Shown here: positions 1-64,000 of the stretch, one piece after another
How positions within the stretch are numbered: position 1 is the first letter of the stretch
How the letters are laid out: every line of letters begins with the position of its first letter
NCBI GenBank assembly: GCA_036310005.1
Contig: JAXJSP010000039.1
Span: forward strand, 2,378-66,377
Length of the DNA: 64,000 nucleotides
From: Acutalibacteraceae bacterium
Lineage (GTDB): Bacteria; Bacillota; Clostridia; Oscillospirales; Acutalibacteraceae
Direction: 5' to 3'
Notes under the pieces: model-generated
The model's input: the letters and a program-made list of their open reading frames with translations, nothing else
What the model was told of the DNA's origin: nothing
The model's database searches: none
Position numbers and translations under genes: made by a program

Positions 1-526
1 CTACATTATTAACAGTAATTTTGTCCTTTGCAAGTTGTAAAGAAAGTGATTTTACCATATTGGTCTGTGCCGCTTTACTTGCAGAATACACAAGCATATC
101 AGGATGCGGCTTTGCCTCCTGAACAGAGCCGATTGTAATTATTCTGCCAAAACCGTTTTTCTTCATATATGGTACTACCGACTGAATCAACAACATACTC
201 GAAACAAAGTTACAATTTAATTGTTCATAACAAGCTTGAGTAGTAATATCAGCCCAAGGTGTGCGATACTGTAATGATGCATTGAGAATAAGTACATCAA
301 CATCATTTACTTTTTCAGCAAGTGACTTTGTTTGATTCAAATCACAAAGGTTTGCTGTAACAACCTGCGCCTGACCACCGTTTTTAGTTATGATTTCGGC
401 TGTTTCGAGAGCTTTTTGAGTATTTCCTGCCCCGTGAATATATACAAAATATCCGTCTTTTGCAAGGCGAATTGCTATCGCCCTTCCGATTCCTCTTGAA
501 GAACCGGTAACTAATGCTTTTTTCAT
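1..526 (-). CDS. SDR-family oxidoreductase (3' end runs off the window)
   Basis: Reverse translation from ATG 524-526 reads MKKALVTGSSRGIGRAIAIRLAKDG (TGxxxGIG Rossmann motif) and later YSASKAA (YxxxK). SD aaggtga lies upstream. Not in the ORF track because it is cut by the window edge. Confidence 0.8.
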   Translation of the reverse strand, partial: MKKALVTGSSRGIGRAIAIRLAKDGYFVYIHGAGNTQKALETAEIITKNGGQAQVVTANLCDLNQTKSLAEKVNDVDVLILNASLQYRTPWADITTQACYEQLNCNFVSSMLLIQSVVPYMKKNGFGRIITIGSVQEAKPHPDMLVYSASKAAQTNMVKSLSLQLAKDKITVNNV

Positions 527-545
527 ATTATCACCTTACTGAAAC

Positions 546-1454
546 TTAAAGTGCGGACTGTGTATCGTTGGGGTCACCGTTTATTGCAAGGTCATATTCT
601 TCCGACCAATCAAGTCCTCGATAATCGGCTGCTCTTTCATCTTTTTCGATAAAGTCCATAAGAAGGTCAAGCATATCCTTTGACCAGGTGTTTTTATCTA
701 TTTGTGAAGGAGTAAACTTGTTGATTGATACCATTTCAAAACCGAAAAGGTCTTTTACTTGAGTCTTTGCCGCACCGCCGACGACTTCTTCAACCAAGTG
801 AGACGGTATGAACAAAACACCGCCGCCTGCACCAAAGACTACATCTCCGGGCAGACAAATTGCGTTACCGATTCTGGTAGCAGTGTTATAACCTGTGATT
901 ATGAAATCACGAATCGGTGTCGGATCAATACCGCGATAATAAACCTGTGTATCTTCAATTTTTTTCATTTGTTCGGTATCTCTTACGCCGCCCCAAACAA
1001 CAGCTCCGCCATTTTCATTTTTAGTTTTATTATAAATAGCATTTGTAAGATTACCGCCAAGGAAAGTACCCTTATAAATCTTATCATACATATCAATAAC
1101 CGGAACGTCATATTCCATAAGATTATCAATTATCCATTGATTATAGGTACCTGTTCTGCCTTCACTTCTGCCTATATCTTTTATAGTTTCATCAAGGTCA
1201 GGACGGAATGGGCAATATGTAGCAGTAACTGCTCGACCGATAAGTTTTCTGCCGTCATCGTGCAAAGTATGAAGTCTGCCTTCAAACTGACTTTCATATC
1301 CTTTAACAAAAATAGGTTTCCAAACTTCTTCAAGAGTTAATGTTTTAAGTGCTTTTAAATATTTTTCATCAACCTTAGGTCTTCCGTCGGGCAAGCGCTC
1401 GCCTTTCCATTGTGGTGTTAAAGCAATTATTTCTTCTTTGCTGTTAAAATTCAT
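546..1454 (-). CDS. RraA-family / class II aldolase-like protein, long form
   Basis: ORF 546..1478. Start moved to ATG 1452-1454 (MNFNSKEE), which follows SD aagaggag. The GGNLTNA...VWGGVRD...YRGIDPTP segment resembles the RraA / HMG-CHA aldolase fold. Confidence 0.6.
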   Translation of the reverse strand: MNFNSKEEIIALTPQWKGERLPDGRPKVDEKYLKALKTLTLEEVWKPIFVKGYESQFEGRLHTLHDDGRKLIGRAVTATYCPFRPDLDETIKDIGRSEGRTGTYNQWIIDNLMEYDVPVIDMYDKIYKGTFLGGNLTNAIYNKTKNENGGAVVWGGVRDTEQMKKIEDTQVYYRGIDPTPIRDFIITGYNTATRIGNAICLPGDVVFGAGGGVLFIPSHLVEEVVGGAAKTQVKDLFGFEMVSINKFTPSQIDKNTWSKDMLDLLMDFIEKDERAADYRGLDWSEEYDLAINGDPNDTQSAL

Positions 1455-1468
1455 TATTAATACTCCTC

Positions 1469-2806
1469 TTAACTCCAAATTCTATCATTTGAAAATTCTC
1501 TGTCCCATTCAGTAGTAGGCTCAAAATATCCAGGAATTTGCGGATTAATATGTTGTTTAATAACTTCTTCATTAATATCATCAAAACCAAGTCCCGGTTT
1601 TTCAGGCACTTTGATAAATCCGTTTTCAAACAACGGGTTATTAATGCCGGTAACAATATCAGCCCACCAAGGAACATCAACAGAGTGAAACTCAAGTGCT
1701 AAACAGTTATGCATTGCAGCAGCAGTATGTACAGCGGCAAGGCAAGCAATCGGGCTTTCAGCCATATGAACAGCAGTTGCAACACCGTGTTCATCAGCAA
1801 TATCAGAAATCTTTTTAAGTTCCAAAGCACCGCCGCAAGTTAAAATGTCAGGGTGAATTACTGAAACACCGCCTGCTTTAATAAGTGTTTCAAAGCCTTC
1901 TTTAAGATAGATATCTTCGCCGGTACAAACAGGAATTGTTGTGCTGTTTTTAAGTCTGACATATTGGTCTGTGTACATCCAAGGAATCATATCTTCTATC
2001 CAAGCAAGGTTATAAGATTCCATTCTTCTTGCAAAGCGGATGCAGTCTTCAACGCAAATGTGTCCGAAATGGTCGATAGCAAGAGGTACTTCATAGCCGA
2101 TAACTTCTCTTACTTCCTTAACATAATTTTCAAGGAAATCAAGTCCCTTTTCTGTTAAATGAATACCTGTATGAGGATGAGCAGTAGTAACTATGGAATA
2201 ACTCTTTTGATGTTTTACCATATCTGCAGTGACACTGCCGCCTTGAACATTAAGAATATGGCTTGCATATTTCTTCATATCCTCAATAAAGCCTAAAGGT
2301 GCATTTAATGTACCTGGTTCATCAAGCAAAAGACCGATACCGAGGTCCATTTTTAAGAATGTGAATCCCATTTCCATTCTCTTTTTAAGAGCAAGTCCCA
2401 TATCGTGACCTGTATGTTTACCGTCAACATCAGTATCACAGTAAACTCGAACTTCATCACGGAATTTTCCGCCTAATAATTGATATACAGGAACTCCGTA
2501 TGCTTTGCCTGCTAAGTCCCAAAGTGCAATTTCAATACCTGAAACGCCGCCACCCTGACGAGAAGGACCGCCGAACTGTTTAATTTTATGAAAAATCTTG
2601 TCAACATTACAAGGATTTTCACCAACAATACGGCTTTTAAGCATTAAAGCATAAGTTTTAGAAGATGCATCACGCACTTCACCATAACCGCTGATACCTT
2701 GGTTAGTATCAATTCTTAAGATTGTGCATCTTTTCGGTGCTCCATCAATATCAACAAAGCGCATGTCTGTAATTTTTAAATTGCTTGGGTTTGAACACTG
2801 ATTCAT
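1469..2806 (-). CDS. Enolase-superfamily (mandelate racemase/muconate lactonizing) acid-sugar dehydratase-like protein
   Basis: 445 aa. GYGEVRD, FTFLKMDLG, LAIDHFGH and WIEDMIP segments are typical of MR/MLE barrel enzymes. SD aaggag precedes the ATG. Confidence 0.75.
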   Translation of the reverse strand: MNQCSNPSNLKITDMRFVDIDGAPKRCTILRIDTNQGISGYGEVRDASSKTYALMLKSRIVGENPCNVDKIFHKIKQFGGPSRQGGGVSGIEIALWDLAGKAYGVPVYQLLGGKFRDEVRVYCDTDVDGKHTGHDMGLALKKRMEMGFTFLKMDLGIGLLLDEPGTLNAPLGFIEDMKKYASHILNVQGGSVTADMVKHQKSYSIVTTAHPHTGIHLTEKGLDFLENYVKEVREVIGYEVPLAIDHFGHICVEDCIRFARRMESYNLAWIEDMIPWMYTDQYVRLKNSTTIPVCTGEDIYLKEGFETLIKAGGVSVIHPDILTCGGALELKKISDIADEHGVATAVHMAESPIACLAAVHTAAAMHNCLALEFHSVDVPWWADIVTGINNPLFENGFIKVPEKPGLGFDDINEEVIKQHINPQIPGYFEPTTEWDREFSNDRIWS

Positions 2807-2843
2807 AATAATAAACTCCTTTATATTTAATGGGTTTAACTAA

Positions 2844-4205
2844 TTACAATGTAATAACAACATCATTATTATCGTTTTTTAATACATCAAATGTTTTAAT
2901 CTCTCCGTCGATTTCGATTTCATAAGAACCGTAAAAGCCTCTGAAATCGACTCTACCGTTTTCATCGGTCGTAAGATCAAGTTCGGTGTGCCATTTTTCA
3001 TTCAATAAATAATAAAGTCTTTCAGCTGATTTTTTAGGTGTTAAATCTCTGTGGAAAAGTCCGCCGCGGCAATTATTTTCATTCCAACCGTTGCGTGAAT
3101 ATCCTGTTCTGTCAACAGAATTCCAATAAACGATAGTTTCCATTTTAGGAATAGAGAACCAAATAGTATAAAATGTTTCAAGAAGGTCTGCCTGTATAAG
3201 TTCAGCTTCTTCATCATCGCCCGGAGTCGGTATTGTACATTCGGTAATCTCAAGCGGAAGTCCGAAATCTGAAAGATAATCTAATGATTTAAAATAGTCT
3301 TCGGGGTTCATACGGTTTGAATAACTTGCTATTAATTCATCGCTTGGTTGTTCGCCTTCATCAAGTTCAACCGCATAAAAAATATGATTTTGAAAACCGA
3401 TTTTATCTATAGGTGTACCTTTTGCAAGTAATTTTTCAAGTTGTAAATAATACTTTGCGTAATAGCCTTCTTTTGCTATAACATTCAACTCAGGCGCGCC
3501 TTCATTCATTACAAGTGTTTCATTTGGGAAATACTTTCTTGCAAGGTCAAATGCCCATTCTACTATATCTTTCTTATAAGAGAGAATACTTGATTCGCCT
3601 TCATCCACCCATCCGGGAGAACAGAGTGTTTCGTTAATTACCTCAAACTCAAACATTTTTCCGCAATAACGCTCTGAAATTTCACGAAAACGCTTTTCAT
3701 ACAGTTCTCGCATTTTCTTTTCGTCTTGCTTTGGCAACCAATCGGGTATTGCCATATATTTATCATAAAATAAACAATGCAGTTTTGGTAAAATTCCGTT
3801 TTCGTTACAATATTCTACGCAAAGGTCGGGTGCGGGACGACGATATACTTTAGGGCTGTTTTTTTCATAACGGGTTTTACCTTCTTCAGGTTCGGTACCT
3901 TCCCAATAAAAAGGCACGGTAGCCGCATTAAAGTATTTTTTGAACATCTCGCGATATGCAATATTATCCTTTTGATCATCAAATTCGTCTAACATAAAAA
4001 TATTAGCACCGAAATTAAATTCGTGCGTTTTCTGACGAACAGACACTTTCTTATTAACAATCGGATTTCCGTTTTTATCGTTAATAATAAGTTGTTTATC
4101 GCCTTTTCGATACTTTTCAATATCTCGATCGCATCTTTCTTTTGTTGCTTGTTTTTGCTCCTCAATTTTCTCAAACCAAATTTTTCTGATCTCTTTTGAT
4201 GTCAT
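2844..4205 (-). CDS. GH10-like glycoside hydrolase, no signal peptide
   Basis: 453 aa. FNAATVPFYW...EP..G, FEVINETL (acid/base-like NE) and LEITECTIP (nucleophile-like TE) resemble GH10 xylanase motifs. The N-terminus is hydrophilic. Confidence 0.55.
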   Translation of the reverse strand: MTSKEIRKIWFEKIEEQKQATKERCDRDIEKYRKGDKQLIINDKNGNPIVNKKVSVRQKTHEFNFGANIFMLDEFDDQKDNIAYREMFKKYFNAATVPFYWEGTEPEEGKTRYEKNSPKVYRRPAPDLCVEYCNENGILPKLHCLFYDKYMAIPDWLPKQDEKKMRELYEKRFREISERYCGKMFEFEVINETLCSPGWVDEGESSILSYKKDIVEWAFDLARKYFPNETLVMNEGAPELNVIAKEGYYAKYYLQLEKLLAKGTPIDKIGFQNHIFYAVELDEGEQPSDELIASYSNRMNPEDYFKSLDYLSDFGLPLEITECTIPTPGDDEEAELIQADLLETFYTIWFSIPKMETIVYWNSVDRTGYSRNGWNENNCRGGLFHRDLTPKKSAERLYYLLNEKWHTELDLTTDENGRVDFRGFYGSYEIEIDGEIKTFDVLKNDNNDVVITL

Positions 4206-4353
4206 TTTGAACCCCTCTTTTTTAATAAAATGTTGTTCACCGTTTGAATTATAACATTTTCAATTATTGGATGTACACCTAATAAACAAAATTACAGGTT
4301 GAATTTTCGAAACAAAATTGGTATAATTTATTTAAAATAATGCGGAGGTTGTT

Positions 4354-5115
4354 ATGTTTTTCGAAAAAGAAACACTGTCTTTTAATATTTTAGACGTTAT
4401 TGAAATCAAACAAAACAACATAAACACTTTCAATAGCGAAAGAAATTTTTGTGCTCTTTCCTTTCGTTTTAAATCTGATGCGATTCTTAAGACTAAAACA
4501 AAAGAATACTTTTTAAGTGATAATACTGTAAGTTATATTGCCTCAAGAATAAATTACAGTCGAGAAGCATCGGTTGATGATATGATTGTTATTCATTTTG
4601 ATTCAATCGACTACCACACAAAACAGATTGAACATTTTATACCTCAAAACGCTGATGCTATTTCTGAATTATTCAGCAAAATATTAGAATGTTGGAATAA
4701 AAAAGACTGCGGATACAAATATAAATGTTCTGCAATTTTATATGAAATTTTTGCTGAATGTTATATTCAAAATTATATTTCACAACCAAACAATTCAAAA
4801 ATTCAAAATTCTGTCGATTATATTTTAGAAAACTATAAAAACGCAAACTTAAGTATAAAAGAAATATCGCAAAAATCTTTTATGAGCGAAGTATATTTCA
4901 GAAAATTATTTAAGAAAGAATATGGTGTTTCTCCACAAAAATACATAATTAATTTACGCATACAGCACGCTATTGGTTTGATTTCAACCGGTTATTATCA
5001 ACTAAAAGAGATAGCGGTATTATCTGGATATAATGATTATAAGTATTTTTCTACCGAATTTAAAAAAATAATCGGTGTATCGCCCTCTGAATATCTGTAT
5101 AACTACAAAGAATAA
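4354..5115 (+). CDS. AraC-family transcriptional regulator
   Basis: C-terminal double HTH (SEVYFRKLFKKEYGVSPQKY, GYNDYKYFSTEFKKIIGVSPSEY). Divergent from the GH10-like gene. Confidence 0.85.
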   Translation: MFFEKETLSFNILDVIEIKQNNINTFNSERNFCALSFRFKSDAILKTKTKEYFLSDNTVSYIASRINYSREASVDDMIVIHFDSIDYHTKQIEHFIPQNADAISELFSKILECWNKKDCGYKYKCSAILYEIFAECYIQNYISQPNNSKIQNSVDYILENYKNANLSIKEISQKSFMSEVYFRKLFKKEYGVSPQKYIINLRIQHAIGLISTGYYQLKEIAVLSGYNDYKYFSTEFKKIIGVSPSEYLYNYKE

Positions 5116-5120
5116 TTTTA

Positions 5121-5163
5121 AAAAAAAGTCAAGAACTTCTGATATACTTGAAGTCTTGACTCT
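5121..5163. terminator. Hairpin between convergent AraC genes
   Basis: agtcaagaacttc / gaagtcttgact arms with one bulge. The A-run on the plus side gives a U-run for the minus-strand gene. Confidence 0.5.
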
Positions 5164-5194
5164 AAATTTAATTTATCATGTATTACTGTAAACT

Positions 5195-6004
5195 CTATTC
5201 TTTAATATACTGTTTAGGTGTTTTACCGAAGGTGCGCTTAAAACTTCTAATCAAGTTACAAGTATCACCAAACCCGCAATCAATTGCAATTTCTTGTTCT
5301 GTTTTTCCCATTTTAAGCAGCTTAACTGCCTGTTTCAACCTGCATTTTAATATATAGCTTCCGAATGTACTTGATGTATATTCTTTAAAACCTACCATAA
5401 GAGTAGTTCTGCACACGCCGAGTTTTCGGGCCAATTCTTCCGCTATAATTTTTTCGTTATAATGTGTGCTGATATATGTTATCGCTCCGATGATATATGA
5501 CGGTACCGATACTTCATCATTTTCCTCGTTTTCACATATATCACTTATTAATGAAATCAGATATAAAAGTAAAAGTTTTCTTCTGAATATATTAGCTTCA
5601 TTTTTGATTTTATCAACTATCTCTACAAAAGTTTGTTGTTCTTTTTCGCTTATGATAATTATTTTCCCGTTTTTACCGAAAACGCTGAAGAGTTTTTTAT
5701 TTTCAGGCAAAGTAATATCAGCGAAATCTTCAGAAAACAGTACATTCAAACGTCGATAAACAGTATTTCCTTTACTGATTATAAAATGCGGAGTAGACGG
5801 TTTTGTCAAAACTATTTTACTTTCACTTCCCTCTTGAACGCTGTCAGAGAGTAAAACTTTAACATCACCCGAAATAATAAAACTTATTTCATAATAATCA
5901 TGCATGTGGAAATCGTTCATTTTTGAACGATAACCTTCATAATAATCTATGTTTAAGTCGTTCCAGGTCTTACGATAATCAAGATTATCTAAATTAGCAG
6001 ACAT
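5195..6004 (-). CDS. AraC-family transcriptional regulator (cupin-like N-terminal domain)
   Basis: 269 aa. C-terminal HTH segments LARKLGVCRTTLMVGFKEY and CGFGDTCNLIRSFKRTFGKTPKQY. Confidence 0.85.
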   Translation of the reverse strand: MSANLDNLDYRKTWNDLNIDYYEGYRSKMNDFHMHDYYEISFIISGDVKVLLSDSVQEGSESKIVLTKPSTPHFIISKGNTVYRRLNVLFSEDFADITLPENKKLFSVFGKNGKIIIISEKEQQTFVEIVDKIKNEANIFRRKLLLLYLISLISDICENEENDEVSVPSYIIGAITYISTHYNEKIIAEELARKLGVCRTTLMVGFKEYTSSTFGSYILKCRLKQAVKLLKMGKTEQEIAIDCGFGDTCNLIRSFKRTFGKTPKQYIKE

Positions 6005-6139
6005 ATTTATCTCTCCTTCTAAATAAAATTATAATTAAATTTTGAATGATTTTCAATACTTAAACCTGTTTTATTTATAAAAAAGAAATAATTTTGAACG
6101 ATTTGCTATTTATTCGCCATATTAATGCACAATTATATA

Positions 6140-6167
6140 TTGAAAAGTATTGTAATTTTAATATAAT
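6140..6167 (+). promoter_or_regulatory. Sigma-A-like promoter for uxaBAC
   Basis: TTGAAA, 16 nt spacer, TATAAT, about 35 nt upstream of the uxaB ATG. Confidence 0.4.
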
Positions 6168-6202
6168 ATGATTATAATTTTAATATGTAAGAGGGTAATA
6201 AT

Positions 6203-7477
6203 ATGAAAAATCAAAAAACCGTATCAAGACCTATAAAAGTAATTCAATTCGGTGAAGGCGGATTTCTGCGTGGCTTTGCCGACTGGATGCTGCAAAAACT
6301 CAACGATATTAACGAATTTAACGGTAATGTTGTTGTAGTACAACCTATTGAACAAGGTATGTGTGATGCACTCAGTGAACAAAACTGTCTTTACACTCAT
6401 ATTATCCGCGGCAGCGAAGGTGTTGAAATTACTAAAGTTGATGTGATTTCTTCATGCGTTAAGCCTTATGAAAACTTTGAAGAATATTTAAAACTTGCCG
6501 ATATTCCCGAGGCACGCTTTATAATTTCAAATACTACAGAGGCCGGCATAACATTCAGCGCCGATGATAAAATCACAGACACACCGCCTGCTACATTCCC
6601 CGCAAAACTGACTCTTCTTATGAAAAGAAGATTTGATAACAATCTAAAAGGCTTTATTCTTTTACCGTGCGAACTTATTGACCATAACGGAGATAATTTA
6701 AAAAGAACTGTACTTCAATATGCTGAGTTGTGGAATTTAGGCGACGATTTTAAGAACTGGATAGAAAATGAAAATATTTTCTGCAACACGCTTGTTGACA
6801 GAATCAACACCGGTTATCCGCGCGACGAAAAAATAGAACTTGGATACACCGACAATCTTATTAATACTTCTGAATATTTTCATCTTTGGGTAATTGAAAC
6901 CGACTATGATTTAGAAAGCGAAATTCCTTTTTCAAAGGCAAATCTTAATGTTATAATTACAAAAGATGCACTTGAATGTTATCATACCCGTAAGGTTCGC
7001 ATACTAAACGGTGCTCACACTTCTATGGTGGCTTATGCACTTTTATCGGGATTTGACACAGTTAAGTCTTGCATGGATGATGAAAAAATGTATTCATTTG
7101 TTAAATCTTGCCTTTTTGATGAAATAATTCCAACACTTAATATGGATAGAGACGAATTAACAGAATACGCTGAAAATGTACTTATCCGCTTTAAAAACCC
7201 ATATATTAAGCATTATCTTTCTTCAATAGCGCTTAACTCCGTAAGCAAATTCAGAGTCAGAGTCTTGCCCTCAATTCTTGAATACAAAAAAATCTTTGGA
7301 AAATATCCGAAAAATCTTATGTTCTCCTTTAAGAAATTAATTGAATTCTACAAAGAAGGTACTCCTAATGATTCCGAAGATGTCATAAAATTTATTAAAG
7401 AATCTTCTATTGCTGAAATTCTTAAAAATGAAACATTGTGGGGTACAGATTTATCAGATATGTTAGGAGAATTCTAA
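6203..7477 (+). CDS. uxaB: Tagaturonate reductase (altronate oxidoreductase), mannitol dehydrogenase family
   Basis: N-terminus VIQFGEGGFLRGFADWM is typical of UxaB. Immediately followed by uxaA and uxaC. Confidence 0.8.
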   Translation: MKNQKTVSRPIKVIQFGEGGFLRGFADWMLQKLNDINEFNGNVVVVQPIEQGMCDALSEQNCLYTHIIRGSEGVEITKVDVISSCVKPYENFEEYLKLADIPEARFIISNTTEAGITFSADDKITDTPPATFPAKLTLLMKRRFDNNLKGFILLPCELIDHNGDNLKRTVLQYAELWNLGDDFKNWIENENIFCNTLVDRINTGYPRDEKIELGYTDNLINTSEYFHLWVIETDYDLESEIPFSKANLNVIITKDALECYHTRKVRILNGAHTSMVAYALLSGFDTVKSCMDDEKMYSFVKSCLFDEIIPTLNMDRDELTEYAENVLIRFKNPYIKHYLSSIALNSVSKFRVRVLPSILEYKKIFGKYPKNLMFSFKKLIEFYKEGTPNDSEDVIKFIKESSIAEILKNETLWGTDLSDMLGEF

Positions 7478-7479
7478 CT

Positions 7480-8856
7480 ATGCAAATACATCCATCAGAT
7501 AATGTTGAAGTGCGTGATGACGGACAAAAATATGCACTCAAAACGATTAAAACAGATGAAAATGTTATTAAATACGGTTATCCTATCGGCTCAGCAAAGT
7601 GCGAAATTCAAGCAGGCGAAAAAGTATCTCCAAAAAATTTGCGTTCAAACTTACAGGGTATGGGAGAATGGACTTATACTCCCGCTAAAACCGTATCTAT
7701 AGGCTCGAAAACTGGAGAATTTATGGGATATCTTCGTAAAAACGGAGATGTTGGTATTCGAAATGAACTGTGGATAGTGCCGACCGTTGGTTGCATAAAT
7801 GACATCGCTAAATCAATTGCAGAAAAAACAGGCGGCAAAGCACTAACCCACCCTTACGGTTGTTCGCAACTTGGTAATGATTTACATACAACGCAAAAAA
7901 TTCTATGCGGTCTTATTAAGCATCCGAATGCCGGCGGAGTACTCGTACTCGGTCTCGGCTGTGAAGAAAACGGAATCGGTGAAATGATAAAAGTTCTTGG
8001 TGATTATGACAAAAAGCGTATCCGCTTTATCAACATACAAGATTGCAAGGATGAAATTGCCGAAGGAATCTATGTTGCAAATGAACTCAAAGCCATTATA
8101 AACACTGACAAAAAGACACCTGTTCCGATATCAAAATTACGAATAGCAGTTAAATGCGGCGGAAGTGACGGATATAGCGGAATTACTGCAAACCCGCTTG
8201 TAGGCAGAGCGATGGAAAAATTTGCTGACTACGGTGCTACTATACTGATGAGTGAAATTCCCGAAGTATTCGGTGCCGAACAATTGCTTCTTTCTCGCAG
8301 CGAAAACGAAGAAGTTTTTAATGAAGTTGCAAATCTTATCCGCGCCTTTCGTAAATATTTCATTGACCACGGAGAAGGTATTTCAGATAACCCTTCACCC
8401 GGAAATATTGCCGGCGGAATTTCTACGCTTGAAGAAAAGTCGCTTGGTTGTGTGCAAAAGGCCGGTAATGTAATACTTCGCGGTGCTTTAAACTTCGGCG
8501 AAATGCCTAAATCAAGCGGAGGACTTTATCTTGTAAACGGGCCCGGAAATGATATGGTTGCAGTAACTAATCTTGCTGCATCAGGCGCACATATAATTCT
8601 TTTTACAACAGGCAGAGGTACACCGCTTGCCGCACCTATACCTACTGTTAAAATTTCTACCAATTCTAATTTAGCAACACGCAAGCCTCATTGGATAGAT
8701 TTTAATGCCGGAGTACTTTTAGATGGTGCTAATATGGACAAACTCAGCGAATATTTATTTAATCTTTGCTGCGATATTGCAAACGGACAAGAACCTAAAA
8801 GTGAAGCAAAAAGATATTATGATATTGCCATATTCAAAGATGGTGTAACACTTTAA
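7480..8856 (+). CDS. uxaA: Altronate dehydratase
   Basis: ORF 7438..8856. Start moved to ATG 7480, after SD aggaga and 2 nt past the uxaB stop. SAF-like N-terminus followed by a UxaA/GarD C-terminal domain. Confidence 0.85.
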   Translation: MQIHPSDNVEVRDDGQKYALKTIKTDENVIKYGYPIGSAKCEIQAGEKVSPKNLRSNLQGMGEWTYTPAKTVSIGSKTGEFMGYLRKNGDVGIRNELWIVPTVGCINDIAKSIAEKTGGKALTHPYGCSQLGNDLHTTQKILCGLIKHPNAGGVLVLGLGCEENGIGEMIKVLGDYDKKRIRFINIQDCKDEIAEGIYVANELKAIINTDKKTPVPISKLRIAVKCGGSDGYSGITANPLVGRAMEKFADYGATILMSEIPEVFGAEQLLLSRSENEEVFNEVANLIRAFRKYFIDHGEGISDNPSPGNIAGGISTLEEKSLGCVQKAGNVILRGALNFGEMPKSSGGLYLVNGPGNDMVAVTNLAASGAHIILFTTGRGTPLAAPIPTVKISTNSNLATRKPHWIDFNAGVLLDGANMDKLSEYLFNLCCDIANGQEPKSEAKRYYDIAIFKDGVTL

Positions 8857-8884
8857 TCAATTTTAATTTCACAAGGAGGAAATT

Positions 8885-10273
8885 ATGAGTTATATTAATA
8901 ATGATTTTTTACTTACTACAAAGACTGCAAAGGTACTTTACAATGATTATGCAAAAGACATGCCTATTTTTGACTATCATTGTCACCTGCCCGAAAAACA
9001 AATTTTAGAGAACAAGCCTTTTAACGACCTTTTTGAAATCTGGCTTGCGGGCGATCATTATAAATGGCGTCTTATGAGAAACTACGGTATAAGTGAGCAA
9101 TTTATTACCGGCAAAGCATCTAATAAGGATAAATTCTTAGCATACTGCAAAGTATTAGGTACTGCTTTCGGTAACCCGCTTTACCACTGGTCACAGATTG
9201 AACTCCAAGAATTCTTTGGCTGTGAAAAAGAAATCAACGAGCAAAATGCACAAGCCATTTGGGAAGAGTGTAATGCTTATATTTTAGAAAACAAACTTAC
9301 TCCGCAAAAATTAATTGAAAGTTCAAATGTTAAACATCTGTTTACAACCAATGAAGTTTTTGATGACCTTACAACATTTGAAAAAATCAAGGAAAAAGGA
9401 TATAACTTTACTGTTGCACCTGCTTTCAGAGCTGATAAAATAATGAACATTGAAGCCGACGGGTATTTAAATTTTGTTTTTAAACTTTCTGAACTTACTT
9501 TTTCAATCAATAATATTTCGGATCTTGAAAAAGCACTTGAAAATCGCCTCAATGAGTTTATTAAAGTCGGCTCAAAGGCCAGCGATATTGCAGTTGAGAG
9601 AATTTGTCCCGTAACTTCGCAAGAAAAGGCTAATGAAGTTTTTGTTAAAGTTCTCGGCGGCGCTAAACCTTCATTACAAGAAAGCGAAATATTCAAAGGA
9701 TATATTACATATTTCCTTATGAAAATGTATGCTAAATATAATATCGCTACAGAGGTACATATAGGTGCTATGCGTAATAACAATACCAAAATGTTGAATG
9801 CACTCGGACTTGATACAGGTTTTGACAGTATTTCTGATACAAACAGCATTACCAATCTTTCACGACTTATGGATAAACTTAATCTTGAAGGATGCTTACC
9901 GAAAACTATTATATTTAACTTAAACCCGAAAATGAATTCAGAGATTATGTCGCTTATCGGTTGTTTTCAAAGTGATGAAGCCAGAGGAAAAATTCAATAC
10001 GGTCCAGCGTGGTGGTTCCTTGATAACAAGGTTGGAATGGAACAGCATCTTCGCGATCTTACTGCAACAGGACATATTGCAGTATTTGTCGGTATGCTTA
10101 CAGACAGTCGTTCATTACTCTCATATCCGAGACACCACTATTTCCGCAGAATTCTGTGCGAGTATTTGGGCGGCATGATGGAAAACGGTGAGATGACTTC
10201 GGATATTTCTTTTGTAGGAGAAGTTGTCAAAGATATTTGCTTTAATAATTCAGTAGAATATTTTGGCGTTTAA
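8885..10273 (+). CDS. uxaC: Glucuronate isomerase
   Basis: N-terminus FLL.T..A..LY......PI.DYHCHL is typical of UxaC. 462 aa. SD aaggagga. Confidence 0.9.
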   Translation: MSYINNDFLLTTKTAKVLYNDYAKDMPIFDYHCHLPEKQILENKPFNDLFEIWLAGDHYKWRLMRNYGISEQFITGKASNKDKFLAYCKVLGTAFGNPLYHWSQIELQEFFGCEKEINEQNAQAIWEECNAYILENKLTPQKLIESSNVKHLFTTNEVFDDLTTFEKIKEKGYNFTVAPAFRADKIMNIEADGYLNFVFKLSELTFSINNISDLEKALENRLNEFIKVGSKASDIAVERICPVTSQEKANEVFVKVLGGAKPSLQESEIFKGYITYFLMKMYAKYNIATEVHIGAMRNNNTKMLNALGLDTGFDSISDTNSITNLSRLMDKLNLEGCLPKTIIFNLNPKMNSEIMSLIGCFQSDEARGKIQYGPAWWFLDNKVGMEQHLRDLTATGHIAVFVGMLTDSRSLLSYPRHHYFRRILCEYLGGMMENGEMTSDISFVGEVVKDICFNNSVEYFGV

Positions 10274-10315
10274 TTTAACATTTGATAATATCATTATATA
10301 CTGACTAAAATTACT

Positions 10316-10354
10316 ATGCACCCCAACTACATTTCTCTTTTGGGGTGCATTTTA
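10316..10354 (+). terminator. Intrinsic terminator after uxaC
   Basis: atgcaccccaa / ttggggtgcat arms followed by a T-rich tract. Confidence 0.7.
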
Positions 10355-10455
10355 AATTTTAAAGTAATCAAAATAATTCATTTGAATAATAGCAAAAAAT
10401 GTCGAGAAAATTTAAACTTGAATTTTATAAAATAAATGCAGCGGGTGGTGATAGA

Positions 10456-11334
10456 ATGCACGAACAGATTAAGGCAGTACAAAGAATGCAGGAATTTATA
10501 GAAGAGCATCTGTGTGAAGAAATTTCTTTTACAGATGTAGCGAAAGTATCTTTGTTTTCTCCGTGGCACGCACGAAGGTTATTTTTAGAATATACGGGAG
10601 TAACGCCGGCTGAATACATCCGTAAATTAAGACTAAAACAATCTGCATTAAAATTGCGTGACGAGAATATAAAGGTACTTGATGTAGCATTAGATTACGG
10701 TTTTAACAGCGTTGACGGATATCAAAGAGCATTTTTTAAAGAATTCGGTTGCAACCCGAGAGAGTATTCTGCAAACCCCGTTCCCTTGCATTTGTTCACG
10801 CCCTATGGAGTAAAATTCAAATATTTAGAAAGGAAAGAAACTAAAATGAGTACAAAAAATGTATTTATTCAAGTAATTGACAAGCCGAAAAGAAAGGTAA
10901 TAATTAAACGAGGTAAAACTACTACTGACTATTGGACTTACTGCGAGGAAGTGGGATGTGATGTTTGGGGAGTTTTAGTCAGTATGAAATCTCTTTGCGG
11001 TGAGCCGGTTTGTTTATGGTTACCGAAAAAATATATAAAACCCGCAACGAGCGAATATGTACAGGGTGTTGAAGTTTCAGAAGATTACAACGGGCCGATT
11101 CCGGAAGGCTTTGATATAATCGAACTTCCCGCTTCAAAATATCTTATGTTTCAAGGAGAACCGTTTAATGAAGAAGATTATCAACAGGCTATAAGTGAAA
11201 TTTGGGAGGCAGAGAAAAAATACGATCCGTCAGTTATCGGTTATCAATGGGACAAAGAAAACCCGAAAATTCAACTTGAACCGATAGGTGCACGTGGATA
11301 TATAGAACTGTTACCTATATGCACAAAAATATAA
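10456..11334 (+). CDS. AraC-family regulator with GyrI-like effector-binding C-terminal domain
   Basis: ORF 10399..11334. Start moved to ATG 10456 (MHEQIKAVQ) after ggtggtga. N-terminal HTH (FSPWHARRLFLEYTGVTPAEY, GFNSVDGYQRAFFKEFGCNPREY). Confidence 0.8.
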   Translation: MHEQIKAVQRMQEFIEEHLCEEISFTDVAKVSLFSPWHARRLFLEYTGVTPAEYIRKLRLKQSALKLRDENIKVLDVALDYGFNSVDGYQRAFFKEFGCNPREYSANPVPLHLFTPYGVKFKYLERKETKMSTKNVFIQVIDKPKRKVIIKRGKTTTDYWTYCEEVGCDVWGVLVSMKSLCGEPVCLWLPKKYIKPATSEYVQGVEVSEDYNGPIPEGFDIIELPASKYLMFQGEPFNEEDYQQAISEIWEAEKKYDPSVIGYQWDKENPKIQLEPIGARGYIELLPICTKI

Positions 11335-11375
11335 AACATCCCCCAAAAGTGACATACTTTTGGGGGATGTTTTTA
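11333..11375. terminator. Bidirectional hairpin terminator
   Basis: aacatcccccaaaag / cttttgggggatgtt arms flanked by A- and T-runs, between convergent genes. Confidence 0.75.
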
Positions 11376-11393
11376 GTATTCGTATTTTTAAAC

Positions 11394-12812
11394 TTATTTA
11401 GATAAATATTCATCAATTGATTTTGCGGCGGTTTTTCCGGCGCCCATAGCAAGAATTACTGTTGCGGCTCCTGTTACTGCATCTCCGCCGGCATATACAC
11501 CCTCTTTAGATGTCGCGCCTGTTTGTTCCTCAACAATAATACCGCCTCTGTTATTTACATCAAGTCCTTTAGTTGTATTGATTATTAAAGGATTGGGGCT
11601 TGTACCTATAGATATAATAACAGTATCAACATCCAAAACAAATTCGCTGCCTTCAATCTCAACAGGTCTTCTTCTACCGCTTTCATCAGGCTCGCCGAGT
11701 TCCATAGCAACACATTTTAAACCTGTTACAGTTCCGTTTTTAACATCTTTCTTATCTTCGAGATTGTTATAACCTAATATTTCAACAGGGTTATTTAAGA
11801 GTTTAAACTCTGCTCCTTCTTCTATTGCATGCTCAACTTCCTCTTTTCTTGCAGGAAGTTCTTCAAGAGAACGACGGTAAACAATATATACCTTTTCTGC
11901 TCCTAATCTCAGTGCTGTTCTTGCAGCATCCATAGCAACATTACCGCCACCGACCACTGCAACATTCTTAGATTTCATTATAGGTGTATCAGAATCGTTC
12001 ATATAAGCCTTCATTAAATTACTGCGAGTTAAATACTCATTTGCAGAATATACGCCTTTAAGTGATTCTCCGGGTATTCCCATAAACCTCGGCAAACCGG
12101 CACCTGAACCGATAAATACTGCTTCAAAACCGTCTTCAAACAACTCATCAATTGTTATAGTTTTACCTATAACTACATTTGTTTCGATTTTAACCCCGAT
12201 ATTTTTTAAAGCATCAACTTCTTTTTTTACAATTGCCTTTGGCAATCTGAACTCAGGTATACCGTATACTAATACACCGCCGGCTAAATGCAACGCTTCG
12301 AAAATTGTGACATCATAACCTTTTTTTGCTAAATCTCCCGCACAGGTTAATCCGCTCGGGCCTGAGCCTACGACTGCAACTTTATGTCCGTTCGGTTCGG
12401 GAATTGTTACATTCTCAAAACTGTGTTCATTGTGCCAATCTGCAACAAATCTTTCAAGTCTTCCGATGCCGACAGGTTCGCCTTTAATTCCTCGTACGCA
12501 TTTTTTTTCGCATTGATTTTCCTGAGGACATACCCTACTGCATACAGCGGGCAAAGATGATGATTTTGAAATAATTTGATATGCTGCCTCAAAATCGCCT
12601 TTTTTAACCTCATTAATAAATTCGGGAATATGAATGTTTACGGGGCATCCGGAAACACAAGGCATATTTTTACAGTTCAGGCATCTCATAGCCTCATCCA
12701 TAGCAACATCTTCGGGATAACCTGTTGCAACTTCTAAAAAGTTCTTATTTCTGACATCAGCGGGCTGACACGGCATAGGATTTTTCTTTAAACTCATATT
12801 TGGTGACATCAT
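11394..12812 (-). CDS. nfnB: NADPH-dependent glutamate-synthase-small-subunit-like oxidoreductase (NfnB-type)
   Basis: 472 aa. N-terminal Cys clusters (CLNCKNMPCVSGCP, CPQENQCEKKC) and two GxGxxG dinucleotide folds (VVGSGPSG, VVGGGNVA). Start overlaps the stop of the upstream NfnA-like gene. Confidence 0.75.
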   Translation of the reverse strand: MMSPNMSLKKNPMPCQPADVRNKNFLEVATGYPEDVAMDEAMRCLNCKNMPCVSGCPVNIHIPEFINEVKKGDFEAAYQIISKSSSLPAVCSRVCPQENQCEKKCVRGIKGEPVGIGRLERFVADWHNEHSFENVTIPEPNGHKVAVVGSGPSGLTCAGDLAKKGYDVTIFEALHLAGGVLVYGIPEFRLPKAIVKKEVDALKNIGVKIETNVVIGKTITIDELFEDGFEAVFIGSGAGLPRFMGIPGESLKGVYSANEYLTRSNLMKAYMNDSDTPIMKSKNVAVVGGGNVAMDAARTALRLGAEKVYIVYRRSLEELPARKEEVEHAIEEGAEFKLLNNPVEILGYNNLEDKKDVKNGTVTGLKCVAMELGEPDESGRRRPVEIEGSEFVLDVDTVIISIGTSPNPLIINTTKGLDVNNRGGIIVEEQTGATSKEGVYAGGDAVTGAATVILAMGAGKTAAKSIDEYLSK

Positions 12813-13660
12813 TAATTCTCCTTAAACAAATTGCAAGTTTTTTCATAAGCATGTCTTTCAAACTCGCTGTACATTGAACTTCTTTGCATAGCCTCATCAA
12901 AATCTACTTCAAAACCGTCAAAATCAGGCCCGTCAACACAAGCAAATTTCGTGACTTTTTTACCGTTTTGGTTTAAAGTTAACCGACATCCTCCACACAT
13001 ACCAGTACCGTCTATCATAATCGGATTCATAGAAACAGTAGTTTTAATATCGTATGGCTTTGTAGTAGCCACTACAAATTTCATCATAACAAGCGGACCG
13101 ATAGTAATAACCTCATCATATTTTTCTCCGCTTTCAATTAATTCTTTTAACGGTTGCGTTACAACGCCTTTTGCTCCGTAAGAGCCATCATCGGTCATTA
13201 CAAACAATTTATCGGACGCGTTTTTGAATTCATCTTCTAAAATAATCAAATCTTTATTTCTAAAACCGATAATTGAATGTACCTGACATCCCGAAGATTT
13301 AAGTTTTTGAGCAATCGGTAATGCTATTGCACAACCGACTCCTCCGCCTACAATACAAACTTTTTTAAGACCTTGTGTTATTGTAGCAAGTCCTAAAGGA
13401 CCAGCAAAATCTTCAATATACTCATTTTCATTTTTATTATTTAATTTTTTAGTAGTTGCTCCGACTACCTGAAAAACGATTGTAATTGTACCCTTTTGTC
13501 TGTCATAGCCGGCAATTGTTAGCGGTATTCTTTCACCGTTTTCATCTACTCTTAATATAATAAATTGGCCGGGTTCGGCTTTTTTAGCAACCATAGGTGC
13601 ATATATTTCCATTAACGTTACAGTAGGATTTAAAATCTGTTTTTTTAAAATCTTATACAA
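12812..13660 (-). CDS. nfnA: Ferredoxin-NADP reductase-like FAD/NAD-binding subunit (NfnA-type)
   Basis: 282 aa. RPLTIA-like FAD motif (ERIPLTIAG), GGGVGCA NAD motif and a C-terminal CGGC...C cluster. Paired with the GltD-like gene. Confidence 0.75.
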   Translation of the reverse strand: MYKILKKQILNPTVTLMEIYAPMVAKKAEPGQFIILRVDENGERIPLTIAGYDRQKGTITIVFQVVGATTKKLNNKNENEYIEDFAGPLGLATITQGLKKVCIVGGGVGCAIALPIAQKLKSSGCQVHSIIGFRNKDLIILEDEFKNASDKLFVMTDDGSYGAKGVVTQPLKELIESGEKYDEVITIGPLVMMKFVVATTKPYDIKTTVSMNPIMIDGTGMCGGCRLTLNQNGKKVTKFACVDGPDFDGFEVDFDEAMQRSSMYSEFERHAYEKTCNLFKEN

Positions 13661-13727
13661 AATGTATAACCTCCGCTTTTTAGACTTAAACTTATATAAT
13701 TATACCGCAAATATTAATATATGTAAA

Positions 13728-14507
13728 CTATAAATTATTATTTTTATGCTGTTTTCCGGTATTATCAATATAGTAATCGTCTTTTAAAATCAGTTCGTCC
13801 AATGAAACGAATGTATAACCTTGTTCTTTCAAATCATTTAAAATAATGTTTAAAGCAGTCGGAGTGTTTTCAATTCCGTTATGAAATAATAAAATTGAAC
13901 CTGACTGCAGATTTTTTAATGTATTATTTACAATTTCATCAACAGTTATATTCTTTTTCCAATCAATTGAGTCACAGTCCCATTGTACATATTCCATTCC
14001 TATACTTCTTATTGCATTAACACATGAATTATTATACTCACCGTATGGACCTCTGTAATATACAGGCTGCTTATTTGTGATTTTGTATATTTTTTCGTTA
14101 CAAAGTTTCACATCTTGCAAAAATTCTTGTTCATTTAAAACATCAAGATGTTTATGAGAATTTGAATGATTTGCTATGATATGACCGTTATCGCTTAATT
14201 TTTTTGCTTGCTCTTCGTTTTTATCTAACCAACTTCCTACACAAAAAAACGCGGCTTTTGCATCGTATTTATTCAAAATATCTATTAATTCATCAGTATC
14301 TTCCGCACCCCAAGCAGCATCGAATGTTATAGCGATTTGTTTTTTATCATTTTCAACAGAATAAATCGGCAAAACTTTTTGTTGTGCCGATACGTTCACT
14401 TGTGTTGATTTTTTTACAAAAAATGCAACTATAATAAGTGCAACCATTAAAACAATAATAAAATTAAACAATGTTTTTCTCGTCAATTTCACAGTAATAA
14501 ATTTCAT
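13728..14507 (-). CDS. Polysaccharide deacetylase (NodB homology, PdaA/PdaB-like), membrane anchored
   Basis: ORF 13728..14537. Start moved to ATG 14505-14507, 5 nt after GGAGG. One TM helix, then TFDAAWG...HSNSH NodB motifs. Confidence 0.8.
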   Translation of the reverse strand: MKFITVKLTRKTLFNFIIVLMVALIIVAFFVKKSTQVNVSAQQKVLPIYSVENDKKQIAITFDAAWGAEDTDELIDILNKYDAKAAFFCVGSWLDKNEEQAKKLSDNGHIIANHSNSHKHLDVLNEQEFLQDVKLCNEKIYKITNKQPVYYRGPYGEYNNSCVNAIRSIGMEYVQWDCDSIDWKKNITVDEIVNNTLKNLQSGSILLFHNGIENTPTALNIILNDLKEQGYTFVSLDELILKDDYYIDNTGKQHKNNNL

Positions 14508-14563
14508 AATGCCTCCGAAAAATATTTTATATTTCATTTATTAAAGATTTGTGGTAAAATAAA

Positions 14564-14740
14564 TTAAACTAATTGGGCATTTGTTGTTTCCGGTTGTACA
14601 TTATGTTTGTTTAGTTTGGTTTTAATAGTTTTTGTTAATATAATTCCGCTGACTGTTAAAATAATAATAGTCAGAATAATAATTAAAGTATTTGTTATAC
14701 TTTTCTTACTCAATATCTTAAACACATCAATACACCTCAT
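14564..14740 (-). CDS. Small single-TM protein (53-58 aa), below the ORF-track cut-off
   Basis: Reverse frame reads (MRCID)VFKILSKKSITNTLIIILTIIILTVSGIILTKTIKTKLNKHNVQPETTNAQLV. A GTG at 14723-14725 lies 7 nt after aggtg; an in-frame ATG at 14738-14740 has no SD. Confidence 0.35.
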   Translation of the reverse strand: MRCIDVFKILSKKSITNTLIIILTIIILTVSGIILTKTIKTKLNKHNVQPETTNAQLV

Positions 14741-14784
14741 AAATTTATATGAGATAATTTTAAAATATAGTATAGGAGTATATT

Positions 14785-15501
14785 ATGCCGATTTATAAAA
14801 TTGCAGGATTTAATGTAAAAATTGAACCTATCTATGAACGCACTAAAGATAATCTTGAAAAATATAAAACTGACGAGAAAAATTTTTGTGCCGATTTAAG
14901 CATAAATGCCGAATATTATATTAACTCCACGCATAAAAAGTATCCTTTGCTTGATTTACCCGCTTGTGAATATATGGTAACAGGCGCTATGTTTTTTGAC
15001 GAACTGTTAAATCATAACGGAATTGTTTTTCATTCATCTGCTGTTGTCTATAATAACAAAGCATATTTATTTACTGCTCCGAGCGGTACCGGTAAATCTA
15101 CACATACATCTTTATGGATCAAATATTTAGGCAACGAAAAAGCAAAAATTCTTAATGACGATAAACCGGCTCTTGTATTTGAAAACGGTAAAGTTTACGC
15201 ATACGGTACTCCTTTTTCGGGCAAGACTGATTTAAACATTAATGAAAAATATGAATTAGGCGGTATATGTTACTTATCACAAGGTGATAAAAATGAAATC
15301 AAAAAACTGACTGTCAAGGAATACTTGCCTAAAATTATTGAACAAACTCACAAAAGAAACAATGAACAATTTATGGATAAATTATTTGATAGAATAGATG
15401 AAATTGCGCGATATGTTGATTTTTATACAATGAGTTGTGATATCAGCAAAGAGGCATTCATTACTTCATTTAATACGCTGACCGGTGAAAAGTATGAGTA
15501 G
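14785..15501 (+). CDS. HPr-kinase-C-terminal-like P-loop protein (HprK-related kinase)
   Basis: 238 aa. FHSSAVVYNNKAYLFTAPSGTGKSTHTSLW resembles the HprK/P C-domain P-loop. SD aggag. Confidence 0.6.
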   Translation: MPIYKIAGFNVKIEPIYERTKDNLEKYKTDEKNFCADLSINAEYYINSTHKKYPLLDLPACEYMVTGAMFFDELLNHNGIVFHSSAVVYNNKAYLFTAPSGTGKSTHTSLWIKYLGNEKAKILNDDKPALVFENGKVYAYGTPFSGKTDLNINEKYELGGICYLSQGDKNEIKKLTVKEYLPKIIEQTHKRNNEQFMDKLFDRIDEIARYVDFYTMSCDISKEAFITSFNTLTGEKYE

Positions 15502-15913
15502 AAAAATTGAGTTAGATAAAATTGTTGATGTAATAATCGAACAACTTGAAAACGACGGTTACTTTACTTTTTCACCGACAGGCAACAGTATGGAGCCTTT
15601 TATTTCCAGCCAAGATTCAGTTACTCTTTGCAAAGCGGACAACTTAAAAAAATACGATATTGTTCTTTGCAAAAATGATAATAACAAATATATATTACAT
15701 AGAATTATTAAAATCAACAAACAAAACGATTTTTATATCAGAGGCGATAATCAACTTTTAATCGAGCATATTACATCAAATAATTTAATTATCGGAAAAA
15801 TTTCCTCTTATGCTCACAAAAACAAAACTATAACCAAATTCGATACTTTTAATGTTAGACTTTGGAATTTGTTTACTTTTTTAAGAAAAGCAAATTTAAA
15901 ACAAGACTATTAA
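15494..15913 (+). CDS. S24/S26-family (LexA/signal-peptidase-like) serine peptidase
   Basis: SPTGNSMEPF nucleophile motif and YILHRII...RGDN. ATG 15494 overlaps the upstream stop (tATGAGTAG); an alternative GTG lies at 15485. Confidence 0.65.
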   Translation: MSRKIELDKIVDVIIEQLENDGYFTFSPTGNSMEPFISSQDSVTLCKADNLKKYDIVLCKNDNNKYILHRIIKINKQNDFYIRGDNQLLIEHITSNNLIIGKISSYAHKNKTITKFDTFNVRLWNLFTFLRKANLKQDY

Positions 15914-15953
15914 AAACAAATGAGTTCTGTATAATACAGAACTCGTTTGTTTT
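15912..15953. terminator. Bidirectional hairpin terminator
   Basis: aaacaaatgagttctgt / acagaactcgtttgttt arms between convergent genes. Confidence 0.75.
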
Positions 15954-16791
15954 ATAATGCACTATTTATAATTTCTCTATATACTTGCATATTATCATTT
16001 GTCGGTACTGAAAATTTTTCAAACTCGATATTTAATGCGTCGTATTTATGCTCTCCCATTGAGTGATAAGGCAGCAATTCAATCTTTTTCGAATTTATCT
16101 GTTTTAGAAATTTTGAAATTTTAATCATTTCTGCTTGATTGTCATTATATCCGCCTATTACCGGAATTCGAATAATAATTTCACCATTAAAGCAGTCAGA
16201 TAATTTTTTAATATTTTCAAGTATCAGTTTATTAGATACGCCTGTACCTTTAATATGCAACTGTTCTGAAAAACACTTTATATCATATAAAAACAAATCG
16301 GTATAAGGCATAATTTTTTCAAAATTTTGCCACGCTATATTCCCTGCTGTGTCAACTGCGGTATGTATTTCGTTTTCCTTGCATTTTTTAAGTATTTCAA
16401 GGAGAAAATCAATTTGCAGCATACACTCTCCGCCTGAAAATGTTACTCCGCCTCCTGAATTCTCATAGAATGATTTGTCCTTTATTATTTCTGCAAAAAC
16501 TTCCTCAACTGAATATTCTTTGCCACAAATTTTTCTTGCATCTTGCGGACAGTATAATTCACACTTGCCGCAAAAATCGCATTTTTCTAAATGATTAGGG
16601 CAAACTTGATAACATTTACCGCAGGCGGTACACTTATTTTTATAAAACAACATCTCTTTTTTGAAAGATTGGCTCTCGGGGTTGTGACACCAAACACATT
16701 TTAAATTACACCCTTTAAAAAATACTGTTGTCCTGATTCCCGGTCCGTCTACAAAAGAGTTTCTTTCAATATCAAAAATTGTCGCTTTCAT
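15952..16791 (-). CDS. Glycyl-radical enzyme activating protein (radical SAM)
   Basis: DGPGIRTTVFFKGCNLKCVWCHNPE (CxxxCxxC) plus a ferredoxin-like insert CTACGKCYQVCP...CDFCGKCELYCP. Last gene of the GRE operon. Confidence 0.9.
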   Translation of the reverse strand: MKATIFDIERNSFVDGPGIRTTVFFKGCNLKCVWCHNPESQSFKKEMLFYKNKCTACGKCYQVCPNHLEKCDFCGKCELYCPQDARKICGKEYSVEEVFAEIIKDKSFYENSGGGVTFSGGECMLQIDFLLEILKKCKENEIHTAVDTAGNIAWQNFEKIMPYTDLFLYDIKCFSEQLHIKGTGVSNKLILENIKKLSDCFNGEIIIRIPVIGGYNDNQAEMIKISKFLKQINSKKIELLPYHSMGEHKYDALNIEFEKFSVPTNDNMQVYREIINSAL

Positions 16792-16819
16792 TTTATCACC
16801 AAAAAAATAATTGCTTTTA

Positions 16820-17716
16820 CTATTTGCAACTTAACATATCAATCGGGTTTTGCCTGATGATTTTATCAAAAACATCTTCAGGTAATCTTGGGCGAATATA
16901 GTCAAAGACATAAGAAAAACGAACATTATCTTTAATTTTCGGCCTTGCCTCAAAACCGTTAAAAAATGATTCATCGTGTGACAAAATTATTTTATCAGCA
17001 TAGCCCTCATCACATAGGCTTAAAACAGTATTAACTTTTTTATTGATATACTCTTCTGTTTTAACATCATACATTCTGTCTAAACCTATATAGCAACCGC
17101 TTTTTGCGATTTTTAATATATAGTTTAAATCTTCTGTATCACTTAAATGACCTATTGTAATTTTCTCAGGTTTTACTCCGTTTTCCAACAAAAACTCAAG
17201 TGCTGACAGCCCATTTTGATTGTTTGCATTTGTGTGCACTACTATCGGTAAATTCAGTTCTTTATATACTACTGCAGTCGCTTGGAGAATTTTTTTATTA
17301 AAATCACTTGTGTTTTTACTTTCAACAGCAGTTTTTATTATGCCGGCGTTTATATTTTTTGCATCATTTATTATATGCTCTGCTAAAGTTTGAACAGAAC
17401 TTGTGAATAAAACCGGCTCATCAGTATAGTAAAAACCTGTCGAACATACAATATTTACACCACTTTTTTCTGACACTCTTTTAAGCAGTTCTATGTTTCT
17501 GCCGATATTAATCGGTGTGCAGTCTACGAACAAATTCAGTCCGTATTTTTCCTTAAGCAACCTTAATTCTGCAACTGCTTTTTCTTCAAGTTTGTCAAAG
17601 TCCAGATAATCTTTGCCAGACATCATATAAAGATAATCACTATAGCAGCAAATATGCTCATGGCATAATGCTGTATGAATCTCATTTGCGGATATATTAC
17701 CTAAAACTGTTTTCAT
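16820..17716 (-). CDS. Phosphotriesterase-related (PHP/PTE-like) amidohydrolase-superfamily protein
   Basis: 298 aa. The N-terminal HxH (LCHEHICC), VVHTN and ILSHDE segments fit the PTE-like binuclear metal hydrolase pattern. Confidence 0.7.
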   Translation of the reverse strand: MKTVLGNISANEIHTALCHEHICCYSDYLYMMSGKDYLDFDKLEEKAVAELRLLKEKYGLNLFVDCTPINIGRNIELLKRVSEKSGVNIVCSTGFYYTDEPVLFTSSVQTLAEHIINDAKNINAGIIKTAVESKNTSDFNKKILQATAVVYKELNLPIVVHTNANNQNGLSALEFLLENGVKPEKITIGHLSDTEDLNYILKIAKSGCYIGLDRMYDVKTEEYINKKVNTVLSLCDEGYADKIILSHDESFFNGFEARPKIKDNVRFSYVFDYIRPRLPEDVFDKIIRQNPIDMLSCK

Positions 17717-17745
17717 TTTATTCTTACCCTTAAATCAATAAGTTA

Positions 17746-18864
17746 TTATACAGGCATATTCTGGAGTTCTTTAATTTTTTTGCTCCAATATTCTATATCG
17801 TCTGTTTTTTCGTATGCATATATTTTTGCAATAGATTTTAATTGACTGTTATGCGCTTCACATGACACAAGATTGTAGTCTCCAAAGCCACCGCCTATTC
17901 GGGGATACCACTGGTGTAACCATGACCACCCGCTAAAATATAACTCCAACTCTTTTTGATTTTGAATTATCTTTGATAACTCATCAATGTAGCTCATCAT
18001 TTTAATCTTATCGTCACCGTCAAAAACCGTAATTTTAGTTTTCTCAGTATTAAACTTATAAGGTATTATCTCAAGAGAAACCTTATCAGTAATATTAAGT
18101 ATACTTATATATCCGTAAAACCAGGAATCTCTGCTTTTCCTTTTAATATCACTTTGAAAAATAAAATTTCCCATACTGTAAACAATAGGTTTTCCGTTAT
18201 ATATTTCATAACCTTGCGGACAATGAGTGTGTGTCGCTATCAACGCGTCCGCACCCATATCGCAGATGAATCTGTACCTGTCTACAGTGTCAGGAGATGG
18301 CAGCGGGTTATGTTCATTCCCGCCGTGAAATACAACGACAACCTTATGCCCGAATGCTTTTTCCTTTCTTATTCTATTAAGGAGAAATCTGGGGTTATAG
18401 CCCGCCGACCCGTATTCAGCTTCTCCGGCTATGCCAAATTCGTTTTCACACACAGAGATAACTGAAACAGAAATGCCGTCTTTTTCTATTCTAAGCGGCT
18501 CATAAGCATACTCAATATTTTTGCCCGCTCCGGAATGAAGTATATTGTTTTCATCAAGCAAATCAAGTGTATCTTTTACTGCGTTTTCGCCAAAATCACC
18601 GATGTGATTATTTGCAAGAGTTACCGCATCAATATTTGCGGTATTTAAAAATACTATATTTTCAGGAGAACATATAAGATTCGGTCCTGCTTTTTGAATA
18701 GGTTTATGCTTTTTTATATCCGCAAGAGGACATTCCAAATTAACAATTCTGAAATCAGAATTGTTAAAATAAGGTAAAATATCAGATAAAATATCTTCCG
18801 AAGTCTCCTTCGTGAAATTCTCAAATAATCTGAAATTGACATCTCCCGTAAATAAAATTTTCAT
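17746..18864 (-). CDS. CapA/PGA_cap-family metallophosphatase-like protein
   Basis: MKILFTGDVNF, LANNHIGDFG, VVFHGGNEH and ATHTHCPQG are typical of the CapA family. Confidence 0.75.
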   Translation of the reverse strand: MKILFTGDVNFRLFENFTKETSEDILSDILPYFNNSDFRIVNLECPLADIKKHKPIQKAGPNLICSPENIVFLNTANIDAVTLANNHIGDFGENAVKDTLDLLDENNILHSGAGKNIEYAYEPLRIEKDGISVSVISVCENEFGIAGEAEYGSAGYNPRFLLNRIRKEKAFGHKVVVVFHGGNEHNPLPSPDTVDRYRFICDMGADALIATHTHCPQGYEIYNGKPIVYSMGNFIFQSDIKRKSRDSWFYGYISILNITDKVSLEIIPYKFNTEKTKITVFDGDDKIKMMSYIDELSKIIQNQKELELYFSGWSWLHQWYPRIGGGFGDYNLVSCEAHNSQLKSIAKIYAYEKTDDIEYWSKKIKELQNMPV

Positions 18865-18867
18865 ATG

Positions 18868-20211
18868 TTATGCCTCCTCAGCCCTGTCACATGCAAGTAA
18901 CATATTTACCGTTATTTCTAACGCTTCCAGCATGCCGTCAATGCTTATACATTCATCGGGCTGATGCGCTCCGCCGTGTCCTACGGGTAAATCAAAATCA
19001 GGTTTTTGCCAGATTTGTGTACCTACTTCAACCGCACACGGTAAATGGGCTGCGTATGTAGCACCGGCATTAACATAAGTCGGTGATTTTTTAGTACCCG
19101 TATAGTCTTCATACGCTTTAAGGCATGCTTTAAGATAAAGATTATCAGTATCTGTTATCCACGCAGCTAATTCATCAACAAATTCAACTGTCCAGCCATT
19201 TTCTTTGAAATATTTAACAATTCTTTCTTTTGCGACTTTAATGTCGGTACTCTTACCATAACGCATATCAAAAGAAAGGTTGATTTTCCCGTCATTCATT
19301 CCGATAATACCGTTTGCACAGGTGAGTTTTCCAAAAATGTGGTCTGTGTTTTCTATACCGAAAACTTCGCCATAATAGTTTTCAAGAGTTTTTGCAATAA
19401 AAAGCATTTCCTCTTTGTCAGAGTCACACAAAAATTCATTTTCTGACAGTTCTTTAGAAAGTAAAAAAGCAGCATTTTGTGAGCCCTCAGGTAATGCACA
19501 ATGGCTTGAAATACCTTTTTCGGTAAAAATTATATCTCCGATTTTGGCAGTAGCCTCGCCTAAAACAATGTTAAACGATTTTCCTCCGCTAAAATCTGAT
19601 ATATTCTGCATTTTTTTACCGGAAGATGCAACAAATCTTAAAATACCTTTATCACCGCGATACAATGGAAACTCAGTGTCAGCAACGATTGAAAAATCAG
19701 GTGCTTTATGCTTTGTTGTGTATGCTGAAATATCATTCATTCCGCTTTCTTCATTAGAGCCTGTAAACATAACAAGCCTTGAGTTAAAAGGAATATTCTG
19801 TTCTTTAAGTATTTTAGCACAATACAATGAAATTACAACTGCAGATTTATTGTCCGATACTCCCCTACCAATCAAAAAGCCGTCTTTGATAAGAGGCTCA
19901 AACGGTTTAGTATAAATCCAGTCATCACTAACAGGCACAACATCTGCATGAGCAAACAGGCCAATACTCTTTTTGCCCTTTCCATAATATGAAAGCAAAA
20001 AGCCGCTGTCAGCATCAAGATAAGTATTATAATCGTTTTGCTCATAAAGAGTTTTTATGTGTTCTAATACATTCGCACACTCTTTACCGAAAGGCGCACC
20101 TGTTTCAGCTTTACCTCTAACAGAGGGTATTTTGACAATCTCTTTAAGTGTATTTATGATTTCTTCTTTATGTAAGTTAATATATTCGTGTATTTTTTTT
20201 TGATATTTCAT
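18868..20211 (-). CDS. M20-family dipeptidase (PepV/Sapep-like)
   Basis: 447 aa. FAHADVVP, RGVSDNK and SNEESG metal-ligand motifs. Confidence 0.8.
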   Translation of the reverse strand: MKYQKKIHEYINLHKEEIINTLKEIVKIPSVRGKAETGAPFGKECANVLEHIKTLYEQNDYNTYLDADSGFLLSYYGKGKKSIGLFAHADVVPVSDDWIYTKPFEPLIKDGFLIGRGVSDNKSAVVISLYCAKILKEQNIPFNSRLVMFTGSNEESGMNDISAYTTKHKAPDFSIVADTEFPLYRGDKGILRFVASSGKKMQNISDFSGGKSFNIVLGEATAKIGDIIFTEKGISSHCALPEGSQNAAFLLSKELSENEFLCDSDKEEMLFIAKTLENYYGEVFGIENTDHIFGKLTCANGIIGMNDGKINLSFDMRYGKSTDIKVAKERIVKYFKENGWTVEFVDELAAWITDTDNLYLKACLKAYEDYTGTKKSPTYVNAGATYAAHLPCAVEVGTQIWQKPDFDLPVGHGGAHQPDECISIDGMLEALEITVNMLLACDRAEEA

Positions 20212-20223
20212 AATAAGTTACCT

Positions 20224-22344
20224 CTATTTTTGAGTAGTCCTTGAAATTATATCATCCTGTATGCTTTCATTCAATCTCACAAAATAATCTGAAAAACCTG
20301 TTACACGCACACGCAGACTTTTATAATCTTCGGGGCTTGCTTTTGCGTTGATTAAATCCTCCTTTGAAACATAGGTTAATTGGAAATGAATTCCGCCATT
20401 TTTAAAATAAGTTTCAAACATATCAACTGTTTTTTCAAAATTATCATCATTCTTAACAAGTTGCTCATCAATAGATATATTTGTAACCGTTGAGCCGCAA
20501 GAGATACCGTAAGGGTCAAGTTTTGCGATTGAATTAAGCAGAGCCGAAAGTCCGTTTCTGTCACGACTCTCACTTTGTCCGATACCGAACTTAACTAAAT
20601 CACCGTTATATCTTCCGTCGGGAGTTGCCATAGTTTGCTCGCCGAACCATTTATGGTGTTCGTTATAACCGAGCAAATCACCGACAAGCCACTGATAACC
20701 GAAAACATTCTTTCTGTCCTTCATAAAATCATAAAAACTCTTATAAAGTCTTTGAGCGACATAGTTTGACAAGTCATCATCATTACCGAAAAACTTACCC
20801 TTTTTCAAAATTAAGCAGCGTAAATATTCATAGTTTTGCCAATTGTTTTTAACCGCTTTGATAAGTTCGGACATAGTAACAATTTTTTCATCATATATAA
20901 ACTGCTTTACGACTATTAATGAATCAATAACATTTGTAATGCCAAGCAGCATCGGCGATGCAATAACTATATCTCCTCCGCCTTGTGTTAAACTTTTAGC
21001 ATTTTCAATACAGTCATTAAAAATAAGGCTTGAAACATAATTTATATCTTTTGCGCGTTGTATATTGTACTTATTATCATAATCGAAGCCGGTCCGCAAA
21101 TCGGAAAATAACTCTTTTTCAAATACTCTGTAAAAGCTTTCAAAATCGGGGCAATTCTTAATTTCCTCTGATCTTTTATGAAAAAGATTATCAACGCACC
21201 TGACAATATTTATCTTTGAGTTGCTGCCTGTTATAGCACCGAGAAAAGCCGGTTCGTTACATCCGACCATTGTATAATTAACTGCTCGTTCAAACGGAAA
21301 ACCGCAGATTTGCGTATAGCACTTTATTCTCTTTTCATCGTTTGTGAAAGCAATTCTTTTATACTCGTCATTTCTTTCTGCATCCATAACGAATTTTAAT
21401 ACTTCTTTGGGAGTTTTCTTAGTCCAGCGCAGAGTTATTTCAGGACAATGTGTAGGTATATCCATTAGGCTCTCTACGATAAGTTTTGAAACCTCATTGA
21501 ATGCATCCTCTCCGTCTGGCAGATATCCGCCTATACAAAAGTGAGATTGTCCGCCGCGAGTGAAATTAGGTGTATTTACGGGAGTTTTAGATTGCAACAA
21601 AAGGAACAATTCTTGCAAGTATTCTTTCGCTTCATCTTTTGTAATTATTCCTTTTTTAATATCATTTTCATAAAAAGGTGTTAAGTATCTGTCGAGAGTT
21701 CCTACGCTGTCGGGGTCTAAACTGAAACAAATATATATTGAAAGTACCGCCTCATAAAAATCAGACGGTTTATTTTTCGGCACAGTTAAAAGCGCTTTAG
21801 ATAATTTTAAAAGGTTTTGTTTATATTCATTTTCTTCAACTGTTTTAGCAAATTCTAATACTTTTTCAGAACAAAGTTCTGCCCATTTAATAAAAGTTTG
21901 CGCAACTTTTTTCAAGCCCAGTAAAAACTCGATTTCTTCTTTTTTATCGTGTGTTTTTAAGGACTCGTCAATTTTATCAATAATTCCTGATACACCGCAT
22001 TTTAAAACTGAGGTGTAATCACCTGTTGCGTGTTGCCATTCCATAGTAGAAAGATTGTCAATAGATTTTAAATAAAACTCAGACATCGCTTTGCCGGTTT
22101 CTAAATGACCGTTTCTTTCAAAAGCATCGCCGACAACACTTCCGTCAAATCTGAAAAAACCTGTCATATTGGAATACTTTGTGATTTTAGGTTCCTGATT
22201 TAAAATATACTCACAAATTCGTTTAACTTCCATATCTGATTTGGATAAGAACAAGTCTTCACGGTCAAACTTTGTTTTTACTGTATCTACATACATTTCA
22301 CCATTTAAAGTTAACTGTGTAAGTTTTTTAATTCTATTTGTCAT
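20224..22344 (-). CDS. Glycyl radical enzyme, pyruvate formate-lyase-like superfamily, short form (706 aa)
   Basis: C-terminal glycyl radical motif SLRVRVTGFSDYF (Gly683 codon 20296-20298). Cys loop MVGCNEPAF (Cys362 codon 21259-21261). Activase encoded in the same operon. Confidence 0.85.
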   Translation of the reverse strand: MTNRIKKLTQLTLNGEMYVDTVKTKFDREDLFLSKSDMEVKRICEYILNQEPKITKYSNMTGFFRFDGSVVGDAFERNGHLETGKAMSEFYLKSIDNLSTMEWQHATGDYTSVLKCGVSGIIDKIDESLKTHDKKEEIEFLLGLKKVAQTFIKWAELCSEKVLEFAKTVEENEYKQNLLKLSKALLTVPKNKPSDFYEAVLSIYICFSLDPDSVGTLDRYLTPFYENDIKKGIITKDEAKEYLQELFLLLQSKTPVNTPNFTRGGQSHFCIGGYLPDGEDAFNEVSKLIVESLMDIPTHCPEITLRWTKKTPKEVLKFVMDAERNDEYKRIAFTNDEKRIKCYTQICGFPFERAVNYTMVGCNEPAFLGAITGSNSKINIVRCVDNLFHKRSEEIKNCPDFESFYRVFEKELFSDLRTGFDYDNKYNIQRAKDINYVSSLIFNDCIENAKSLTQGGGDIVIASPMLLGITNVIDSLIVVKQFIYDEKIVTMSELIKAVKNNWQNYEYLRCLILKKGKFFGNDDDLSNYVAQRLYKSFYDFMKDRKNVFGYQWLVGDLLGYNEHHKWFGEQTMATPDGRYNGDLVKFGIGQSESRDRNGLSALLNSIAKLDPYGISCGSTVTNISIDEQLVKNDDNFEKTVDMFETYFKNGGIHFQLTYVSKEDLINAKASPEDYKSLRVRVTGFSDYFVRLNESIQDDIISRTTQK

Positions 22345-22483
22345 TATTGACTCCTCCTTTACTATTTTAAGAATAATGCCTATTAATTAAATAGTAAATG
22401 TCAACTATGATACTTTTGTCATTTACAACACTTACTTTACAAACAATTTAACTTGTGTTAAGATTACGTAGGGTGGTAAAATT

Positions 22484-23251
22484 ATGGAAAATGTTCATAT
22501 TTCAAAAATACAATCTGTTATATTTGTTGAACCTTTAAGCGACAACATAAAAAGAGGTGTTTTTGGAAATAATCTTTATTTTTACGAGTTAGTATTTAAG
22601 ATTTCGGGAGAGAGCATTATTAGTTTTAACAATAAAAAAATTCACCTCACTCCAAATTCTGTTATGATTTTACCTAAATCAAATAATGTAGAATATTATG
22701 TTGATTACATAAAGCAAGGTGAATGTATAGATGTGTTTTTCGACACTGAAAATTTGCTACCAAAAGAGGCATATAAAATAGATACTTCAAATAATATCAA
22801 GTTGAATAATTTGTTTGTTAAAATTCATAAGATTTGGACAAGCAGACAGCAAGGATATTACAATAAGTGTATGTCTTTACTTTATGAGATTTTCAGCGAG
22901 ATAGAAAAAACAAAATATACGCCATCATCAAAAGTTAAGCGACTAAAATTAGGCATTGAGTATCTTAATACGAACGCATTATCTCAAGATATTGATTATC
23001 TGAAACCTGCAAAGTTATGTAATGTTTGCCCTACCTATTTTCGCAGAGCATTCAAAGAAATCTACGGTATTTCCCCTTTTGAGTATGTTAAAAAAATCAG
23101 AATTGATTATGCAAAAGAATTATTACTGCTAAATCAATATTCTGTATCTGACATTTCAAATCTTTGCGGATACTCAGATGTTTACCAATTTTCAAAACAA
23201 TTTAAGAATACTGTCGGAGTTTCTCCAAAAAATTATCGGCAGTTTTCATAA
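22484..23251 (+). CDS. AraC-family transcriptional regulator, divergent from the GRE operon
   Basis: C-terminal HTH (CPTYFRRAFKEIYGISPFEY, GYSDVYQFSKQFKNTVGVSPKNY). Confidence 0.85.
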   Translation: MENVHISKIQSVIFVEPLSDNIKRGVFGNNLYFYELVFKISGESIISFNNKKIHLTPNSVMILPKSNNVEYYVDYIKQGECIDVFFDTENLLPKEAYKIDTSNNIKLNNLFVKIHKIWTSRQQGYYNKCMSLLYEIFSEIEKTKYTPSSKVKRLKLGIEYLNTNALSQDIDYLKPAKLCNVCPTYFRRAFKEIYGISPFEYVKKIRIDYAKELLLLNQYSVSDISNLCGYSDVYQFSKQFKNTVGVSPKNYRQFS

Positions 23252-23281
23252 AACTGCCGATTTGTTTAATTAAACAAAATT

Positions 23282-23872
23282 TTATTCAAAATACATTAAG
23301 CCGAACATACTCGGATTGTGAAAAGCAGAAACCTGCTCGACAACAGGGCACCATGATAAATAATGTTCTTGAACACAAAGTTCGCCGCATTTATATAGAT
23401 TTGCTTTTATCTTTTTACCGCTTTCGAGTTTAAATTCAGGAAAAAATCTGTTGATAAACTCACATGGAATTTTATAAAAAACTTCCCAACCGTCTTCGGT
23501 TTTATTTATCTTCAAATCAAAAAGTTCTTTAAAATCGACAACAAGCCTTACAAGATTGTCAACAGACGAGCCAAAGCCTAAAAAAACGCATCCTGCAAGA
23601 TTAATTTCAATATTAAAATATCGTAATTCATCGCTGTTCGGACAAAAGAAAAATTCAAGGCAACTGTCTTTACAAGGCGCACCGAGAATATCTGTTTCCT
23701 CGCTTCTTATATCCTTTTCGACAGCACGAAGATGGACTAAAATTTCTTGCTTTTTGTATGCCACCTGTCCGTAAGCAAAAATACCCTTCGCCTTTTCACC
23801 GTAAGGCGTATCAATATTGATTACGGGGACATTCTGCCAACCATTAAATTTTTGAATTAAATAGTGTTTCAT
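23282..23872 (-). CDS. CBM9/DOMON-like carbohydrate-binding-fold protein, cytoplasmic
   Basis: ORF 23282..23926. Start moved to ATG 23870-23872 (MKHYLIQ), about 10 nt after aaggaa. CLEFFFCPN...YFNIEIN pattern. Assignment is by family resemblance only. Confidence 0.4.
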   Translation of the reverse strand: MKHYLIQKFNGWQNVPVINIDTPYGEKAKGIFAYGQVAYKKQEILVHLRAVEKDIRSEETDILGAPCKDSCLEFFFCPNSDELRYFNIEINLAGCVFLGFGSSVDNLVRLVVDFKELFDLKINKTEDGWEVFYKIPCEFINRFFPEFKLESGKKIKANLYKCGELCVQEHYLSWCPVVEQVSAFHNPSMFGLMYFE

Positions 23873-24039
23873 TTCAATCATTTCCTTGTTTTTATACATC
23901 TTAACAAATTGTACAACACTTGTCAATAAGGGTATATTCCGAAAACACTATCTGTTTTTAATTTAAAATACTTTTATTTATTGATTAAATTTTACTGATA
24001 TGTTATAATAATTAATTGATAATAGAGGGAGTTGAGTGT

Positions 24040-24543
24040 TTGAGAGTATTAGGAATTGACCCGGGTTATGCAATAGTCGGATGCGGCATTTTAGATTACA
24101 AATCAAGCAGATTTACTGTTGTTGACCAAAGGGCTATAACAACGCCGGCGAAAACTGATTTTAATATCAGGCTCGAACTTCTTTACAACGATATAAAAAA
24201 CCTAATAGATATATTTAAACCTGATGCTTTAAGCATAGAAAAACTGTATTTTAACACAAATACAACTACCGCTATTGCAGTTGCGGAAGCACGCGGAGTT
24301 ATTTTACTTGCGGCACAACAATCAAGAATACCGATTTATGAATACACTCCTTTACAAATCAAGCAAGCGGTTACAGGTTACGGTAAGGCGGACAAGCATC
24401 AGATGATTGAAATGACAAAAACACTTTTGGGATTAAGACAAAACCCAAAACCCGATGACGTTGCCGATGCATTGGCTGCTGCAATATGTCACGCGCACAG
24501 CGCCGGAACTATTAATGATTTTATAAATAAAGGGGGCTTTTAG
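24040..24543 (+). CDS. ruvC: Holliday junction resolvase RuvC
   Basis: ORF 24016..24543. TTG at 24040 gives the canonical (M)RVLGIDPGYA start 9 nt after gaggga. Confidence 0.85.
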   Translation: MRVLGIDPGYAIVGCGILDYKSSRFTVVDQRAITTPAKTDFNIRLELLYNDIKNLIDIFKPDALSIEKLYFNTNTTTAIAVAEARGVILLAAQQSRIPIYEYTPLQIKQAVTGYGKADKHQMIEMTKTLLGLRQNPKPDDVADALAAAICHAHSAGTINDFINKGGF

Positions 24544-25143
24544 GTGATTCACTCTTTAAACGGAAAATTAATATACACAGATTTGAATTGTGTTGTTATC
24601 GAATGTGGCGGTGTTGGTTTTTCTTGCTTTGCATCTGCAAACACGATAACGAAACTTCCGCAAGTAAATAACAACATAATGCTATATACTTACCTCAATG
24701 TTAAAGAAGATGCACTTGATTTATATGCATTTATAGATTTAGAAGAACTTAAAATATTTAAGACTCTAATTACAGTAAGCGGAGTCGGACCTAAAATTGC
24801 TCTTTCAATATTAAGCGAACTGTCGCCTGATAAATTGGTTTCTGCAATAATAAGCGCTAACACAAAGGCTATTTCAAATGCAAGCGGTGTAGGTGCGAAA
24901 ATGGCGCAAAGAATTTGTCTTGAGCTTAAAGATAAAGTCGGAAAAGGCAGTTTTGAAATTGTCGGTCAAGATGTTCCGATTTCAACCGCACAGTCGCAAA
25001 ATATCAGCGATGCGATTGAAGCCCTCACCTCTCTTGGCTACACACAAAACGAGGCATCGTCTGCAATCAGCAAATTAGACGGTACTCTACCGGTCGAACA
25101 ACTAATTAAGCAAGGATTAATTATGCTTGCCAAAAAACTGTAA
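24544..25143 (+). CDS. ruvA: Holliday junction helicase subunit RuvA
   Basis: GTG start directly after the ruvC stop. LISVSGVGPKIA helix-hairpin-helix motifs. Confidence 0.9.
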   Translation: MIHSLNGKLIYTDLNCVVIECGGVGFSCFASANTITKLPQVNNNIMLYTYLNVKEDALDLYAFIDLEELKIFKTLITVSGVGPKIALSILSELSPDKLVSAIISANTKAISNASGVGAKMAQRICLELKDKVGKGSFEIVGQDVPISTAQSQNISDAIEALTSLGYTQNEASSAISKLDGTLPVEQLIKQGLIMLAKKL

Positions 25144-25157
25144 AGGAGAGATAAATA

Positions 25158-26192
25158 ATGGACGAATTTGATTTTCAAAACAGAATTGTGATGCCTGAGT
25201 ATGACAATTCCGATTATGAAATAGAACAATCTCTCAGACCTAAAACACTTGATGAATATATCGGTCAGGATAAAGCAAAAGAAAATCTCTCAATTTACAT
25301 GCAAGCGGCAAAAAAAAGAGAAGAACCGCTTGACCATGTGTTGCTTTACGGACCTCCCGGTTTAGGAAAGACAACACTTGCGGGTATTATCGCAAATGAA
25401 ATGGGTACTAACTTGCACGTTACTTCGGGACCCGCTATTGAAAAGCAAGGTGATTTAGCCGCACTGCTAAGTCATATTGGCCCGGGCGATGTGCTGTTTA
25501 TTGATGAAATTCACAGATTAAGCCATGCAATAGAAGAAATACTTTATCCGGCGATGGAAGATTACGGAATAGACTTTATTGTCGGTAAAGGCCCCGGAGC
25601 AAGAAGTGTCAGACTTCCAATACCGAGATTTACTCTTATCGGCGCTACTACCCGTTCCGGCAAACTTGCAGCACCACTTCGCGACAGATTCGGAGTTTTG
25701 TTAAGACTTGAACTGTACTCAAACGAGCAACTTTCAGATATTGTTAAGCGTTCTGCAAATGTTTTAAACATCAAAGTTGAAGATGACGGTGCTTTGGAAA
25801 TCGCATCGCGTTCAAGAGGAACCCCGAGAATTGCAAACAGGTTATTAAAAAGAGTACGAGATTTTGCAGAGGTAATTCACGGTGGTGTAATCACAAAAAA
25901 AGTTGCAAAAGAAGCGCTTGACAGATTTGAAATTGATGAACTCGGACTTGATGATTTTGACAGGAAGATGCTTTCTGTTATTATTGAAAATTACAACGGA
26001 GGACCTGTAGGTCTTGATACTTTAGCCGCTGCTGTCGGTGATGACGCAGCAACAATCGAAGATGTATACGAGCCATATCTAATGCAAATCGGTTTCTTAA
26101 CTAGAACACCGAGAGGAAGATGTGTAACATTTAAGGCTTTCAAACATTTAGGCTATGACTTACCAGACCAGCAGTCGTTTACAGATATATAA
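25158..26192 (+). CDS. ruvB: Holliday junction helicase RuvB
   Basis: [12 protein letters not shown] and Walker [15 protein letters not shown]. 344 aa. Confidence 0.95.
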
Positions 26193-26193
26193 A

Positions 26194-27060
26194 ATGAGAA
26201 CTATTACTAATTTTTACGATTATGAATTGCTTGACGCGTCTTGCGGAGAAAAACTTGAGCGATGGAAAGATATTATACTAATCAGACCTGACCCTCAGAT
26301 AATCTGGAAAACCGAAAAGGCACATCCGTTATGGAAAAATGCTCACGCAAGATACATACGCTCTAATGCAGGCGGCGGTCATTGGGAAAAGTATAAAAAC
26401 ATTCCGGATGTATGGTCAGTAAAATTTAAAAATTTAACTTTTAATTTAAAACCGATGGGATTTAAACACACAGGACTTTTTCCCGAGCAAGCGGTCAACT
26501 GGGATTTTGCGATTAATAAACTCAAAAACATTGACAATGCAAATGTTTTAAATTTATTCGGATACACCGGTGCTGCTTCTTTGGCTTGTGCTTTTGCCGG
26601 TGCAAAAGTTACACATGTTGATGCATCAAAAGGCATGGTACTTTGGGCAAAAGATAATGCAAAAGCAAGCGGACTTGAAGACAAGCCCATACGCTGGTTA
26701 GTTGATGACTGTGTTAAATTTGTTAAAAGAGAAATTAGGCGTCAAAACAAATACCAGGCAATAATAATGGATCCGCCTTCATACGGTAAAGGTCCCTCAG
26801 GCGAAATTTGGCGACTTGAAGATAACATTTATGAGTTGCTTGAACTGTGCGAACAACTTCTCGCTGACGATGCAGTATTTTTTATATTAAATTCTTATAC
26901 GACAGGGCTTTCCCCTTCTGTTATGGAATATATGATGTCAAGCATTATATCTAAAAAGCATGGCGGAAAAGTAACAAGCGACGAAATAGGTATTAAAGTT
27001 ACTCAAAGCAAACTTGTACTTCCCTGCGGCAATACCGCAATATGGCAAAAAACTTTTTGA
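26194..27060 (+). CDS. Class I SAM-dependent methyltransferase (RlmI/RlmK-like catalytic domain)
   Basis: ORF 26155..27060. Start moved to ATG 26194, 1 nt after the ruvB stop. LNLFGYTGAASL and IIMDPPSYG motifs. Confidence 0.75.
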   Translation: MRTITNFYDYELLDASCGEKLERWKDIILIRPDPQIIWKTEKAHPLWKNAHARYIRSNAGGGHWEKYKNIPDVWSVKFKNLTFNLKPMGFKHTGLFPEQAVNWDFAINKLKNIDNANVLNLFGYTGAASLACAFAGAKVTHVDASKGMVLWAKDNAKASGLEDKPIRWLVDDCVKFVKREIRRQNKYQAIIMDPPSYGKGPSGEIWRLEDNIYELLELCEQLLADDAVFFILNSYTTGLSPSVMEYMMSSIISKKHGGKVTSDEIGIKVTQSKLVLPCGNTAIWQKTF

Positions 27061-27070
27061 GGTGAATTTA

Positions 27071-27913
27071 TTGGACAATATTATAGAACTTAAAAATGTA
27101 GGTTTTGTGTATTCAAATGATGAGGATATACTGCCTTTGCCTGTTCTTAATAAAATTAATCTCAATATAAAGCGAGGTTCTTTTACAGCAATATTAGGGC
27201 ATAACGGTTCCGGAAAATCGACTCTTGCAAAATTACTAAACGGATTAATTAAGCCGACTGAAGGTACCGTGCTGGTAAACGGAATAGATACTAAAAATGA
27301 AGATAGAATTTATGACATAAGAAAGACAGTCGGCATGGTTTTTCAAAACCCCGATAATCAAATGGTATCTACAATTGTCGAAGAAGACGTTGCATTCGGG
27401 CCTGAAAATATCGGCATACATCCCGAAGAAATCAAAAAAAGAGTTGACGATGCGCTCAACTGTGTATCAATGAGTGAATACAGAAAACATGATACAAACC
27501 GGCTTTCCGGCGGACAAAAGCAACGAATTGCAATTGCAGGAATGTTAGCGTTAAAACCCGAATGTCTTGTTCTGGACGAACCTACTGCGATGATTGACCC
27601 TAAAGGCAGAAAAGAAGTTATTGATACAATTAAAAAACTAAACAAAGAGTTAAATATCACAGTAGTAATGATTACTCACTATATGGAGGAAGCATCTCTT
27701 GCCGACAGGACCGTAGTTATAGATGACGGTGATATTATTTTAGACGGAACACCTAGAGAAGTTTTTTCTAATGTAGAAAAATTAAAGTCGGTAGGGCTTG
27801 ACATACCGCAGCCTGCTGAACTTGTTTACAAATTAAACAAATCAGGATTTAATTTACCTGATGATTTACTGTTCATTGACGAAACAGTAAAAGAAATTAT
27901 TAAAACACTTTAA
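27071..27913 (+). CDS. ecfA1: Energy-coupling factor transporter ATPase EcfA1
   Basis: TTG 27071 lies 6 nt after gaggtg. Walker A GHNGSGKST, signature LSGGQKQR and Walker B LVLDEPT. Confidence 0.9.
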   Translation: MDNIIELKNVGFVYSNDEDILPLPVLNKINLNIKRGSFTAILGHNGSGKSTLAKLLNGLIKPTEGTVLVNGIDTKNEDRIYDIRKTVGMVFQNPDNQMVSTIVEEDVAFGPENIGIHPEEIKKRVDDALNCVSMSEYRKHDTNRLSGGQKQRIAIAGMLALKPECLVLDEPTAMIDPKGRKEVIDTIKKLNKELNITVVMITHYMEEASLADRTVVIDDGDIILDGTPREVFSNVEKLKSVGLDIPQPAELVYKLNKSGFNLPDDLLFIDETVKEIIKTL

Positions 27914-27925
27914 TCGGAGGACACA

Positions 27926-28783
27926 ATGGCAATTCTTCAGGCAGATGGACTGACCTATATATACGGTAAAAATACGCCATATCAAAAAGAGGCAGTCACT
28001 AATGTTAATCTGAAAATTGAAAAGCCTTGTTTAGCGGCACTTATCGGACATACCGGTTCCGGTAAGTCAACATTGGTACAAATGTTAAACGGGCTTATTA
28101 AACCGACAAGCGGAAAAGTATTTTTAAACGGTAAAGATATTTGGGAAGACGAGGATAACATTAGACAAATCAGATTTAAAGTCGGTATTGTATTTCAATA
28201 TCCCGAATATCAGTTGTTTGAAGATACGGTTGAAAAAGATATTGCCTTTGGACCAAAAAACTTAGGCTTAAATGATGAAGAAATTAAAAGAAGAGTTTTA
28301 TGGGCATCAGAAACAGTAGGACTAAACAAAGAACTGTTAGCAAAATCGCCATTTGATTTATCGGGCGGTGAAAAAAGGCGTGCGGCAATTGCCGGTGTTT
28401 TAGCGATGCAGCCTGAAGTTTTAATTCTTGATGAGCCTACTGCCGGACTTGACCCGAAGGGCAGAGATAATCTTTTAAAACAAATTGTAAAATATCAAAA
28501 AGAAAATAATAAAACAGTTATAATTGTTTCGCATTCAATGGAAGATGTAGCAAAAATTGCTGATGAAGTTTTTGTAATGTACAACGGACAGTTAGAAATG
28601 AGCGGTACAACAAAAGAAGTTTTCTCTAACAGCGAAAAACTTGAGAACATGTCATTATCTGTTCCGCAAATAACAAAACTTATGAAAAAAATCAAAAACA
28701 GCGGATTTGATATTGACGATAACATTTTAACTGTAGATGAAGCAGTAAAGGCACTGCTAAAATTGAAAGACGGTGCAAAATAA
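27926..28783 (+). CDS. ecfA2: Energy-coupling factor transporter ATPase EcfA2
   Basis: GHTGSGKST, LSGGEKRR and LILDEPT. SD ggagga. Confidence 0.9.
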   Translation: MAILQADGLTYIYGKNTPYQKEAVTNVNLKIEKPCLAALIGHTGSGKSTLVQMLNGLIKPTSGKVFLNGKDIWEDEDNIRQIRFKVGIVFQYPEYQLFEDTVEKDIAFGPKNLGLNDEEIKRRVLWASETVGLNKELLAKSPFDLSGGEKRRAAIAGVLAMQPEVLILDEPTAGLDPKGRDNLLKQIVKYQKENNKTVIIVSHSMEDVAKIADEVFVMYNGQLEMSGTTKEVFSNSEKLENMSLSVPQITKLMKKIKNSGFDIDDNILTVDEAVKALLKLKDGAK

Positions 28784-29628
28784 TGCTTGAAAACATCACT
28801 ATCGGACAGTATTTTGCGACAAATTCAATTATTCACCGCTTAGACCCGAGAATTAAATTATTATTAAGTCTTACTCTTATTATCGGTGTATTTTTTATAG
28901 ACAGTTATTTAATGATGGCTATAAGTATTTTTGTTTGCTTTGCATTTATGATAACTTCAAAAATTCAAATTAAGATGTATTTAAAAATGCTTAAAGCGAT
29001 ACTGCCTATAATAATCATTACATCATTTTTAAATATTTTTTATAATTCGGAAGGCAAGACTATCTTTTCATACGGAATCATAAATATTACAACAGGCGGA
29101 ATACAAAAAGTAGTTTTAATATCCTTTAGAATTTGTTTACTTATTATATTTTCTTCTATGTTGACATATACAACTTCTCCTACCGAACTTACTGACGCTA
29201 TTGAAAGGTTACTGTCCCCTCTTAAGTTTATAGGCTTAGGCGAAACTGTACACATTTTGGCAATGATGACTTCAATTGCTTTAAGATTTATTCCTATTTT
29301 AATTGAAGAAGTTGATAAAATAACATCTGCACAAAAAGCGCGTGGAGCCGATATTGAATCCGGAAATTTATTAAAAAGAATTAAGGCTTTAATACCGATA
29401 CTTATTCCTTTGTTAATCTCTGCAACAAGGCGCGCTTATGATTTAGCAGAGGCTATGGAATGCAGATGTTATCACGGCGGCAAAGGCAGAACTAAAATGA
29501 AACAGTTGCATTTATCTTATCAAGATTTTATTGCTTGTGCTGTAATTATTCTGTTTTTATGCTTAATAATTTTTGGAAAGGTTTATTATACCGACTTTGA
29601 AACGACTTTTATTAACTCTATCGTATGA
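28783..29628 (+). CDS. ecfT: Energy-coupling factor transporter transmembrane subunit EcfT
   Basis: Polytopic membrane protein with the AQKARG / ARRAYDLAEAMECR coupling-helix motif. Confidence 0.9.
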   Translation: MLENITIGQYFATNSIIHRLDPRIKLLLSLTLIIGVFFIDSYLMMAISIFVCFAFMITSKIQIKMYLKMLKAILPIIIITSFLNIFYNSEGKTIFSYGIINITTGGIQKVVLISFRICLLIIFSSMLTYTTSPTELTDAIERLLSPLKFIGLGETVHILAMMTSIALRFIPILIEEVDKITSAQKARGADIESGNLLKRIKALIPILIPLLISATRRAYDLAEAMECRCYHGGKGRTKMKQLHLSYQDFIACAVIILFLCLIIFGKVYYTDFETTFINSIV

Positions 29629-30331
29629 CGGGACAAATTATCACGGATGGCAAGTGCAAAAAAATGCTGATACAATACAGGCAAATGTTCAAAAAGCACT
29701 TGAAAAGGTTTTATCATATCGACCTAATGTTACCGGCTGTTCAAGAACTGATGCCGGTGTGCATGCAAATATGTTTTGTTGCCATTTTAACAGCGATACG
29801 GACATCTCTGTTGATAAGTTACCGGTCGCGTTAAATGCACATTTGCCTCAAGATATCAGAGTATTAAAATGTGAACATGTTAATAATGATTTTCATTCAA
29901 GATACTCCTGTAAGGCAAAAAACTACATCTATAAAATTTATAACAGTAATATAGACAGTCCTTTTTTGTATAAATATTCTTTGAAGTATTCTAAAAAAAT
30001 TGATATTGCTTTATTAGATAAAGAAGCAAAAGATTTTATAGGCACCTATGATTTTTCTGCGTTTTGTGCAAGCAAAAGCAGTATTGAAGACAAAACAAGA
30101 ACTGTTAAAGAGTTTGATGTATTTGAAAAAGACGATATTATAATTTTCAGCGTAACTGCCGACGGGTTTTTATACAATATGGTAAGAATTATGGTCGGTA
30201 CATTACTTGCGATAAATGAAAATAAAATTCAAAAAGGCACTATTAAAGATATTATAAAATCAAAGCAAAGAAATAACGCCGGTAAAACAGCACCTGCACA
30301 TGCATTATATTTAAACAAAGTATATTATTAA
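29597..30331 (+). CDS. truA: tRNA pseudouridine(38-40) synthase TruA
   Basis: ORF 29573..30331. In-frame TTG 29597 gives (M)KRLLLTLSYDGTNYHGWQVQ. Catalytic motif RTDAGVHA. Start choice is uncertain and overlaps the ecfT end. Confidence 0.85.
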   Translation: MKRLLLTLSYDGTNYHGWQVQKNADTIQANVQKALEKVLSYRPNVTGCSRTDAGVHANMFCCHFNSDTDISVDKLPVALNAHLPQDIRVLKCEHVNNDFHSRYSCKAKNYIYKIYNSNIDSPFLYKYSLKYSKKIDIALLDKEAKDFIGTYDFSAFCASKSSIEDKTRTVKEFDVFEKDDIIIFSVTADGFLYNMVRIMVGTLLAINENKIQKGTIKDIIKSKQRNNAGKTAPAHALYLNKVYY

Positions 30332-30351
30332 GTTCAAGGAGGTAGTTTTAT

Positions 30352-31677
30352 ATGGAATACAAAAAAAGACAAACGAAAAAGGTTAAATTACCCAAAGATA
30401 AAAAACAATCAAAACAAAAAAACACCGTAAAACTTCCTCAGGAAAAACAAGAAGAAAAAATCACGCAAATTAAAATGGAGCAAAAGACTTCAAAAGCCAA
30501 TAAAGATATTGAAAGAAAGCCTGCAAATATAAAAGAACAAAAACCTGTTTTTAAAAAAATCAAAGGCGGAAGTAAATTCAAGTTTTCAAAAACTTTTAAA
30601 ACATCTGCAGTTTGCATATTACTGGTACTTGTTGTTTTAATTTTTCAAATTGCAACACCCACGGGAATATATGATTTTGTTCAAAATTCGCTTGCAAGTA
30701 TAGGCGGAACCAATAATATGCCTGTAAATGTCCCGGGCAACAAATCAATCGGCGTGTTTACTGACAATAATATAGTACACGCGCTTACCGACACAACGCT
30801 ATATTCATATAATTCATCAGGCAAAGAAATTAATTTTATACAGCACGGTTATATGTCACCCTGTCTTGTAACTACAGGTCAAAGAACTTTAATTTATGAC
30901 AGAGGTAACACAGGCATCAGAGTTGACTCATTATATACAAATTATATTAATAAGAATTTTGATGAGAAAATCTACACTGCCGATTTGAGCGAAAACGGTC
31001 GTTTGGCTGTTGTTAGCACAAAGGATAATTACACTTGTCAGTTACAAGTTTTTGAAAAAAATTATGAAGATTTAATTGTTGCATATTCTTCTGCCGACCA
31101 ACATATTAGTTGTGTAAAATTATCGAGCAACGGAAAATATGCAGTATTTTCCGCTTTATCTGTTAAAAACGGTGCATATTGCTCTACTGTAAAAATATTA
31201 AACACATTGTCACAGGAAATTATTAAAGAATTTGAAATTAAAAATATGATGATTAACAAAATGGAGGTAACTTCATCTTGTGTTTTTGTTCAAGGTTCAA
31301 ACAGAATGTTTACTTTCAATTGGAAAGGCGAAGACTTAAAGGAATACGATTATGCGGATATGTCATATTTTATACAAAATGACAATGATACTGTATGTGT
31401 AGTTCATCATCCCTCCGGAGATGCAAGAACCTCAGAAATAGAAGTGTTTAATAAAAACGGTAAAAAACTGTTTGAAGTCAAATCATCAGGCACTTTATCG
31501 GGTGTTTGTTCATCAAAAAATCGCATATATACTTTAATAGACAACAAAATTTATGAATATAATAATAAATCTGAAATTGTGAATGAATTTACAACCGGTT
31601 ATCAATATAATTCCGTAGCTCAATATAAAGACGGTGTAATTTGTATTTCTGATATGAAAATTAATTACTATAAATAG
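30352..31677 (+). CDS. Hypothetical membrane-anchored protein (Lys-rich N-terminus, one TM, beta-rich C-domain; DUF5711-like)
   Basis: 441 aa. About 90 highly basic residues, a TM helix AVCILLVLVVLIF, then a repetitive beta-strand-like region. SD ggaggt. Confidence 0.5.
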   Translation: MEYKKRQTKKVKLPKDKKQSKQKNTVKLPQEKQEEKITQIKMEQKTSKANKDIERKPANIKEQKPVFKKIKGGSKFKFSKTFKTSAVCILLVLVVLIFQIATPTGIYDFVQNSLASIGGTNNMPVNVPGNKSIGVFTDNNIVHALTDTTLYSYNSSGKEINFIQHGYMSPCLVTTGQRTLIYDRGNTGIRVDSLYTNYINKNFDEKIYTADLSENGRLAVVSTKDNYTCQLQVFEKNYEDLIVAYSSADQHISCVKLSSNGKYAVFSALSVKNGAYCSTVKILNTLSQEIIKEFEIKNMMINKMEVTSSCVFVQGSNRMFTFNWKGEDLKEYDYADMSYFIQNDNDTVCVVHHPSGDARTSEIEVFNKNGKKLFEVKSSGTLSGVCSSKNRIYTLIDNKIYEYNNKSEIVNEFTTGYQYNSVAQYKDGVICISDMKINYYK

Positions 31678-31686
31678 GAGAATTTT

Positions 31687-32376
31687 ATGACAATTGTTCT
31701 TGATTTAATTATTATTGGTGTTATAATTTTAAATATATTTTTAGGTTCCAAACGAGGCTTTATGCGAGTAGCAATTGAACTTGCAGGATTTGCTGCGGTT
31801 TTACTTATTGCTGTTTGGGCATCAAACAATCTTGCCGAGCCTATTTATAATGATAATTTCAAACAAGGTGTAGAAACTAAAATATCCGAAACCATAACTG
31901 TTGACTTAGATGTAAGCAGCGCTTACAAATCTTTGCCCGAATTTGTCACATATATTTTAAAAATGCAGAACATCGATGAACAAACTATTGAGCAGTATAT
32001 CAACAGCCAGATTGATAAGGGCGCAGAGTCGGTTGCTCCTGCTGTTGCAGATTATGTTGTCAAGCCGATAGTGACATCCGTTATTTCTGCTGTTTTAATG
32101 TTAGCAATATTCCTTATAGGTATGTTTCTTATTAAACTGCTCGCAAAATGGGTAAACTCTTTAATTAAAAAGACGCCTTTTGTCGGTAAAATCAATTCAG
32201 TTTTAGGTGCGGTTGTCGGCTTATTAAAAGGTGTTGTTATATCAATGGCAATTATCTGGATATTAGGTGCAATAACAAGCGTCCTACCAAACGGTATTTT
32301 ATCAATAACACACGATACGGTTGAAAATGCATATATTTGCGGTATTATAAATGATTTAAACCCACTTGTAGATTGA
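31687..32376 (+). CDS. cvpA: CvpA-family membrane protein
   Basis: Starts with a TM helix followed by GSKRGFMR; four TM segments. Confidence 0.7.
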   Translation: MTIVLDLIIIGVIILNIFLGSKRGFMRVAIELAGFAAVLLIAVWASNNLAEPIYNDNFKQGVETKISETITVDLDVSSAYKSLPEFVTYILKMQNIDEQTIEQYINSQIDKGAESVAPAVADYVVKPIVTSVISAVLMLAIFLIGMFLIKLLAKWVNSLIKKTPFVGKINSVLGAVVGLLKGVVISMAIIWILGAITSVLPNGILSITHDTVENAYICGIINDLNPLVD

Positions 32377-32409
32377 GGATAATGAATAATAAAAAGCAGG
32401 AGAGAAAAA

Positions 32410-32970
32410 ATGAAAAAAGTTTTTAACATTCCTAACACCTTATCTGTCATCAGAATTTTATTAGTACCATTAATAGTTTGGACTTATTTTGATGAAAGCA
32501 TTACAAATCACATGATTATTTCAATAGTTCTTGTTATTATATCCGGACTTACCGATGTTATAGACGGAATTATTGCAAGAAAATTTAATATGATTACCGA
32601 TGTCGGAAAAACTCTTGACCCGATTGCAGATAAACTTACACAATTTACTGTGTCTATTTGTATTTCAATTACACATCCTATTATGTTGTGGATAGTGGGT
32701 ATTATTTTCGGAAAAGAATTAATTACACTAATCGGTACAATTATATTTGTAAACAAAGTAAAAAAGACTCCGCAAGCTAAATGGTGGGGTAAACTTGCTA
32801 CCGTAATTTTATTTATAACATTAATAACATTTATGGTGGCCGATGCATTTACAATAAATACATTCTGGATTGACGAAGTAGAATTTGTACTCGTATCATT
32901 ATGTATCGCTTCCCTTGCGTTTTCTTTCTTAAATTATATTTTGGTATATATTGCAGGAAGTAAAAAATAG
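32410..32970 (+). CDS. CDP-alcohol phosphatidyltransferase family protein
   Basis: DG(x2)AR(x8)G(x3)D(x3)D motif: DVIDGIIARKFNMITDVGKTLDPIADK. Confidence 0.85.
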   Translation: MKKVFNIPNTLSVIRILLVPLIVWTYFDESITNHMIISIVLVIISGLTDVIDGIIARKFNMITDVGKTLDPIADKLTQFTVSICISITHPIMLWIVGIIFGKELITLIGTIIFVNKVKKTPQAKWWGKLATVILFITLITFMVADAFTINTFWIDEVEFVLVSLCIASLAFSFLNYILVYIAGSKK

Positions 32971-33002
32971 GCATTAATTAACGAAAGTGAGAAAACTAAC
33001 TA

Positions 33003-35297
33003 ATGATGAAACTATGCAGCAAATGTAATAAAAGGCCTGCTATGATTTTTGTTCAGCGCGGTGACGGAGTTCAAGGTGAGCCTCAGGGGTTTTGCATAAC
33101 CTGTGCAAAAGAACTCGGTATTAAGCCGATTGACGATATGTTAAAGCAAATGAACATCCCCGAAGAAGATTTTAACGCTATGGCAGAACAATTGACTGAG
33201 CAAATGAATAATCTTGTTGTACCTGACGGTGAAAGCGAAGAAGATTTTGAAATCGGCGGTGCTCAATCTATGAATTTTTTACAGCAACTTTTCGGCGGTA
33301 ATAATCAGACTGATAACAGCACATCCCCAAAGGGTGAAGAAAAATCTCAAAAAAAGACAAACAATGAGAAGAAAAAGAAATATTTAAATTCATACTGCAC
33401 TAATTTGACAAGCAAAGCAAAAGAAGGCGCTATTGATAAAATCATAGGCAGAACTCGGGAAATTGACCGTGTTATACAGATATTGTCCCGTCGTTCTAAA
33501 AATAATCCTTGTCTTATAGGTGAGCCGGGTGTCGGTAAAACTGCAATCGCAGAAGGACTTGCTCAAAAAATTGTTGACGGTCAAGTACCAGCTCGTTTAT
33601 TTGATAAGGAAATATATTTGCTTGATTTGACTGCTTTAGTTGCCGGAACGCAATTCAGAGGTCAGTTTGAAAGCAGGGTTAAAGGCTTAATTGATGAAAT
33701 CAAGCATTTTGGTAACATTATATTATTTATAGATGAAGTTCATAATATGGTAGGTGCCGGCGACTCCGCTGAAGGCTCTATGAATGCAGCAAATATATTA
33801 AAACCCGCCCTTTCAAGAGGAGAAATTCAGGTAATCGGTGCAACTACTTTTAAAGAATACAGAAAGTATATAGAAAAAGATGCTGCACTTGAAAGAAGAT
33901 TTCAGCCTGTTACGGTTGAAGAACCGAGCATTGAACAAACAACGCAAATGCTATTAGGTGTTAAGCATTATTACGAGGCTTATCACGGTGTAGTTTTAAG
34001 TGATGAAATTATCAAAAAAGCAGTAGTTTTATCGGAAAGATATATTAATGACAGATTTTTACCCGACAAGGCTATTGACTTGATTGACGAGGCAAGCGCT
34101 GCGACCTCTTTGAGAAACAAGGCTGTTGATGAACTTGCAGGTTACACCCGCTCATTAAAAGACATACAAATTGAAGAAGAGGAAGAAACCTCAAAAGTTG
34201 AAAATGTAAATTATGAAAAACTTGCATCTTTGCGCTCACAGATAGTGCAATTGCAAGAAAAAATCAATGAGATTTCTCCGAAAGCCGGAATACAGACGGA
34301 AGTAACCGATGATGATTTAGCAAAAGTTATTGAACTCTGGACCGGTATTCCCGCATCAAAAGTTAAAGAAAGCGATCTTAAAAAACTTGCTTTACTTGAA
34401 GAAAATATTAAAAAGCATATTATCGGTCAGGACAATGCAGTAGAGGAAATCTGTGCTGCTGTAAGGCGCTCAAGGGTACAGATTAACCCTGTCAGAAAAC
34501 CGGCATCTTTTATATTCGTAGGTCCCACCGGTGTCGGAAAAACCGAACTTGTAAAAGTGCTTGCAAATGAATTATTCAGTTCACCCGAAACGCTGATAAG
34601 ACTTGATATGACTGAATTTATGGAAAAACATTCTGTATCAAAAATAATCGGCGCCCCTCCGGGATATGTCGGATACGACGAGGCAGGACAACTTACGGAA
34701 AAAGTAAGAAGAAAACCTTATTCGGTCTTACTGTTTGATGAAATTGAAAAAGCGCATCCAGATGTACTGAATATATTATTGCAGATTTTAGACGAAGGCA
34801 GAATTACCGATGCACAAGGCAGAGTGGTTAATTTTGAAAATACTGTAATTGTAATGACATCTAATGCAGGAAGCGAGCAAAAAGGCGGCTCTGTTGGTTT
34901 TGGTAAAACAAGTTATGATATGACCAAAGAAAAGGTTATGAAATCACTTGAAGAATTTTTAAGACCGGAATTTTTAGGCAGAGTTGACGAAATCATTATC
35001 TTTTCATCATTAACTAATGAAAATTTAGAGAAAATCGCAGCCCTTATGTTAGATAAACTGACTCCTGTACTTTTAGAAAAAGGAATTCGTTTTAAATATA
35101 CACCTGAGGTTTGTAAAGTTCTTGCATCGATGTGCGACGGACAAACAAGAGGAGCAAGAGATTTAAGAAAAGTCATCCGCAAAGAAGTTGAAGATAAGAT
35201 TTCTTCTGCAATAATTGAAAAATGTGATGAAAAAATCGAAGGTATTGCTTTAAGTGTTGATGAAAATAAAGATAAAATTGAAATAAATATTTTATAA
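33003..35297 (+). CDS. Clp/Hsp100-type double AAA+ ATPase with N-terminal CxxC...CxxC zinc-ribbon-like module
   Basis: Walker A motifs GEPGVGKTAIAEG and GPTGVGKTELVK. N-terminus is CSKCNKRPAMIFVQ...FCITCAKELG rather than Clp_N repeats. Confidence 0.85.
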   Translation: MMKLCSKCNKRPAMIFVQRGDGVQGEPQGFCITCAKELGIKPIDDMLKQMNIPEEDFNAMAEQLTEQMNNLVVPDGESEEDFEIGGAQSMNFLQQLFGGNNQTDNSTSPKGEEKSQKKTNNEKKKKYLNSYCTNLTSKAKEGAIDKIIGRTREIDRVIQILSRRSKNNPCLIGEPGVGKTAIAEGLAQKIVDGQVPARLFDKEIYLLDLTALVAGTQFRGQFESRVKGLIDEIKHFGNIILFIDEVHNMVGAGDSAEGSMNAANILKPALSRGEIQVIGATTFKEYRKYIEKDAALERRFQPVTVEEPSIEQTTQMLLGVKHYYEAYHGVVLSDEIIKKAVVLSERYINDRFLPDKAIDLIDEASAATSLRNKAVDELAGYTRSLKDIQIEEEEETSKVENVNYEKLASLRSQIVQLQEKINEISPKAGIQTEVTDDDLAKVIELWTGIPASKVKESDLKKLALLEENIKKHIIGQDNAVEEICAAVRRSRVQINPVRKPASFIFVGPTGVGKTELVKVLANELFSSPETLIRLDMTEFMEKHSVSKIIGAPPGYVGYDEAGQLTEKVRRKPYSVLLFDEIEKAHPDVLNILLQILDEGRITDAQGRVVNFENTVIVMTSNAGSEQKGGSVGFGKTSYDMTKEKVMKSLEEFLRPEFLGRVDEIIIFSSLTNENLEKIAALMLDKLTPVLLEKGIRFKYTPEVCKVLASMCDGQTRGARDLRKVIRKEVEDKISSAIIEKCDEKIEGIALSVDENKDKIEINIL

Positions 35298-35301
35298 ACA
35301 C

Positions 35302-35330
35302 TTGACATCGCGACGAATAAGTGATAAAAT
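35302..35330 (+). promoter_or_regulatory. Sigma-A promoter for tRNA-Gly
   Basis: TTGACA, 17 nt spacer, TAAAAT with a TG extension, about 18 nt before the tRNA 5' end. Confidence 0.6.
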
Positions 35331-35348
35331 ACAATTCGTCGCAGATAT

Positions 35349-35422
35349 GCGGGTGTAGTTCAATGGTAGAATGTCAGCCTTCCAAGCTGAACACGTGAGT
35401 TCGATTCTCATCACCCGCTCCA
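35349..35422 (+). tRNA. tRNA-Gly (anticodon UCC), encoded CCA
   Basis: Hand-folded cloverleaf: acceptor GCGGGTG/CACCCGC, anticodon stem TCAGC/GCTGA with loop CTTCCAA, T arm GTGAG-TTCGATT-CTCAC. Confidence 0.9.
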
Positions 35423-35428
35423 TTAAAT

Positions 35429-35465
35429 AAAAGAACACGGATAAGATTTATCCGTGTTCTTTTAT
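35429..35465. terminator. Bidirectional hairpin terminator
   Basis: gaacacggata / tatccgtgttc arms with loop agatt and flanking A/T runs. Overlaps the stop of the minus-strand phosphoesterase gene. Confidence 0.8.
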
Positions 35466-36328
35466 TTTGATTTTAAAATTGCAATTACAACTTCGGGGTT
35501 ATTATTTATTCTTGCAGGGAAAGATCTGTTGCGCAGTCCCCTGCTTACAATCATATTAGTATTGCCTTTATTATAAATTCCGCTTGTGTATTTTGGAAAC
35601 AAGCCCTGATGAGGAGCATAGAGTCCTCCGATATACGGAATTCTTATTTGACCTCCGTGGGCATGTCCGCAAAAAACAAGATTCAAGTTGTGATTGCAAT
35701 AAAGTTCGAACTTTTCAGGTCTGTGTGACAACAAAATTTTATAATTATCACTGCTGTAATCTAATGAATCAAGATAATTATTCAGATTTGTTTCATCATC
35801 GGTGTATCCGTAAAGATAACTGAAAGTCGGATCATTTACACCTAAAATATCAATCTTAGCACCGTTTTTATTTATTACCGTCTGACTGTTTTCAAGTACA
35901 GTCACATTAAAGTTGATAATCTTTGATTTAAACTCTGCGTATTCTTCCGTCAATCTATACTCATGATTACCGTTTACATAGTAAATCGGAGCATAGTTTT
36001 GTATTTGTTTTATAAAATCGACAGATATATCAACATCAGGATGATATGAGTCAATTATATCTCCGGTAATAACAATAATATCAGGAGAGTTTTTAATAAC
36101 GACATCAATTAAATCTTGATTGTTTTCTCCAAATACCGAGTTGTGCAAATCAGATATTTGCATAATTTTGAAATTATTAAATTCTTTTGGAATATTGCTG
36201 TCATTTACATAAATTTCACTTACATCTATTTTTTTATTTTCAAAATGAACATAAATACTAAGCGCTGTTATTAAAACAATTAAAATAATACTCGCAATAA
36301 TCATCGTCTTTTTTTTAATCTTTCTCAT
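35462..36328 (-). CDS. Membrane-anchored metallophosphoesterase (YkuE-like)
   Basis: SDLHNS, GDIID, GNHE and GHAHGG motifs. N-terminal TM helix. Confidence 0.85.
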   Translation of the reverse strand: MRKIKKKTMIIASIILIVLITALSIYVHFENKKIDVSEIYVNDSNIPKEFNNFKIMQISDLHNSVFGENNQDLIDVVIKNSPDIIVITGDIIDSYHPDVDISVDFIKQIQNYAPIYYVNGNHEYRLTEEYAEFKSKIINFNVTVLENSQTVINKNGAKIDILGVNDPTFSYLYGYTDDETNLNNYLDSLDYSSDNYKILLSHRPEKFELYCNHNLNLVFCGHAHGGQIRIPYIGGLYAPHQGLFPKYTSGIYNKGNTNMIVSRGLRNRSFPARINNNPEVVIAILKSK

Positions 36329-37317
36329 TGATTATCAATGCCATTCAACAAAGCATCAGCCTCGTTAGGCTCAAGTTTTTCAACATCTTTTAATTTCTTT
36401 TGAATAATTGAATTCCTTTTTTCTGCATCTTCAATTGCATTAGTTGCCTCATTAAGTTTTCTTTTTGCTTTTTCAAAATTGGCACTAAACAACTCATACT
36501 GTTGCTTTGCGGCGCCTAACACTCGCCACACCTCTGCAGCCCTTTTATCCAATGTAATTGTTCTGAAACCGACTTGCAAGGTGTTTAAAAACGCAGTAAT
36601 TGTTGTAGGTCCGCATACCATTACCCTATATTTACGCTGTATTTCCTCGCTAAGTCCGGGTATTCTTAAAACCTCTGCGTAAAGTCCCTCTGTCGGCAAA
36701 AACATTATAGCAAAATCAGTAGTTTTAGGAACATCTATGTACAGTTTTGAAATATCCGCCGCCTCGCTTTTCACAGTTCTTTCAAGGCTTTTGATACTCT
36801 CCTGAACTGCAACTCTGTCTGCATTTTCAGATGCTTGTACAAGTCTTAAATAATCTTCCTGCGGAAATTTAGAATCTATCGGTAAATATGCAAATTTTCC
36901 GTCTTCCTCTCTTGAGGGAATTTTAATGGCAAATTCTACTCTTTCGGCATTATTTTTGATTGATACATTCTTTTCATATTGGTCATTAGTTAAAATCTGT
37001 TCCAAAATGTTACCAAGTTGAATTTCGGCCCATGTGCCTCTGGCTTTAACATTAGTCAGCAGTCTTTGCAAATTGCTTACACTACTGCTTAAATTTCTCA
37101 TTTCACCGATTGATTTATATACTTCGTTTAATTGTTTTACAATATTCAGATTTACATCGTTCAAGCCTTGTCGCAGTTCTACCCTGTTCTGCCCCATTTG
37201 GTTTGAAAATTCAGTTTTTAATTTATCTTCAAGCGATTTATTATTTCTTTTTAAAAGTAAAACTACAAGTAAAACAACTGTCAGTACCAACAATGCAATA
37301 ATAATATAATCAGTCAA
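36325..37317 (-). CDS. rmuC: DNA recombination protein RmuC
   Basis: N-terminal TM helix, coiled coil and RmuC nuclease-like C-domain (FAIMFLPTEGLYAE). TTG 37315-37317 lies 5 nt after gaggtga. The ORF-track ATG at 37338 has no SD. Confidence 0.8.
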   Translation of the reverse strand: MTDYIIIALLVLTVVLLVVLLLKRNNKSLEDKLKTEFSNQMGQNRVELRQGLNDVNLNIVKQLNEVYKSIGEMRNLSSSVSNLQRLLTNVKARGTWAEIQLGNILEQILTNDQYEKNVSIKNNAERVEFAIKIPSREEDGKFAYLPIDSKFPQEDYLRLVQASENADRVAVQESIKSLERTVKSEAADISKLYIDVPKTTDFAIMFLPTEGLYAEVLRIPGLSEEIQRKYRVMVCGPTTITAFLNTLQVGFRTITLDKRAAEVWRVLGAAKQQYELFSANFEKAKRKLNEATNAIEDAEKRNSIIQKKLKDVEKLEPNEADALLNGIDNQ

Positions 37318-37450
37318 ACATATCACCTCTGTAATCATTTGGTGTCGAAATAGTGTTTTTAAAAAACTATTTTAACTATTAATAACCATTATACACAACA
37401 AATATTATAAAATCAAATTTTACAACTAAATTAAATTAAATAAAATGATA

Positions 37451-37478
37451 TTGAATTTACCGCAAATTGTGTTATACT
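37451..37478 (+). promoter_or_regulatory. Sigma-A promoter upstream of the CHAP gene leader
   Basis: TTGAAT, 16 nt spacer, TG-extended TATACT. The predicted start falls at about 37485, the first base of the left inverted repeat. Confidence 0.5.
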
Positions 37479-37484
37479 AATTAT

Positions 37485-37624
37485 GCCAAACTAATTAAAT
37501 ATGCATGGTTTTTACTGAAAACCTTATATACTTATGTATATATATTCGATAAAATCAATGAATTTGATAAAAATGCAAATTCCTTATGATTTTGTTGAAT
37601 ATAAACATGCATAATTAGTTTGGC
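37485..37624. repeat. Imperfect inverted repeat pair bounding a 98-bp AT-rich segment
   Basis: Left arm GCCAAACTAATT-aaat-ATGCATG (37485-37507). Right arm CATGCATAATTAGTTTGGC (37606-37624). That is 12+7 perfectly complementary bases with a 4-nt bulge. Confidence 0.7.
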
Positions 37625-37648
37625 GACTATCGGAGTTTGCGTTTTTTT

Positions 37649-37676
37649 GCGGTTACTTCGGTAGCCGCATTTTTTT
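37649..37676 (+). terminator. Intrinsic terminator inside the leader of the CHAP gene
   Basis: GCGGTTAC-TTCG-GTAGCCGC (8 bp, UUCG loop) followed by ATTTTTTT, 77 nt upstream of ATG 37753. Confidence 0.7.
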
Positions 37677-37752
37677 GTATAAGGAGGGTATTTTTAATTA
37701 ATCTTTAGTAATTATTGATAATTATTATTTTAAAAAATAGGAGGTTATAGAA

Positions 37753-39297
37753 ATGAAAAAAATATTATCAATTTTATCAGTCTTAATTATTATTTTTTCA
37801 ATTGCATCAACATCGACAATGATAGCAGATGCAGCATCGAATCCTTATGGGAAGTATCAAACAATTAACGGTGTTACAACTGTAAGATGCACTTGGTATG
37901 CATGGGAGCAAGCGTATTCTAATACAGGCGCAATTATGCCTAACTTTGGAAATGCAAAAAACTGGTACACATCAGCTAAAAATAATGGTTTCAAAGTGGG
38001 TTCAGAACCTAAAGCAAAATCTATTGCTGTTTGGACTGACAGTGGATATGGTCATGTAGGCTATGTTGTTAGTGTTAATGGATCTAAAATCACAGTAAAT
38101 GAGGGAGGAATGTTAAATACTAATGGACAAGCATATAATGGTACAGGTATTTTAAATGGTTCAATTTGCAATAGTGAAGTTGGAAGCAAAAAATCTAATT
38201 ATTCTTCAAAAATTTTAGTAGGATATATCTATTTGACAAATAACAGTTCTGTTAACGAAACAGTAGTATTGAAAGCAGACAAAAGTAAAAACACAATATC
38301 AAACAATAACGCTGTGCTTTGGGGCAGAGTTGACAAACCTTCAAATTACGCAGTTACAAAAATTGGAATTAAAGTTAGACAAGACAATTCTACATATAAC
38401 AAAGGTTGGGAAAAATATGAAGCACCTTCAAAATCTTATGTAGGCTATTCGTATATGTACCCATATTATGATTTAAAATCAGAATTAAATGCAAATTTAA
38501 CACATGGTACAAAGTATTATTACAGATTTTATGCAGTTGTTAATGGTAAAGAGTATTGGAGTGATGAGTATAATTTTACCACAGGTAATCACAATTATAT
38601 AAATAAAGCTGAAGCAAAATACTTAAAATCTGCGGCAACTTGCAAATCTAAAGCGGTTTACTATAAGAGTTGTTCTGTCTGCGGAGAAAAATCAACATCG
38701 ACTTTTGAATACGGAAACGTTAGTACAATACATAGCGGTGGAACACATATTAATGGTCAAAAGGATGCTACTAATGATGAAAAAGGCTATACAGGAGATA
38801 CTGTTTGTAATTCTTGCGGACAAATATTAAAAACAGGCAATTATACCAATATTCCTACTTTAATTAAGCAAAATGGAGTTTGGTATTATTATTCTGATGA
38901 AGGAAAAAAGGTAGACGAAACGACACTTTGTAAGTACAATGGTACTTGGTATTATGTTAAAAATGGAATATTAAGCAAAGACAATACATTAATCAAGTAC
39001 AATAATGTATGGTATCATGTTAAAGGGGGTAAAACTGTAAAAGATACTACTCTTGTTAAGTACAATAACGTTTGGTATTATGTTAAAAACGGAAAATTAA
39101 ATAAAGATAATACTTTGGTTAAGTACAATAATGTTTGGTATCATGTTAAAAATGGTAAAAAGATTAATGATACTACCCTCGTTAAATATAACAACAAATG
39201 GTACTATGTACAAAAAGGCAAAGTCAATTTCAAAGCAAACACAAAAGTAAATTATAACGGTAAAGTTTACACAGTCCGCAACGGTGTTGTAGTATAA
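37753..39297 (+). CDS. Secreted CHAP-domain peptidoglycan hydrolase with C-terminal 21-aa aromatic repeats
   Basis: Signal peptide. CHAP Cys/His motifs (RCTWYAWEQ, GHVGYVV). Six or seven repeats of TLVKYNNVWYYVKNGKLxKDN type. SD aggagg. Confidence 0.8.
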   Translation: MKKILSILSVLIIIFSIASTSTMIADAASNPYGKYQTINGVTTVRCTWYAWEQAYSNTGAIMPNFGNAKNWYTSAKNNGFKVGSEPKAKSIAVWTDSGYGHVGYVVSVNGSKITVNEGGMLNTNGQAYNGTGILNGSICNSEVGSKKSNYSSKILVGYIYLTNNSSVNETVVLKADKSKNTISNNNAVLWGRVDKPSNYAVTKIGIKVRQDNSTYNKGWEKYEAPSKSYVGYSYMYPYYDLKSELNANLTHGTKYYYRFYAVVNGKEYWSDEYNFTTGNHNYINKAEAKYLKSAATCKSKAVYYKSCSVCGEKSTSTFEYGNVSTIHSGGTHINGQKDATNDEKGYTGDTVCNSCGQILKTGNYTNIPTLIKQNGVWYYYSDEGKKVDETTLCKYNGTWYYVKNGILSKDNTLIKYNNVWYHVKGGKTVKDTTLVKYNNVWYYVKNGKLNKDNTLVKYNNVWYHVKNGKKINDTTLVKYNNKWYYVQKGKVNFKANTKVNYNGKVYTVRNGVVV

Positions 39298-39316
39298 TTT
39301 GAAATTAAAAATATTT

Positions 39317-39355
39317 AAGGCGGTGTGCAAAATTAATTGCACACCGCCTTTTTTT
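39317..39355 (+). terminator. Intrinsic terminator
   Basis: aaggcggtgtgcaa / ttgcacaccgcctt arms followed by a T-run. Confidence 0.85.
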
Positions 39356-39368
39356 ACTTCTAATAAAC

Positions 39369-39396
39369 TTGCATTTAATTGAGAAAATGTTATAAT
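39369..39396 (+). promoter_or_regulatory. Sigma-A promoter for the transglutaminase-like gene
   Basis: TTGCAT, 16 nt spacer, TG-extended TATAAT. Confidence 0.5.
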
Positions 39397-39444
39397 TATA
39401 ATATAAGTGGGTTTATATCTTATATTTTTTAGGAGGAACAAAGA

Positions 39445-41808
39445 ATGAAAAAAACGAGTAGAATAAAAAGCATGGTTTCGATGTTGTCAGCATTAATTTT
39501 AATCTTTTCTATGCTTTCTGTTAATGTATCGGCACTTGAGATTCCTAAAAATGAAGAAGTCCTATTAACTTATCCTGATTTACATGACTCAACGATAGCG
39601 GTAACAGAGGCTTTAGAAAAACATGTAGATACTGATGAATTTAAAAATTATTTATTTGAACAGTTTTCAAACTTTTCAACATCTATAGATATTTCAAAAT
39701 TTGAAATACCAAACACCGACGAAAATATAGAATCAATAAAGAATTTAATATGGCACAATATGCCTGAAGCATTTCAAGTATACGGACTTGGTACAATACC
39801 AAAAAACAACTATATTTCTCAAGTTTTAGTTAGTTATTATGATTGGTGTTCTGCAGATAAATACCCAAGTATGTATTTTGAATTACAAAACACAGCTTCA
39901 GAATTATTACAGGGAATTGAAAATAATGAATCTTTAAATGATGTTGAAAAGGCACTTTTAGTTCACGACCGTTTAGCAGTTTGGAACGAATACGATTATG
40001 AAAATTATTTAAATAATAATATACCTAACGAATCTTATACAGCATACGGAGCGCTTGTAAAAAGAACTTCTGTGTGTGACGGATATACAAAAGCATATAT
40101 ATATCTTTTGAATCGTGTCGGTATTAAGAGTATATATTGTTCATCACAAGAACTTAATCATTCCTGGAATATTGTTTATATTAACGGTATTCCCTATCAT
40201 ACAGATGTGACATTTGATGATAAGGTCTGGGATGTAACAGGCAGAGTTTATCACGAGAACTTATTAGTATCGAGCAATTTGTTCTATGAGCAGAACCATG
40301 CTGCAACCGATTATGACACTACACCTCAAGACAGCAGTTATGATAATTATTATTGGAGAGATTCTAATACAGAGTTCCAGTTAATTGACAATACGCTTTA
40401 TTTCATTAATAATAGCAATTCTACATTAAATAAAATTTCAAACGGAGTAATAACACAATTAAAATCTGTCAGTGACAAGTGGTTAGCAAGTGAATCATCC
40501 TTTTGGAGTGGAAATTTTTCTAAATTAAGTTCTGACGGAAATAAATTGTATTATTCTTTATCTGATGCAATTTATGAATTTGATGTCAGCGACAATACTT
40601 CCGAGGCAAAATATTATCCTGATTTATCTGTCGGTAATTATTTTAGTATCTTCGGATTTACTTATGAAGACGGTTATTTAATATGCGAATTAAATAATTC
40701 GCCCAATTTTACCAAAGACACGAAAAAATTATATCAAGTAAGACAGTTGTACGATAGTCAAGCACCAAAGGTTACGCTTACATCTGTTTCAGTATTATCA
40801 ACGCCTGATAAAACTACATATTACGTAGGCGATTCACTAAACACTTCCGGTTTGAGTTTGAAACTCACATACAGTGACGGTTCGACAAAAGCTGTTACAA
40901 GCGGATATATAACAAGCGGATTCAGTTCAGCTTCGGCAGGAACAAAGACAGTTACTGTATCTTACGGAGGAAAATCGACAACATTTAAAGTAAGTGTTAT
41001 AAAACGAAGCGTTTCAGCGCCGAGTGCTCCGGTACTTTCGAAGAAAACATCTACAACAGTAACCCTTACAAAAGTAACGGGATACGAATACAGCAAAGAC
41101 GGTAAAACATGGCAGTCAAGTAACATATTTAAAAGTTTGAATGCTGATACCACATATTCTTTCTATCAAAGAAAAGCTGAAACCTACACAAGTTACGCAT
41201 CTCAAAAAAGCAGCGTTTTAAGTGTTAAAACTAACCCGAAAGAAACATTAATCAAAGAGAATAATGTCTGGTATTATACTGTTAACGATATAAAAGTCAG
41301 CGAAACAACGCTTTGCAAATACAACGGTACCTGGTATTATGTGAAAAGCGGTAAACTTAGCAAGGATAATACATTAGTCAAGTACAATAATGTTTGGTAT
41401 CACGTTAACGCAGGTAAGTTAGCAAATGATACTACTCTTGTTAAGTACAATAATGTCTGGTATTACGTGAAAAACGGAAAATTAAGCAAAGATAATACAT
41501 TAGTCAAGTATAATAATGTCTGGTATCATGTTAACGCAGGTAAGTTAACGAATGATACTACTCTTGTTAAGTACAATAACACCTGGTACTATGTAAAGAG
41601 CGGCAAACTCAATACTTCTAACACTTTGGTTAAATACAACGGAGTATGGTATCATGTAAAGGGCGGCAAGAAAGTTAATGATACTACCCTTTGCAAGTAT
41701 GGCAGTAAATGGTACTATGTACAAAACGGTAAAGTTAACTTCAAGGCGAACCTGAAATACAAATATAACGGAAAATGGTACACAGTTCGCAACGGAGTTG
41801 TAGTATAA
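39445..41808 (+). CDS. Secreted transglutaminase-like cysteine protease-fold protein with Ig-like, FN3-like and 21-aa repeat domains
   Basis: Signal peptide. Cys-His-Asp core (SVCDGYTKAY, NHSWNIVY, HTDVTFDD). Big-type domain (YYVGDSLNTSGLSLKLTYSDGS). FN3-like SAPSAPVLSKKTSTTVTL. Repeats shared with the CHAP protein. Confidence 0.75.
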   Translation: MKKTSRIKSMVSMLSALILIFSMLSVNVSALEIPKNEEVLLTYPDLHDSTIAVTEALEKHVDTDEFKNYLFEQFSNFSTSIDISKFEIPNTDENIESIKNLIWHNMPEAFQVYGLGTIPKNNYISQVLVSYYDWCSADKYPSMYFELQNTASELLQGIENNESLNDVEKALLVHDRLAVWNEYDYENYLNNNIPNESYTAYGALVKRTSVCDGYTKAYIYLLNRVGIKSIYCSSQELNHSWNIVYINGIPYHTDVTFDDKVWDVTGRVYHENLLVSSNLFYEQNHAATDYDTTPQDSSYDNYYWRDSNTEFQLIDNTLYFINNSNSTLNKISNGVITQLKSVSDKWLASESSFWSGNFSKLSSDGNKLYYSLSDAIYEFDVSDNTSEAKYYPDLSVGNYFSIFGFTYEDGYLICELNNSPNFTKDTKKLYQVRQLYDSQAPKVTLTSVSVLSTPDKTTYYVGDSLNTSGLSLKLTYSDGSTKAVTSGYITSGFSSASAGTKTVTVSYGGKSTTFKVSVIKRSVSAPSAPVLSKKTSTTVTLTKVTGYEYSKDGKTWQSSNIFKSLNADTTYSFYQRKAETYTSYASQKSSVLSVKTNPKETLIKENNVWYYTVNDIKVSETTLCKYNGTWYYVKSGKLSKDNTLVKYNNVWYHVNAGKLANDTTLVKYNNVWYYVKNGKLSKDNTLVKYNNVWYHVNAGKLTNDTTLVKYNNTWYYVKSGKLNTSNTLVKYNGVWYHVKGGKKVNDTTLCKYGSKWYYVQNGKVNFKANLKYKYNGKWYTVRNGVVV

Positions 41809-41838
41809 AATTTATTTATAAAATACCATCACAAAGAT

Positions 41839-41878
41839 GATAAATCGGAAAGGATTTTACCTTTCCGATTTATCTTTA
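41839..41878 (+). terminator. Intrinsic terminator
   Basis: gataaatcggaaagg / cctttccgatttatc arms followed by ttt. Confidence 0.8.
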
Positions 41879-41923
41879 CAGCACCCGATATATAAATTTA
41901 ACAAGTAAATTTAATTATTTATG

Positions 41924-41952
41924 TTGACAAAATCGTTTTATAACTGTATAAT
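41924..41952 (+). promoter_or_regulatory. Consensus sigma-A promoter for tRNA-Arg
   Basis: TTGACA, 17 nt spacer, TATAAT, 19 nt before the tRNA 5' end. Confidence 0.7.
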
Positions 41953-41971
41953 AATATGGCGTCTAAAATTT

Positions 41972-42048
41972 GTCTCGATAGCTCAGCTGGATAGAGCATC
42001 TGCCTTCTAAGCAGAGGGTCGGGGGTTCGAGTCCCTCTCGGGACGCCA
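41972..42048 (+). tRNA. tRNA-Arg (anticodon UCU), encoded CCA
   Basis: Hand-folded cloverleaf: acceptor GTCTCGA/TCGGGAC, D arm GCTC-AGCTGGATA-GAGC, anticodon stem TCTGC/GCAGA with loop CTTCTAA, T arm GGGGG-TTCGAGT-CCCTC. Confidence 0.9.
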
Positions 42049-42084
42049 AAAAATTCCGTCCACTTTCGTGAACGGAATTTTTTA
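42049..42084 (+). terminator. Intrinsic terminator after tRNA-Arg
   Basis: aaattccgt / acggaattt arms with an inner extension, followed by a T-run. Confidence 0.75.
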
Positions 42085-42140
42085 CTTATTCACTATTAAC
42101 TATTCAATCTTCACTAATTTAATGTTCGTGAACGGAATTT
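42065..42140 (+). repeat. 16-bp perfect direct repeat TTCGTGAACGGAATTT (42065-42080 and 42125-42140)
   Basis: Read directly. The first copy is the 3' arm of the tRNA-Arg terminator; the second lies exactly 60 bp downstream. Confidence 0.8.
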
Positions 42141-42260
42141 CAGGTAAGAAGTAAGAGTGAATAGTGAAGGAGTATATTTAAAAAAATTAGTATAACAATA
42201 AACACTGAAATATAAAATAAGTGGAATATTAAGTAATTTGATTTTCGTTACAGAGAGACA

Positions 42261-42294
42261 AAATACCTTGTTTTACAAAACGAGGTATTTTTAT
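42261..42294 (+). terminator. Orphan hairpin plus T-run with no recognisable upstream gene
   Basis: aaataccttgttt / aaacgaggtattt arms (13 bp including one G-U) followed by tttttatc. Confidence 0.5.
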
Positions 42295-42377
42295 CAGTAA
42301 ATATGCATAACTTACAGAGCAATTTATGTGTATTTTCTTATCTTTTAAAAATATTTCAATCATTTTGTAAAAAAAAC

Positions 42378-42406
42378 TTGCTTTTTTGCGCAAAAGGTGA
42401 TAATAT
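42378..42406 (+). promoter_or_regulatory. Sigma-A-like promoter for rpsT
   Basis: TTGCTT, 17 nt spacer, TG-extended TAATAT. Confidence 0.45.
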
Positions 42407-42445
42407 CATTAGGTGACTAAACAACTTATTGAGGGAGGTGGAATT

Positions 42446-42706
42446 ATGCCTAACATTAAATCTGCTAAAAAGCGTGTTCTCGTTGCTGAGGCTAACGCTG
42501 CTCGTAACAAGGCACAGAATTCTGCTCTTAAAACTTCTTTAAAGAAAGCAAATATTGCTATTGAAAGCAATGCTGCAGATAAGACTGAAACTGTAAAGGC
42601 TGCTGTTAAAAGCATTGATATGGCTGCTAAAAAAGGTCTTATCCATAAGAATAATGCAGCAAGAAAGAAATCAGCACTTGTTAAAAAACTTAACGCTGCA
42701 GAATAA
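42446..42706 (+). CDS. rpsT: 30S ribosomal protein S20
   Basis: ORF 42413..42706. ATG 42446 follows gagggaggtg. MPNIKSAKKRVLV is the canonical S20 N-terminus. Confidence 0.95.
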   Translation: MPNIKSAKKRVLVAEANAARNKAQNSALKTSLKKANIAIESNAADKTETVKAAVKSIDMAAKKGLIHKNNAARKKSALVKKLNAAE

Positions 42707-42714
42707 TTTAACTG

Positions 42715-42752
42715 TAAAATTAGACCGTATCTGTCAGATACGGTCTTTTTTA
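42715..42752. terminator. Bidirectional hairpin terminator
   Basis: agaccgtatc / gatacggtct arms followed by a T-run, between convergent rpsT and the lipoprotein gene. Confidence 0.8.
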
Positions 42753-43508
42753 TTTATATTCATATACTACATATCCGCTTAATTGCTCATTTTCGTAGTG
42801 TTCTTCTTTTATCAGTAAATCATTTTCGTATTGATAATCAGATTCATATTCTGTATTTTGTTCTAAATTCAACACATTTTTATATGTGACATTACCGTTT
42901 TTATCATATTCAAAATCTGTTTGTGACACTAAAGTATTGTTGGCATATTTTAACTGTGAAGATACTTTTTCGTTTTTATAGATTAGTTCATATCTGATAT
43001 CCGATACTAATTCATTATTCTGATAATATTTTTCTTCAATTAAATCTTCATTATCATTGTAGTCATAATCGCAATAATAATATTCATTACCGCTTGCATC
43101 AAAATAAATCATTTTGCTTTTCAATTTATCTTTATATTCATAAACAATAGTATAATTATTCTCTGCATCTTCAAATGTCTTTTCTTCTTTGATACACAGT
43201 CCGTTTTCATATTCAAAAGTTAAAGTATATGTTAATTTATTGTTACTATAAACTTTTTCTTCTGCTTTATTACCGCTTTTATCGTACTTATATTCATAAA
43301 CATCCTCATCTGTTGAGTCTTCATAATCTAAAGTTGATTTAATAAGTAAATCATTTTGATACGAATGAGATACTGTATAGTAAAGGTTCTGCCCTACATA
43401 ACAAATTTCTTTTGACACATTTTTTTGATGACTTGAAGTACAAGATACCATTAAAAACAAAAGCATGAAAGATAAAAATAAATTTAAAAATTTCTTCACT
43501 TTAATCAC
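42750..43508 (-). CDS. Lipoprotein with YD/MORN-like short repeats
   Basis: Signal peptide with lipobox LMVSC. Recurrent YEYKYDKSGN, FEYDKNGN and YFDASGNEYY units. Confidence 0.6.
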   Translation of the reverse strand: MIKVKKFLNLFLSFMLLFLMVSCTSSHQKNVSKEICYVGQNLYYTVSHSYQNDLLIKSTLDYEDSTDEDVYEYKYDKSGNKAEEKVYSNNKLTYTLTFEYENGLCIKEEKTFEDAENNYTIVYEYKDKLKSKMIYFDASGNEYYYCDYDYNDNEDLIEEKYYQNNELVSDIRYELIYKNEKVSSQLKYANNTLVSQTDFEYDKNGNVTYKNVLNLEQNTEYESDYQYENDLLIKEEHYENEQLSGYVVYEYK

Positions 43509-43646
43509 TCCCGAATGTCTTTTTGTATTATACTTAATTCTCCGTCTTATGTCAAATCGGCCATTTTGTAATAATTTAGCAAATTATTGTTGTAAAACCA
43601 CAACATATTATGTTATACTTATTAAAAATGTAATAGGAGTGATATT

Positions 43647-44102
43647 ATGAAGTGTCCGTTTTGCGGTTATGAAGAAAGCAAAGTAGTTGATTCACGCCCT
43701 ACTGATGAAGATGAACGCATCAGACGACGCAGAGAATGTTTAAAATGTGCTAAACGCTTTACTACTTATGAAATGATTGAAAGTTTACCGCTGATTGTAA
43801 TTAAAAAAGACAAGTCAAGAGAAGTTTTCGACAGAGATAAACTATTAACCGGTTTAATGCACGCGTGTGAAAAGAGGCCGGTTTCTATTGACCAGCTTGA
43901 CAAGGTGGTAAGTGAAATTGAAACATCGCTTCACAATTCTCTTGACAGAGAAGTATCATCTATTCAAATCGGTGAACTTGCTATGGAAAAATTACGCACT
44001 TTAGACGAGGTTGCATACATCCGCTTTGCATCTGTTTACAGACAGTTTAAAGATGTAAATACATTTATGGAAGAAATTTCACGAATTTTAAGCGAAAAAT
44101 AA
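43647..44102 (+). CDS. nrdR: Transcriptional repressor NrdR
   Basis: [18 protein letters not shown] zinc ribbon plus an ATP-cone domain. Confidence 0.95.
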
Positions 44103-44103
44103 A

Positions 44104-44622
44104 ATGGACAAGTTGCGAACCTGTTGTTTTATCGGACATAGCACTCAGAATTTATCTTTAAGCAATTTAACTGAAAACGATATTTATAATAAAATCAAAA
44201 GCGCTGTTCAAGGCGCAATACAAGATGGTTACCTCAACTTTTTATGCGGCTGTGAACAAGGCGCTGACTTGTTGTTTTCCGAGGCTGTTATTTCAGAAAA
44301 AAAGAATAATAACATTCAATTTATCTGTGTATTATCGAATAAGAATCAAGCCGCTGATTACAACCGCGAAGACAGAGAACAATTTGCAAATTTATTAGAT
44401 GTTGCCGACAGCGTAATATGTTTAAGTGAGGACTGTATAAAAGATTTTACTGCAAAACGCAATCAGCACATAATTAATTTGTCTTCATATTTTATTACTG
44501 CATATAACGGAAGCCGGGGTAAAACTGAAACTGCTGTTAAATACGCTAAAAAAATAGGCATAAAAACTCATAATATTCTTGATATACTCACAAACGATGA
44601 TTCAGGTCAAATATCATTTTAA
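44104..44622 (+). CDS. SLOG-family (DUF1273-like) protein
   Basis: 172 aa. CCFIGHS...FLCGCEQGADLLFSE pattern. Assignment is by family resemblance only. Confidence 0.5.
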   Translation: MDKLRTCCFIGHSTQNLSLSNLTENDIYNKIKSAVQGAIQDGYLNFLCGCEQGADLLFSEAVISEKKNNNIQFICVLSNKNQAADYNREDREQFANLLDVADSVICLSEDCIKDFTAKRNQHIINLSSYFITAYNGSRGKTETAVKYAKKIGIKTHNILDILTNDDSGQISF

Positions 44623-44902
44623 CTAATGCCGACGCACCTTTATAAAGCGTCGGTATATTTTTATCCAAATAGGATAAAATCAGACTTGTCCTGTCTTTTG
44701 TTTCTTTATTTATTACAAATTTTTTATCAAAAACAGAAACTACTGTGTCGTCCTGAATAATATTGACTTCATAAACTGCATCCTTACCGATAAATCCGAC
44801 TTTTCTTGTACCCTTATCGGCAATATATATGCCGCCAACTATTATAATCGGTATTATTAACAGGCATAAACCGTATATTAATATTCTTAAATAAGTTTTC
44901 AT
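44588..44902 (-). CDS. Hypothetical membrane-anchored protein
   Basis: 104 aa with N-terminal TM helix ILIYGLCLLIIPIIIVGGIYI. Its 3' end overlaps the convergent SLOG gene by 35 nt. Confidence 0.45.
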   Translation of the reverse strand: MKTYLRILIYGLCLLIIPIIIVGGIYIADKGTRKVGFIGKDAVYEVNIIQDDTVVSVFDKKFVINKETKDRTSLILSYLDKNIPTLYKGASALVKMIFDLNHRL

Positions 44903-45055
44903 ATTACACTAAAAATAAAATTTATTGCAGGTACAAAAAAAGATGCTATTTCATTATAAAAAAGTATTGACAAGATTACACATGAAATAAAAATGAAAAT
45001 ATATGCAAATCTTTTCAGGATATTTATCACCTCAATAAATTTTATGCTCCTTTTA

Positions 45056-45910
45056 TTAAAGTAATGATAAAATCAACTGTTCATCTACTTTGTTTTGAAC
45101 AGCGCAGTTTATACATTTTGAAATAATTTTAGATGCTCTTTCAATAAGCAAGTCTATTTGTGTGGGAGTTACGACTATGCTTTTCAAGTTTTTAACTTCT
45201 TCATTAAAATCTGTAATACTGCAAACGAGAGTGTTTGCGTCTACAACAGTCGGCACACCTATTGAAATTACGGGAATATTAAGAGTGTCCTTACTGATTT
45301 CTTTTCTGTTATTACCTACCCCTGCGCCCGGAGAAATACCTGTGTCGCACATTTGTATTGTGTTTCCGAGTCTGTCTATATTAATTGCTGCTAAAGCATC
45401 TATAACAATAATTGCTTTAGGTTTTATTTTATTAACAATAGAGTTAATTATTTCAATTGTTTCTATACCTGTTTGGCCAACTACTCCCGGATTTAATACC
45501 GATACCTCTCTTAAATTATTAAGCCCTTCACTTTTTCTTAATTCATCTGCAATATGACGGGTTGCTAAGACTAAATCAGCGGTTTTAGGACCTAATGCAT
45601 CCGCTGTAACGCTTGTGTTTCCGAGTCCTACAACCAATACTTCCCCTTCCGTCGGAAGCAAATTTAAAAGTTCTGATTTAAACACATTATGCAATTCGTC
45701 ATCCAAATTATCAAACTGTGATAATCTGTCCAATTCAAAAGTAATATAAGTACCGATTTTTTTACCGATTATTTTTTCCGCATCAGAATTTTTAATTAAG
45801 ATTTTATTTAAAGTAAAAGAATTATAATTTTCTGTTATTTGCTCGGCGCCATCAATATTTTTACCTAAATTATCTTTTAATTCTACCGCTAAATCAGTTC
45901 TTAAATTCAT
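45056..45910 (-). CDS. gpr: Germination protease (GPR endopeptidase)
   Basis: MNLRTDLAVE N-terminus and 284 aa length are typical of the spore protease GPR. Confidence 0.9.
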   Translation of the reverse strand: MNLRTDLAVELKDNLGKNIDGAEQITENYNSFTLNKILIKNSDAEKIIGKKIGTYITFELDRLSQFDNLDDELHNVFKSELLNLLPTEGEVLVVGLGNTSVTADALGPKTADLVLATRHIADELRKSEGLNNLREVSVLNPGVVGQTGIETIEIINSIVNKIKPKAIIVIDALAAINIDRLGNTIQMCDTGISPGAGVGNNRKEISKDTLNIPVISIGVPTVVDANTLVCSITDFNEEVKNLKSIVVTPTQIDLLIERASKIISKCINCAVQNKVDEQLILSLL

Positions 45911-46037
45911 AATATTCCTCTATAATTTTAAATATTTTATTTATTATTTGAAATATTATAATTTAATATTCCCTTTTTAAATGTTTTGTGTTATACTATG
46001 TTTATATATAATTTTACAAATTAAGGAGATTTAAAAA

Positions 46038-47288
46038 ATGTATTCAGAAGCACTTGACACAATCGGATTTGTCGGCAATTATGACAAAGAAGTTGCAGAT
46101 GCTATGCAACTTGAATTAGAAAGACAAAATGACAACATTGAACTTATCGCATCTGAGAATGTTGTATCACCTGCAGTTTTAGCTGCTATGGGTTCAGTTC
46201 TTACAAATAAATATGCCGAAGGTTATCCGGGACACAGATATTACGGCGGATGTCAATATGTTGACATTGTTGAAAATATTGCAAGAGACAGAGCATGTAA
46301 ATTATTCGGTGCACAACACGCTAATGTTCAGCCTCATTCCGGAGCGCAAGCAAATATTGCGGTTTATACTGCTTTATTAGAGCCGGGCGATACTGTAATG
46401 GGTATGAATTTATCACATGGCGGTCACCTGACACACGGTTCACCTGTTAATATTTCAGGAAAACTTTACAACTTTGTCCCGTACGGTGTAAACGATGACG
46501 GTGTAATTGATTACGATGAAGTAAGAAAAATTGCTTTAGAATGTAAGCCGAAATTAATTGTTGCAGGTGCATCCGCATATCCGAGAACAATTCATTTTGA
46601 CAAGTTTGCAGAAATTGCAAAAGAAGTTAATGCTTTATTTATGGTAGACATGGCTCATATCGCCGGCTTGGTTGCCGCAGGCCTTCATCCTAATCCTGTT
46701 GAGTATGCCGATGTTGTTACTACAACAACCCACAAGACATTAAGAGGTCCGAGAGGCGGTTTAATCTTTTGTAAGGAAGAACTTGCAAAACAAATCGACA
46801 AGGCTATTTTCCCGGGTACCCAAGGCGGTCCTTTAATGCATACTATTGCTGCTAAAGCAGTTTGCTTTGGTGAGGCATTAAGCGATGACTTTAAAAATTA
46901 CCAGAAGAAAATAGTTTCAAACTGTCAAGTTCTTGCAAGCGAACTTAAGAATAACGGAATTAAATTAGTATCAGGCGGTACTGACAATCATTTAATATTA
47001 ATTGATTTAACGGGTACAGGCGTTACAGGTAAGCAACTTGAACACAACCTTGATGAAGTTCATATCACAACAAATAAAAACGCGATTCCTAATGACCCGG
47101 CTTCTCCGTTTATTACTTCAGGTATCAGAGTTGGTACCGCTGCTGTAACTACAAGAGGTTTTGGCGAAAATGAGATGAAAAAGATAGCAGAGTTTATTAC
47201 TAAGGCTACCTTTGATTTTGAAAGCAGCAAAGAATATATTAATAATTCAGTTGCAGAAATTTGCAAACAGTTCCCACTTTATAAATAA
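46038..47288 (+). CDS. glyA: Serine hydroxymethyltransferase
   Basis: [16 protein letters not shown] and the PLP lysine motif [13 protein letters not shown]. Confidence 0.97.
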
Positions 47289-47305
47289 ATTTTTATTAAT
47301 TAAGA

Positions 47306-47347
47306 AAGCGGTGTAGCCTATAAAACAGGTTACACCGCTTATTTTAT
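47306..47347. terminator. Hairpin terminator after glyA
   Basis: aagcggtgtagcc / ggttacaccgctt arms (one mismatch) followed by attttatt. Confidence 0.75.
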
Positions 47348-47367
47348 TATTACAAATGAAAACAATC

Positions 47368-47766
47368 TTAATTACCTTTTAATCTCTTATGAACTTCACG
47401 AAATTCTAACGGTAATTCTTCTGATGACATATTTCGGACATTTTTCGTTGTACCGTCTTTAAGAGCGTTTATATAATACCATTCCTTAAACTTAAGAGTC
47501 AAAAGAGTTTTATTCAGTTCCTTAATTTCTTCCTCAACCCTTTCCTTTTGAGCAACAATAAGTTGAAGGCGGTCATTAATTGTGCTGTCGCCTAGCATCG
47601 CTAATTCAATAAAACTCTTTATGTCACAAAGTTTCATCCCTGCTTTTTTAAGGCAACCTATAATCTGCAGCCACTCAAAATCTTCCTCTTTAAACATACG
47701 CATTCCACCGCTTGAACGCTCAACAAAAGGAAGCAAACCTTCTTTATCGGAATGGATTAAAAGCAT
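47368..47766 (-). pseudogene. MerR-family regulator lacking the N-terminal half of the HTH (truncated)
   Basis: The ORF opens at LIHSDKEGLLPFVERSSGGMRMF, equivalent to the ...RYYDKxGLL...GYRxF part of MerR. The roughly 20 residues of helix-turn-helix before it are absent. An in-frame stop lies 13 codons upstream, and only about 55 nt separate the ORF from the mutS2 terminator. Confidence 0.5.
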
Positions 47767-47821
47767 AAATAAATAATGTAAAAATATTTTCAGCCGAGAA
47801 TATTACCTGTAAAAACAGAAC

Positions 47822-47852
47822 AAAAGTCCGCTTCAAATTGAAGCGGACTTTT
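47822..47852. terminator. Hairpin terminator after mutS2
   Basis: aagtccgcttca / tgaagcggactt arms flanked by A/T runs. Confidence 0.8.
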
Positions 47853-47880
47853 AATTATTAATAAACGAATTTCAACAAAA

Positions 47881-50256
47881 CTATTTTAATTCAACAATAG
47901 TAACTCCGTTTTCTCCTTCTCCATAGACACCCAATCTATATGTTTTAACACAAGAGTTAGTTTTTAAAAAGTCATTTACCGCCTGTCTTAACACACCTGT
48001 TCCCTTTCCGTGTATTACGGAAATTACACTGATACCCGACATAATGGTCTGGTCGATAAATCTGTCTAACTCAAAAATTGCTTCGTCTGCAGTTTTGCCT
48101 CTTAAATCAATCGAAGTCTGTGCTGTTCTGTCAAGACGGGATGTTACATTACGCGTTAATTTAGGCTCTGTTTTTTTCTTAGGTTTTTTATCTATTAGCC
48201 TTAAATTACTTTCGGGCAACTTAATTTTAACCTTTTCAAGTTGAACTGTAACTTTTCCGCTTTTATCTTTCAAGGCAATAACATCGCCTTCTTTGTCGAT
48301 ATCAACTACTAACACCCTATCGCCCACTATAAGAGGTCTTGGTAATTTATAATCTGATTTAATTTTACCGTCGGAATAAGTTTTGTCCAGTTTATTAATG
48401 CCTTTATTAAAAGAGTCTTTTGCTTTTTGAGCAAGCAAACTTAAATCTTTTTCTTTTTCAGCCTGTTTTCTTAAATCGGAAATCTCATTAAGCATAGTAT
48501 TTGCAGAGTATTCGGCTCTGTCGGCTATTATTTTGGCCTTTTGACGCGCTTTTTCAATAATTTCTTTTTGCTTGGTTTCTGTTTCAAACAGTTGCTCTTT
48601 AACAGCATTTTTTAGGCTGTTAAGTTCTGTTTTGATTTTAAGAGTTTCTTCTCTGTCTTTTTCAGCAGAAACCAAGGCAGATTCAAGAGCTGAGACTACA
48701 CTTTCAAATCGGTTATTCTCATCGCTAACTATTTCTCTTGCCGAATTTACAATTCTTTGCGGAAGTCCTAATTTTTCACTTATTGCAAAAGCATTCGAAC
48801 GACCGGGCACTCCCATCAGCAAGCGGTAAGTAGGTTTCATATTTTCTACATCAAACTCGCAGCAGGCGTTTTTAACTCCGGGAGTGTCTAACGCAAAGGC
48901 TTTTAATTCTGCATAGTGAGTTGTAGCAACAATTTTTGCACCGACAAAACGCAAGTCTTGAATAACCGCAGTAGCAAGAGCCGCGCCCTCAACAGGGTCA
49001 GTACCCGCACCTAATTCATCAACTAATACCAAAGATGAGTCGTCTGCATTAGTAACGATATCAATAAGCGTTACCATGTGAGAAGAGAAAGTTGAAAGGG
49101 AATTTTCTATTGACTGTTCATCGCCAATATCGGCAAAAACTTTTGAAAACACGGAAATTTCGCTGTTTTCATTTACAGGAATCATAAGTCCGCATTCCGC
49201 CATTAAAGTTAAAAGTCCGAAAGTTTTTAGCGTAACGGTTTTACCTCCCGTGTTCGGACCTGTAATGACAAGTGTATCAAAACTGTCGCCGAGTTCGATA
49301 TTTACAGGCACAACATTATCTTTATTAAGCAACGGATGTCTTGCCTTTTTTAAATTAATTTTACCTGTATTATTAACTTTCGGCATAGTTGCTTTCATTT
49401 CATAAGCAAGGCTTGCCTTTGCAAAAATCAAGCAAAGTTCAACAGCGCAATCATAAGATGAAATTATATCGTTTGCGTGTTCTCCTACCTCGACTGATAA
49501 TTCCATTAAAATTCTTTCGATTTCTGTTTTTTCTTTAAGTTTTAATACTTTAATGTCATTATTTGCTTCAACGACGCTTATCGGCTCAATAAACACAGTA
49601 TTACCTGAAGCGGAAGTATCATGTACGAGGCCTGATACATTTGCGCGACATTCAAGTTTTACGGGAACAACAAAACGGTCGTTTCTGATTGTTACAACCG
49701 GTTCTCGTAAAAATTTACTGTAAACTGACGAATGAATAATTTTATCTAATTTTTCTCTTATACTGTTTTGAGCCGCAGAGAGTTTTCTTCTTATGTCATA
49801 AAGTGTTTGAGATGCTTTATCGGCAATCTCGTCTTCCGAAATAATTGAGGAAAAGATCTTATCTTCCAAGTGTTTATTAAGTACAATTCTGTCAAAAAGA
49901 TACTTAATTGAAGTATTATCATTGAATTTATCGTGCCATTCGACAAGTCTTGAAAAGCAATTTAAAGTTTTTGCAATTTTAAGCAAATCACCTGCTGAAA
50001 TTGAGGCTCCTGCTTCAGCGATTGTCAATGGGTTATTTACATTAACCAAATTAGAAAATGACGGTGACGAATAACGAGCCATTAGTGAATAGGCATCGTA
50101 AGTTTTTTTTAGTCTTATGCTTACTTCGTCCAAATCAGCAGATGGCTCTAACATTTTAGCATACTCAGCCGCATCGTCATTATGACAATGTTTTGCGAGC
50201 ATATCAAGTACTCTGTTTAATTCAAGAACATTATAATATTTTTTTTGAGTTTCCAT
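47881..50256 (-). CDS. mutS2: Endonuclease MutS2
   Basis: Walker A ITGPNTGGKTVTLK and a C-terminal Smr domain (IHGKGTGVLRQAV). 791 aa. Confidence 0.95.
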   Translation of the reverse strand: METQKKYYNVLELNRVLDMLAKHCHNDDAAEYAKMLEPSADLDEVSIRLKKTYDAYSLMARYSSPSFSNLVNVNNPLTIAEAGASISAGDLLKIAKTLNCFSRLVEWHDKFNDNTSIKYLFDRIVLNKHLEDKIFSSIISEDEIADKASQTLYDIRRKLSAAQNSIREKLDKIIHSSVYSKFLREPVVTIRNDRFVVPVKLECRANVSGLVHDTSASGNTVFIEPISVVEANNDIKVLKLKEKTEIERILMELSVEVGEHANDIISSYDCAVELCLIFAKASLAYEMKATMPKVNNTGKINLKKARHPLLNKDNVVPVNIELGDSFDTLVITGPNTGGKTVTLKTFGLLTLMAECGLMIPVNENSEISVFSKVFADIGDEQSIENSLSTFSSHMVTLIDIVTNADDSSLVLVDELGAGTDPVEGAALATAVIQDLRFVGAKIVATTHYAELKAFALDTPGVKNACCEFDVENMKPTYRLLMGVPGRSNAFAISEKLGLPQRIVNSAREIVSDENNRFESVVSALESALVSAEKDREETLKIKTELNSLKNAVKEQLFETETKQKEIIEKARQKAKIIADRAEYSANTMLNEISDLRKQAEKEKDLSLLAQKAKDSFNKGINKLDKTYSDGKIKSDYKLPRPLIVGDRVLVVDIDKEGDVIALKDKSGKVTVQLEKVKIKLPESNLRLIDKKPKKKTEPKLTRNVTSRLDRTAQTSIDLRGKTADEAIFELDRFIDQTIMSGISVISVIHGKGTGVLRQAVNDFLKTNSCVKTYRLGVYGEGENGVTIVELK

Positions 50257-50265
50257 TTATCTTTC

Positions 50266-51000
50266 CTATTCGGGTAAATTTTTGTAAAAATCAAGAGCGA
50301 TAAAATGATGACCGACTTGATTTAACAAATAATATTCTGTTATATTTGAGAGTTGTTTATAATTACCGTCTTTTAATTCAAAATTAAAAAGTTTACTAAA
50401 GTCACAATAAACGATATGGCGCATCGCGGACAAAACTCCGTTAGGTAAAAGCACACCGTTTTTGTCGCAATTTTCACAAACAATGCAGCCCTCATTAATT
50501 TTCAGATAATAATTCGCGGCATTATCGTTATTACAAACTGAACAAGCCTTTAAATCAGGCGCATATCCGCATTCAGTTACTAAACGCAATTCAAAAATTG
50601 CCTTTACCATTTCAAGCGGTCTTAAATCTTTTTCAATAATATGTATGCAATTGAGCATAAGGCGTAATATCTGTTCTGACTCAACGCCTTCAACTGCAAA
50701 AACTATAGCGGCCTCGCAAAAATACTGAGCTAAACTTAACTTTGCAATATCAAATCTTAAATTAAAAAACAGTTCTTCGGGTATTGCTTCATCAATAATA
50801 TAACTGTCTTTTGTTTTATAAACAGACAGTTGTGAATAAACAAGCATGGCAGTTGATGAAGAATTTTTATTTTTAGGCTTTGCCGCACCGCGCACAAAGG
50901 CTCTTATTACACCCATATTGCGGGTAAGCACAGTTACAAGTCGGTCACTCTCGCCCACTTGTGTTTGTTTTAAAATCAAGCCATCGGTCTTGAATTTCAT
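50266..51000 (-). CDS. recO: DNA repair protein RecO
   Basis: N-terminal OB fold (GLILKQTQVGESDRLVTVLT) and a zinc-binding CxxC...CxxC (CSVCN...CENC). Confidence 0.9.
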   Translation of the reverse strand: MKFKTDGLILKQTQVGESDRLVTVLTRNMGVIRAFVRGAAKPKNKNSSSTAMLVYSQLSVYKTKDSYIIDEAIPEELFFNLRFDIAKLSLAQYFCEAAIVFAVEGVESEQILRLMLNCIHIIEKDLRPLEMVKAIFELRLVTECGYAPDLKACSVCNNDNAANYYLKINEGCIVCENCDKNGVLLPNGVLSAMRHIVYCDFSKLFNFELKDGNYKQLSNITEYYLLNQVGHHFIALDFYKNLPE

Positions 51001-51082
51001 TATTATTCTCCGTTTTTATATAATCTAAATAGTACTCAATTTTTCCTGTACTTAAAAACTGCTCCCAAAAATAATTTTGCAT
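50945..51082 (-). CDS. YqzL-like small protein
   Basis: ORF 50945..51136. Internal ATG 51080-51082 gives MQNYFWEQFLSTGKIEYYLDYIK, matching the F.W..F..TG.I..YL motif of YqzL proteins encoded between era and recO. Overlaps recO by 56 nt. Confidence 0.5.
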   Translation of the reverse strand: MQNYFWEQFLSTGKIEYYLDYIKTENNNEIQDRWLDFKTNTSGRE

Positions 51083-51137
51083 TATTACATCACCTAATAA
51101 TAAAGTTTGTAATAAAGCAAAAATTATAAAAGGCAAA

Positions 51138-52049
51138 TTAGTCCAATCCGAAATTATGAATTAAACCTGTTCGATTTCTCCAATCTTCTTTGACTTTTAC
51201 CCAGCACTGCAAATTAATTTTACAGCAAAAAAAGTTTTCAATTTCTTTACGGGCGCCTGTTGAAATTCTTTTAAGCATTTCACCGCGCTTTCCGATAATT
51301 ATGCCTTTATGACTTTCGCTTTCGCAATAAATAATTGCTTCGATATCTATAATATCTTCGCCTGAAGATGTTTTTCTGTCTTTGAATTTTTCAATAGAAA
51401 CAGCAATACCGTGCGGGACTTCTTTATTAAGATTCAAAAGCATTTTTTCTCTTATCATTTCTGATGCAATAGTGCGCTCATTTTGGTCAGTAAGTTCATC
51501 ATCAGAAAAAAAGTGCGGTGCTTCAACACAATATTTTTCAAGTTCTTTTTTGAGTATACTAACGCCATCACCGTTTTTTGCGCTTAAAGGAATAATTGCC
51601 GAAAAATCAAACAGTTTAGAGTAAAGCAAAATAATATCCATTATTTTTGATTTATCATCTACAAGGTCGATTTTATTGATTGCTAAGATACAGTCCATTT
51701 TATCCGATTTAATTTTTTCAATTAATTCTATATCTGCTGCTGTCGGTAATTTTTCAATCGGCTCCGATACTGCATCAATGACAAGCACGCAAACATCAAC
51801 ATCGGCCATACTGTCTTTTACTGCTTTGACCATATTTTCACCGAGTTTTGTTTTAGGTTTATGAAGTCCCGGTGTATCAATAAATACAAACTGATTATCG
51901 CCGCTTGTCAAGACTCCCATAATCTTAGTTCTTGTGGTTTGCGGTTTATTGGTAACAATTGCGACCTTTTGACCAATCAGATTATTCATAAGTGATGATT
52001 TTCCGACATTCGGTTTCCCGACTATAGATATAAAAGCACTTTTTGTCAT
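51138..52049 (-). CDS. era: GTPase Era
   Basis: G1 GKPNVGKSS, G3 DTPG, G4 NKID and a C-terminal KH domain. Confidence 0.95.
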   Translation of the reverse strand: MTKSAFISIVGKPNVGKSSLMNNLIGQKVAIVTNKPQTTRTKIMGVLTSGDNQFVFIDTPGLHKPKTKLGENMVKAVKDSMADVDVCVLVIDAVSEPIEKLPTAADIELIEKIKSDKMDCILAINKIDLVDDKSKIMDIILLYSKLFDFSAIIPLSAKNGDGVSILKKELEKYCVEAPHFFSDDELTDQNERTIASEMIREKMLLNLNKEVPHGIAVSIEKFKDRKTSSGEDIIDIEAIIYCESESHKGIIIGKRGEMLKRISTGARKEIENFFCCKINLQCWVKVKEDWRNRTGLIHNFGLD

Positions 52050-52058
52050 AAGTTCTCC

Positions 52059-52532
52059 TTAAAACGTCAAGCCGAGCAGTTCCATTACGGCTTCTTCGTG
52101 TTCTCTCATTCTAACTTTTTCCAAACCGCCGTTTACATGGTCATAACCGAGTAAATGCAACATAGAATGACAGGTTAAATATGCAATTTCTCTTCTTACG
52201 CTGTGGCCGAACATTTCAGCCTGTGCTACTGCTTTTTCAACAGAAATGACAATATCACCTAACTGTACTCTTTTAGTTGCAGGGTCAGGTACAAATTCTC
52301 CGTTTTCACAAAGCGGGAACGACAGCACATCGGTAACCCGGTCGATTTTTCTGAATCTCATGTTTAAGTCTTTAATCTGAGAGTTGTCTACAAGCAAAAC
52401 GCTCACTTGTGATTCCTGCTCGAAATTTTCGCAAGAAATCACAGCATTACATGTTTTTCTTATTAAAAGTTTTGTTCCTTTTTCAAGTTCGCTTTTTTGA
52501 TTATTTATAATTTCCACTTTAATCTTTGCCAT
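52059..52532 (-). CDS. ybeY: rRNA maturation RNase YbeY
   Basis: HSMLHLLGYDH zinc motif. Confidence 0.95.
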   Translation of the reverse strand: MAKIKVEIINNQKSELEKGTKLLIRKTCNAVISCENFEQESQVSVLLVDNSQIKDLNMRFRKIDRVTDVLSFPLCENGEFVPDPATKRVQLGDIVISVEKAVAQAEMFGHSVRREIAYLTCHSMLHLLGYDHVNGGLEKVRMREHEEAVMELLGLTF

Positions 52533-53517
52533 TTATTTTACTTCCCTTATTTCTTTGCTGTTCATATTTTTCGTACGCTTTTACAATTTTTTGTACAAGT
52601 TGGTGTCTGACGACATCTTTTTCATTTAATCTGATTATTTTAATATCTTCGACATTTTTAAGAACTTTACTTGCCTCAATCAGTCCTGACCTTTTTCCGT
52701 CAGGTAGATCTATTTGAGTTAAATCTCCGGTAACAACGATTTTTGAATTAAATCCGAGTCGTGTCAAAAACATTTTCATTTGTTCTGGTGTAGTGTTTTG
52801 CGCCTCATCCAATATAATAAAACTATCGTCTAATGTTCTGCCGCGCATATAAGCAAGCGGTGCAACTTCTATACTTCCCTTTTCCATACAGCGCTGAAAT
52901 GCTTCGGCGCCGAGCATTTCAAAAAGAGCATCATAAAGAGGTCTTAAGTAAGGATCGACTTTGCTTTGCAGGTCACCGGGTAAAAAACCTAATTTTTCGC
53001 CTGCTTCAACTGCCGGTCTTGTCAGAATAATTCTTGATACTTTTTTATCTCTAAAAGCAGCCACTGCCAAAGCAACAGCCAGATAAGTTTTACCTGTTCC
53101 TGCAGGCCCGATACCTACTGTAACTGTATTTGAACTGATCGCTTCAATATATGACTTTTGTCCGAGGGTTTTAGGTTTTACCGGTTTTCCGTTTGCAGTT
53201 ATGCAAATACACTCTTTTCCGGCGAGTTGAATCATTTTTGACGCATTACCTTCATTTGCAAGAGAAATTGCATAATTCACATTCTGGTCTGTCAGCGGCT
53301 CACCGTTTTCAAGCATCAACATAAGGCCTGATATGGCATTTGCTGCGTTTGTGACATTATCGTCATTTCCCATTATCTTAATCTCATTTCCTCTAAGCAC
53401 GGTAGAAACATTATAATTTTTTTCAATAATTTTAATATTTTCATCAAGATTTCCAAACAGGTTCGACATCTGTTCCATATTTTCAATCTTTAAAATTTTC
53501 TCACTCAAAAATAACAT
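52519..53517 (-). CDS. phoH: PhoH-family ATPase
   Basis: Walker A GPAGTGKTYLAVA. Start is uncertain: ATG 53517 sits too close to GGAGGA, whereas in-frame TTG 53508 has better spacing. The ORF-track GTG at 53553 has no SD. Confidence 0.85.
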   Translation of the reverse strand: MLFLSEKILKIENMEQMSNLFGNLDENIKIIEKNYNVSTVLRGNEIKIMGNDDNVTNAANAISGLMLMLENGEPLTDQNVNYAISLANEGNASKMIQLAGKECICITANGKPVKPKTLGQKSYIEAISSNTVTVGIGPAGTGKTYLAVALAVAAFRDKKVSRIILTRPAVEAGEKLGFLPGDLQSKVDPYLRPLYDALFEMLGAEAFQRCMEKGSIEVAPLAYMRGRTLDDSFIILDEAQNTTPEQMKMFLTRLGFNSKIVVTGDLTQIDLPDGKRSGLIEASKVLKNVEDIKIIRLNEKDVVRHQLVQKIVKAYEKYEQQRNKGSKINGKD

Positions 53518-53582
53518 TCCTCCACTTTTTTCATTTTTTATATATAATAACACATTTATTTAATAAATTAAATAAAAAAATA

Positions 53583-54764
53583 TTAAAAATCTGAATCAAC
53601 TTCAAAATAAACTTTTTTTGATATATCTTGCTTGCAGACTATTTGACAAGTCAGCACATAATTATTATCGACAATTTGTATTTTAATATCTTCACTTATT
53701 ATTTCTGCATTCTTAAGTTTTTCTTCCTTTTCTTTATTCAACTGTTCTAAAGCCATTTTATTTAATGTGTTTTCACTGTAAGTTATCTTTTGTTTTTCAG
53801 TTTCATAAAAGGTTGTTGAAATAATTTCAATGGGTAAATTAACACCATTCAACTGTAAAGTTTTATTTTCGGTTTGTTTTGTATAATCGTATTTTACGCT
53901 ACCTGCAAAAAGCGGAATTTTCAGAGAAAAAAAGGAAATCAAATTTCTTTGTTCGGTTTTGCCTGAATTTACATTTTTTGTTTCGCTTACAGGTAAAACA
54001 ATTTTTAATGTTTGTTTTGTTTTTGCGATAACATTACCCGTTGCATCTCTGAAATATGTATTTTGATTATTATATTCTTCAGTACCTGAAATTAATAAAT
54101 CGCCTTTTTTTACAATGGCGCCGCGTTTTACCTTTGCAGTACCTTTATATGCAAAAACATCTAATACTTCACCGTCACAAGATGCAACAATATTGCTGTA
54201 TTTTAATTCTTTTTCAACCCTTGTATCGAGTTTTTTTCTGATTTCAACATTCAAAGTTGTACCTACCACATTCAAAGAACTCCAGGAGATATCCTCTACT
54301 TTTAAATTCAAAGTATTTCTGTCGTTTTCGCCTTTAATTTTACTAACAGGAGTACCGATTCTTATATTCATTTCTTCTAATGCATTCATTACACTCTGCT
54401 CATTTATGTCTGCATTTGAATTTATTTCAATATTCCATATAAAATTCGGCATTATTAAAAGCACTGCAAGATATAAAGCGAGACCTACTGCTACGCCCTT
54501 TCTTGATTTATGTTTATGCAAGTAAAAAGGAAGTCCGACTTTTTTTGTCACTTTTAATTTGACAAAACATTTTTTCCGAAACTGCTTAATTTTTTTATAA
54601 TCTTTTGCGCGCATATAAAATTCGATATGATTTTTTCTTCTGTGCGTGTTCCAGATTGAAAAACCGTTTGAAACGCAGATATTTATAAAACGCTCGCAAA
54701 ATCCACCTTCGACTTTTACTCTTATATAGCCGCATAAAAATCGTACGAATCTAATAAAAATCAT
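53583..54764 (-). CDS. yqfD: Sporulation protein YqfD
   Basis: N-terminus LCGYIRVKVEGGFCERFIN, one central TM helix, 393 aa. Follows yqfC. Confidence 0.85.
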   Translation of the reverse strand: MIFIRFVRFLCGYIRVKVEGGFCERFINICVSNGFSIWNTHRRKNHIEFYMRAKDYKKIKQFRKKCFVKLKVTKKVGLPFYLHKHKSRKGVAVGLALYLAVLLIMPNFIWNIEINSNADINEQSVMNALEEMNIRIGTPVSKIKGENDRNTLNLKVEDISWSSLNVVGTTLNVEIRKKLDTRVEKELKYSNIVASCDGEVLDVFAYKGTAKVKRGAIVKKGDLLISGTEEYNNQNTYFRDATGNVIAKTKQTLKIVLPVSETKNVNSGKTEQRNLISFFSLKIPLFAGSVKYDYTKQTENKTLQLNGVNLPIEIISTTFYETEKQKITYSENTLNKMALEQLNKEKEEKLKNAEIISEDIKIQIVDNNYVLTCQIVCKQDISKKVYFEVDSDF

Positions 54765-55042
54765 TAAGAGTCAAACTCCAATCCCATTAATCTGCCGCAA
54801 ACCATTAAATTATCTGTATTAATTTGTTTTATAAACAAATCTCTGCCTATCAATTTAACCGTTGAAGTGCCGATATTGATAACAATATAGTTATCATCAT
54901 ATTCAAGCACTCCTTTACTTCCTTCAATATAAACCTGTCTGTCAGAATTAATTTCAATATTTGCACCCTTGCTGAAAGTACCGTCCGGTACTTCAAAAGC
55001 CCTATCTAAATAAGAAGATGTTTTATCTTTTCGTTTTTTCAT
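54764..55042 (-). CDS. yqfC: Sporulation protein YqfC (YabP family)
   Basis: 92 aa. IEGSKGVLEYDDNYIVI pattern. Stop overlaps the yqfD start. Confidence 0.85.
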   Translation of the reverse strand: MKKRKDKTSSYLDRAFEVPDGTFSKGANIEINSDRQVYIEGSKGVLEYDDNYIVINIGTSTVKLIGRDLFIKQINTDNLMVCGRLMGLEFDS

Positions 55043-55090
55043 AAATATCTACTCTCCCAAATAAAATATATAAATAAGGCAAGTACAATT

Positions 55091-56143
55091 ATGCAGTCGC
55101 AAAGGGTGATACATATAAAAAGTAAATTTTATAAATTTACATTATGTTTAGCAGTAATTGATTTCATACTTTTGCTGTTTATTAACTCACAAAATTCAAT
55201 CGAAGGTATAAAAGAGGGTTTGACACTTTGTGCGGCAACACTTATTCCCTCTCTTTTTCCCTTTATGGTAGCAGCAAACTTTATATCATATTCGGGAATC
55301 GGAATCACTTTAGCAAAGCCAATCGGCAAAATATGTCACTTTTTGTTTAAAATACCTAAACAATATTCTTATATAATTTTATTATCTTTTATTGGTGGTT
55401 ATCCGGTCGGTGCAAGTTTAGTAAATGATTTATGTAAACAAAAAGCAATTGATAAAAAAACTGCGACTCGTCTTATATGTTTTTGCGTCAATGCAGGACC
55501 TGCGATGATTGTATTCACTGTCGGAAAATGCATTTATAATTCAATTGTATTGGGTTTTATTCTTTGGGGATGTCATATTTTAGCAAGCATGATTATCGGT
55601 GCTGTTTTAGGTTTTTTCAGCAAAGGCACGATTAAAAATGATTATGTTTTATGTAAACCTATCGGATGTGTCGATTCACTTGTTTTAGCTATAGAGAACG
55701 CATCAAAATCGCTAATAATTATTTGTAGTTTTGTAGTTTTTTTCAGTTGTGTAATTAATTTATGTTATACAAAAATAGGAACAATATCTTTATTGCTTGA
55801 AGTTACAACTGCATGTAAAGAAATTATGGAAAACAAATTAAGCATTTACTTTACTGCTTTTATCTTAGGTTTCAGCGGTTTGAGTGTTATTTTTCAAGTT
55901 TATTCCATAAGCGGAAAGTCTGTAAATTTTATAGCGTTGATTATTTCAAGAATTGCGCACGGTGTTTTGTCTGTAATCTTTTTAAGACTATATATGCTTA
56001 TTACCAATCAGACAGTTGCGGTAATTTCAAACGGTGTAAATACTAAGCCTGTTACCTTTGTATATTCATTACCGTTTACGCTTTCGCTAATCGGTGTTGC
56101 GATTACATTTTTGATTTTTACTTCTGATAAAAGCAAAAATTGA
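55091..56143 (+). CDS. ylbJ: Sporulation integral membrane protein YlbJ (nucleoside-recognition-domain family)
   Basis: 350 aa polytopic membrane protein. GLTLCAATLIPSLFPFMV is typical of YlbJ. Confidence 0.7.
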   Translation: MQSQRVIHIKSKFYKFTLCLAVIDFILLLFINSQNSIEGIKEGLTLCAATLIPSLFPFMVAANFISYSGIGITLAKPIGKICHFLFKIPKQYSYIILLSFIGGYPVGASLVNDLCKQKAIDKKTATRLICFCVNAGPAMIVFTVGKCIYNSIVLGFILWGCHILASMIIGAVLGFFSKGTIKNDYVLCKPIGCVDSLVLAIENASKSLIIICSFVVFFSCVINLCYTKIGTISLLLEVTTACKEIMENKLSIYFTAFILGFSGLSVIFQVYSISGKSVNFIALIISRIAHGVLSVIFLRLYMLITNQTVAVISNGVNTKPVTFVYSLPFTLSLIGVAITFLIFTSDKSKN

Positions 56144-56168
56144 CATAGTGTAATAAATTTGTTATAAT
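56140..56168 (+). promoter_or_regulatory. Perfect consensus sigma-A promoter
   Basis: TTGACA, 17 nt spacer, TATAAT. Overlaps the ylbJ stop, 19-25 nt upstream of the small Cys-rich ORF. Confidence 0.65.
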
Positions 56169-56186
56169 CACATAAAAGGATGTGTA

Positions 56187-56396
56187 TTGTTAATGAAATC
56201 TAAAGTCAGCATTACTCCCTCTTGCAGAATTTGTGAGATTGGCAGAATTGCACCTGATAATGAGAATATGCTTTGTATTAAATATGGTGTTGTGCCTTGT
56301 GACCATGTCTGCAAGCATTTTGAATATGACCCTCTAAAAAGAGAGCCGGCACTGCCTAATAAACAAAATTTTGACAAATCAGATTTTGCCATATAA
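56187..56396 (+). CDS. Small Cys-rich hypothetical protein (67-69 aa)
   Basis: SD aaagga. TTG 56187 or ATG 56193. Contains CRIC...C...C...C (5 Cys). Own promoter and terminator. Confidence 0.55.
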   Translation: MLMKSKVSITPSCRICEIGRIAPDNENMLCIKYGVVPCDHVCKHFEYDPLKREPALPNKQNFDKSDFAI

Positions 56397-56426
56397 GATT
56401 TTCAAGAGTAAAATAATGTTATAAAG

Positions 56427-56466
56427 AATACGGTGTAGCCTTAAAAGGTTACACCGTATTTATTTC
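56427..56466. terminator. Bidirectional hairpin terminator
   Basis: aatacggtgtagcc / ggttacaccgtatt arms followed by a T-rich tract, between convergent genes. Confidence 0.8.
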
Positions 56467-56491
56467 ATTTATAAAACCGGAAAGTAATTAA

Positions 56492-57055
56492 TTATTTAAT
56501 CATTTTTATAAAATATTTATGGACTGTCAAATCGTCGTTGAGTTCAGGATGAAATGCAGTAACCAATTGATTATTCTGCTTTGCTGCAACAATCTTCCCG
56601 TCGACAGTTGCCAAAACTTCGGTATTTTCGAAAACCGACTCAATATACGGAGCGCGGATAAAAGTCATTGGAATTTTTCCGAAACCTTTAAAATCAGATT
56701 CTGTATAAAAACTACCGAGTTGTCTTCCGTAAGCATTTCGTACAGCAATTACATCCATTGTTGCAAAATGCTTGCGCTCATCATTTTTAATTTCTTTTGC
56801 AAGCAGCAAAAGACCTGCACAGGTACCAAATACGGGAAGTCCGTTTTCTATAAGTTTTTTGATTGGCTCAAACAAACCGAGTTCACGCATTAGTTTACCC
56901 TGAACGGTACTTTCGCCTCCCGGTATAATAAGTCCGTCAAAATCACGCTCCAAATCGCGCTTTTGTCGAATTTCAAAAGTTGAAACGCCGAGTTTTGCGA
57001 GCATCTGCTCATGCTCTATAAAAGCGCCTTGCAGAGCAAGAACAGCAATCTGCAT
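56492..57055 (-). CDS. pdxT: Pyridoxal 5'-phosphate synthase glutaminase subunit PdxT
   Basis: GGESTV, the catalytic Cys in GTCAG, and FHPE. Confidence 0.95.
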
Positions 57056-57056
57056 T

Positions 57057-57932
57057 TTATTTACCTCTCTCCGCCATTAAAAGTTCAATTTCCTGTTCAT
57101 TAATGCCTACCATAGCCTCTCCCAGATCTTCTGAAAGTGTTGCTAATAAATCTGCATCATTAAAGTTAGTTACCGCCTTAACAATAGCAGCGGCTCTCTT
57201 TTCAGGGTTACCTGATTTAAATATACCTGAACCTACAAACACGCCTTCTGCACCGAGTTGCATCATTAATGCTGCATCGGCAGGTGTTGCTACACCGCCT
57301 GCAGCAAAGTTTACAACAGGCAGTTTCTTGTTTTCGTGAACGAACAATACTAATTCATAAGGAACTTGTAACTGTTTTGCTACATCAAAGAGTTCATCTT
57401 CAGCCATAGAACCAATTCTGCGAATTTCAGACTGCATCATGCGCATGTGACGAACTGCTTGTACGACATCGCCTGTACCGGGTTCGCCCTTTGTTCTGAT
57501 CATAGATGCACCCTCGTTTATACGACGAAGTGCTTCGCCTAAATCTTTTGCACCGCAAACAAAAGGTACATCAAATTTAGTTTTGTCGATATGGTATTTA
57601 TCGTCAGCAGGAGATAAAACTTCGCTTTCATCTATGTAATCGATTTCAATTGCCTGCAAAATTTGTGCTTCTGCAAAATGGCCGATACGACATTTTGCCA
57701 TAACAGGAATAGAAACTGCATTCTGAATACCTTTTATCATTTTAGGATCACTCATACGTGAAACACCGCCTGCGGCGCGAATGTCAGCAGGGATACGCTC
57801 AAGAGCCATAACAGCACAAGCGCCGGCAGATTCTGCAATCTTTGCTTGTTCAGGTGTAGTAACATCCATGATTACGCCGCCCTTAAGCATCTGTGCTAAA
57901 TTTTTGTTGAGTTCAAATCTGTTATTTGACAT
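57057..57932 (-). CDS. pdxS: Pyridoxal 5'-phosphate synthase lyase subunit PdxS
   Basis: [20 protein letters not shown] and DESEVLTPAD-like [10 protein letters not shown]. Confidence 0.97.
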
Positions 57933-58086
57933 TTTAAAGACTCCTTTAATATTGTTGAAATTTTTACTTACACAAATTTAATCAAATTAAATTATAACTC
58001 TTTAATACTACACTATGAAGTAGAAAATTTCAAGCACAAAAGACAATAAATTCACTGATTTTATGATTGTTTTTGCATTTATGCTC

Positions 58087-58800
58087 CTATATTGATTTTT
58101 TCTTTAAGCGTTTATCTGTTTTAGCGGCAAGTCTTGTACCTATACTCTGGAAAATCTGCACCATAATAATAAGCAATATAACCGACGCTATCATAATTAA
58201 ATATTTATATCGGTAGTAACCGTAATTTATGGCAATTTTTCCGAGTCCGCCGCCGCCGATAATACCGCTCATTGCAGAATAGCCGAGAATAGTGGTAATG
58301 GCAATAGTGGCGTTTGAAATAAGCGACGGTATGCTTTCGGGTATCATAACTTTAACAATTATTTGTAAAGGCGATGCTCCCATACTTTGCGCCATTTCAA
58401 TTGTATTGGGACTCACCTCTCGCAGACTGCTTTCAGCAAGCCTTGCTACAAAAGGAAATGCAGCAATAACAAGCGGTACAATAGACGCGGTAGTGCCGAC
58501 AATCGTACCGATTATCAATCTTGTAAGAGGTATTACTAAAATCATTAAAATCAAAAAAGGAACCGAACGAAGTAAATTTATGATAACATTAAGCGTTTGC
58601 AGTAACCACTTAGGCAGGGGCAAAACTCCGTCTTTTTCTCCGGCTACTAACATAACACCAAGCGGCAAACCTATAATAATTGAAAACGCAGTTGAAAGAA
58701 CAGTAACATAAAATGTTTCCCAAATTGCTGTCGGGAACTCTGCTTGGATAATTCTCCACGCTTCATTTAATGCTTCTTGAGAAAACAGACTGTTAAACAT
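58087..58800 (-). CDS. metI: Methionine ABC transporter permease
   Basis: Polytopic permease with an EAA-like loop (EMAQSMGASPLQIIVKV). Follows metN with an 8-nt overlap. Confidence 0.9.
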   Translation of the reverse strand: MFNSLFSQEALNEAWRIIQAEFPTAIWETFYVTVLSTAFSIIIGLPLGVMLVAGEKDGVLPLPKWLLQTLNVIINLLRSVPFLILMILVIPLTRLIIGTIVGTTASIVPLVIAAFPFVARLAESSLREVSPNTIEMAQSMGASPLQIIVKVMIPESIPSLISNATIAITTILGYSAMSGIIGGGGLGKIAINYGYYRYKYLIMIASVILLIIMVQIFQSIGTRLAAKTDKRLKKKSI

Positions 58801-59806
58801 TTACAGACACCTCCTCCGCGAGTACATCCTCTGTTTCGGTCAGATATTTAACAGCGGTAGCAACCACACTTTCATCGCCGATAATTCCAAGTAACATAGA
58901 GCCATAAACTTTTCCGCCTATACTTTTTGTGGCTGCATAAGTGATATTTGCTTCAATACCTTTTTCAACAGCCATTTTTGCAATAAGCGGTGAGCCTGTG
59001 GCCTCGGCACCGTTAAAAATCACACGAATAAAATGTTCGCCCTCTTTAACAGCAAAAGATGAATTAAAATCGCCTTCAGGGAAAACAAGTTTTCTTGCGG
59101 CTTCCGATTGCGGATGAGCGAATACTTTTGCAACCTCGCCCTGTTCAACTACTTCACCGTTATCCAAAATAGCGACATGCTTACAAACGCTTTCTACAAC
59201 GCTCATCTGATGCGTAATAATTATAACTGTAATACCAAGTTTTTCGTTAATGTTTCGTATCAACTCTAAAATAGAATTTGTTGTAGTTGGATCAAGAGCG
59301 CTGGTTGCCTCGTCGCAAAGCAACACTTTCGGGTCGGTTGCAAGCGCTCTTGCGATAGCCACTCTTTGCTGCTGACCGCCTGAAAGTTGTGCCGGATACG
59401 CTTTTGCCTTATCGCGAAGTCCTACAATATCCAATAATTCAAGGGCTCTTTTTTTAGCCTCAGCCTTGCTTTTACCTGCAAGTTCTAACGGGAAGCAGAC
59501 ATTGTTAAGGCAGTTGCGCTGCATCAAAAGGTTAAAGCCTTGAAAAATCATTGTGATTTCTCTGCGTATATTTCTCAAATTTTGTTCTGATAATTCACAA
59601 AGATTAACTCCGTCAATTTCAATACTGCCCTTTGTAGGTCGCTCTAACAGGTTTATGCATCGTACGAGTGTACTTTTTCCTGCGCCACTCATACCGATAA
59701 TACCGAATATATCACCATCCGGAATAGATAGTGATACATTTTTCAATGCTTCGACAGAGCCGTCTGCGGTATTAAAATGCTTTGTTAAATTTTTAATCTC
59801 TATCAT
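58793..59806 (-). CDS. metN: Methionine ABC transporter ATP-binding protein
   Basis: ORF 58793..59860. Start moved to ATG 59804-59806, 6 nt after ggagagg. GMSGAGKST, LSGGQQQR and a C-terminal NIL domain. Confidence 0.9.
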   Translation of the reverse strand: MIEIKNLTKHFNTADGSVEALKNVSLSIPDGDIFGIIGMSGAGKSTLVRCINLLERPTKGSIEIDGVNLCELSEQNLRNIRREITMIFQGFNLLMQRNCLNNVCFPLELAGKSKAEAKKRALELLDIVGLRDKAKAYPAQLSGGQQQRVAIARALATDPKVLLCDEATSALDPTTTNSILELIRNINEKLGITVIIITHQMSVVESVCKHVAILDNGEVVEQGEVAKVFAHPQSEAARKLVFPEGDFNSSFAVKEGEHFIRVIFNGAEATGSPLIAKMAVEKGIEANITYAATKSIGGKVYGSMLLGIIGDESVVATAVKYLTETEDVLAEEVSVNV

Positions 59807-59827
59807 AAATTGCCTCTCCGGTATAAT

Positions 59828-59853
59828 ACCCGACAGAATAAACTCTGTCGGGT
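59828..59853 (-). other. Intercistronic stem-loop between metQ and metN
   Basis: acccgacag / ctgtcgggt arms with an 8-nt loop and no clear U-run. Probably a processing or stability element. Confidence 0.45.
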
Positions 59854-59864
59854 TTACCATTTAA

Positions 59865-60716
59865 TTATTTTATTGCATCAAGAGAAGTCTGTTTACCGCC
59901 GTAAATTCCGAGAGGCTCAACATGAATTTGTGCTACGCTTACAATATGAGTTCCATTTTCGGAATTAAAATCATCGAGATACGGTACATGTTGGAAGTAG
60001 TTTGCATCTATTTCTCCGCTTTCAACTACATTATTAGGTTGAACGTAATCGGTAAATTCTTTAATTTCAAGAGTAATTTTCTTTTCTGCTAAAATAGTTT
60101 TTGCAACTTCAAGAATTTCAGCGTGTGGTGTTGGTGATGCAGCAACAGAAACTGTTTTTCCCGAAAGAGCTGCATAATCAATCGATGAATCGAAACCGTC
60201 GGTCGGATTATCTACAACAGATACAACTGCTCCGTCATATTCGCTTGCAATAAAATCTGCAACTTTTTGGCTTTCAAGGGCTGCTACAAGCGCCTTGATA
60301 ATATCGGAGTTTTCATTACCCTCTTTTACAGCGAGTATATTTCCGTAAGCCGATGATGAACCTTCAAGGCCAAGAGCGTCCTTTGTAGGATTAAGGTCTG
60401 CTTCAATAGCGTAGTTAGAATTGATTACTGCATAGTCAACATCTTTTAAAACATTCGGAAGCTGTGCTGCTTCTACTTCTTTAAATTCGATATTGTGCGG
60501 ATTTTCTTCAACATCAAGAGGTGTTGCGCTTATGCCTGCACCGTCTTTTAACTTAATAACGCCTAAATCTTCAAGTAAGAGCAACGCTCTGGCTTCATTA
60601 GTAGTGTCGTTAGGAATTGCAATTGTAATTTTGTCTGAATTACCGCAAGCGGTAAGTGAAAATGCTGTTGTGATAGCAAGAACTGTAATAAGTAAAAGTG
60701 AAATTATTTTTTTCAT
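59865..60716 (-). CDS. metQ: Methionine-binding lipoprotein MetQ (NlpA family)
   Basis: Signal peptide with lipobox SLTAC. NlpA-family length. SD aaggaga. Confidence 0.9.
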   Translation of the reverse strand: MKKIISLLLITVLAITTAFSLTACGNSDKITIAIPNDTTNEARALLLLEDLGVIKLKDGAGISATPLDVEENPHNIEFKEVEAAQLPNVLKDVDYAVINSNYAIEADLNPTKDALGLEGSSSAYGNILAVKEGNENSDIIKALVAALESQKVADFIASEYDGAVVSVVDNPTDGFDSSIDYAALSGKTVSVAASPTPHAEILEVAKTILAEKKITLEIKEFTDYVQPNNVVESGEIDANYFQHVPYLDDFNSENGTHIVSVAQIHVEPLGIYGGKQTSLDAIK

Positions 60717-60940
60717 GGTTATTATCTCCTTAATTAATTTATTAATAATTATTTTTCCGCCTTTTGACCTTGAATTTATTTTCGTATTTTTTATAACGAC
60801 TAAAAAGCGGATATGTTTATGTTTTAGATTTTCTGATTTTTATAACAAATAAATTTGATTTACTTATTACACATTCGTCCGAAACGAAAATTCGCTCTTA
60901 CGAGTTTTTCAAAATAGTTTTCCATAGGTTTTTACCCTCC

Positions 60941-60982
60941 ATAAAAATAATAATCGGAAGACTCCGACGAAGTCTCCCGATT
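60941..60982 (-). terminator. Intrinsic terminator / candidate attenuator downstream of the Met-rich ORF
   Basis: Minus-strand AATCGGGAGACTTC-GTC-GGAGTCTTCCGATT (14 bp including 2 G-U) followed by ATTATTTTTAT. Begins 25 nt after the ORF stop. Confidence 0.7.
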
Positions 60983-61007
60983 GTAAACAAATATAATTGT
61001 GCAAAAT

Positions 61008-61142
61008 TTAAGCGGCACAAAAGTTTACTTCTGAATAGGAGAACATATCGGATATTTTGGCATAAGAAGTCATGCACATACACCAAGTCTGCATGCACAT
61101 TTCCATCATCATCATTACATTACAAAAGCCAAACTTATTCAT
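61008..61142 (-). CDS. 44-codon Met/Cys-rich small ORF (candidate leader peptide)
   Basis: SD aaaggag lies 8 nt before ATG 61140-61142. Product is MNKFGFCNVMMMMEMCMQTWCMCMTSYAKISDMFSYSEVNFCAA (10 Met, 5 Cys). Too short for the ORF track. Confidence 0.55.
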   Translation of the reverse strand: MNKFGFCNVMMMMEMCMQTWCMCMTSYAKISDMFSYSEVNFCAA

Positions 61143-61189
61143 AAGATGTTCTCCTTTCGTTTTTATTTCCTACCACTTAGGTTGGTATT

Positions 61190-61218
61190 AGTTTATCACC
61201 AAATATTTAATTTGTCAA
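61190..61218 (-). promoter_or_regulatory. Sigma-A promoter for the Met-rich ORF / metQNI leader
   Basis: Minus strand: TTGACA, 17 nt spacer, TG-extended TAAACT. Confidence 0.55.
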
Positions 61219-61296
61219 TAGGAAAATGAAAATTTTTCAAAAAAATTTTTTGTCTGCAAAGTTACAAGTTATTATAAGTTGTAAAATGAAGTATTT

Positions 61297-61914
61297 TTAT
61301 TCGTTTAAATGGGCAATCAAATTATCTAACAATTTCTCTGCGTTTTTCATATTTTGCACTGATTTAGCATTATCTTTATTAATTTTTCGCTTTGTAAAAT
61401 AAGTGTTGGTTGTTATAAAAGGCGAATTATAATTACTGTTAACATATTCGGCAAATTCCGTATCATTTAAATTATATGCAGTACTGTCTTTATCATCAAA
61501 TTTATCATACGTATCAAAAATTACTACTTTATTATTCATTTCATCATAAAAACCATCATCAACTATATAAAGCATAATTTCGTTTCTGAAAGACTCTGCT
61601 TGCATTTTTGAAGATGCTGCCTTAAACAGTTCAGAATCTTGACCTGAATATGTTGATACATCCATAATCTGAACTATAACTTCTCCGTCTTCATTTATGT
61701 CTTCTCCGTATTTTTCAATATAATCGCACATTGAATTAATTACTTTTTCCGGTACATATCTTTTAAAACCTAACATAATCAGATAATCGTTTTCGCGTTT
61801 TGTTGAACATTGTGCTGTTCCTACAATTAATACCGCTATGATAAAAACTGCTAAAACTGTGTGCCACTTATAGTAGTACCAAAAGTTTTCAAACTTCTTT
61901 TTTAAATTCTTCAT
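61297..61914 (-). CDS. Hypothetical membrane-anchored or lipoprotein-like protein
   Basis: 205 aa. N-terminal hydrophobic segment ending in GTAQC. No recognisable catalytic motif. Confidence 0.45.
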   Translation of the reverse strand: MKNLKKKFENFWYYYKWHTVLAVFIIAVLIVGTAQCSTKRENDYLIMLGFKRYVPEKVINSMCDYIEKYGEDINEDGEVIVQIMDVSTYSGQDSELFKAASSKMQAESFRNEIMLYIVDDGFYDEMNNKVVIFDTYDKFDDKDSTAYNLNDTEFAEYVNSNYNSPFITTNTYFTKRKINKDNAKSVQNMKNAEKLLDNLIAHLNE

Positions 61915-62038
61915 ACAAATTTACTTCCATAAACATATTAGATAGTATCTAATCTCTATTATAACAATAAAAGCATAAAAAGTCATCAGGAAATCCTAAT
62001 AACTTTTTATTTATAAATCTATTTAATTTAGATAAATA

Positions 62039-62674
62039 TTAATACGCGGCGCCCGATCCTAAAAATTCCGACGGGTCATCAAAAGAGATCAAAACAAGTT
62101 TATAAAGTCCTTTTTGCTCTAAATTATCAAAGGTAAAACTATCGGTGTATGTCGACATATAGTCGTCTGAGTGATAAGTTCTGACATCGGCTGTAACACT
62201 TCCGTCAGGTTTTACAATGCCCCAAATCAATTTTGAGTCCTGGGTTCCGTCGCCTTGCACATAGCAAATATCCGCCCTTACAGTCACGGACTGACTATCA
62301 CCCGGAGTTTCTTCAACATCTAAATCTGAAACTTCAAGGCACACATTTTCAAAAGCAAAATACAGTTTATCATCAGGAATCTGAACAGAGATATTACTGT
62401 TAACCTCCTCAGTTTCAAGTTCCTCATTACCTGTTACTTCATAGACCGTTGTGCCATCCTGCAAATCGACATGCTCTAAAATTGCAGTTAAATAGTCTGT
62501 GCTCGGTTGAATTGAGACTGTATCTTTATTATCATCCGGCACTTCTTTTGCAATAGTGTTATTATTATCTGCTCCCTGATAAGCCTCAAACAAAAAGTTA
62601 AAGGGATTTTCACTACATCCGGCAAGTATAAACATAATTAACAAAGCGGTTAAAATACAAAATATTTTTTTCAT
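62039..62674 (-). CDS. Hypothetical lipoprotein
   Basis: ORF 62039..62725. Start moved to ATG 62672-62674, 8 nt after gggag. MKKIFCILTALLIMFILAGC lipobox. Confidence 0.6.
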   Translation of the reverse strand: MKKIFCILTALLIMFILAGCSENPFNFLFEAYQGADNNNTIAKEVPDDNKDTVSIQPSTDYLTAILEHVDLQDGTTVYEVTGNEELETEEVNSNISVQIPDDKLYFAFENVCLEVSDLDVEETPGDSQSVTVRADICYVQGDGTQDSKLIWGIVKPDGSVTADVRTYHSDDYMSTYTDSFTFDNLEQKGLYKLVLISFDDPSEFLGSGAAY

Positions 62675-62708
62675 AATAACAACTCCCAAATCAATTATTA
62701 TATTTATA

Positions 62709-64000
62709 TCAGTCGATAACCTCAATAATCATATCGTCTTTGATATCGGCAGACGGTATAAAAACCTTGGGTGTGTTCATAAGATTATCAAAGCATCCTT
62801 GAGTTTCTTTACCATTCACCTTGAACACACGCTTACCGGAATTTGAGTTAAGATACTTTATTGTTATCGGATGGCCCTTAATAACAATATCCAAGGTCGC
62901 ATCGGTTGTAGGCATTAAAGTTGCTGTTTGAATAACAACACCGTCAAGTGTCGGACATACACCGAAGCCGAACTTAATAAGATTTTTAACAAACAATGTG
63001 CCGCTGCCGGTGTACCAATCTGCAAAAGACTGACCGTCAATGCACCACTCATCATTTTTAAAGTATGAGTTAGGCATTACAAACGGAGATTTTGAACAGT
63101 TAGGATGAGAAAGTACCGTACCGAGATTAAACTGTCTCCAAGCCTCTTTGCTTTCGCCCATTAAAAACAAAGCGGATGCGGCGAACATTGTTGCGTGAAC
63201 ATAAGTGCCTGCGTTTTCATAAGTACCTGCTGTAATATTTGCAATACGACCTACAAATTTGTGCATATCAAGCGGAAAAGCCTTATCAAAGGTCTTAACT
63301 CCATATTCCGAATCAAGTCCCTTAAATGCTGACATTATACTCTCTTTCATAGAAGGATCATTTTTAATCATTCCGGAAATTGCCCAAAATGAATTTGCAG
63401 TACAACTAATTCGTGAATTATTATCGGGATCGCACCAAGAACCGATTTTATACGACATCTTATCGCCCCAACCGTGAACTATGCGACGCTCTCCGTTTTC
63501 GTTAACATCAACTGCATATTTTGCAAGTCCGTCTTTAAGCGTTTTAGCGACCGACTTGTATTGTTCGACCTTTTCGACATATCTGCCTACGGTTTCTAAA
63601 ATTTCACAAATTTCACCGCAGTTTTGATAAAGTTGCAGTGAACACATAACACTTACACCTGTACCGAACTCGCGGTTTAAATCATCAGTTTTTCCTAGAC
63701 CGTCAAGCGCGTCATTCCAATCACCGTAAAGCGAATGCAGACAACCTGTCTGAGTATCAATGTTACTGCACAAAAAGTCCATTATTTTAACAATGTGGTC
63801 AAGTACAGTATCGACAGTTTTACTCTTTGAAGTTAGGCAACTATTGTCTTTAGCCGCAACATAATATCCGCATTTTTCATCTAAAATTGACCAGTCGTCT
63901 GTATAAGAAAGGTAAGTGTGAAGAGTTGTAATTATCCATACTCCCTGGTCTATAAATTTTCTCAGGTCAAAACTCGGCATATAATCAGGGCTTTCCTGAA
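62709..64000 (-). CDS. GH94-like glycoside phosphorylase, catalytic (alpha/alpha)6 and C-terminal domains (5' end outside the window)
   Basis: The frame stays open to the window edge. LYGDWNDALDG resembles the catalytic DWND of cellobiose/chitobiose phosphorylases. WYTGSGTLF is also present. Confidence 0.65.
   Translation of the reverse strand, partial: QESPDYMPSFDLRKFIDQGVWIITTLHTYLSYTDDWSILDEKCGYYVAAKDNSCLTSKSKTVDTVLDHIVKIMDFLCSNIDTQTGCLHSLYGDWNDALDGLGKTDDLNREFGTGVSVMCSLQLYQNCGEICEILETVGRYVEKVEQYKSVAKTLKDGLAKYAVDVNENGERRIVHGWGDKMSYKIGSWCDPDNNSRISCTANSFWAISGMIKNDPSMKESIMSAFKGLDSEYGVKTFDKAFPLDMHKFVGRIANITAGTYENAGTYVHATMFAASALFLMGESKEAWRQFNLGTVLSHPNCSKSPFVMPNSYFKNDEWCIDGQSFADWYTGSGTLFVKNLIKFGFGVCPTLDGVVIQTATLMPTTDATLDIVIKGHPITIKYLNSNSGKRVFKVNGKETQGCFDNLMNTPKVFIPSADIKDDMIIEVID

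Follow-up and report, generated by a model that had tools for sequence, protein, structure and literature searches.

Should a glycyl radical enzyme (GRE) of only 706 amino acids, with an unusual active-site loop, be seen as a damaged copy of a longer relative or as an intact enzyme in its own right, and, in the latter case, what does it act on? The question is raised by an open reading frame on the minus strand (20224..22344) of the window analysed here, a stretch of 64,000 nucleotides from an Acutalibacteraceae bacterium. GREs are oxygen-sensitive radical enzymes that are responsible for some of the anaerobic gut chemistry of greatest consequence, including the formation of TMA, H2S, p-cresol and skatole and the use of hydroxyproline. 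We consider it probable that the gene encodes an intact, functional PFL2-type GRE catalytic subunit, which belongs to a compact clade recognizable by a GCNE loop, is natively short and has a new substrate.

The first-pass annotation of the reading frame was reproduced in all its details (706 aa and a stop codon; all features below are on the minus strand unless indicated otherwise). The glycyl radical motif RVRVTGFSDYF begins at residue 678 and contains Gly683 (codon 20296..20298), the radical site as judged by alignment to Gly763 of GDH and Gly765 of HypD. The thiyl (Cys) loop, MVGCNEPAF, begins at residue 359 and contains Cys362 (codon 21259-21261) and Glu364 (codon 21253-21255), so that the Cys362-Asn363-Glu364 triplet spans 21253..21261. 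The recomputed Cys-to-Gly spacing of 321 residues, the same as reported before, falls within the range of about 315-335 residues typical of GREs; the locus also has the PFL-like barrel, the RVxG glycine domain, the cysteine of the Cys loop and a co-encoded radical SAM activase. The Pfam PFL-like domain is matched with an E-value of 7.9e-82 (PF02901, 276 bits against a cut-off of 24.3) and the Gly_radical domain, at residues 587-689, with 9.5e-20 (PF01228, 71.6 bits against 22.2). PDB chains are matched at 6e-62 with the single sequence and at 1e-82 with the family profile; by these scores, the family match is far above chance.

The gene is neither truncated nor frameshifted. It is preceded by a strong ribosome-binding site (AAAGGAGGAG, 22351..22360, read from the sequence) 6 nt upstream of the ATG, its start is only 139 bp from the divergent AraC gene that begins at 22484, and a length of 704-709 aa with the same N-terminus is found across 123 species of the GTDB representative genomes. 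An upstream in-frame extension or a sequencing frameshift, for which a check had been proposed, was not found, as the in-frame translation 5' of the ATG runs into many stops. One might still think of a truncated or mis-assembled GRE of 780-850 aa, in which 60-125 N-terminal residues are hidden by a frameshift or a wrong start, or of a decaying pseudogene; GDH, HypD and CutC exceed the protein by 81-140 residues, and its residues 1-103 have no partner in profile comparisons against long GREs. However, not only are the upstream frames closed, the ribosome-binding site correctly spaced and the distance to the AraC gene short, but this length and this N-terminus (M..RI..LT.LTL) recur in 120 close homologue clusters and in 80 loci of different species. 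Distant representatives (31-52% identity, 701-713 aa) align from residue 1, and the N-terminal 60 residues are modelled at pLDDT above 90. Damage to this gene is thus extremely improbable, and the reading as a truncated copy is ruled out by conservation across the whole family. The description of the enzyme as N-terminally shortened is correct in the sense that it is shorter than the long GREs, but not in the sense that something has been lost from this gene: compared to its own family of about 700 aa, its N-terminal region is complete and conserved.

The fold is that of a regular GRE. The AF2 model (pLDDT 88, pTM 0.89) is matched by Foldseek to HplG, the top match, and to PD, GDH, HypD and CutC with TM-scores of 0.81-0.84, none of them being favoured; similarity at this level to all PFL2-type structures supports the earlier notion that the barrel core is intact. 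Model confidence is low only where the Cys loop descends (residues 363-372, pLDDT below 50), and the geometry of this loop may therefore differ from that of the GCVE enzymes.

The N-terminal module, residues 1-103 (22036..22344), is about 55-59 residues shorter than its counterpart in the GREs of 780-850 aa and is not profile-alignable to them; against the long-GRE profile, hhalign pairs residues 104-706 with 159-788 only. The prediction that the missing residues are N-terminal thus holds for the larger part of the difference from GDH, 59 of the 81 residues being located before His105, but the remaining 22 are spread through the core as small internal deletions, including one of seven residues in a substrate-binding loop. 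A MAFFT multiple alignment, together with Foldseek alignments that extend from end to end, suggests that the first helices are retained and that the gap lies between these helices and strand beta-1. This placement derives from alignment, not from statistics, because the profile comparisons of the N-terminal parts gave probabilities below 1% (hhalign of the N-terminal 112 residues with the first 172 of long GREs: 0.3% global and 0.6% local, covering the first helix only).

Short length and unusual loop characterize a whole lineage. The close homologues form 120 clusters with 71-92% identity; 115 of these are 705-708 aa long, and the GCNEPAF sequence is found in all. The GCNEP loop is invariant in the same 120 and in 43 further relatives. 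Uncultured bacteria of gut and rumen, in at least 123 species of Clostridia, Kiritimatiellia and Lentisphaeria, are the hosts. It had been proposed to see whether homologues with GCNE loops and lengths near 700 aa form a separate clade, and they do: sequences of about 700-730 aa come together in one clade with a support of 99 in both trees that we built (FastTree, 99; IQ-TREE with LG+C20, SH-aLRT 99). In both trees this clade excludes all four characterised references (GDH, HypD, HpyG and CutC), which were the only ones included, as partial sequences that were reconstructed by means of HMMER alignments to PDB chains and begin at the His strand. The suggestion that Asn in the loop and RVTGFS in the glycine motif mark a divergent subfamily is thereby borne out, with GCNE and RV[TS]GFS as the marks. 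The full sequence signature consists of a length of about 705 aa and the EWQH, PDS, SH, GCNE and RV[TS]GFS motifs, and D212, H268, N363, W502 and G559, the last being an insertion, serve as signature residues. On the evidence of these sequences, short length and odd loop are traits of the entire branch and not damage, although a deletion here and an insertion in the long enzymes are indistinguishable, because the tree is unrooted. The clade is an uncharacterised compact branch of a known enzyme family and does not amount to a system of a new kind; a literature search for it returned no relevant report.

To which of the known GREs is this branch closest? None of the curated family cut-offs is reached, as the equivalog models give at most 264 bits where at least 994 are required. 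The best of these is the HypD equivalog (NF043068, 264 bits against 1100); the subfamily model of PFL2/glycerol dehydratase gives 257 against 678 (TIGR01774), and the models for CutC, isethionate/DHPS lyases and arylacetate decarboxylases give 204 against 1050 (TIGR04394), 255 against 1000 (NF048011), 204 against 1100 (NF033718) and 160 against 1150 (NF033715). Placement outside of PFL, proposed on the basis of the C-x-E loop, stands: the Cys loop reads G-C-N-E and lacks the adjacent Cys-Cys pair of PFL, and the PFL model, with a cut-off of 994 bits, gives 81 (TIGR01255). The second half of that proposal, assignment to the dehydratases and lyases, does not follow, since C-x-E is not diagnostic of these classes; the motif is also found in the GRE isomerases HplG, YbiW and PflD and in the decarboxylase HPAD (Cys503/Glu505) (PMC13450708). 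Occurrence in HPAD means that the motif does not fix the reaction class.

The catalytic residues are well preserved. Cys362 and Glu364, whose alignment with the catalytic loop had been singled out as a critical point, pair with C433/E435 of GDH, with C434/E436 of HypD and with the same positions in HpyG, CutC and PD, so that C-N-E replaces C-V-E of all these enzymes (for the motif definition and the catalytic roles of these residues in known GREs, see PMC13450708). His105 (22030..22032), located in the EWQHAT motif, aligns with the general-acid histidine of GDH (His164) and PD (His166); it is invariant in the family and present in all rows of the GCNE clade.

The substrate pocket is another matter. 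The loop that carries His281/Ser282 in GDH and Asp278 in HypD is replaced by a shortened one, Asp210-Pro211-Asp212-Ser213 (21706..21717), with a seven-column deletion. Because of the seven missing residues, these GDH and HypD residues are without a clear counterpart; GDH Ser282 is paired with Pro211 in one alignment and with Ser213 in the other. Asp212 occurs in 23 of 23 clade rows, compared to about 10% of the others. His268 (21541..21543, in RGG(E/Q)SHFCIGG) is a further clade signature, found in 21 of 23 rows and in 2% of other rows, other GREs having mostly Asn; it is invariant in the close family. Lys377 (21214..21216), at the position of HypD Tyr450, is within the clade specific to its own subfamily, according to residue mapping and tree labels. 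The diol-binding set of GDH, which we take to be His281, Ser282, Tyr339, Asp447 and Tyr640, is not retained (Tyr339 is replaced by Gln/Glu266, Asp447 by a gap and Tyr640 by Leu557). Neither is the substrate-binding set of HypD (Ser334 to Asn260, Phe340 to Gln266, Tyr450 to Lys377, Thr645 to Asn561, and Asp278 to a gap). As aligned, then, the pocket, with its Asp212, His268, Asn363, Lys377 and the extra Gly559, and without the binding residues of GDH and HypD, differs from that of every characterised GRE. Since it is built differently, the substrate is most likely one to which no GRE has been assigned.

These observations also bear on the idea that the enzyme is a divergent orthologue of HypD, HpyG, HpzG or a glycerol/propanediol dehydratase and acts on the same substrate. 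HypD and GDH are indeed the top NCBIfam and phmmer matches, the activase is matched best to the HypD activase, His105, Cys362 and Glu364 correspond to the catalytic triad of GDH and PD, and a dipeptidase encoded in the operon could provide an amino acid. But scores of 204-264 bits are far under cut-offs of 1000-1100, no one enzyme is favoured by Foldseek or by the family profile, and a branch with support of 99 separates the clade from all four references. Moreover, HypD Ser334, Phe340, Tyr450 and Thr645 and GDH Tyr339, Asp447 and Tyr640 are not conserved, the loop that bears HypD Asp278 or GDH His281/Ser282 is seven residues shorter, and genes for P5C reductase, aldehyde dehydrogenase and microcompartment proteins are absent. 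Retention of a known substrate is, in our estimate, distinctly unlikely.

The gene neighbourhood combines a stable core with a variable set of accessory genes. The divergent AraC-family regulator (22484..23251, plus strand; Pfam HTH_18 and HTH_AraC) adjoins the GRE gene in 55 of 80 related loci. The activase, a GRE-activating radical SAM enzyme of 279 aa (15952..16791; TIGR02494, 325 bits against a cut-off of 174), is in the same operon here and downstream of the GRE gene in 59 of the 80; among equivalog models, that of the HypD activase comes first, with 343 bits, short of its cut-off of 425. The stop codon of the activase is followed at once by a terminator-like hairpin (15922..15944, a stem of 10 pairs and then a T run), with which the operon ends. 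Three optional genes are located between the GRE and the activase. The first encodes an M20 dipeptidase of the Sapep/PepV family (18868..20211; TIGR01887, 232.8 bits against 207.95), with Sapep (3KHX) and PepV as the nearest structures, and is found in 31-32 of the 80 loci. The second encodes a PGA_cap protein, CapA-like and with a metallophosphatase fold (17746..18864; PF09587, 4e-54), of which the MslH epimerase is the only PDB or NCBIfam relative; it occurs in 13 of the 80 loci, with an M20 gene nearby in every case. The third encodes a phosphotriesterase-family protein (16820..17716; Pfam PTE, 1.5e-49), found in 16-18 of the 80 loci, whose best PDB chains, 4g2d and 2vc5, are deposited as 'aryldialkylphosphatase'; we take these chains to be PTE-like lactonases, and the protein is hence presumably closest to that group.

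Across the 80 loci, AraC-GRE-AE forms the core of the cassette, to which M20, SDR, PTE, PGA_cap or beta-lactamase-fold genes may be added. The accessory set does not track the GRE tree, as near-identical GREs occur with different accessory genes; many cassettes lack the latter, which may therefore have nothing to do with the substrate of the GRE. The cassettes examined contain no transporter, aldehyde dehydrogenase or other obvious downstream enzyme, and no P5C reductase, microcompartment or small-subunit genes. Literature searches for a link of GREs with a dipeptidase, phosphotriesterase or lactonase returned no relevant report.

Taken with the preserved catalytic residues, the sequence data indicate that the enzyme is most likely a radical eliminase or isomerase with a new substrate. 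In the mechanism that we envisage, the co-encoded activase would put the radical on Gly683, from where it would move to Cys362. The resulting thiyl radical would abstract hydrogen from a small polar substrate, at a carbon that has a hydroxyl on it or next to it; Glu364 would deprotonate this hydroxyl, while His105, the equivalent of GDH His164, would supply a proton to the group that leaves the adjacent carbon. Cleavage of a C-O (or C-N) bond, by 1,2-elimination or ring-opening isomerisation, would follow, and the product radical would regain a hydrogen from Cys362. Alternatively, the target of Glu364 could be the cysteine or a carboxylate instead of a substrate hydroxyl, in a decarboxylase-like (HPAD-type) or other non-eliminating reaction. 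HPAD itself has the Cys503-x-Glu505 arrangement, the pocket is unusually polar or charged (Lys377, His268, Asp212 and Arg263) and could bind a carboxylate, and model confidence is low in the Cys-loop limb. On the other hand, among the GRE matches HPAD, IAD and the succinate synthases come last by both sequence and structure, a small-subunit gene is absent, and the general-acid histidine of diol dehydratases is invariant here, so that we regard such a reaction as rather unlikely.

Returning to elimination or isomerisation, the interchangeable accessory genes that sit between the GRE and the activase may funnel compounds to or from it: the dipeptidase, lactonase-like, CapA-like, beta-lactamase-fold and SDR proteins probably free the substrate from amide or ester/lactone conjugates, or process a carbonyl product. 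Tentatively, and as a proposal that we would rate a little short of an even chance, the GCNE clade would serve a new class of GRE substrates, such as polar hydroxy acids, hydroxy amino acids or compounds derived from sugar acids and lactones, released from different amide or ester/lactone conjugates by the swappable hydrolases of a cassette that is under AraC control and shuffled horizontally; the canonical GRE dimer interface may also be altered by the reduction of the N-terminal helical module. More specific substrates were considered and set aside, namely, aldonates (whose dehydration would follow the logic of SDR and lactonase), hydroxyproline-like amino acids, parts of acyl-homoserine lactones, pantoate or pantothenate, and parts of muropeptides. 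None of them fits all accessory genes, and several do not have a leaving group in vicinal position, as required by a C-x-E eliminase.

With a clear sequence signature, a dedicated activase and regulator and a spread over at least 123 species, the GCNE clade is a defined target; these properties, and its small size, make it tractable for discovery of a new substrate. It has the smallest PFL2-type architecture in this analysis, and could reveal how much of the N-terminal helical region is required for GRE dimerisation and activation. A specialist would likely be interested, but not surprised.

Among the known systems, GDH of Clostridium butyricum (1R8W/1R9D) and PD of Roseburia inulinivorans (5I2A/5I2G) share with this enzyme the same 10-stranded barrel (TM-score 0.81-0.82) and an activase with extra ferredoxin-like clusters. 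GDH is the best profile match (E 1e-82), and its Cys433, Glu435, His164 and Gly763 correspond to Cys362, Glu364, His105 and Gly683. However, identity to GDH is only about 23%, the enzyme is 81 residues shorter and its N-terminal module is not alignable, Val434 is replaced by Asn363 and RVAGYS by RVTGFS, and it belongs to a separate clade, without a microcompartment or aldehyde-processing context. The hydroxyproline-type GREs, HypD (6VXC), HpyG (8ID1), HpzG (8IOF) and HplG (7VUA), rank first in the single-sequence and NCBIfam comparisons, for the GRE as well as the activase; their C-x-E loop aligns with the one found here, and they act on derivatives of amino acids, with which a dipeptidase in the operon would be consistent. 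The protein falls short of the HypD-type enzymes by about 80 residues and is placed in another clade. Further parallels in architecture are other uncharacterised short GRE clades (692-760 aa, with, for example, GCYEP/RVCGWN, GCIET/RVSGFS or [ST]CVEI/RIGGYS motifs), which are likewise compact, have less sequence ahead of strand beta-1 and, like the GCNE clade, are known from metagenomes only. The same genome encodes a second short GRE (GCYE/RVCGWN, 753 aa), within an AraC-GRE-AE cassette. These other short clades differ from the GCNE enzyme in the motifs of their Cys and Gly loops, share about 26-33% identity with it, and form separate branches.

The reading frame at 20224-22344 (reverse strand) is a real, intact glycyl radical enzyme (GRE) gene belonging to an uncharacterised compact clade. 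All that the first-pass annotation had stated of its length, coordinates, motifs and spacing was reproduced from the sequence: it encodes 706 aa, with the radical glycine Gly683 (codon 20296-20298, reverse strand) in RVRVTGFSDYF, which starts at residue 678, and with Cys362 (21259-21261) and Glu364 (21253-21255, both on the reverse strand) in MVGCNEPAF, which starts at residue 359; Cys362 and Gly683 are 321 residues apart. Pfam detects a PFL-like domain (E 7.9e-82, residues 95-549 matching profile positions 149-630) and a Gly_radical domain (E 9.5e-20). An upstream extension or frameshift, raised as a possibility by the same annotation, was not found: AAAGGAGGAG precedes the ATG with a spacing of 6 nt, the in-frame translation 5' of this ATG is full of stops, and the divergent AraC gene (22484) is only 139 bp away from the start. 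The spacing of the ribosome-binding region, the closed upstream frame, and the same length and N-terminus in close relatives led us to reject a truncated gene.

Among the 120 protein clusters nearest in sequence (71-92% identity), 115 are 705-708 aa long; the clusters share the N-terminus M..RI..LT.LT; GCNEPAF is present in all 120, and RV[TS]GFS in 118, the remaining two having RVTGYS. An alignment of 44 sequences with 59-92% identity shows no variation at His105, Cys362, Asn363, Glu364, Pro365 or Gly683. Searched exhaustively, 1.84 billion representatives gave 5083 matches, the nearest full-length ones having 31-52% identity and 701-713 aa and aligning from residue 1. When one genome per prokaryote species was scanned, a relative was found in 123 species, nearly all of them Clostridia MAGs from gut, faeces or rumen, plus two Kiritimatiellia. 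Within its own order the gene occurs in only 8 of 201 genomes, and the best matches come from other families, a pattern suggestive of horizontal spread.

None of the NCBIfam equivalog cut-offs is approached: HypD (trans-4-hydroxy-L-proline dehydratase) scores 264 bits against a cut-off of 1100, the PFL2-3 subfamily 257 against 678, HpsG 255 against 1000, choline TMA-lyase CutC 204 against 1050, and PFL 81 against 994. The proposal of a divergent subfamily is borne out by two unrooted trees, a 130-row FastTree and a 58-row IQ-TREE (LG+C20). In both, a branch with support of 99 has on one side the GCNE sequences of 701-728 aa and one GCHE sequence (the rows on the GCNE side include one of 678 aa), and on the other side B12-independent glycerol dehydratase (GDH), HypD, HpyG and CutC among enzymes of 780-850 aa, mostly with GCVE and RVAGYS. 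Outside the clade GCNE occurs once, in the 783-aa sequence P0264. Clade members conserve Asp212, His268, Asn363, Trp502 and an inserted Gly559, which few other sequences have; Lys377, which takes the place of HypD Tyr450, is confined to the subfamily of the enzyme at hand. There are many further short GRE clades, of 692-760 aa, and compactness by itself is therefore not unique to this one. None of the papers in the library searched describes the compact GCNE clade. Separately, the representatives P0242, P0160 and P0223 have RVATWT or RVATYS as the Gly motif, with Thr at the radical position, and by these motifs look like the aminoacyl radical enzymes of PMC11528403.

Next to the gene, the operon runs GRE, M20 dipeptidase (Sapep/PepV family, above the TIGR01887 cut-off), PGA_cap protein (the sole characterised relative being the MslH epimerase), PTE-family protein and radical SAM activase (above the TIGR02494 cut-off), with gaps of 3-29 nt, a predicted terminator 3' of the activase, and the AraC regulator divergent. 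The PTE-family protein is nearest to PTE-like lactonases, which is what we take its nearest PDB chains to be. The next gene past AraC, at 23282-23926 (reverse strand), separates the cassette from ruvC-ruvA-ruvB; its 214-aa product has a carbohydrate-binding-like domain (CBM9_2). Across 80 loci the common core is AraC-GRE-activase; optional genes are M20 (31-32 loci), SDR (17), PTE (16-18), PGA_cap (13, each with M20 close by), a hydrolase of beta-lactamase fold (6) and an unknown protein of 320 aa (3), variable in order and mostly inserted between GRE and activase. The gene content of the loci includes no transporter or microcompartment genes in the cassettes. Near-identical GREs from different MAGs have different accessory genes (locus L043 versus L046, L020 versus L019 and L012, L030 versus L051), the contrasts being M20 versus PTE and SDR-PTE-M20-PGA_cap versus none; accessory genes thus do not track GRE divergence, which implies rapid shuffling of cassette content. 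Several contigs (L010, L018, L024, L028, L049, L062) carry 2-3 paralogous GCNE-type cassettes, each with its own AraC.

The same 1.64-Mb genome has a second orphan AraC-GRE-activase cassette (locus L081, contig C22; 1072-3333 and 257-1075, reverse strand, and 3379-4194, forward strand). Its 753-aa GRE, with the Cys loop RGCYETG and an unusual Gly motif RVCGWN, is only 26% identical to the first and scores below every NCBIfam equivalog cut-off. Beyond these two GREs, PF02901 finds in this genome just an 84-aa frame on C22 (locus L083, 1525-1779, forward strand), which matches PFL2 profile positions ~511-589, lies in a wider frame broken by TAG, and looks like a GRE gene remnant; the genome therefore appears to be without pyruvate formate-lyase.

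The "N-terminally shortened" enzyme of the first-pass annotation needs rewording. Against GDH (787 aa) the deficit is 81 residues: 59 before the His, 12 from His to Cys, 9 from Cys to Gly, and 1 in the tail. Most of it is indeed N-terminal, but the length is native to the family, 22 residues are missing elsewhere, and the gap looks internal. In a profile-profile comparison with 18 long GREs, residues 104-706 pair with 159-788 at a probability of 100%, with deletions of 5, 7, 2+3, 2, 12 and 3 columns; residues 1-103 have no significant partner. The 7-column deletion takes out the loop bearing GDH His281/Ser282 and HypD Asp278, replaced by invariant Pro211-Asp212-Ser213 with a nearly invariant Asp210 ahead. 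When 26 short and long GREs are aligned together, helix 1 (RI..L) and helix 3 (...I.I...ELIVG; here ...KITKYSNMTG) are anchored in all sequences, and the gap falls between helix 3 and strand beta-1. Foldseek alignments to targets of 785-789 residues span 795-816 columns and are therefore essentially end to end. These alignments suggest that the residues are missing from within the N-terminal region and not from its end, a placement that is not proven, and because the tree is unrooted, loss in this enzyme and gain in the long ones are indistinguishable. The helices ahead of the barrel are a conserved GRE dimer interface (PMC13450708).

The barrel core is intact, as had been proposed: the AF2 model has a mean pLDDT of 88 and pTM of 0.89, and TM-scores are 0.81-0.84 to HplG, propanediol dehydratase, GDH, HypD, HpyG, CutC and PFL2, none being favoured. 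The sole stretch with pLDDT below 50 is the limb after Cys362, residues 363-372 (21229-21258, reverse strand); it may adopt a conformation unlike that of GCVE enzymes. Despite the low pLDDT, these residues vary little or not at all across the family. The catalytic loop was read correctly, since the family profile pairs His105/Cys362/Glu364/Gly683 with GDH His164/Cys433/Glu435/Gly763. From C-x-E the enzyme had been placed with dehydratases and lyases rather than PFL; the PFL score of 81 against 994 bits agrees with the second half of this, but C-x-E is also kept by the isomerases HplG, YbiW and PflD (PMC13450708) and by the decarboxylase HPAD (Cys503/Glu505), so that the motifs do not prove a dehydratase. 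All C-O, C-N and C-S 1,2-eliminases keep C-x-E, the Glu hydrogen-bonding the substrate hydroxyl, and in GDH the leaving hydroxyl is protonated by His164 (PMC13450708); taken with the invariant His105, the C-x-E motif points to C-O or C-N cleavage assisted by Glu and His as the likeliest chemistry.

Follow-up and report, generated by a model that had tools for sequence, protein, structure and literature searches.

In the classical ribosome-mediated attenuators (trpL, hisL, pheL, thrL, and ilvL in Proteobacteria; trp and ilv/leu in Actinobacteria), a short ORF carries codons for the regulated amino acid, an intrinsic terminator separates it from the structural genes, and the position of the ribosome decides between competing RNA pairings. 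The leader described here, found upstream of metQNI in a 64,000-nucleotide stretch of Acutalibacteraceae DNA (the window), has the same general plan. It departs from the classical cases in its specificity (Met, plus Cys) and host class (Clostridia), in having its own ribosome binding site (RBS) rather than the regulatory codons as the first competing segment, in an antiterminator that would be a short SD/anti-SD-like pairing, in regulatory codons that themselves are predicted to form a conserved hairpin, and in targets that are mainly a transporter.

Leader ORFs rich in sulfur-amino-acid codons and controlling sulfur-metabolism genes have been reported in mycobacteria, as leaderless polycysteine uORF attenuators (bioRxiv 10.1101/834739), and predicted in Actinobacteria, as Cys leader peptides (PMC1262725). 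These are Cys only, leaderless, and reported without terminator hairpins, whereas in the window leader the ORF has an SD, Met dominates the codon run, and the intrinsic terminator is strong. In the literature that we searched, the only description of a Met (plus Cys) leader-peptide attenuator was the "metL" ORF upstream of metNIQ in Streptomyces lividans TK24, predicted from transcriptome data (PMC8079986). An earlier note on this locus, made from the letters of the DNA, had been aware of no such mechanism for metNIQ in Clostridia, and within the same literature this held. The metL peptide is likewise a short Met/Cys ORF (…GARCMCRRMCAF) before a methionine ABC importer, and its CMCxxMCxF is common to the Clostridial consensus MCMCxMCMF; homology and convergence cannot yet be told apart. 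It differs in being leaderless and actinobacterial, with 2 internal Met only and no typical Rho-independent terminator reported (PMC8079986).

We infer, from sequence and comparison and without experimental data, that the window leader is probably (about 0.65) a ribosome-mediated transcription attenuator coupling MetQNI to the supply of charged tRNA-Met. It is possible that charged tRNA-Cys is sensed too.

The metQNI leader and its Met/Cys-rich ORF

The leader and operon consist of the following features.

61190..61218, minus strand: leader promoter, sigma-70 type, with TTGACA (61218-61213), a 17-nt spacer, and a TG-extended TAAACT (61195-61190)
61169..61181, minus strand: small hairpin CCTAagtggTAGG close to the predicted 5′ end, by direct sequence reading
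61146..61158, minus strand: region 1, the RBS of uORF1, GAAAGGAGAACAU, SD core 61154-61151
61008..61142, minus strand: uORF1, Met/Cys-rich leader peptide of 44 codons plus stop, encoding MNKFGFCNVMMMMEMCMQTWCMCMTSYAKISDMFSYSEVNFCAA
61072..61100, minus strand: Met/Cys-codon hairpin, AUGUGCAUGCA ... UGUAUGUGCAU, 11 bp, also the RNAalifold consensus helix
61037..61046, minus strand: region 2, anti-SD-like AUGUUCUCCU, codons 33-36, predicted to pair with region 1 or with the terminator GGGAGA
60942..60982, minus strand: intrinsic terminator, stem 60982-60952, T-rich tail 60951-60942
Within the terminator, minus strand: region 3, the 5′ arm with SD-like GGGAGA (60978-60973), and region 4, the 3′ arm
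60860..60940, minus strand: second leader ORF region, SD GGAGGG (60940-60935) and uORF2 (60925-60860)
59865..60716, minus strand: metQ, methionine-binding lipoprotein, best NCBIfam match MetQ, with 84% identical relatives
58793..59860, minus strand: metN, ATPase, TIGR02314 ABC_MetN, E=7e-110
58087..58800, minus strand: metI, permease, NF008049, E=1e-58

All the elements that the earlier note had read on this strand (promoter, SD, ORF, stop, terminator, and metQ-metN-metI) held, as did its count of 8 Met and 3 Cys in uORF1 codons 10-24. The promoter agrees with the consensus at 10 of 12 positions, and TTGACA/TACAAT promoters are found at the equivalent place in the related loci L001 and L081. 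The uORF1 SD, AAAGGAG (61157-61151), has the ATG at 61142 8 nt downstream of it. The terminator begins 25 nt past the uORF1 stop and has a 14-bp stem (-19.3 kcal/mol) with the tail ATTATTTTTA. A sequence scan of the minus strand from there to metQ gave no promoter-like site; a promoter there, which the earlier note had named as one way in which its reading could fail, is not apparent. The upstream neighbor of the leader is an unrelated 205-amino-acid ORF without a family match. As a separate observation, CCTAC-N4-6-GTAGG occurs at the position of the small hairpin in L006, L048, L055, and L081 as well, with no statistics behind the recurrence.

The Met/Cys enrichment of uORF1 is far above chance. 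Across approximately 57,700 stop-free windows of 15 codons, in six frames of the 64 kb, 7 to 11 Met plus Cys were found only inside uORF1; the best value elsewhere was 6, and in seven neighboring genes 3.1% of codons are Met. Codon choice in the Met/Cys core of the family favors the self-complementary AUGUGCAU and AUGUACAU. Thus, Cys within M-C-M is encoded by TGC 61 times and by TGT 3 times, compared to 54 and 34 elsewhere (p=7e-7), and Tyr within M-Y-M by TAC 9 times and by TAT once, compared to 7 and 25 elsewhere. By these counts, the Met/Cys codons are biased toward forming a hairpin. RNAalifold on 18 leaders gives the Met-core hairpin as its consensus helix (96.9% of cells paired), and the complete leader folds better than shuffles (z=-4.4).

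One can envision that translation is incidental and that the AUG repeats and AUGYRCAU palindromes form an RNA element bound by a protein, as with TRAP, or by a ligand. The conserved core hairpin, the codon bias at the nucleotide level, and the folding score all speak for this. We nevertheless consider it very unlikely. Every related leader has an SD and an in-frame start codon, all AUG triplets share the frame so opened, and that frame is free of stops for 23 to 63 codons in all members. N-terminal spacers differ in sequence among leaders yet preserve the frame, the core helix has zero compensatory double changes, and there is no Rfam match. TRAP-type sites would have variable spacers of 2 to 3 nt, whereas the AUG spacers of the leader are 0 or 3n nt, in one frame.

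Methionine genes in Firmicutes are the textbook case of S-box and T-box control. The absence of either core from this leader, as first judged by eye, was upheld: Rfam reports no riboswitch or T-box in the whole window at gathering thresholds or in 60500-61500 at E<=10, and the leader does not satisfy the covariance models for SAM-I to SAM-VI or the T-box. Two weak matches, snR79 and RT-6 (E of 3-7), were dismissed as chance. No family was matched in 19 related uORF1 leaders. When 40 related loci were searched, the leaders were again without a match and T-boxes were detected in L040 and L077, orthologous metQ loci with Met-type T-boxes at the position of the uORF1 leader. At some orthologous loci, then, as Rfam matches at these two show, a T-box takes the place of the uORF1 leader. 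The Met T-box leaders (RF00230) at L040 and L077 resemble ours in position, in a presumed tRNA-Met charging signal, and in terminator readthrough as the output. The window leader differs in having no T-box sequence or structure, and it would sense charging via the translating ribosome instead of direct tRNA binding.

Relatives of the leader and the genes they precede

An equivalent of the Met/Cys-rich uORF was found at 29 of 80 metQ loci from diverse Clostridia, with the Met/Cys-rich frame confined to -150 to -375 from metQ; each of these uORFs has an SD, and each is followed by a terminator. The ORF, its Met/Cys richness, its SD, and the terminator that follows are kept across several families of Clostridia, and conservation of the ORF and its composition, the lack of which would have counted against the earlier note, therefore held. 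A peptide profile search returned 132 protein clusters (90% identity), all unnamed or "hypothetical." The family consensus is MMMxMCMCxMCMF...S[DN]xLS; an Ala and a Ser of the tail are conserved, the N and C termini only weakly so. Many different residues (C, Y, R, D, E, G, S, and A) occur between the Met codons; the best-kept property is the Met count, not the exact sequence, with a median of 7 Met in a 13-codon core.

A DNA-pattern scan of metagenomes, blind to gene context, gave 38 further leaders once the raw matches that were eukaryote-like TG/CA microsatellites, which were most of them, had been discarded. The identifiable downstream gene was metQNI or metNIQ in 31/31 of these scan leaders, and the possibility that Met-rich uORFs precede unrelated genes was rejected on this basis. 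Other relatives lie upstream of metQNI or of a Cys_Met_Meta_PP gene, which encodes a PLP enzyme of Cys/Met metabolism, and a Meth_synt_2 gene is likewise preceded by a Met-rich uORF and a terminator. Wherever the downstream gene can be identified, the arrangement sits only before methionine genes, both in searches that started from metQ and in those that did not. The carriers are uncultured gut and rumen Clostridia.

A peptide this rich in Met and Cys might have a function of its own. Peptides of this kind can bind soft metals, and uORF1 could encode a peptide that buffers metals or redox state, for example, or that assists MetNIQ, with the terminator merely setting stoichiometry. In favor, the exact peptide is present on 13 contigs, an identical one has been deposited for an Acutalibacteraceae MAG under the name "hypothetical protein," and gene callers predict many of its relatives. 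Against this, 47 of the 48 relatives with enough flanking sequence to be counted have a strong terminator separating the ORF from the operon, and the genes behind the same uORF-terminator unit include biosynthetic ones in addition to transporters. In L001, the closest relative (MetQ 84% identical), the ORF is gone and the rest of the leader is kept; the termini of the peptide are poorly conserved, its tail is constrained at the RNA level, and it has no Pfam or NCBIfam match. The free-standing micropeptide, which the earlier note had kept as its alternative, is therefore not excluded but looks very improbable, given the intervening terminator, the methionine-only downstream genes, and the RNA-level constraint on the tail. 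A RiPP precursor or bacteriocin was also considered and is disfavored: the neighbors are metQNI and the 205-amino-acid ORF, the transporter context is common to all relatives examined, and there are no adjacent modification, export, or immunity genes.

Competing pairings and a model for attenuation

Within the window, region 1 can pair with region 2 (61146..61158 with 61046-61034, -16.4 kcal/mol), and region 2 with region 3 (UCUCCU:GGGAGA, 6 bp, -8.7 kcal/mol), with 6 nt in common between the two pairings. Support for them comes from the family. Across 48 leaders, the RBS pairs with its own tail at a mean of -13.9 kcal/mol, compared to -11.4 when tails are exchanged among leaders (permutation p=5e-5), and compensatory RBS/tail examples include AACAU/AUGUU, AACAC/GUGUU, and GAGCA/UGCUC. 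Similarly, the tail pairs with its own terminator 5′ arm at a mean of -11.0, compared to -9.9 with those of others (p=5e-4); at least 3 nt are common to both pairings in 36/47 leaders. An SD-like motif is present in the 5′ arm of 20/25 leader terminators and of 15/144 background terminators (Fisher p=2e-12). These statistics make a 1:2/2:3/3:4 topology likely, as an inference from sequence.

The covariation is modest. Double changes are seen at only 5 pairs when the leaders are aligned in a fixed register. From 18 leaders, RNAalifold recovered the Met-core hairpin alone and missed the RBS:tail helix, since the register of that pairing is not constant from one subfamily to the next. RNAduplex energies compared with mononucleotide shuffles gave a mean z of only about -0.8, and the cross-locus permutation tests above replaced that comparison. 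In minimum free energy (MFE) folds of the window leader, with simulated stalled ribosomes at codons 10-45 or with none, the terminator always persists; by thermodynamics, therefore, there is no classical antiterminator, the 6-bp pairing being set against a terminator of -19.3 kcal/mol. The antiterminator that the earlier note could not find is probably UCUCCU (codons 34-36) with GGGAGA, on the strength of the family statistics.

What an attenuator needs in the way of a leader ORF with an RBS, clustered codons for the regulated amino acid, and an intervening terminator is all in place. As to a choice of structure by ribosome position, the family pairings are supported; the window has a 2:3 pairing of 6 bp, and its masked MFE folds keep the terminator. 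Every check of the leader-peptide attenuator reading that could be made failed to refute it, and we regard it as supported.

We imagine the attenuator working through four competing segments: the uORF1 RBS (1), the tail UUCUCCU (2), GGGAGA in the terminator 5′ arm (3), and the 3′ arm (4). With no ribosome, 1:2 and 3:4 would form and transcription would stop. With a ribosome past uORF1, 1:2 would form or segment 2 would be covered, and 3:4 would again stop transcription. When Met-tRNA is scarce, the lead ribosome would stall on the Met run, which in the median member covers codons 9-21 and opens with a Met at codon 9. This distance from the start codon may leave room for a second ribosome or 30S subunit on the RBS. 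Segment 2, which begins a median of 17 nt past the last Met codon, would stay free during the stall and pair with segment 3, so that no terminator forms and RNA polymerase reads into metQNI. The Met/Cys-codon hairpin may serve as a pause or synchronizing structure that the ribosome must melt.

Several points complicate this model. A ribosome that stalls within the loop is not in itself enough to prevent 1:2, and the step in which a second ribosome sits on the RBS is an inference. Region 2 ends a median of 9 nt upstream of the stop in the family; in the window it is 8 codons before the stop, which would put it out of reach of a terminating ribosome, in contrast to the typical member. Met starvation also limits initiation, which complicates any Met-codon sensor. 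In addition, the RNA polymerase of Bacillus subtilis reportedly outruns ribosomes; if this is so in Clostridia, coupling needs a pause.

The same terminator output could instead be driven by a nascent-peptide sensor, with a conserved peptide arresting the ribosome in the presence of methionine, SAM, or homocysteine, in the manner of TnaC. The peptide is more specific than a plain Met run, with its M-C-M-C alternation and conserved Ala and Ser, and S. lividans metL also has CMCxxMCxF. In the tail motif, the first Ser is encoded by TCC, TCA, or TCT, a synonymous variation that suggests constraint at the amino acid level. However, M-C-M and M-Y-M show a codon bias at the nucleotide level, the RNA pairing that covaries with the RBS falls on the tail motif, and it is the Met count that is best kept while the residues between Met codons vary. 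We find a peptide sensor at uORF1 unlikely and prefer the codon-reading attenuator.

A second leader ORF and the wider reading

Directly past the terminator lies a second conserved ORF, uORF2 (60925-60860), which encodes MENYFEKLVRANFRFGRMCNK and includes ...RANFRFGRM. At 60877-60870 it carries CGAATGTG, an invariant CGA-AUG codon pair and then UGN (L202 has ACG as a natural variant of AUG); the stop is UGA in 19/26. It seems likely, as an inference from sequence with arrest not shown, that uORF2 adds a second, translation-dependent checkpoint. Arrest peptides of the TnaC/SpeFL type resemble it in being short and conserved, with critical C-terminal residues adjoining the stop. They have no sequence similarity to uORF2, in which the invariant feature is instead the codon pair followed by UGN.

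Other ideas about uORF2 were set aside. Pairing of the invariant CGAAUGUG with a downstream CACAUUC near the metQ RBS is found at some loci only and is absent in the window. A role for Rho was rejected as well: the rut-like C>G skew downstream is weak (1.21 compared to 0.82-0.94), and the window itself, with 13 C and 13 G downstream of uORF2, has no rut-like skew. A second CGAATGTG in the window, at 24600, lies within a 199-amino-acid ORF and is coincidental.

A bolder reading, which we hold tentatively and think clearly more apt to fail than to stand, is that the whole leader is a two-stage, two-uORF methionine sensor and defines an unrecognized regulon in gut and rumen Clostridia. As parts of this joint claim, the first stage would be the Met/Cys-codon attenuator, with its own RBS and the SD-like terminator arm as competing segments; uORF2 would be a new kind of sensor, of the single-codon or arrest-peptide type, for Met-tRNA or for free methionine and would control the translation or survival of the readthrough transcript. 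If this is true, leader-peptide control would substitute for the T-box and S-box where ribosome-coupled attenuation is thought to be rare.

The Met (plus Cys) specificity and this variant of the design are likely new within ribosome-mediated attenuation, again as inferred without experimental data. A leader in which the ORF tail pairs both with the RBS of that ORF and with an SD-like arm of the terminator is compact, and one could look for this design elsewhere; uORF2, with its invariant CGA-AUG pair, may be a new translational sensor. The leader also provides a test case for ribosome-coupled attenuation in Firmicutes, where transcription reportedly outruns translation. The family is large and wholly unannotated in uncultured gut and rumen Clostridia, and it would therefore fill a gap in the reconstruction of their regulons.

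The leader and its occurrence upstream of methionine genes

An earlier note had read here a promoter, an SD, a Met/Cys-rich leader ORF (uORF1), a terminator and metQNI, the genes for a methionine ABC importer, and this anatomy held in every detail. A second leader ORF, uORF2, follows the terminator.

Features of the leader
61218-61213, minus strand: leader promoter TTGACA, with a 17-nt spacer to a TG-extended TAAACT at 61195-61190
61158-61146, minus strand: uORF1 RBS stretch, GAAAGGAGAACAU, about 30 nt past the -10 TAAACT
8 nt 5′ of ATG 61142, minus strand: SD AAAGGAG
61142-61008, minus strand: uORF1, 44 codons, peptide MNKFGFCNVMMMMEMCMQTWCMCMTSYAKISDMFSYSEVNFCAA
60982-60952, minus strand: terminator hairpin, 14 bp, 25 nt past the uORF1 end, then ATTATTTTTA; -19.3 kcal/mol
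60940-60935, minus strand: strong uORF2 SD, GGAGGG, directly past the terminator tail
60925-60860, minus strand: uORF2, peptide MENYFEKLVRANFRFGRMCNK
3′ of the terminator, minus strand: three genes with best family matches MetQ, MetN and MetI

The uORF1 core, with 8 Met and 3 Cys codons per 15, is the sole maximum when all stop-free windows of 15 codons in the 64-kb sequence, some 57,700, are compared; outside uORF1, Met plus Cys never exceeds 6 per 15. Met makes up 3.1% of codons in neighboring genes, and the window has a G+C content of 34%. Its only Cys-dense stretch besides uORF1 is a stop-free frame at 32022-32080, plus strand, in which 6 of 15 codons encode Cys and none encodes Met.

A SAM riboswitch or T-box is ruled out by the lack of an Rfam match. 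The earlier note had seen no S-box or T-box core, and this too held: Rfam gave two tRNAs and nothing else across the window, and no credible match at E≤10 over 60500-61500. A metQ promoter 3′ of the terminator had been raised as a possibility; a promoter scan found no minus-strand promoter-like site between terminator and metQ. At the predicted 5′ end of several metQ leaders lies an inverted repeat, CCTAC-N4-6-GTAGG (window 61169-61181, minus strand; L081 ~585-600; L006, L048, and L055, these and other L-numbers being comparison loci), and GGTAGGT occurs inside some promoter spacers (L001, L081, and L024). The repeat could conceivably be an operator or a 5′ stabilizing hairpin, on recurrence without statistics.

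A peptide identical to the uORF1 product has been deposited from an Acutalibacteraceae MAG under the label “hypothetical protein.” Conservation in relatives, a check the earlier note had proposed, was followed up in 80 loci whose products are 63-84% identical relatives of MetQ. They come from Lachnospiraceae, Oscillospiraceae, Acutalibacteraceae, Christensenellaceae, Anaerovoracaceae, and other Clostridia. Stop-free frames with ≥4 Met and ≥6 Met+Cys per 15 codons were found in 29 of them, always on the metQ strand and 150-375 nt 5′ of metQ, and were nearly missing from the other ~1 Mb, scanned on both strands. In every one of the 29, an SD lies 4-16 nt 5′ of a start codon in frame, and the stretch from the ORF to metQ contains a G+C-rich hairpin and its T run. 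The finding is genuine, and the statistics leave no ambiguity. The peptides share the consensus M-x6-MMMM-x-MCMC-x-MCM-x3-A-x2-S-x2-LS; among 5.8 billion proteins, a profile search matched 132 clusters (32-71 residues), none with a Pfam domain or any name except “hypothetical.” The closest relative, L001 (MetQ 84% identical; 2760-3000), keeps the promoter, 5′ segment, hairpin with T run, and uORF2 without uORF1, and thus the unit is modular, gained or lost between close relatives. On the contig encoding peptide P0002 (65% identical; L081 830-2320), leader and terminator are followed by an opposite-strand IS91-family transposase gene and no metQ; this looks like an insertion severing the leader from its operon.

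Metagenome contigs were also scanned with a DNA pattern, ATGTGCATGTGYNNNATGTGCATG, blind to metQ. Of the 120 stretches returned, most were TG/CA-type microsatellites and 38 were genuine leader ORFs. The downstream gene was identifiable for 31 of these, and in all 31 it belonged to metQ-metN-metI or, in three, metN-metI-metQ; two more family members on long contigs also precede metQ-metN-metI. The member in L206/L207 lies upstream of a Cys_Met_Meta_PP enzyme gene, then a MetQ-like gene. A separate Met-rich uORF in L206 (1960-2200; MDKVACSFNVFMCTMAAVHQMMMCSFRRGQMNMF), with an SD, its own terminator, and a tail, CUCUUUUC, complementary to the RBS, precedes a Meth_synt_2 (MetE-like) gene, so the device is not confined to transporters.

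Among metQ loci without uORF1, L040 and L077 have a T-box immediately 5′ of metQ, and seven loci without uORFs (L002, L021, L028, L033, L068, L079, and L080) have TATAG...CTATA palindromes 60-150 nt 5′ of metQ, those in L021 adjoining a LysR-type regulator gene. The palindromes look like streptococcal MET boxes. Different and interchangeable methionine-responsive devices therefore seem to fill this position, which is our strongest argument for counting the uORF-terminator unit among them. This comparative evidence supports the attenuator interpretation offered earlier; without experiment, we consider it likely, at a probability of roughly 0.65-0.7, that the leader is cis-regulatory and Met responsive.

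Predicted pairing within the leader

We call the uORF1 RBS segment 1, its anti-SD-like tail segment 2, and the terminator 5′ and 3′ arms segments 3 and 4. In the minimum free energy fold of the window leader, which is more stable than shuffles (z=-4.4), the RBS pairs with AUGUUCUCCUAUUC in codons 33-37, and an 11-bp hairpin forms out of the MCM...CMCM codons. The peptide tail that relatives share, [FI]S[DN]x[FL]S, has UCCGAU..UUCUCC, CUUUCC, or CUCUCC as its coding stretch, which is complementary to the SD and spacer of the respective leader, with compensatory differences: AACAU/AUGUU (window and L081), AACAC/GUGUU (L003), GAGCA/UGCUC (L039), and AAGCAU/AUGCUU (L020). Over 48 nonredundant leaders, the mean pairing energy of the RBS is -13.9 kcal/mol with the tail of its own leader and -11.4 with other leaders' tails (permutation p=5e-5); with its own N-terminal coding part it is -7.4 kcal/mol. 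When 18 leaders are aligned in fixed register, 83% of cells are paired, against 23-70% with the partner slid, and five pairs show double changes, a count reached by 4 of 500 shuffles.

Pairing of segment 2 with segment 3 would form an antiterminator. An SD-like purine motif (GGGAGA in the window) occurs in the terminator 5′ arm of 20/25 leaders versus 15/144 terminators elsewhere in this DNA (Fisher p=2e-12), and tails pair better with the arm of their own leader (-11.0) than with arms from the others (-9.9; p=5e-4). The nucleotides of the two pairings overlap in 36 of 47 leaders. The topology may thus be 1:2 / 2:3 / 3:4, as in classical attenuators, the RBS serving as segment 1, a mechanism in which we have less confidence than in a Met-responsive leader. 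The median member has a geometry that suits this scheme: the Met run starts at codon 9, and segment 2 starts 17 nt past the last Met codon and ends 9 nt before the stop. We imagine that a ribosome stalled on the Met run would leave segment 2 free, and that a second ribosome would have space to sit behind it on the RBS, so that the RBS may stay unavailable; a ribosome at the stop would cover segment 2. Folding, another check proposed in the earlier note, gave the RBS:tail helix and the Met/Cys hairpin; the terminator of the window leader was never displaced, even with masked “ribosome” segments. Since, in addition, the window 2:3 helix is UCUCCU:GGGAGA alone (-8.7 kcal/mol) and its segment 2 lies 8 codons 5′ of the stop, any such switch would have to be kinetic.

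The Met/Cys codons may themselves form an RNA structure. For Cys in M-C-M contexts, TGC outnumbers TGT 61 to 3, the ratio in the rest of these ORFs being 54 to 34 (p=7e-7); for Tyr in M-Y-M contexts, TAC outnumbers TAT 9 to 1, the ratio in the rest being 7 to 25 (p=2e-4). Both AUGUGCAU and AUGUACAU are self-complementary. The hairpin that results is the sole helix recovered by RNAalifold (97% paired, 18 leaders), with zero compensatory double changes among these leaders, and is modestly more stable than codon-shuffled cores (z averages -0.61, with 73% of values negative). TTT, the commonest single codon after the cluster's last Met (12/48 leaders), would yield a hairpin-plus-U arrangement. One can envision a pause or synchronizing structure melted by the ribosome. 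Because Met/Cys codons form this hairpin, the Cys codons are perhaps partly structural, and sensing of cysteine supply is only a possibility.

A second leader ORF

ORFs of the uORF2 type (…FEKLVRANFRFGRM[C]) precede metQ in 27 of 80 loci, 11 after uORF1 and terminator and 16 standing alone, as in L001 (2873-2941); others are in L003, L022, L048, L066, L074, and L078. In L206 (~3729-3788) one follows uORF1, 5′ of the Cys_Met_Meta_PP gene. Conserved residues vary synonymously (four Leu codons; four Gly codons; AGA, CGC, CGT, or CGG for the upstream Arg), indicating constraint as a peptide. The last Arg is always CGA (12/12 in a motif search not requiring it), giving an invariant CGA-AUG pair; the codon after Met is UGA, UGU, UGC, or UGG in 23/26, and the stop is UGA in 19/26. 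Two explanations of this invariance were rejected: pairing with CACAUUC near the metQ RBS, the complement being found in some loci only, and a downstream C>G skew, which is weak. uORF2 is likely, as a speculative inference from sequence, a second, translation-dependent checkpoint; speculatively, it might act as an arrest peptide or through one “hungry” AUG that follows a CGA decoded slowly.

L021 and L023 (706-776 and 805-888) carry a tRNA-Met-like gene with anticodon CAU, an Rfam score of 50 bits, and D and T loops that are atypical; then come, ~10 nt past it, an SD, a uORF2-like ORF, VKIKFESLVRKNYRFGRMCSCCCSHNF, and a terminator. Downstream of this unit lie a gene that we take, by eye only, to be ThiF/TcdA-like, and the gene of a LysR regulator, itself 5′ of metQ.

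Relation to known attenuators

In Streptomyces lividans, a leaderless “metL” ORF (…GARCMCRRMCAF) was predicted before metNIQ, without a typical terminator (PMC8079986). An earlier Actinobacteria survey saw no RNA regulatory structure at methionine operons and described Cys-run leader peptides without terminators (PMC1262725), and mycobacterial polycysteine uORFs are reported to be Cys-responsive attenuators (bioRxiv 10.1101/834739). We found no description of the Clostridial family in the full-text literature searched, “metL” being the sole related Met prediction. The Clostridial leader would work like the trpL, hisL, pheL, and thrL attenuators, whose structural criteria it satisfies, save a demonstrable strong antiterminator. 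It differs from the trpL type in its specificity (Met, with or without Cys), its host lineage (Clostridia), the use of its own RBS as segment 1, an SD/anti-SD-like antiterminator, and a companion uORF after the terminator. In the absence of experimental data, it is best filed as ribosome-mediated attenuation with a new specificity, in a new lineage, and with unusual wiring.
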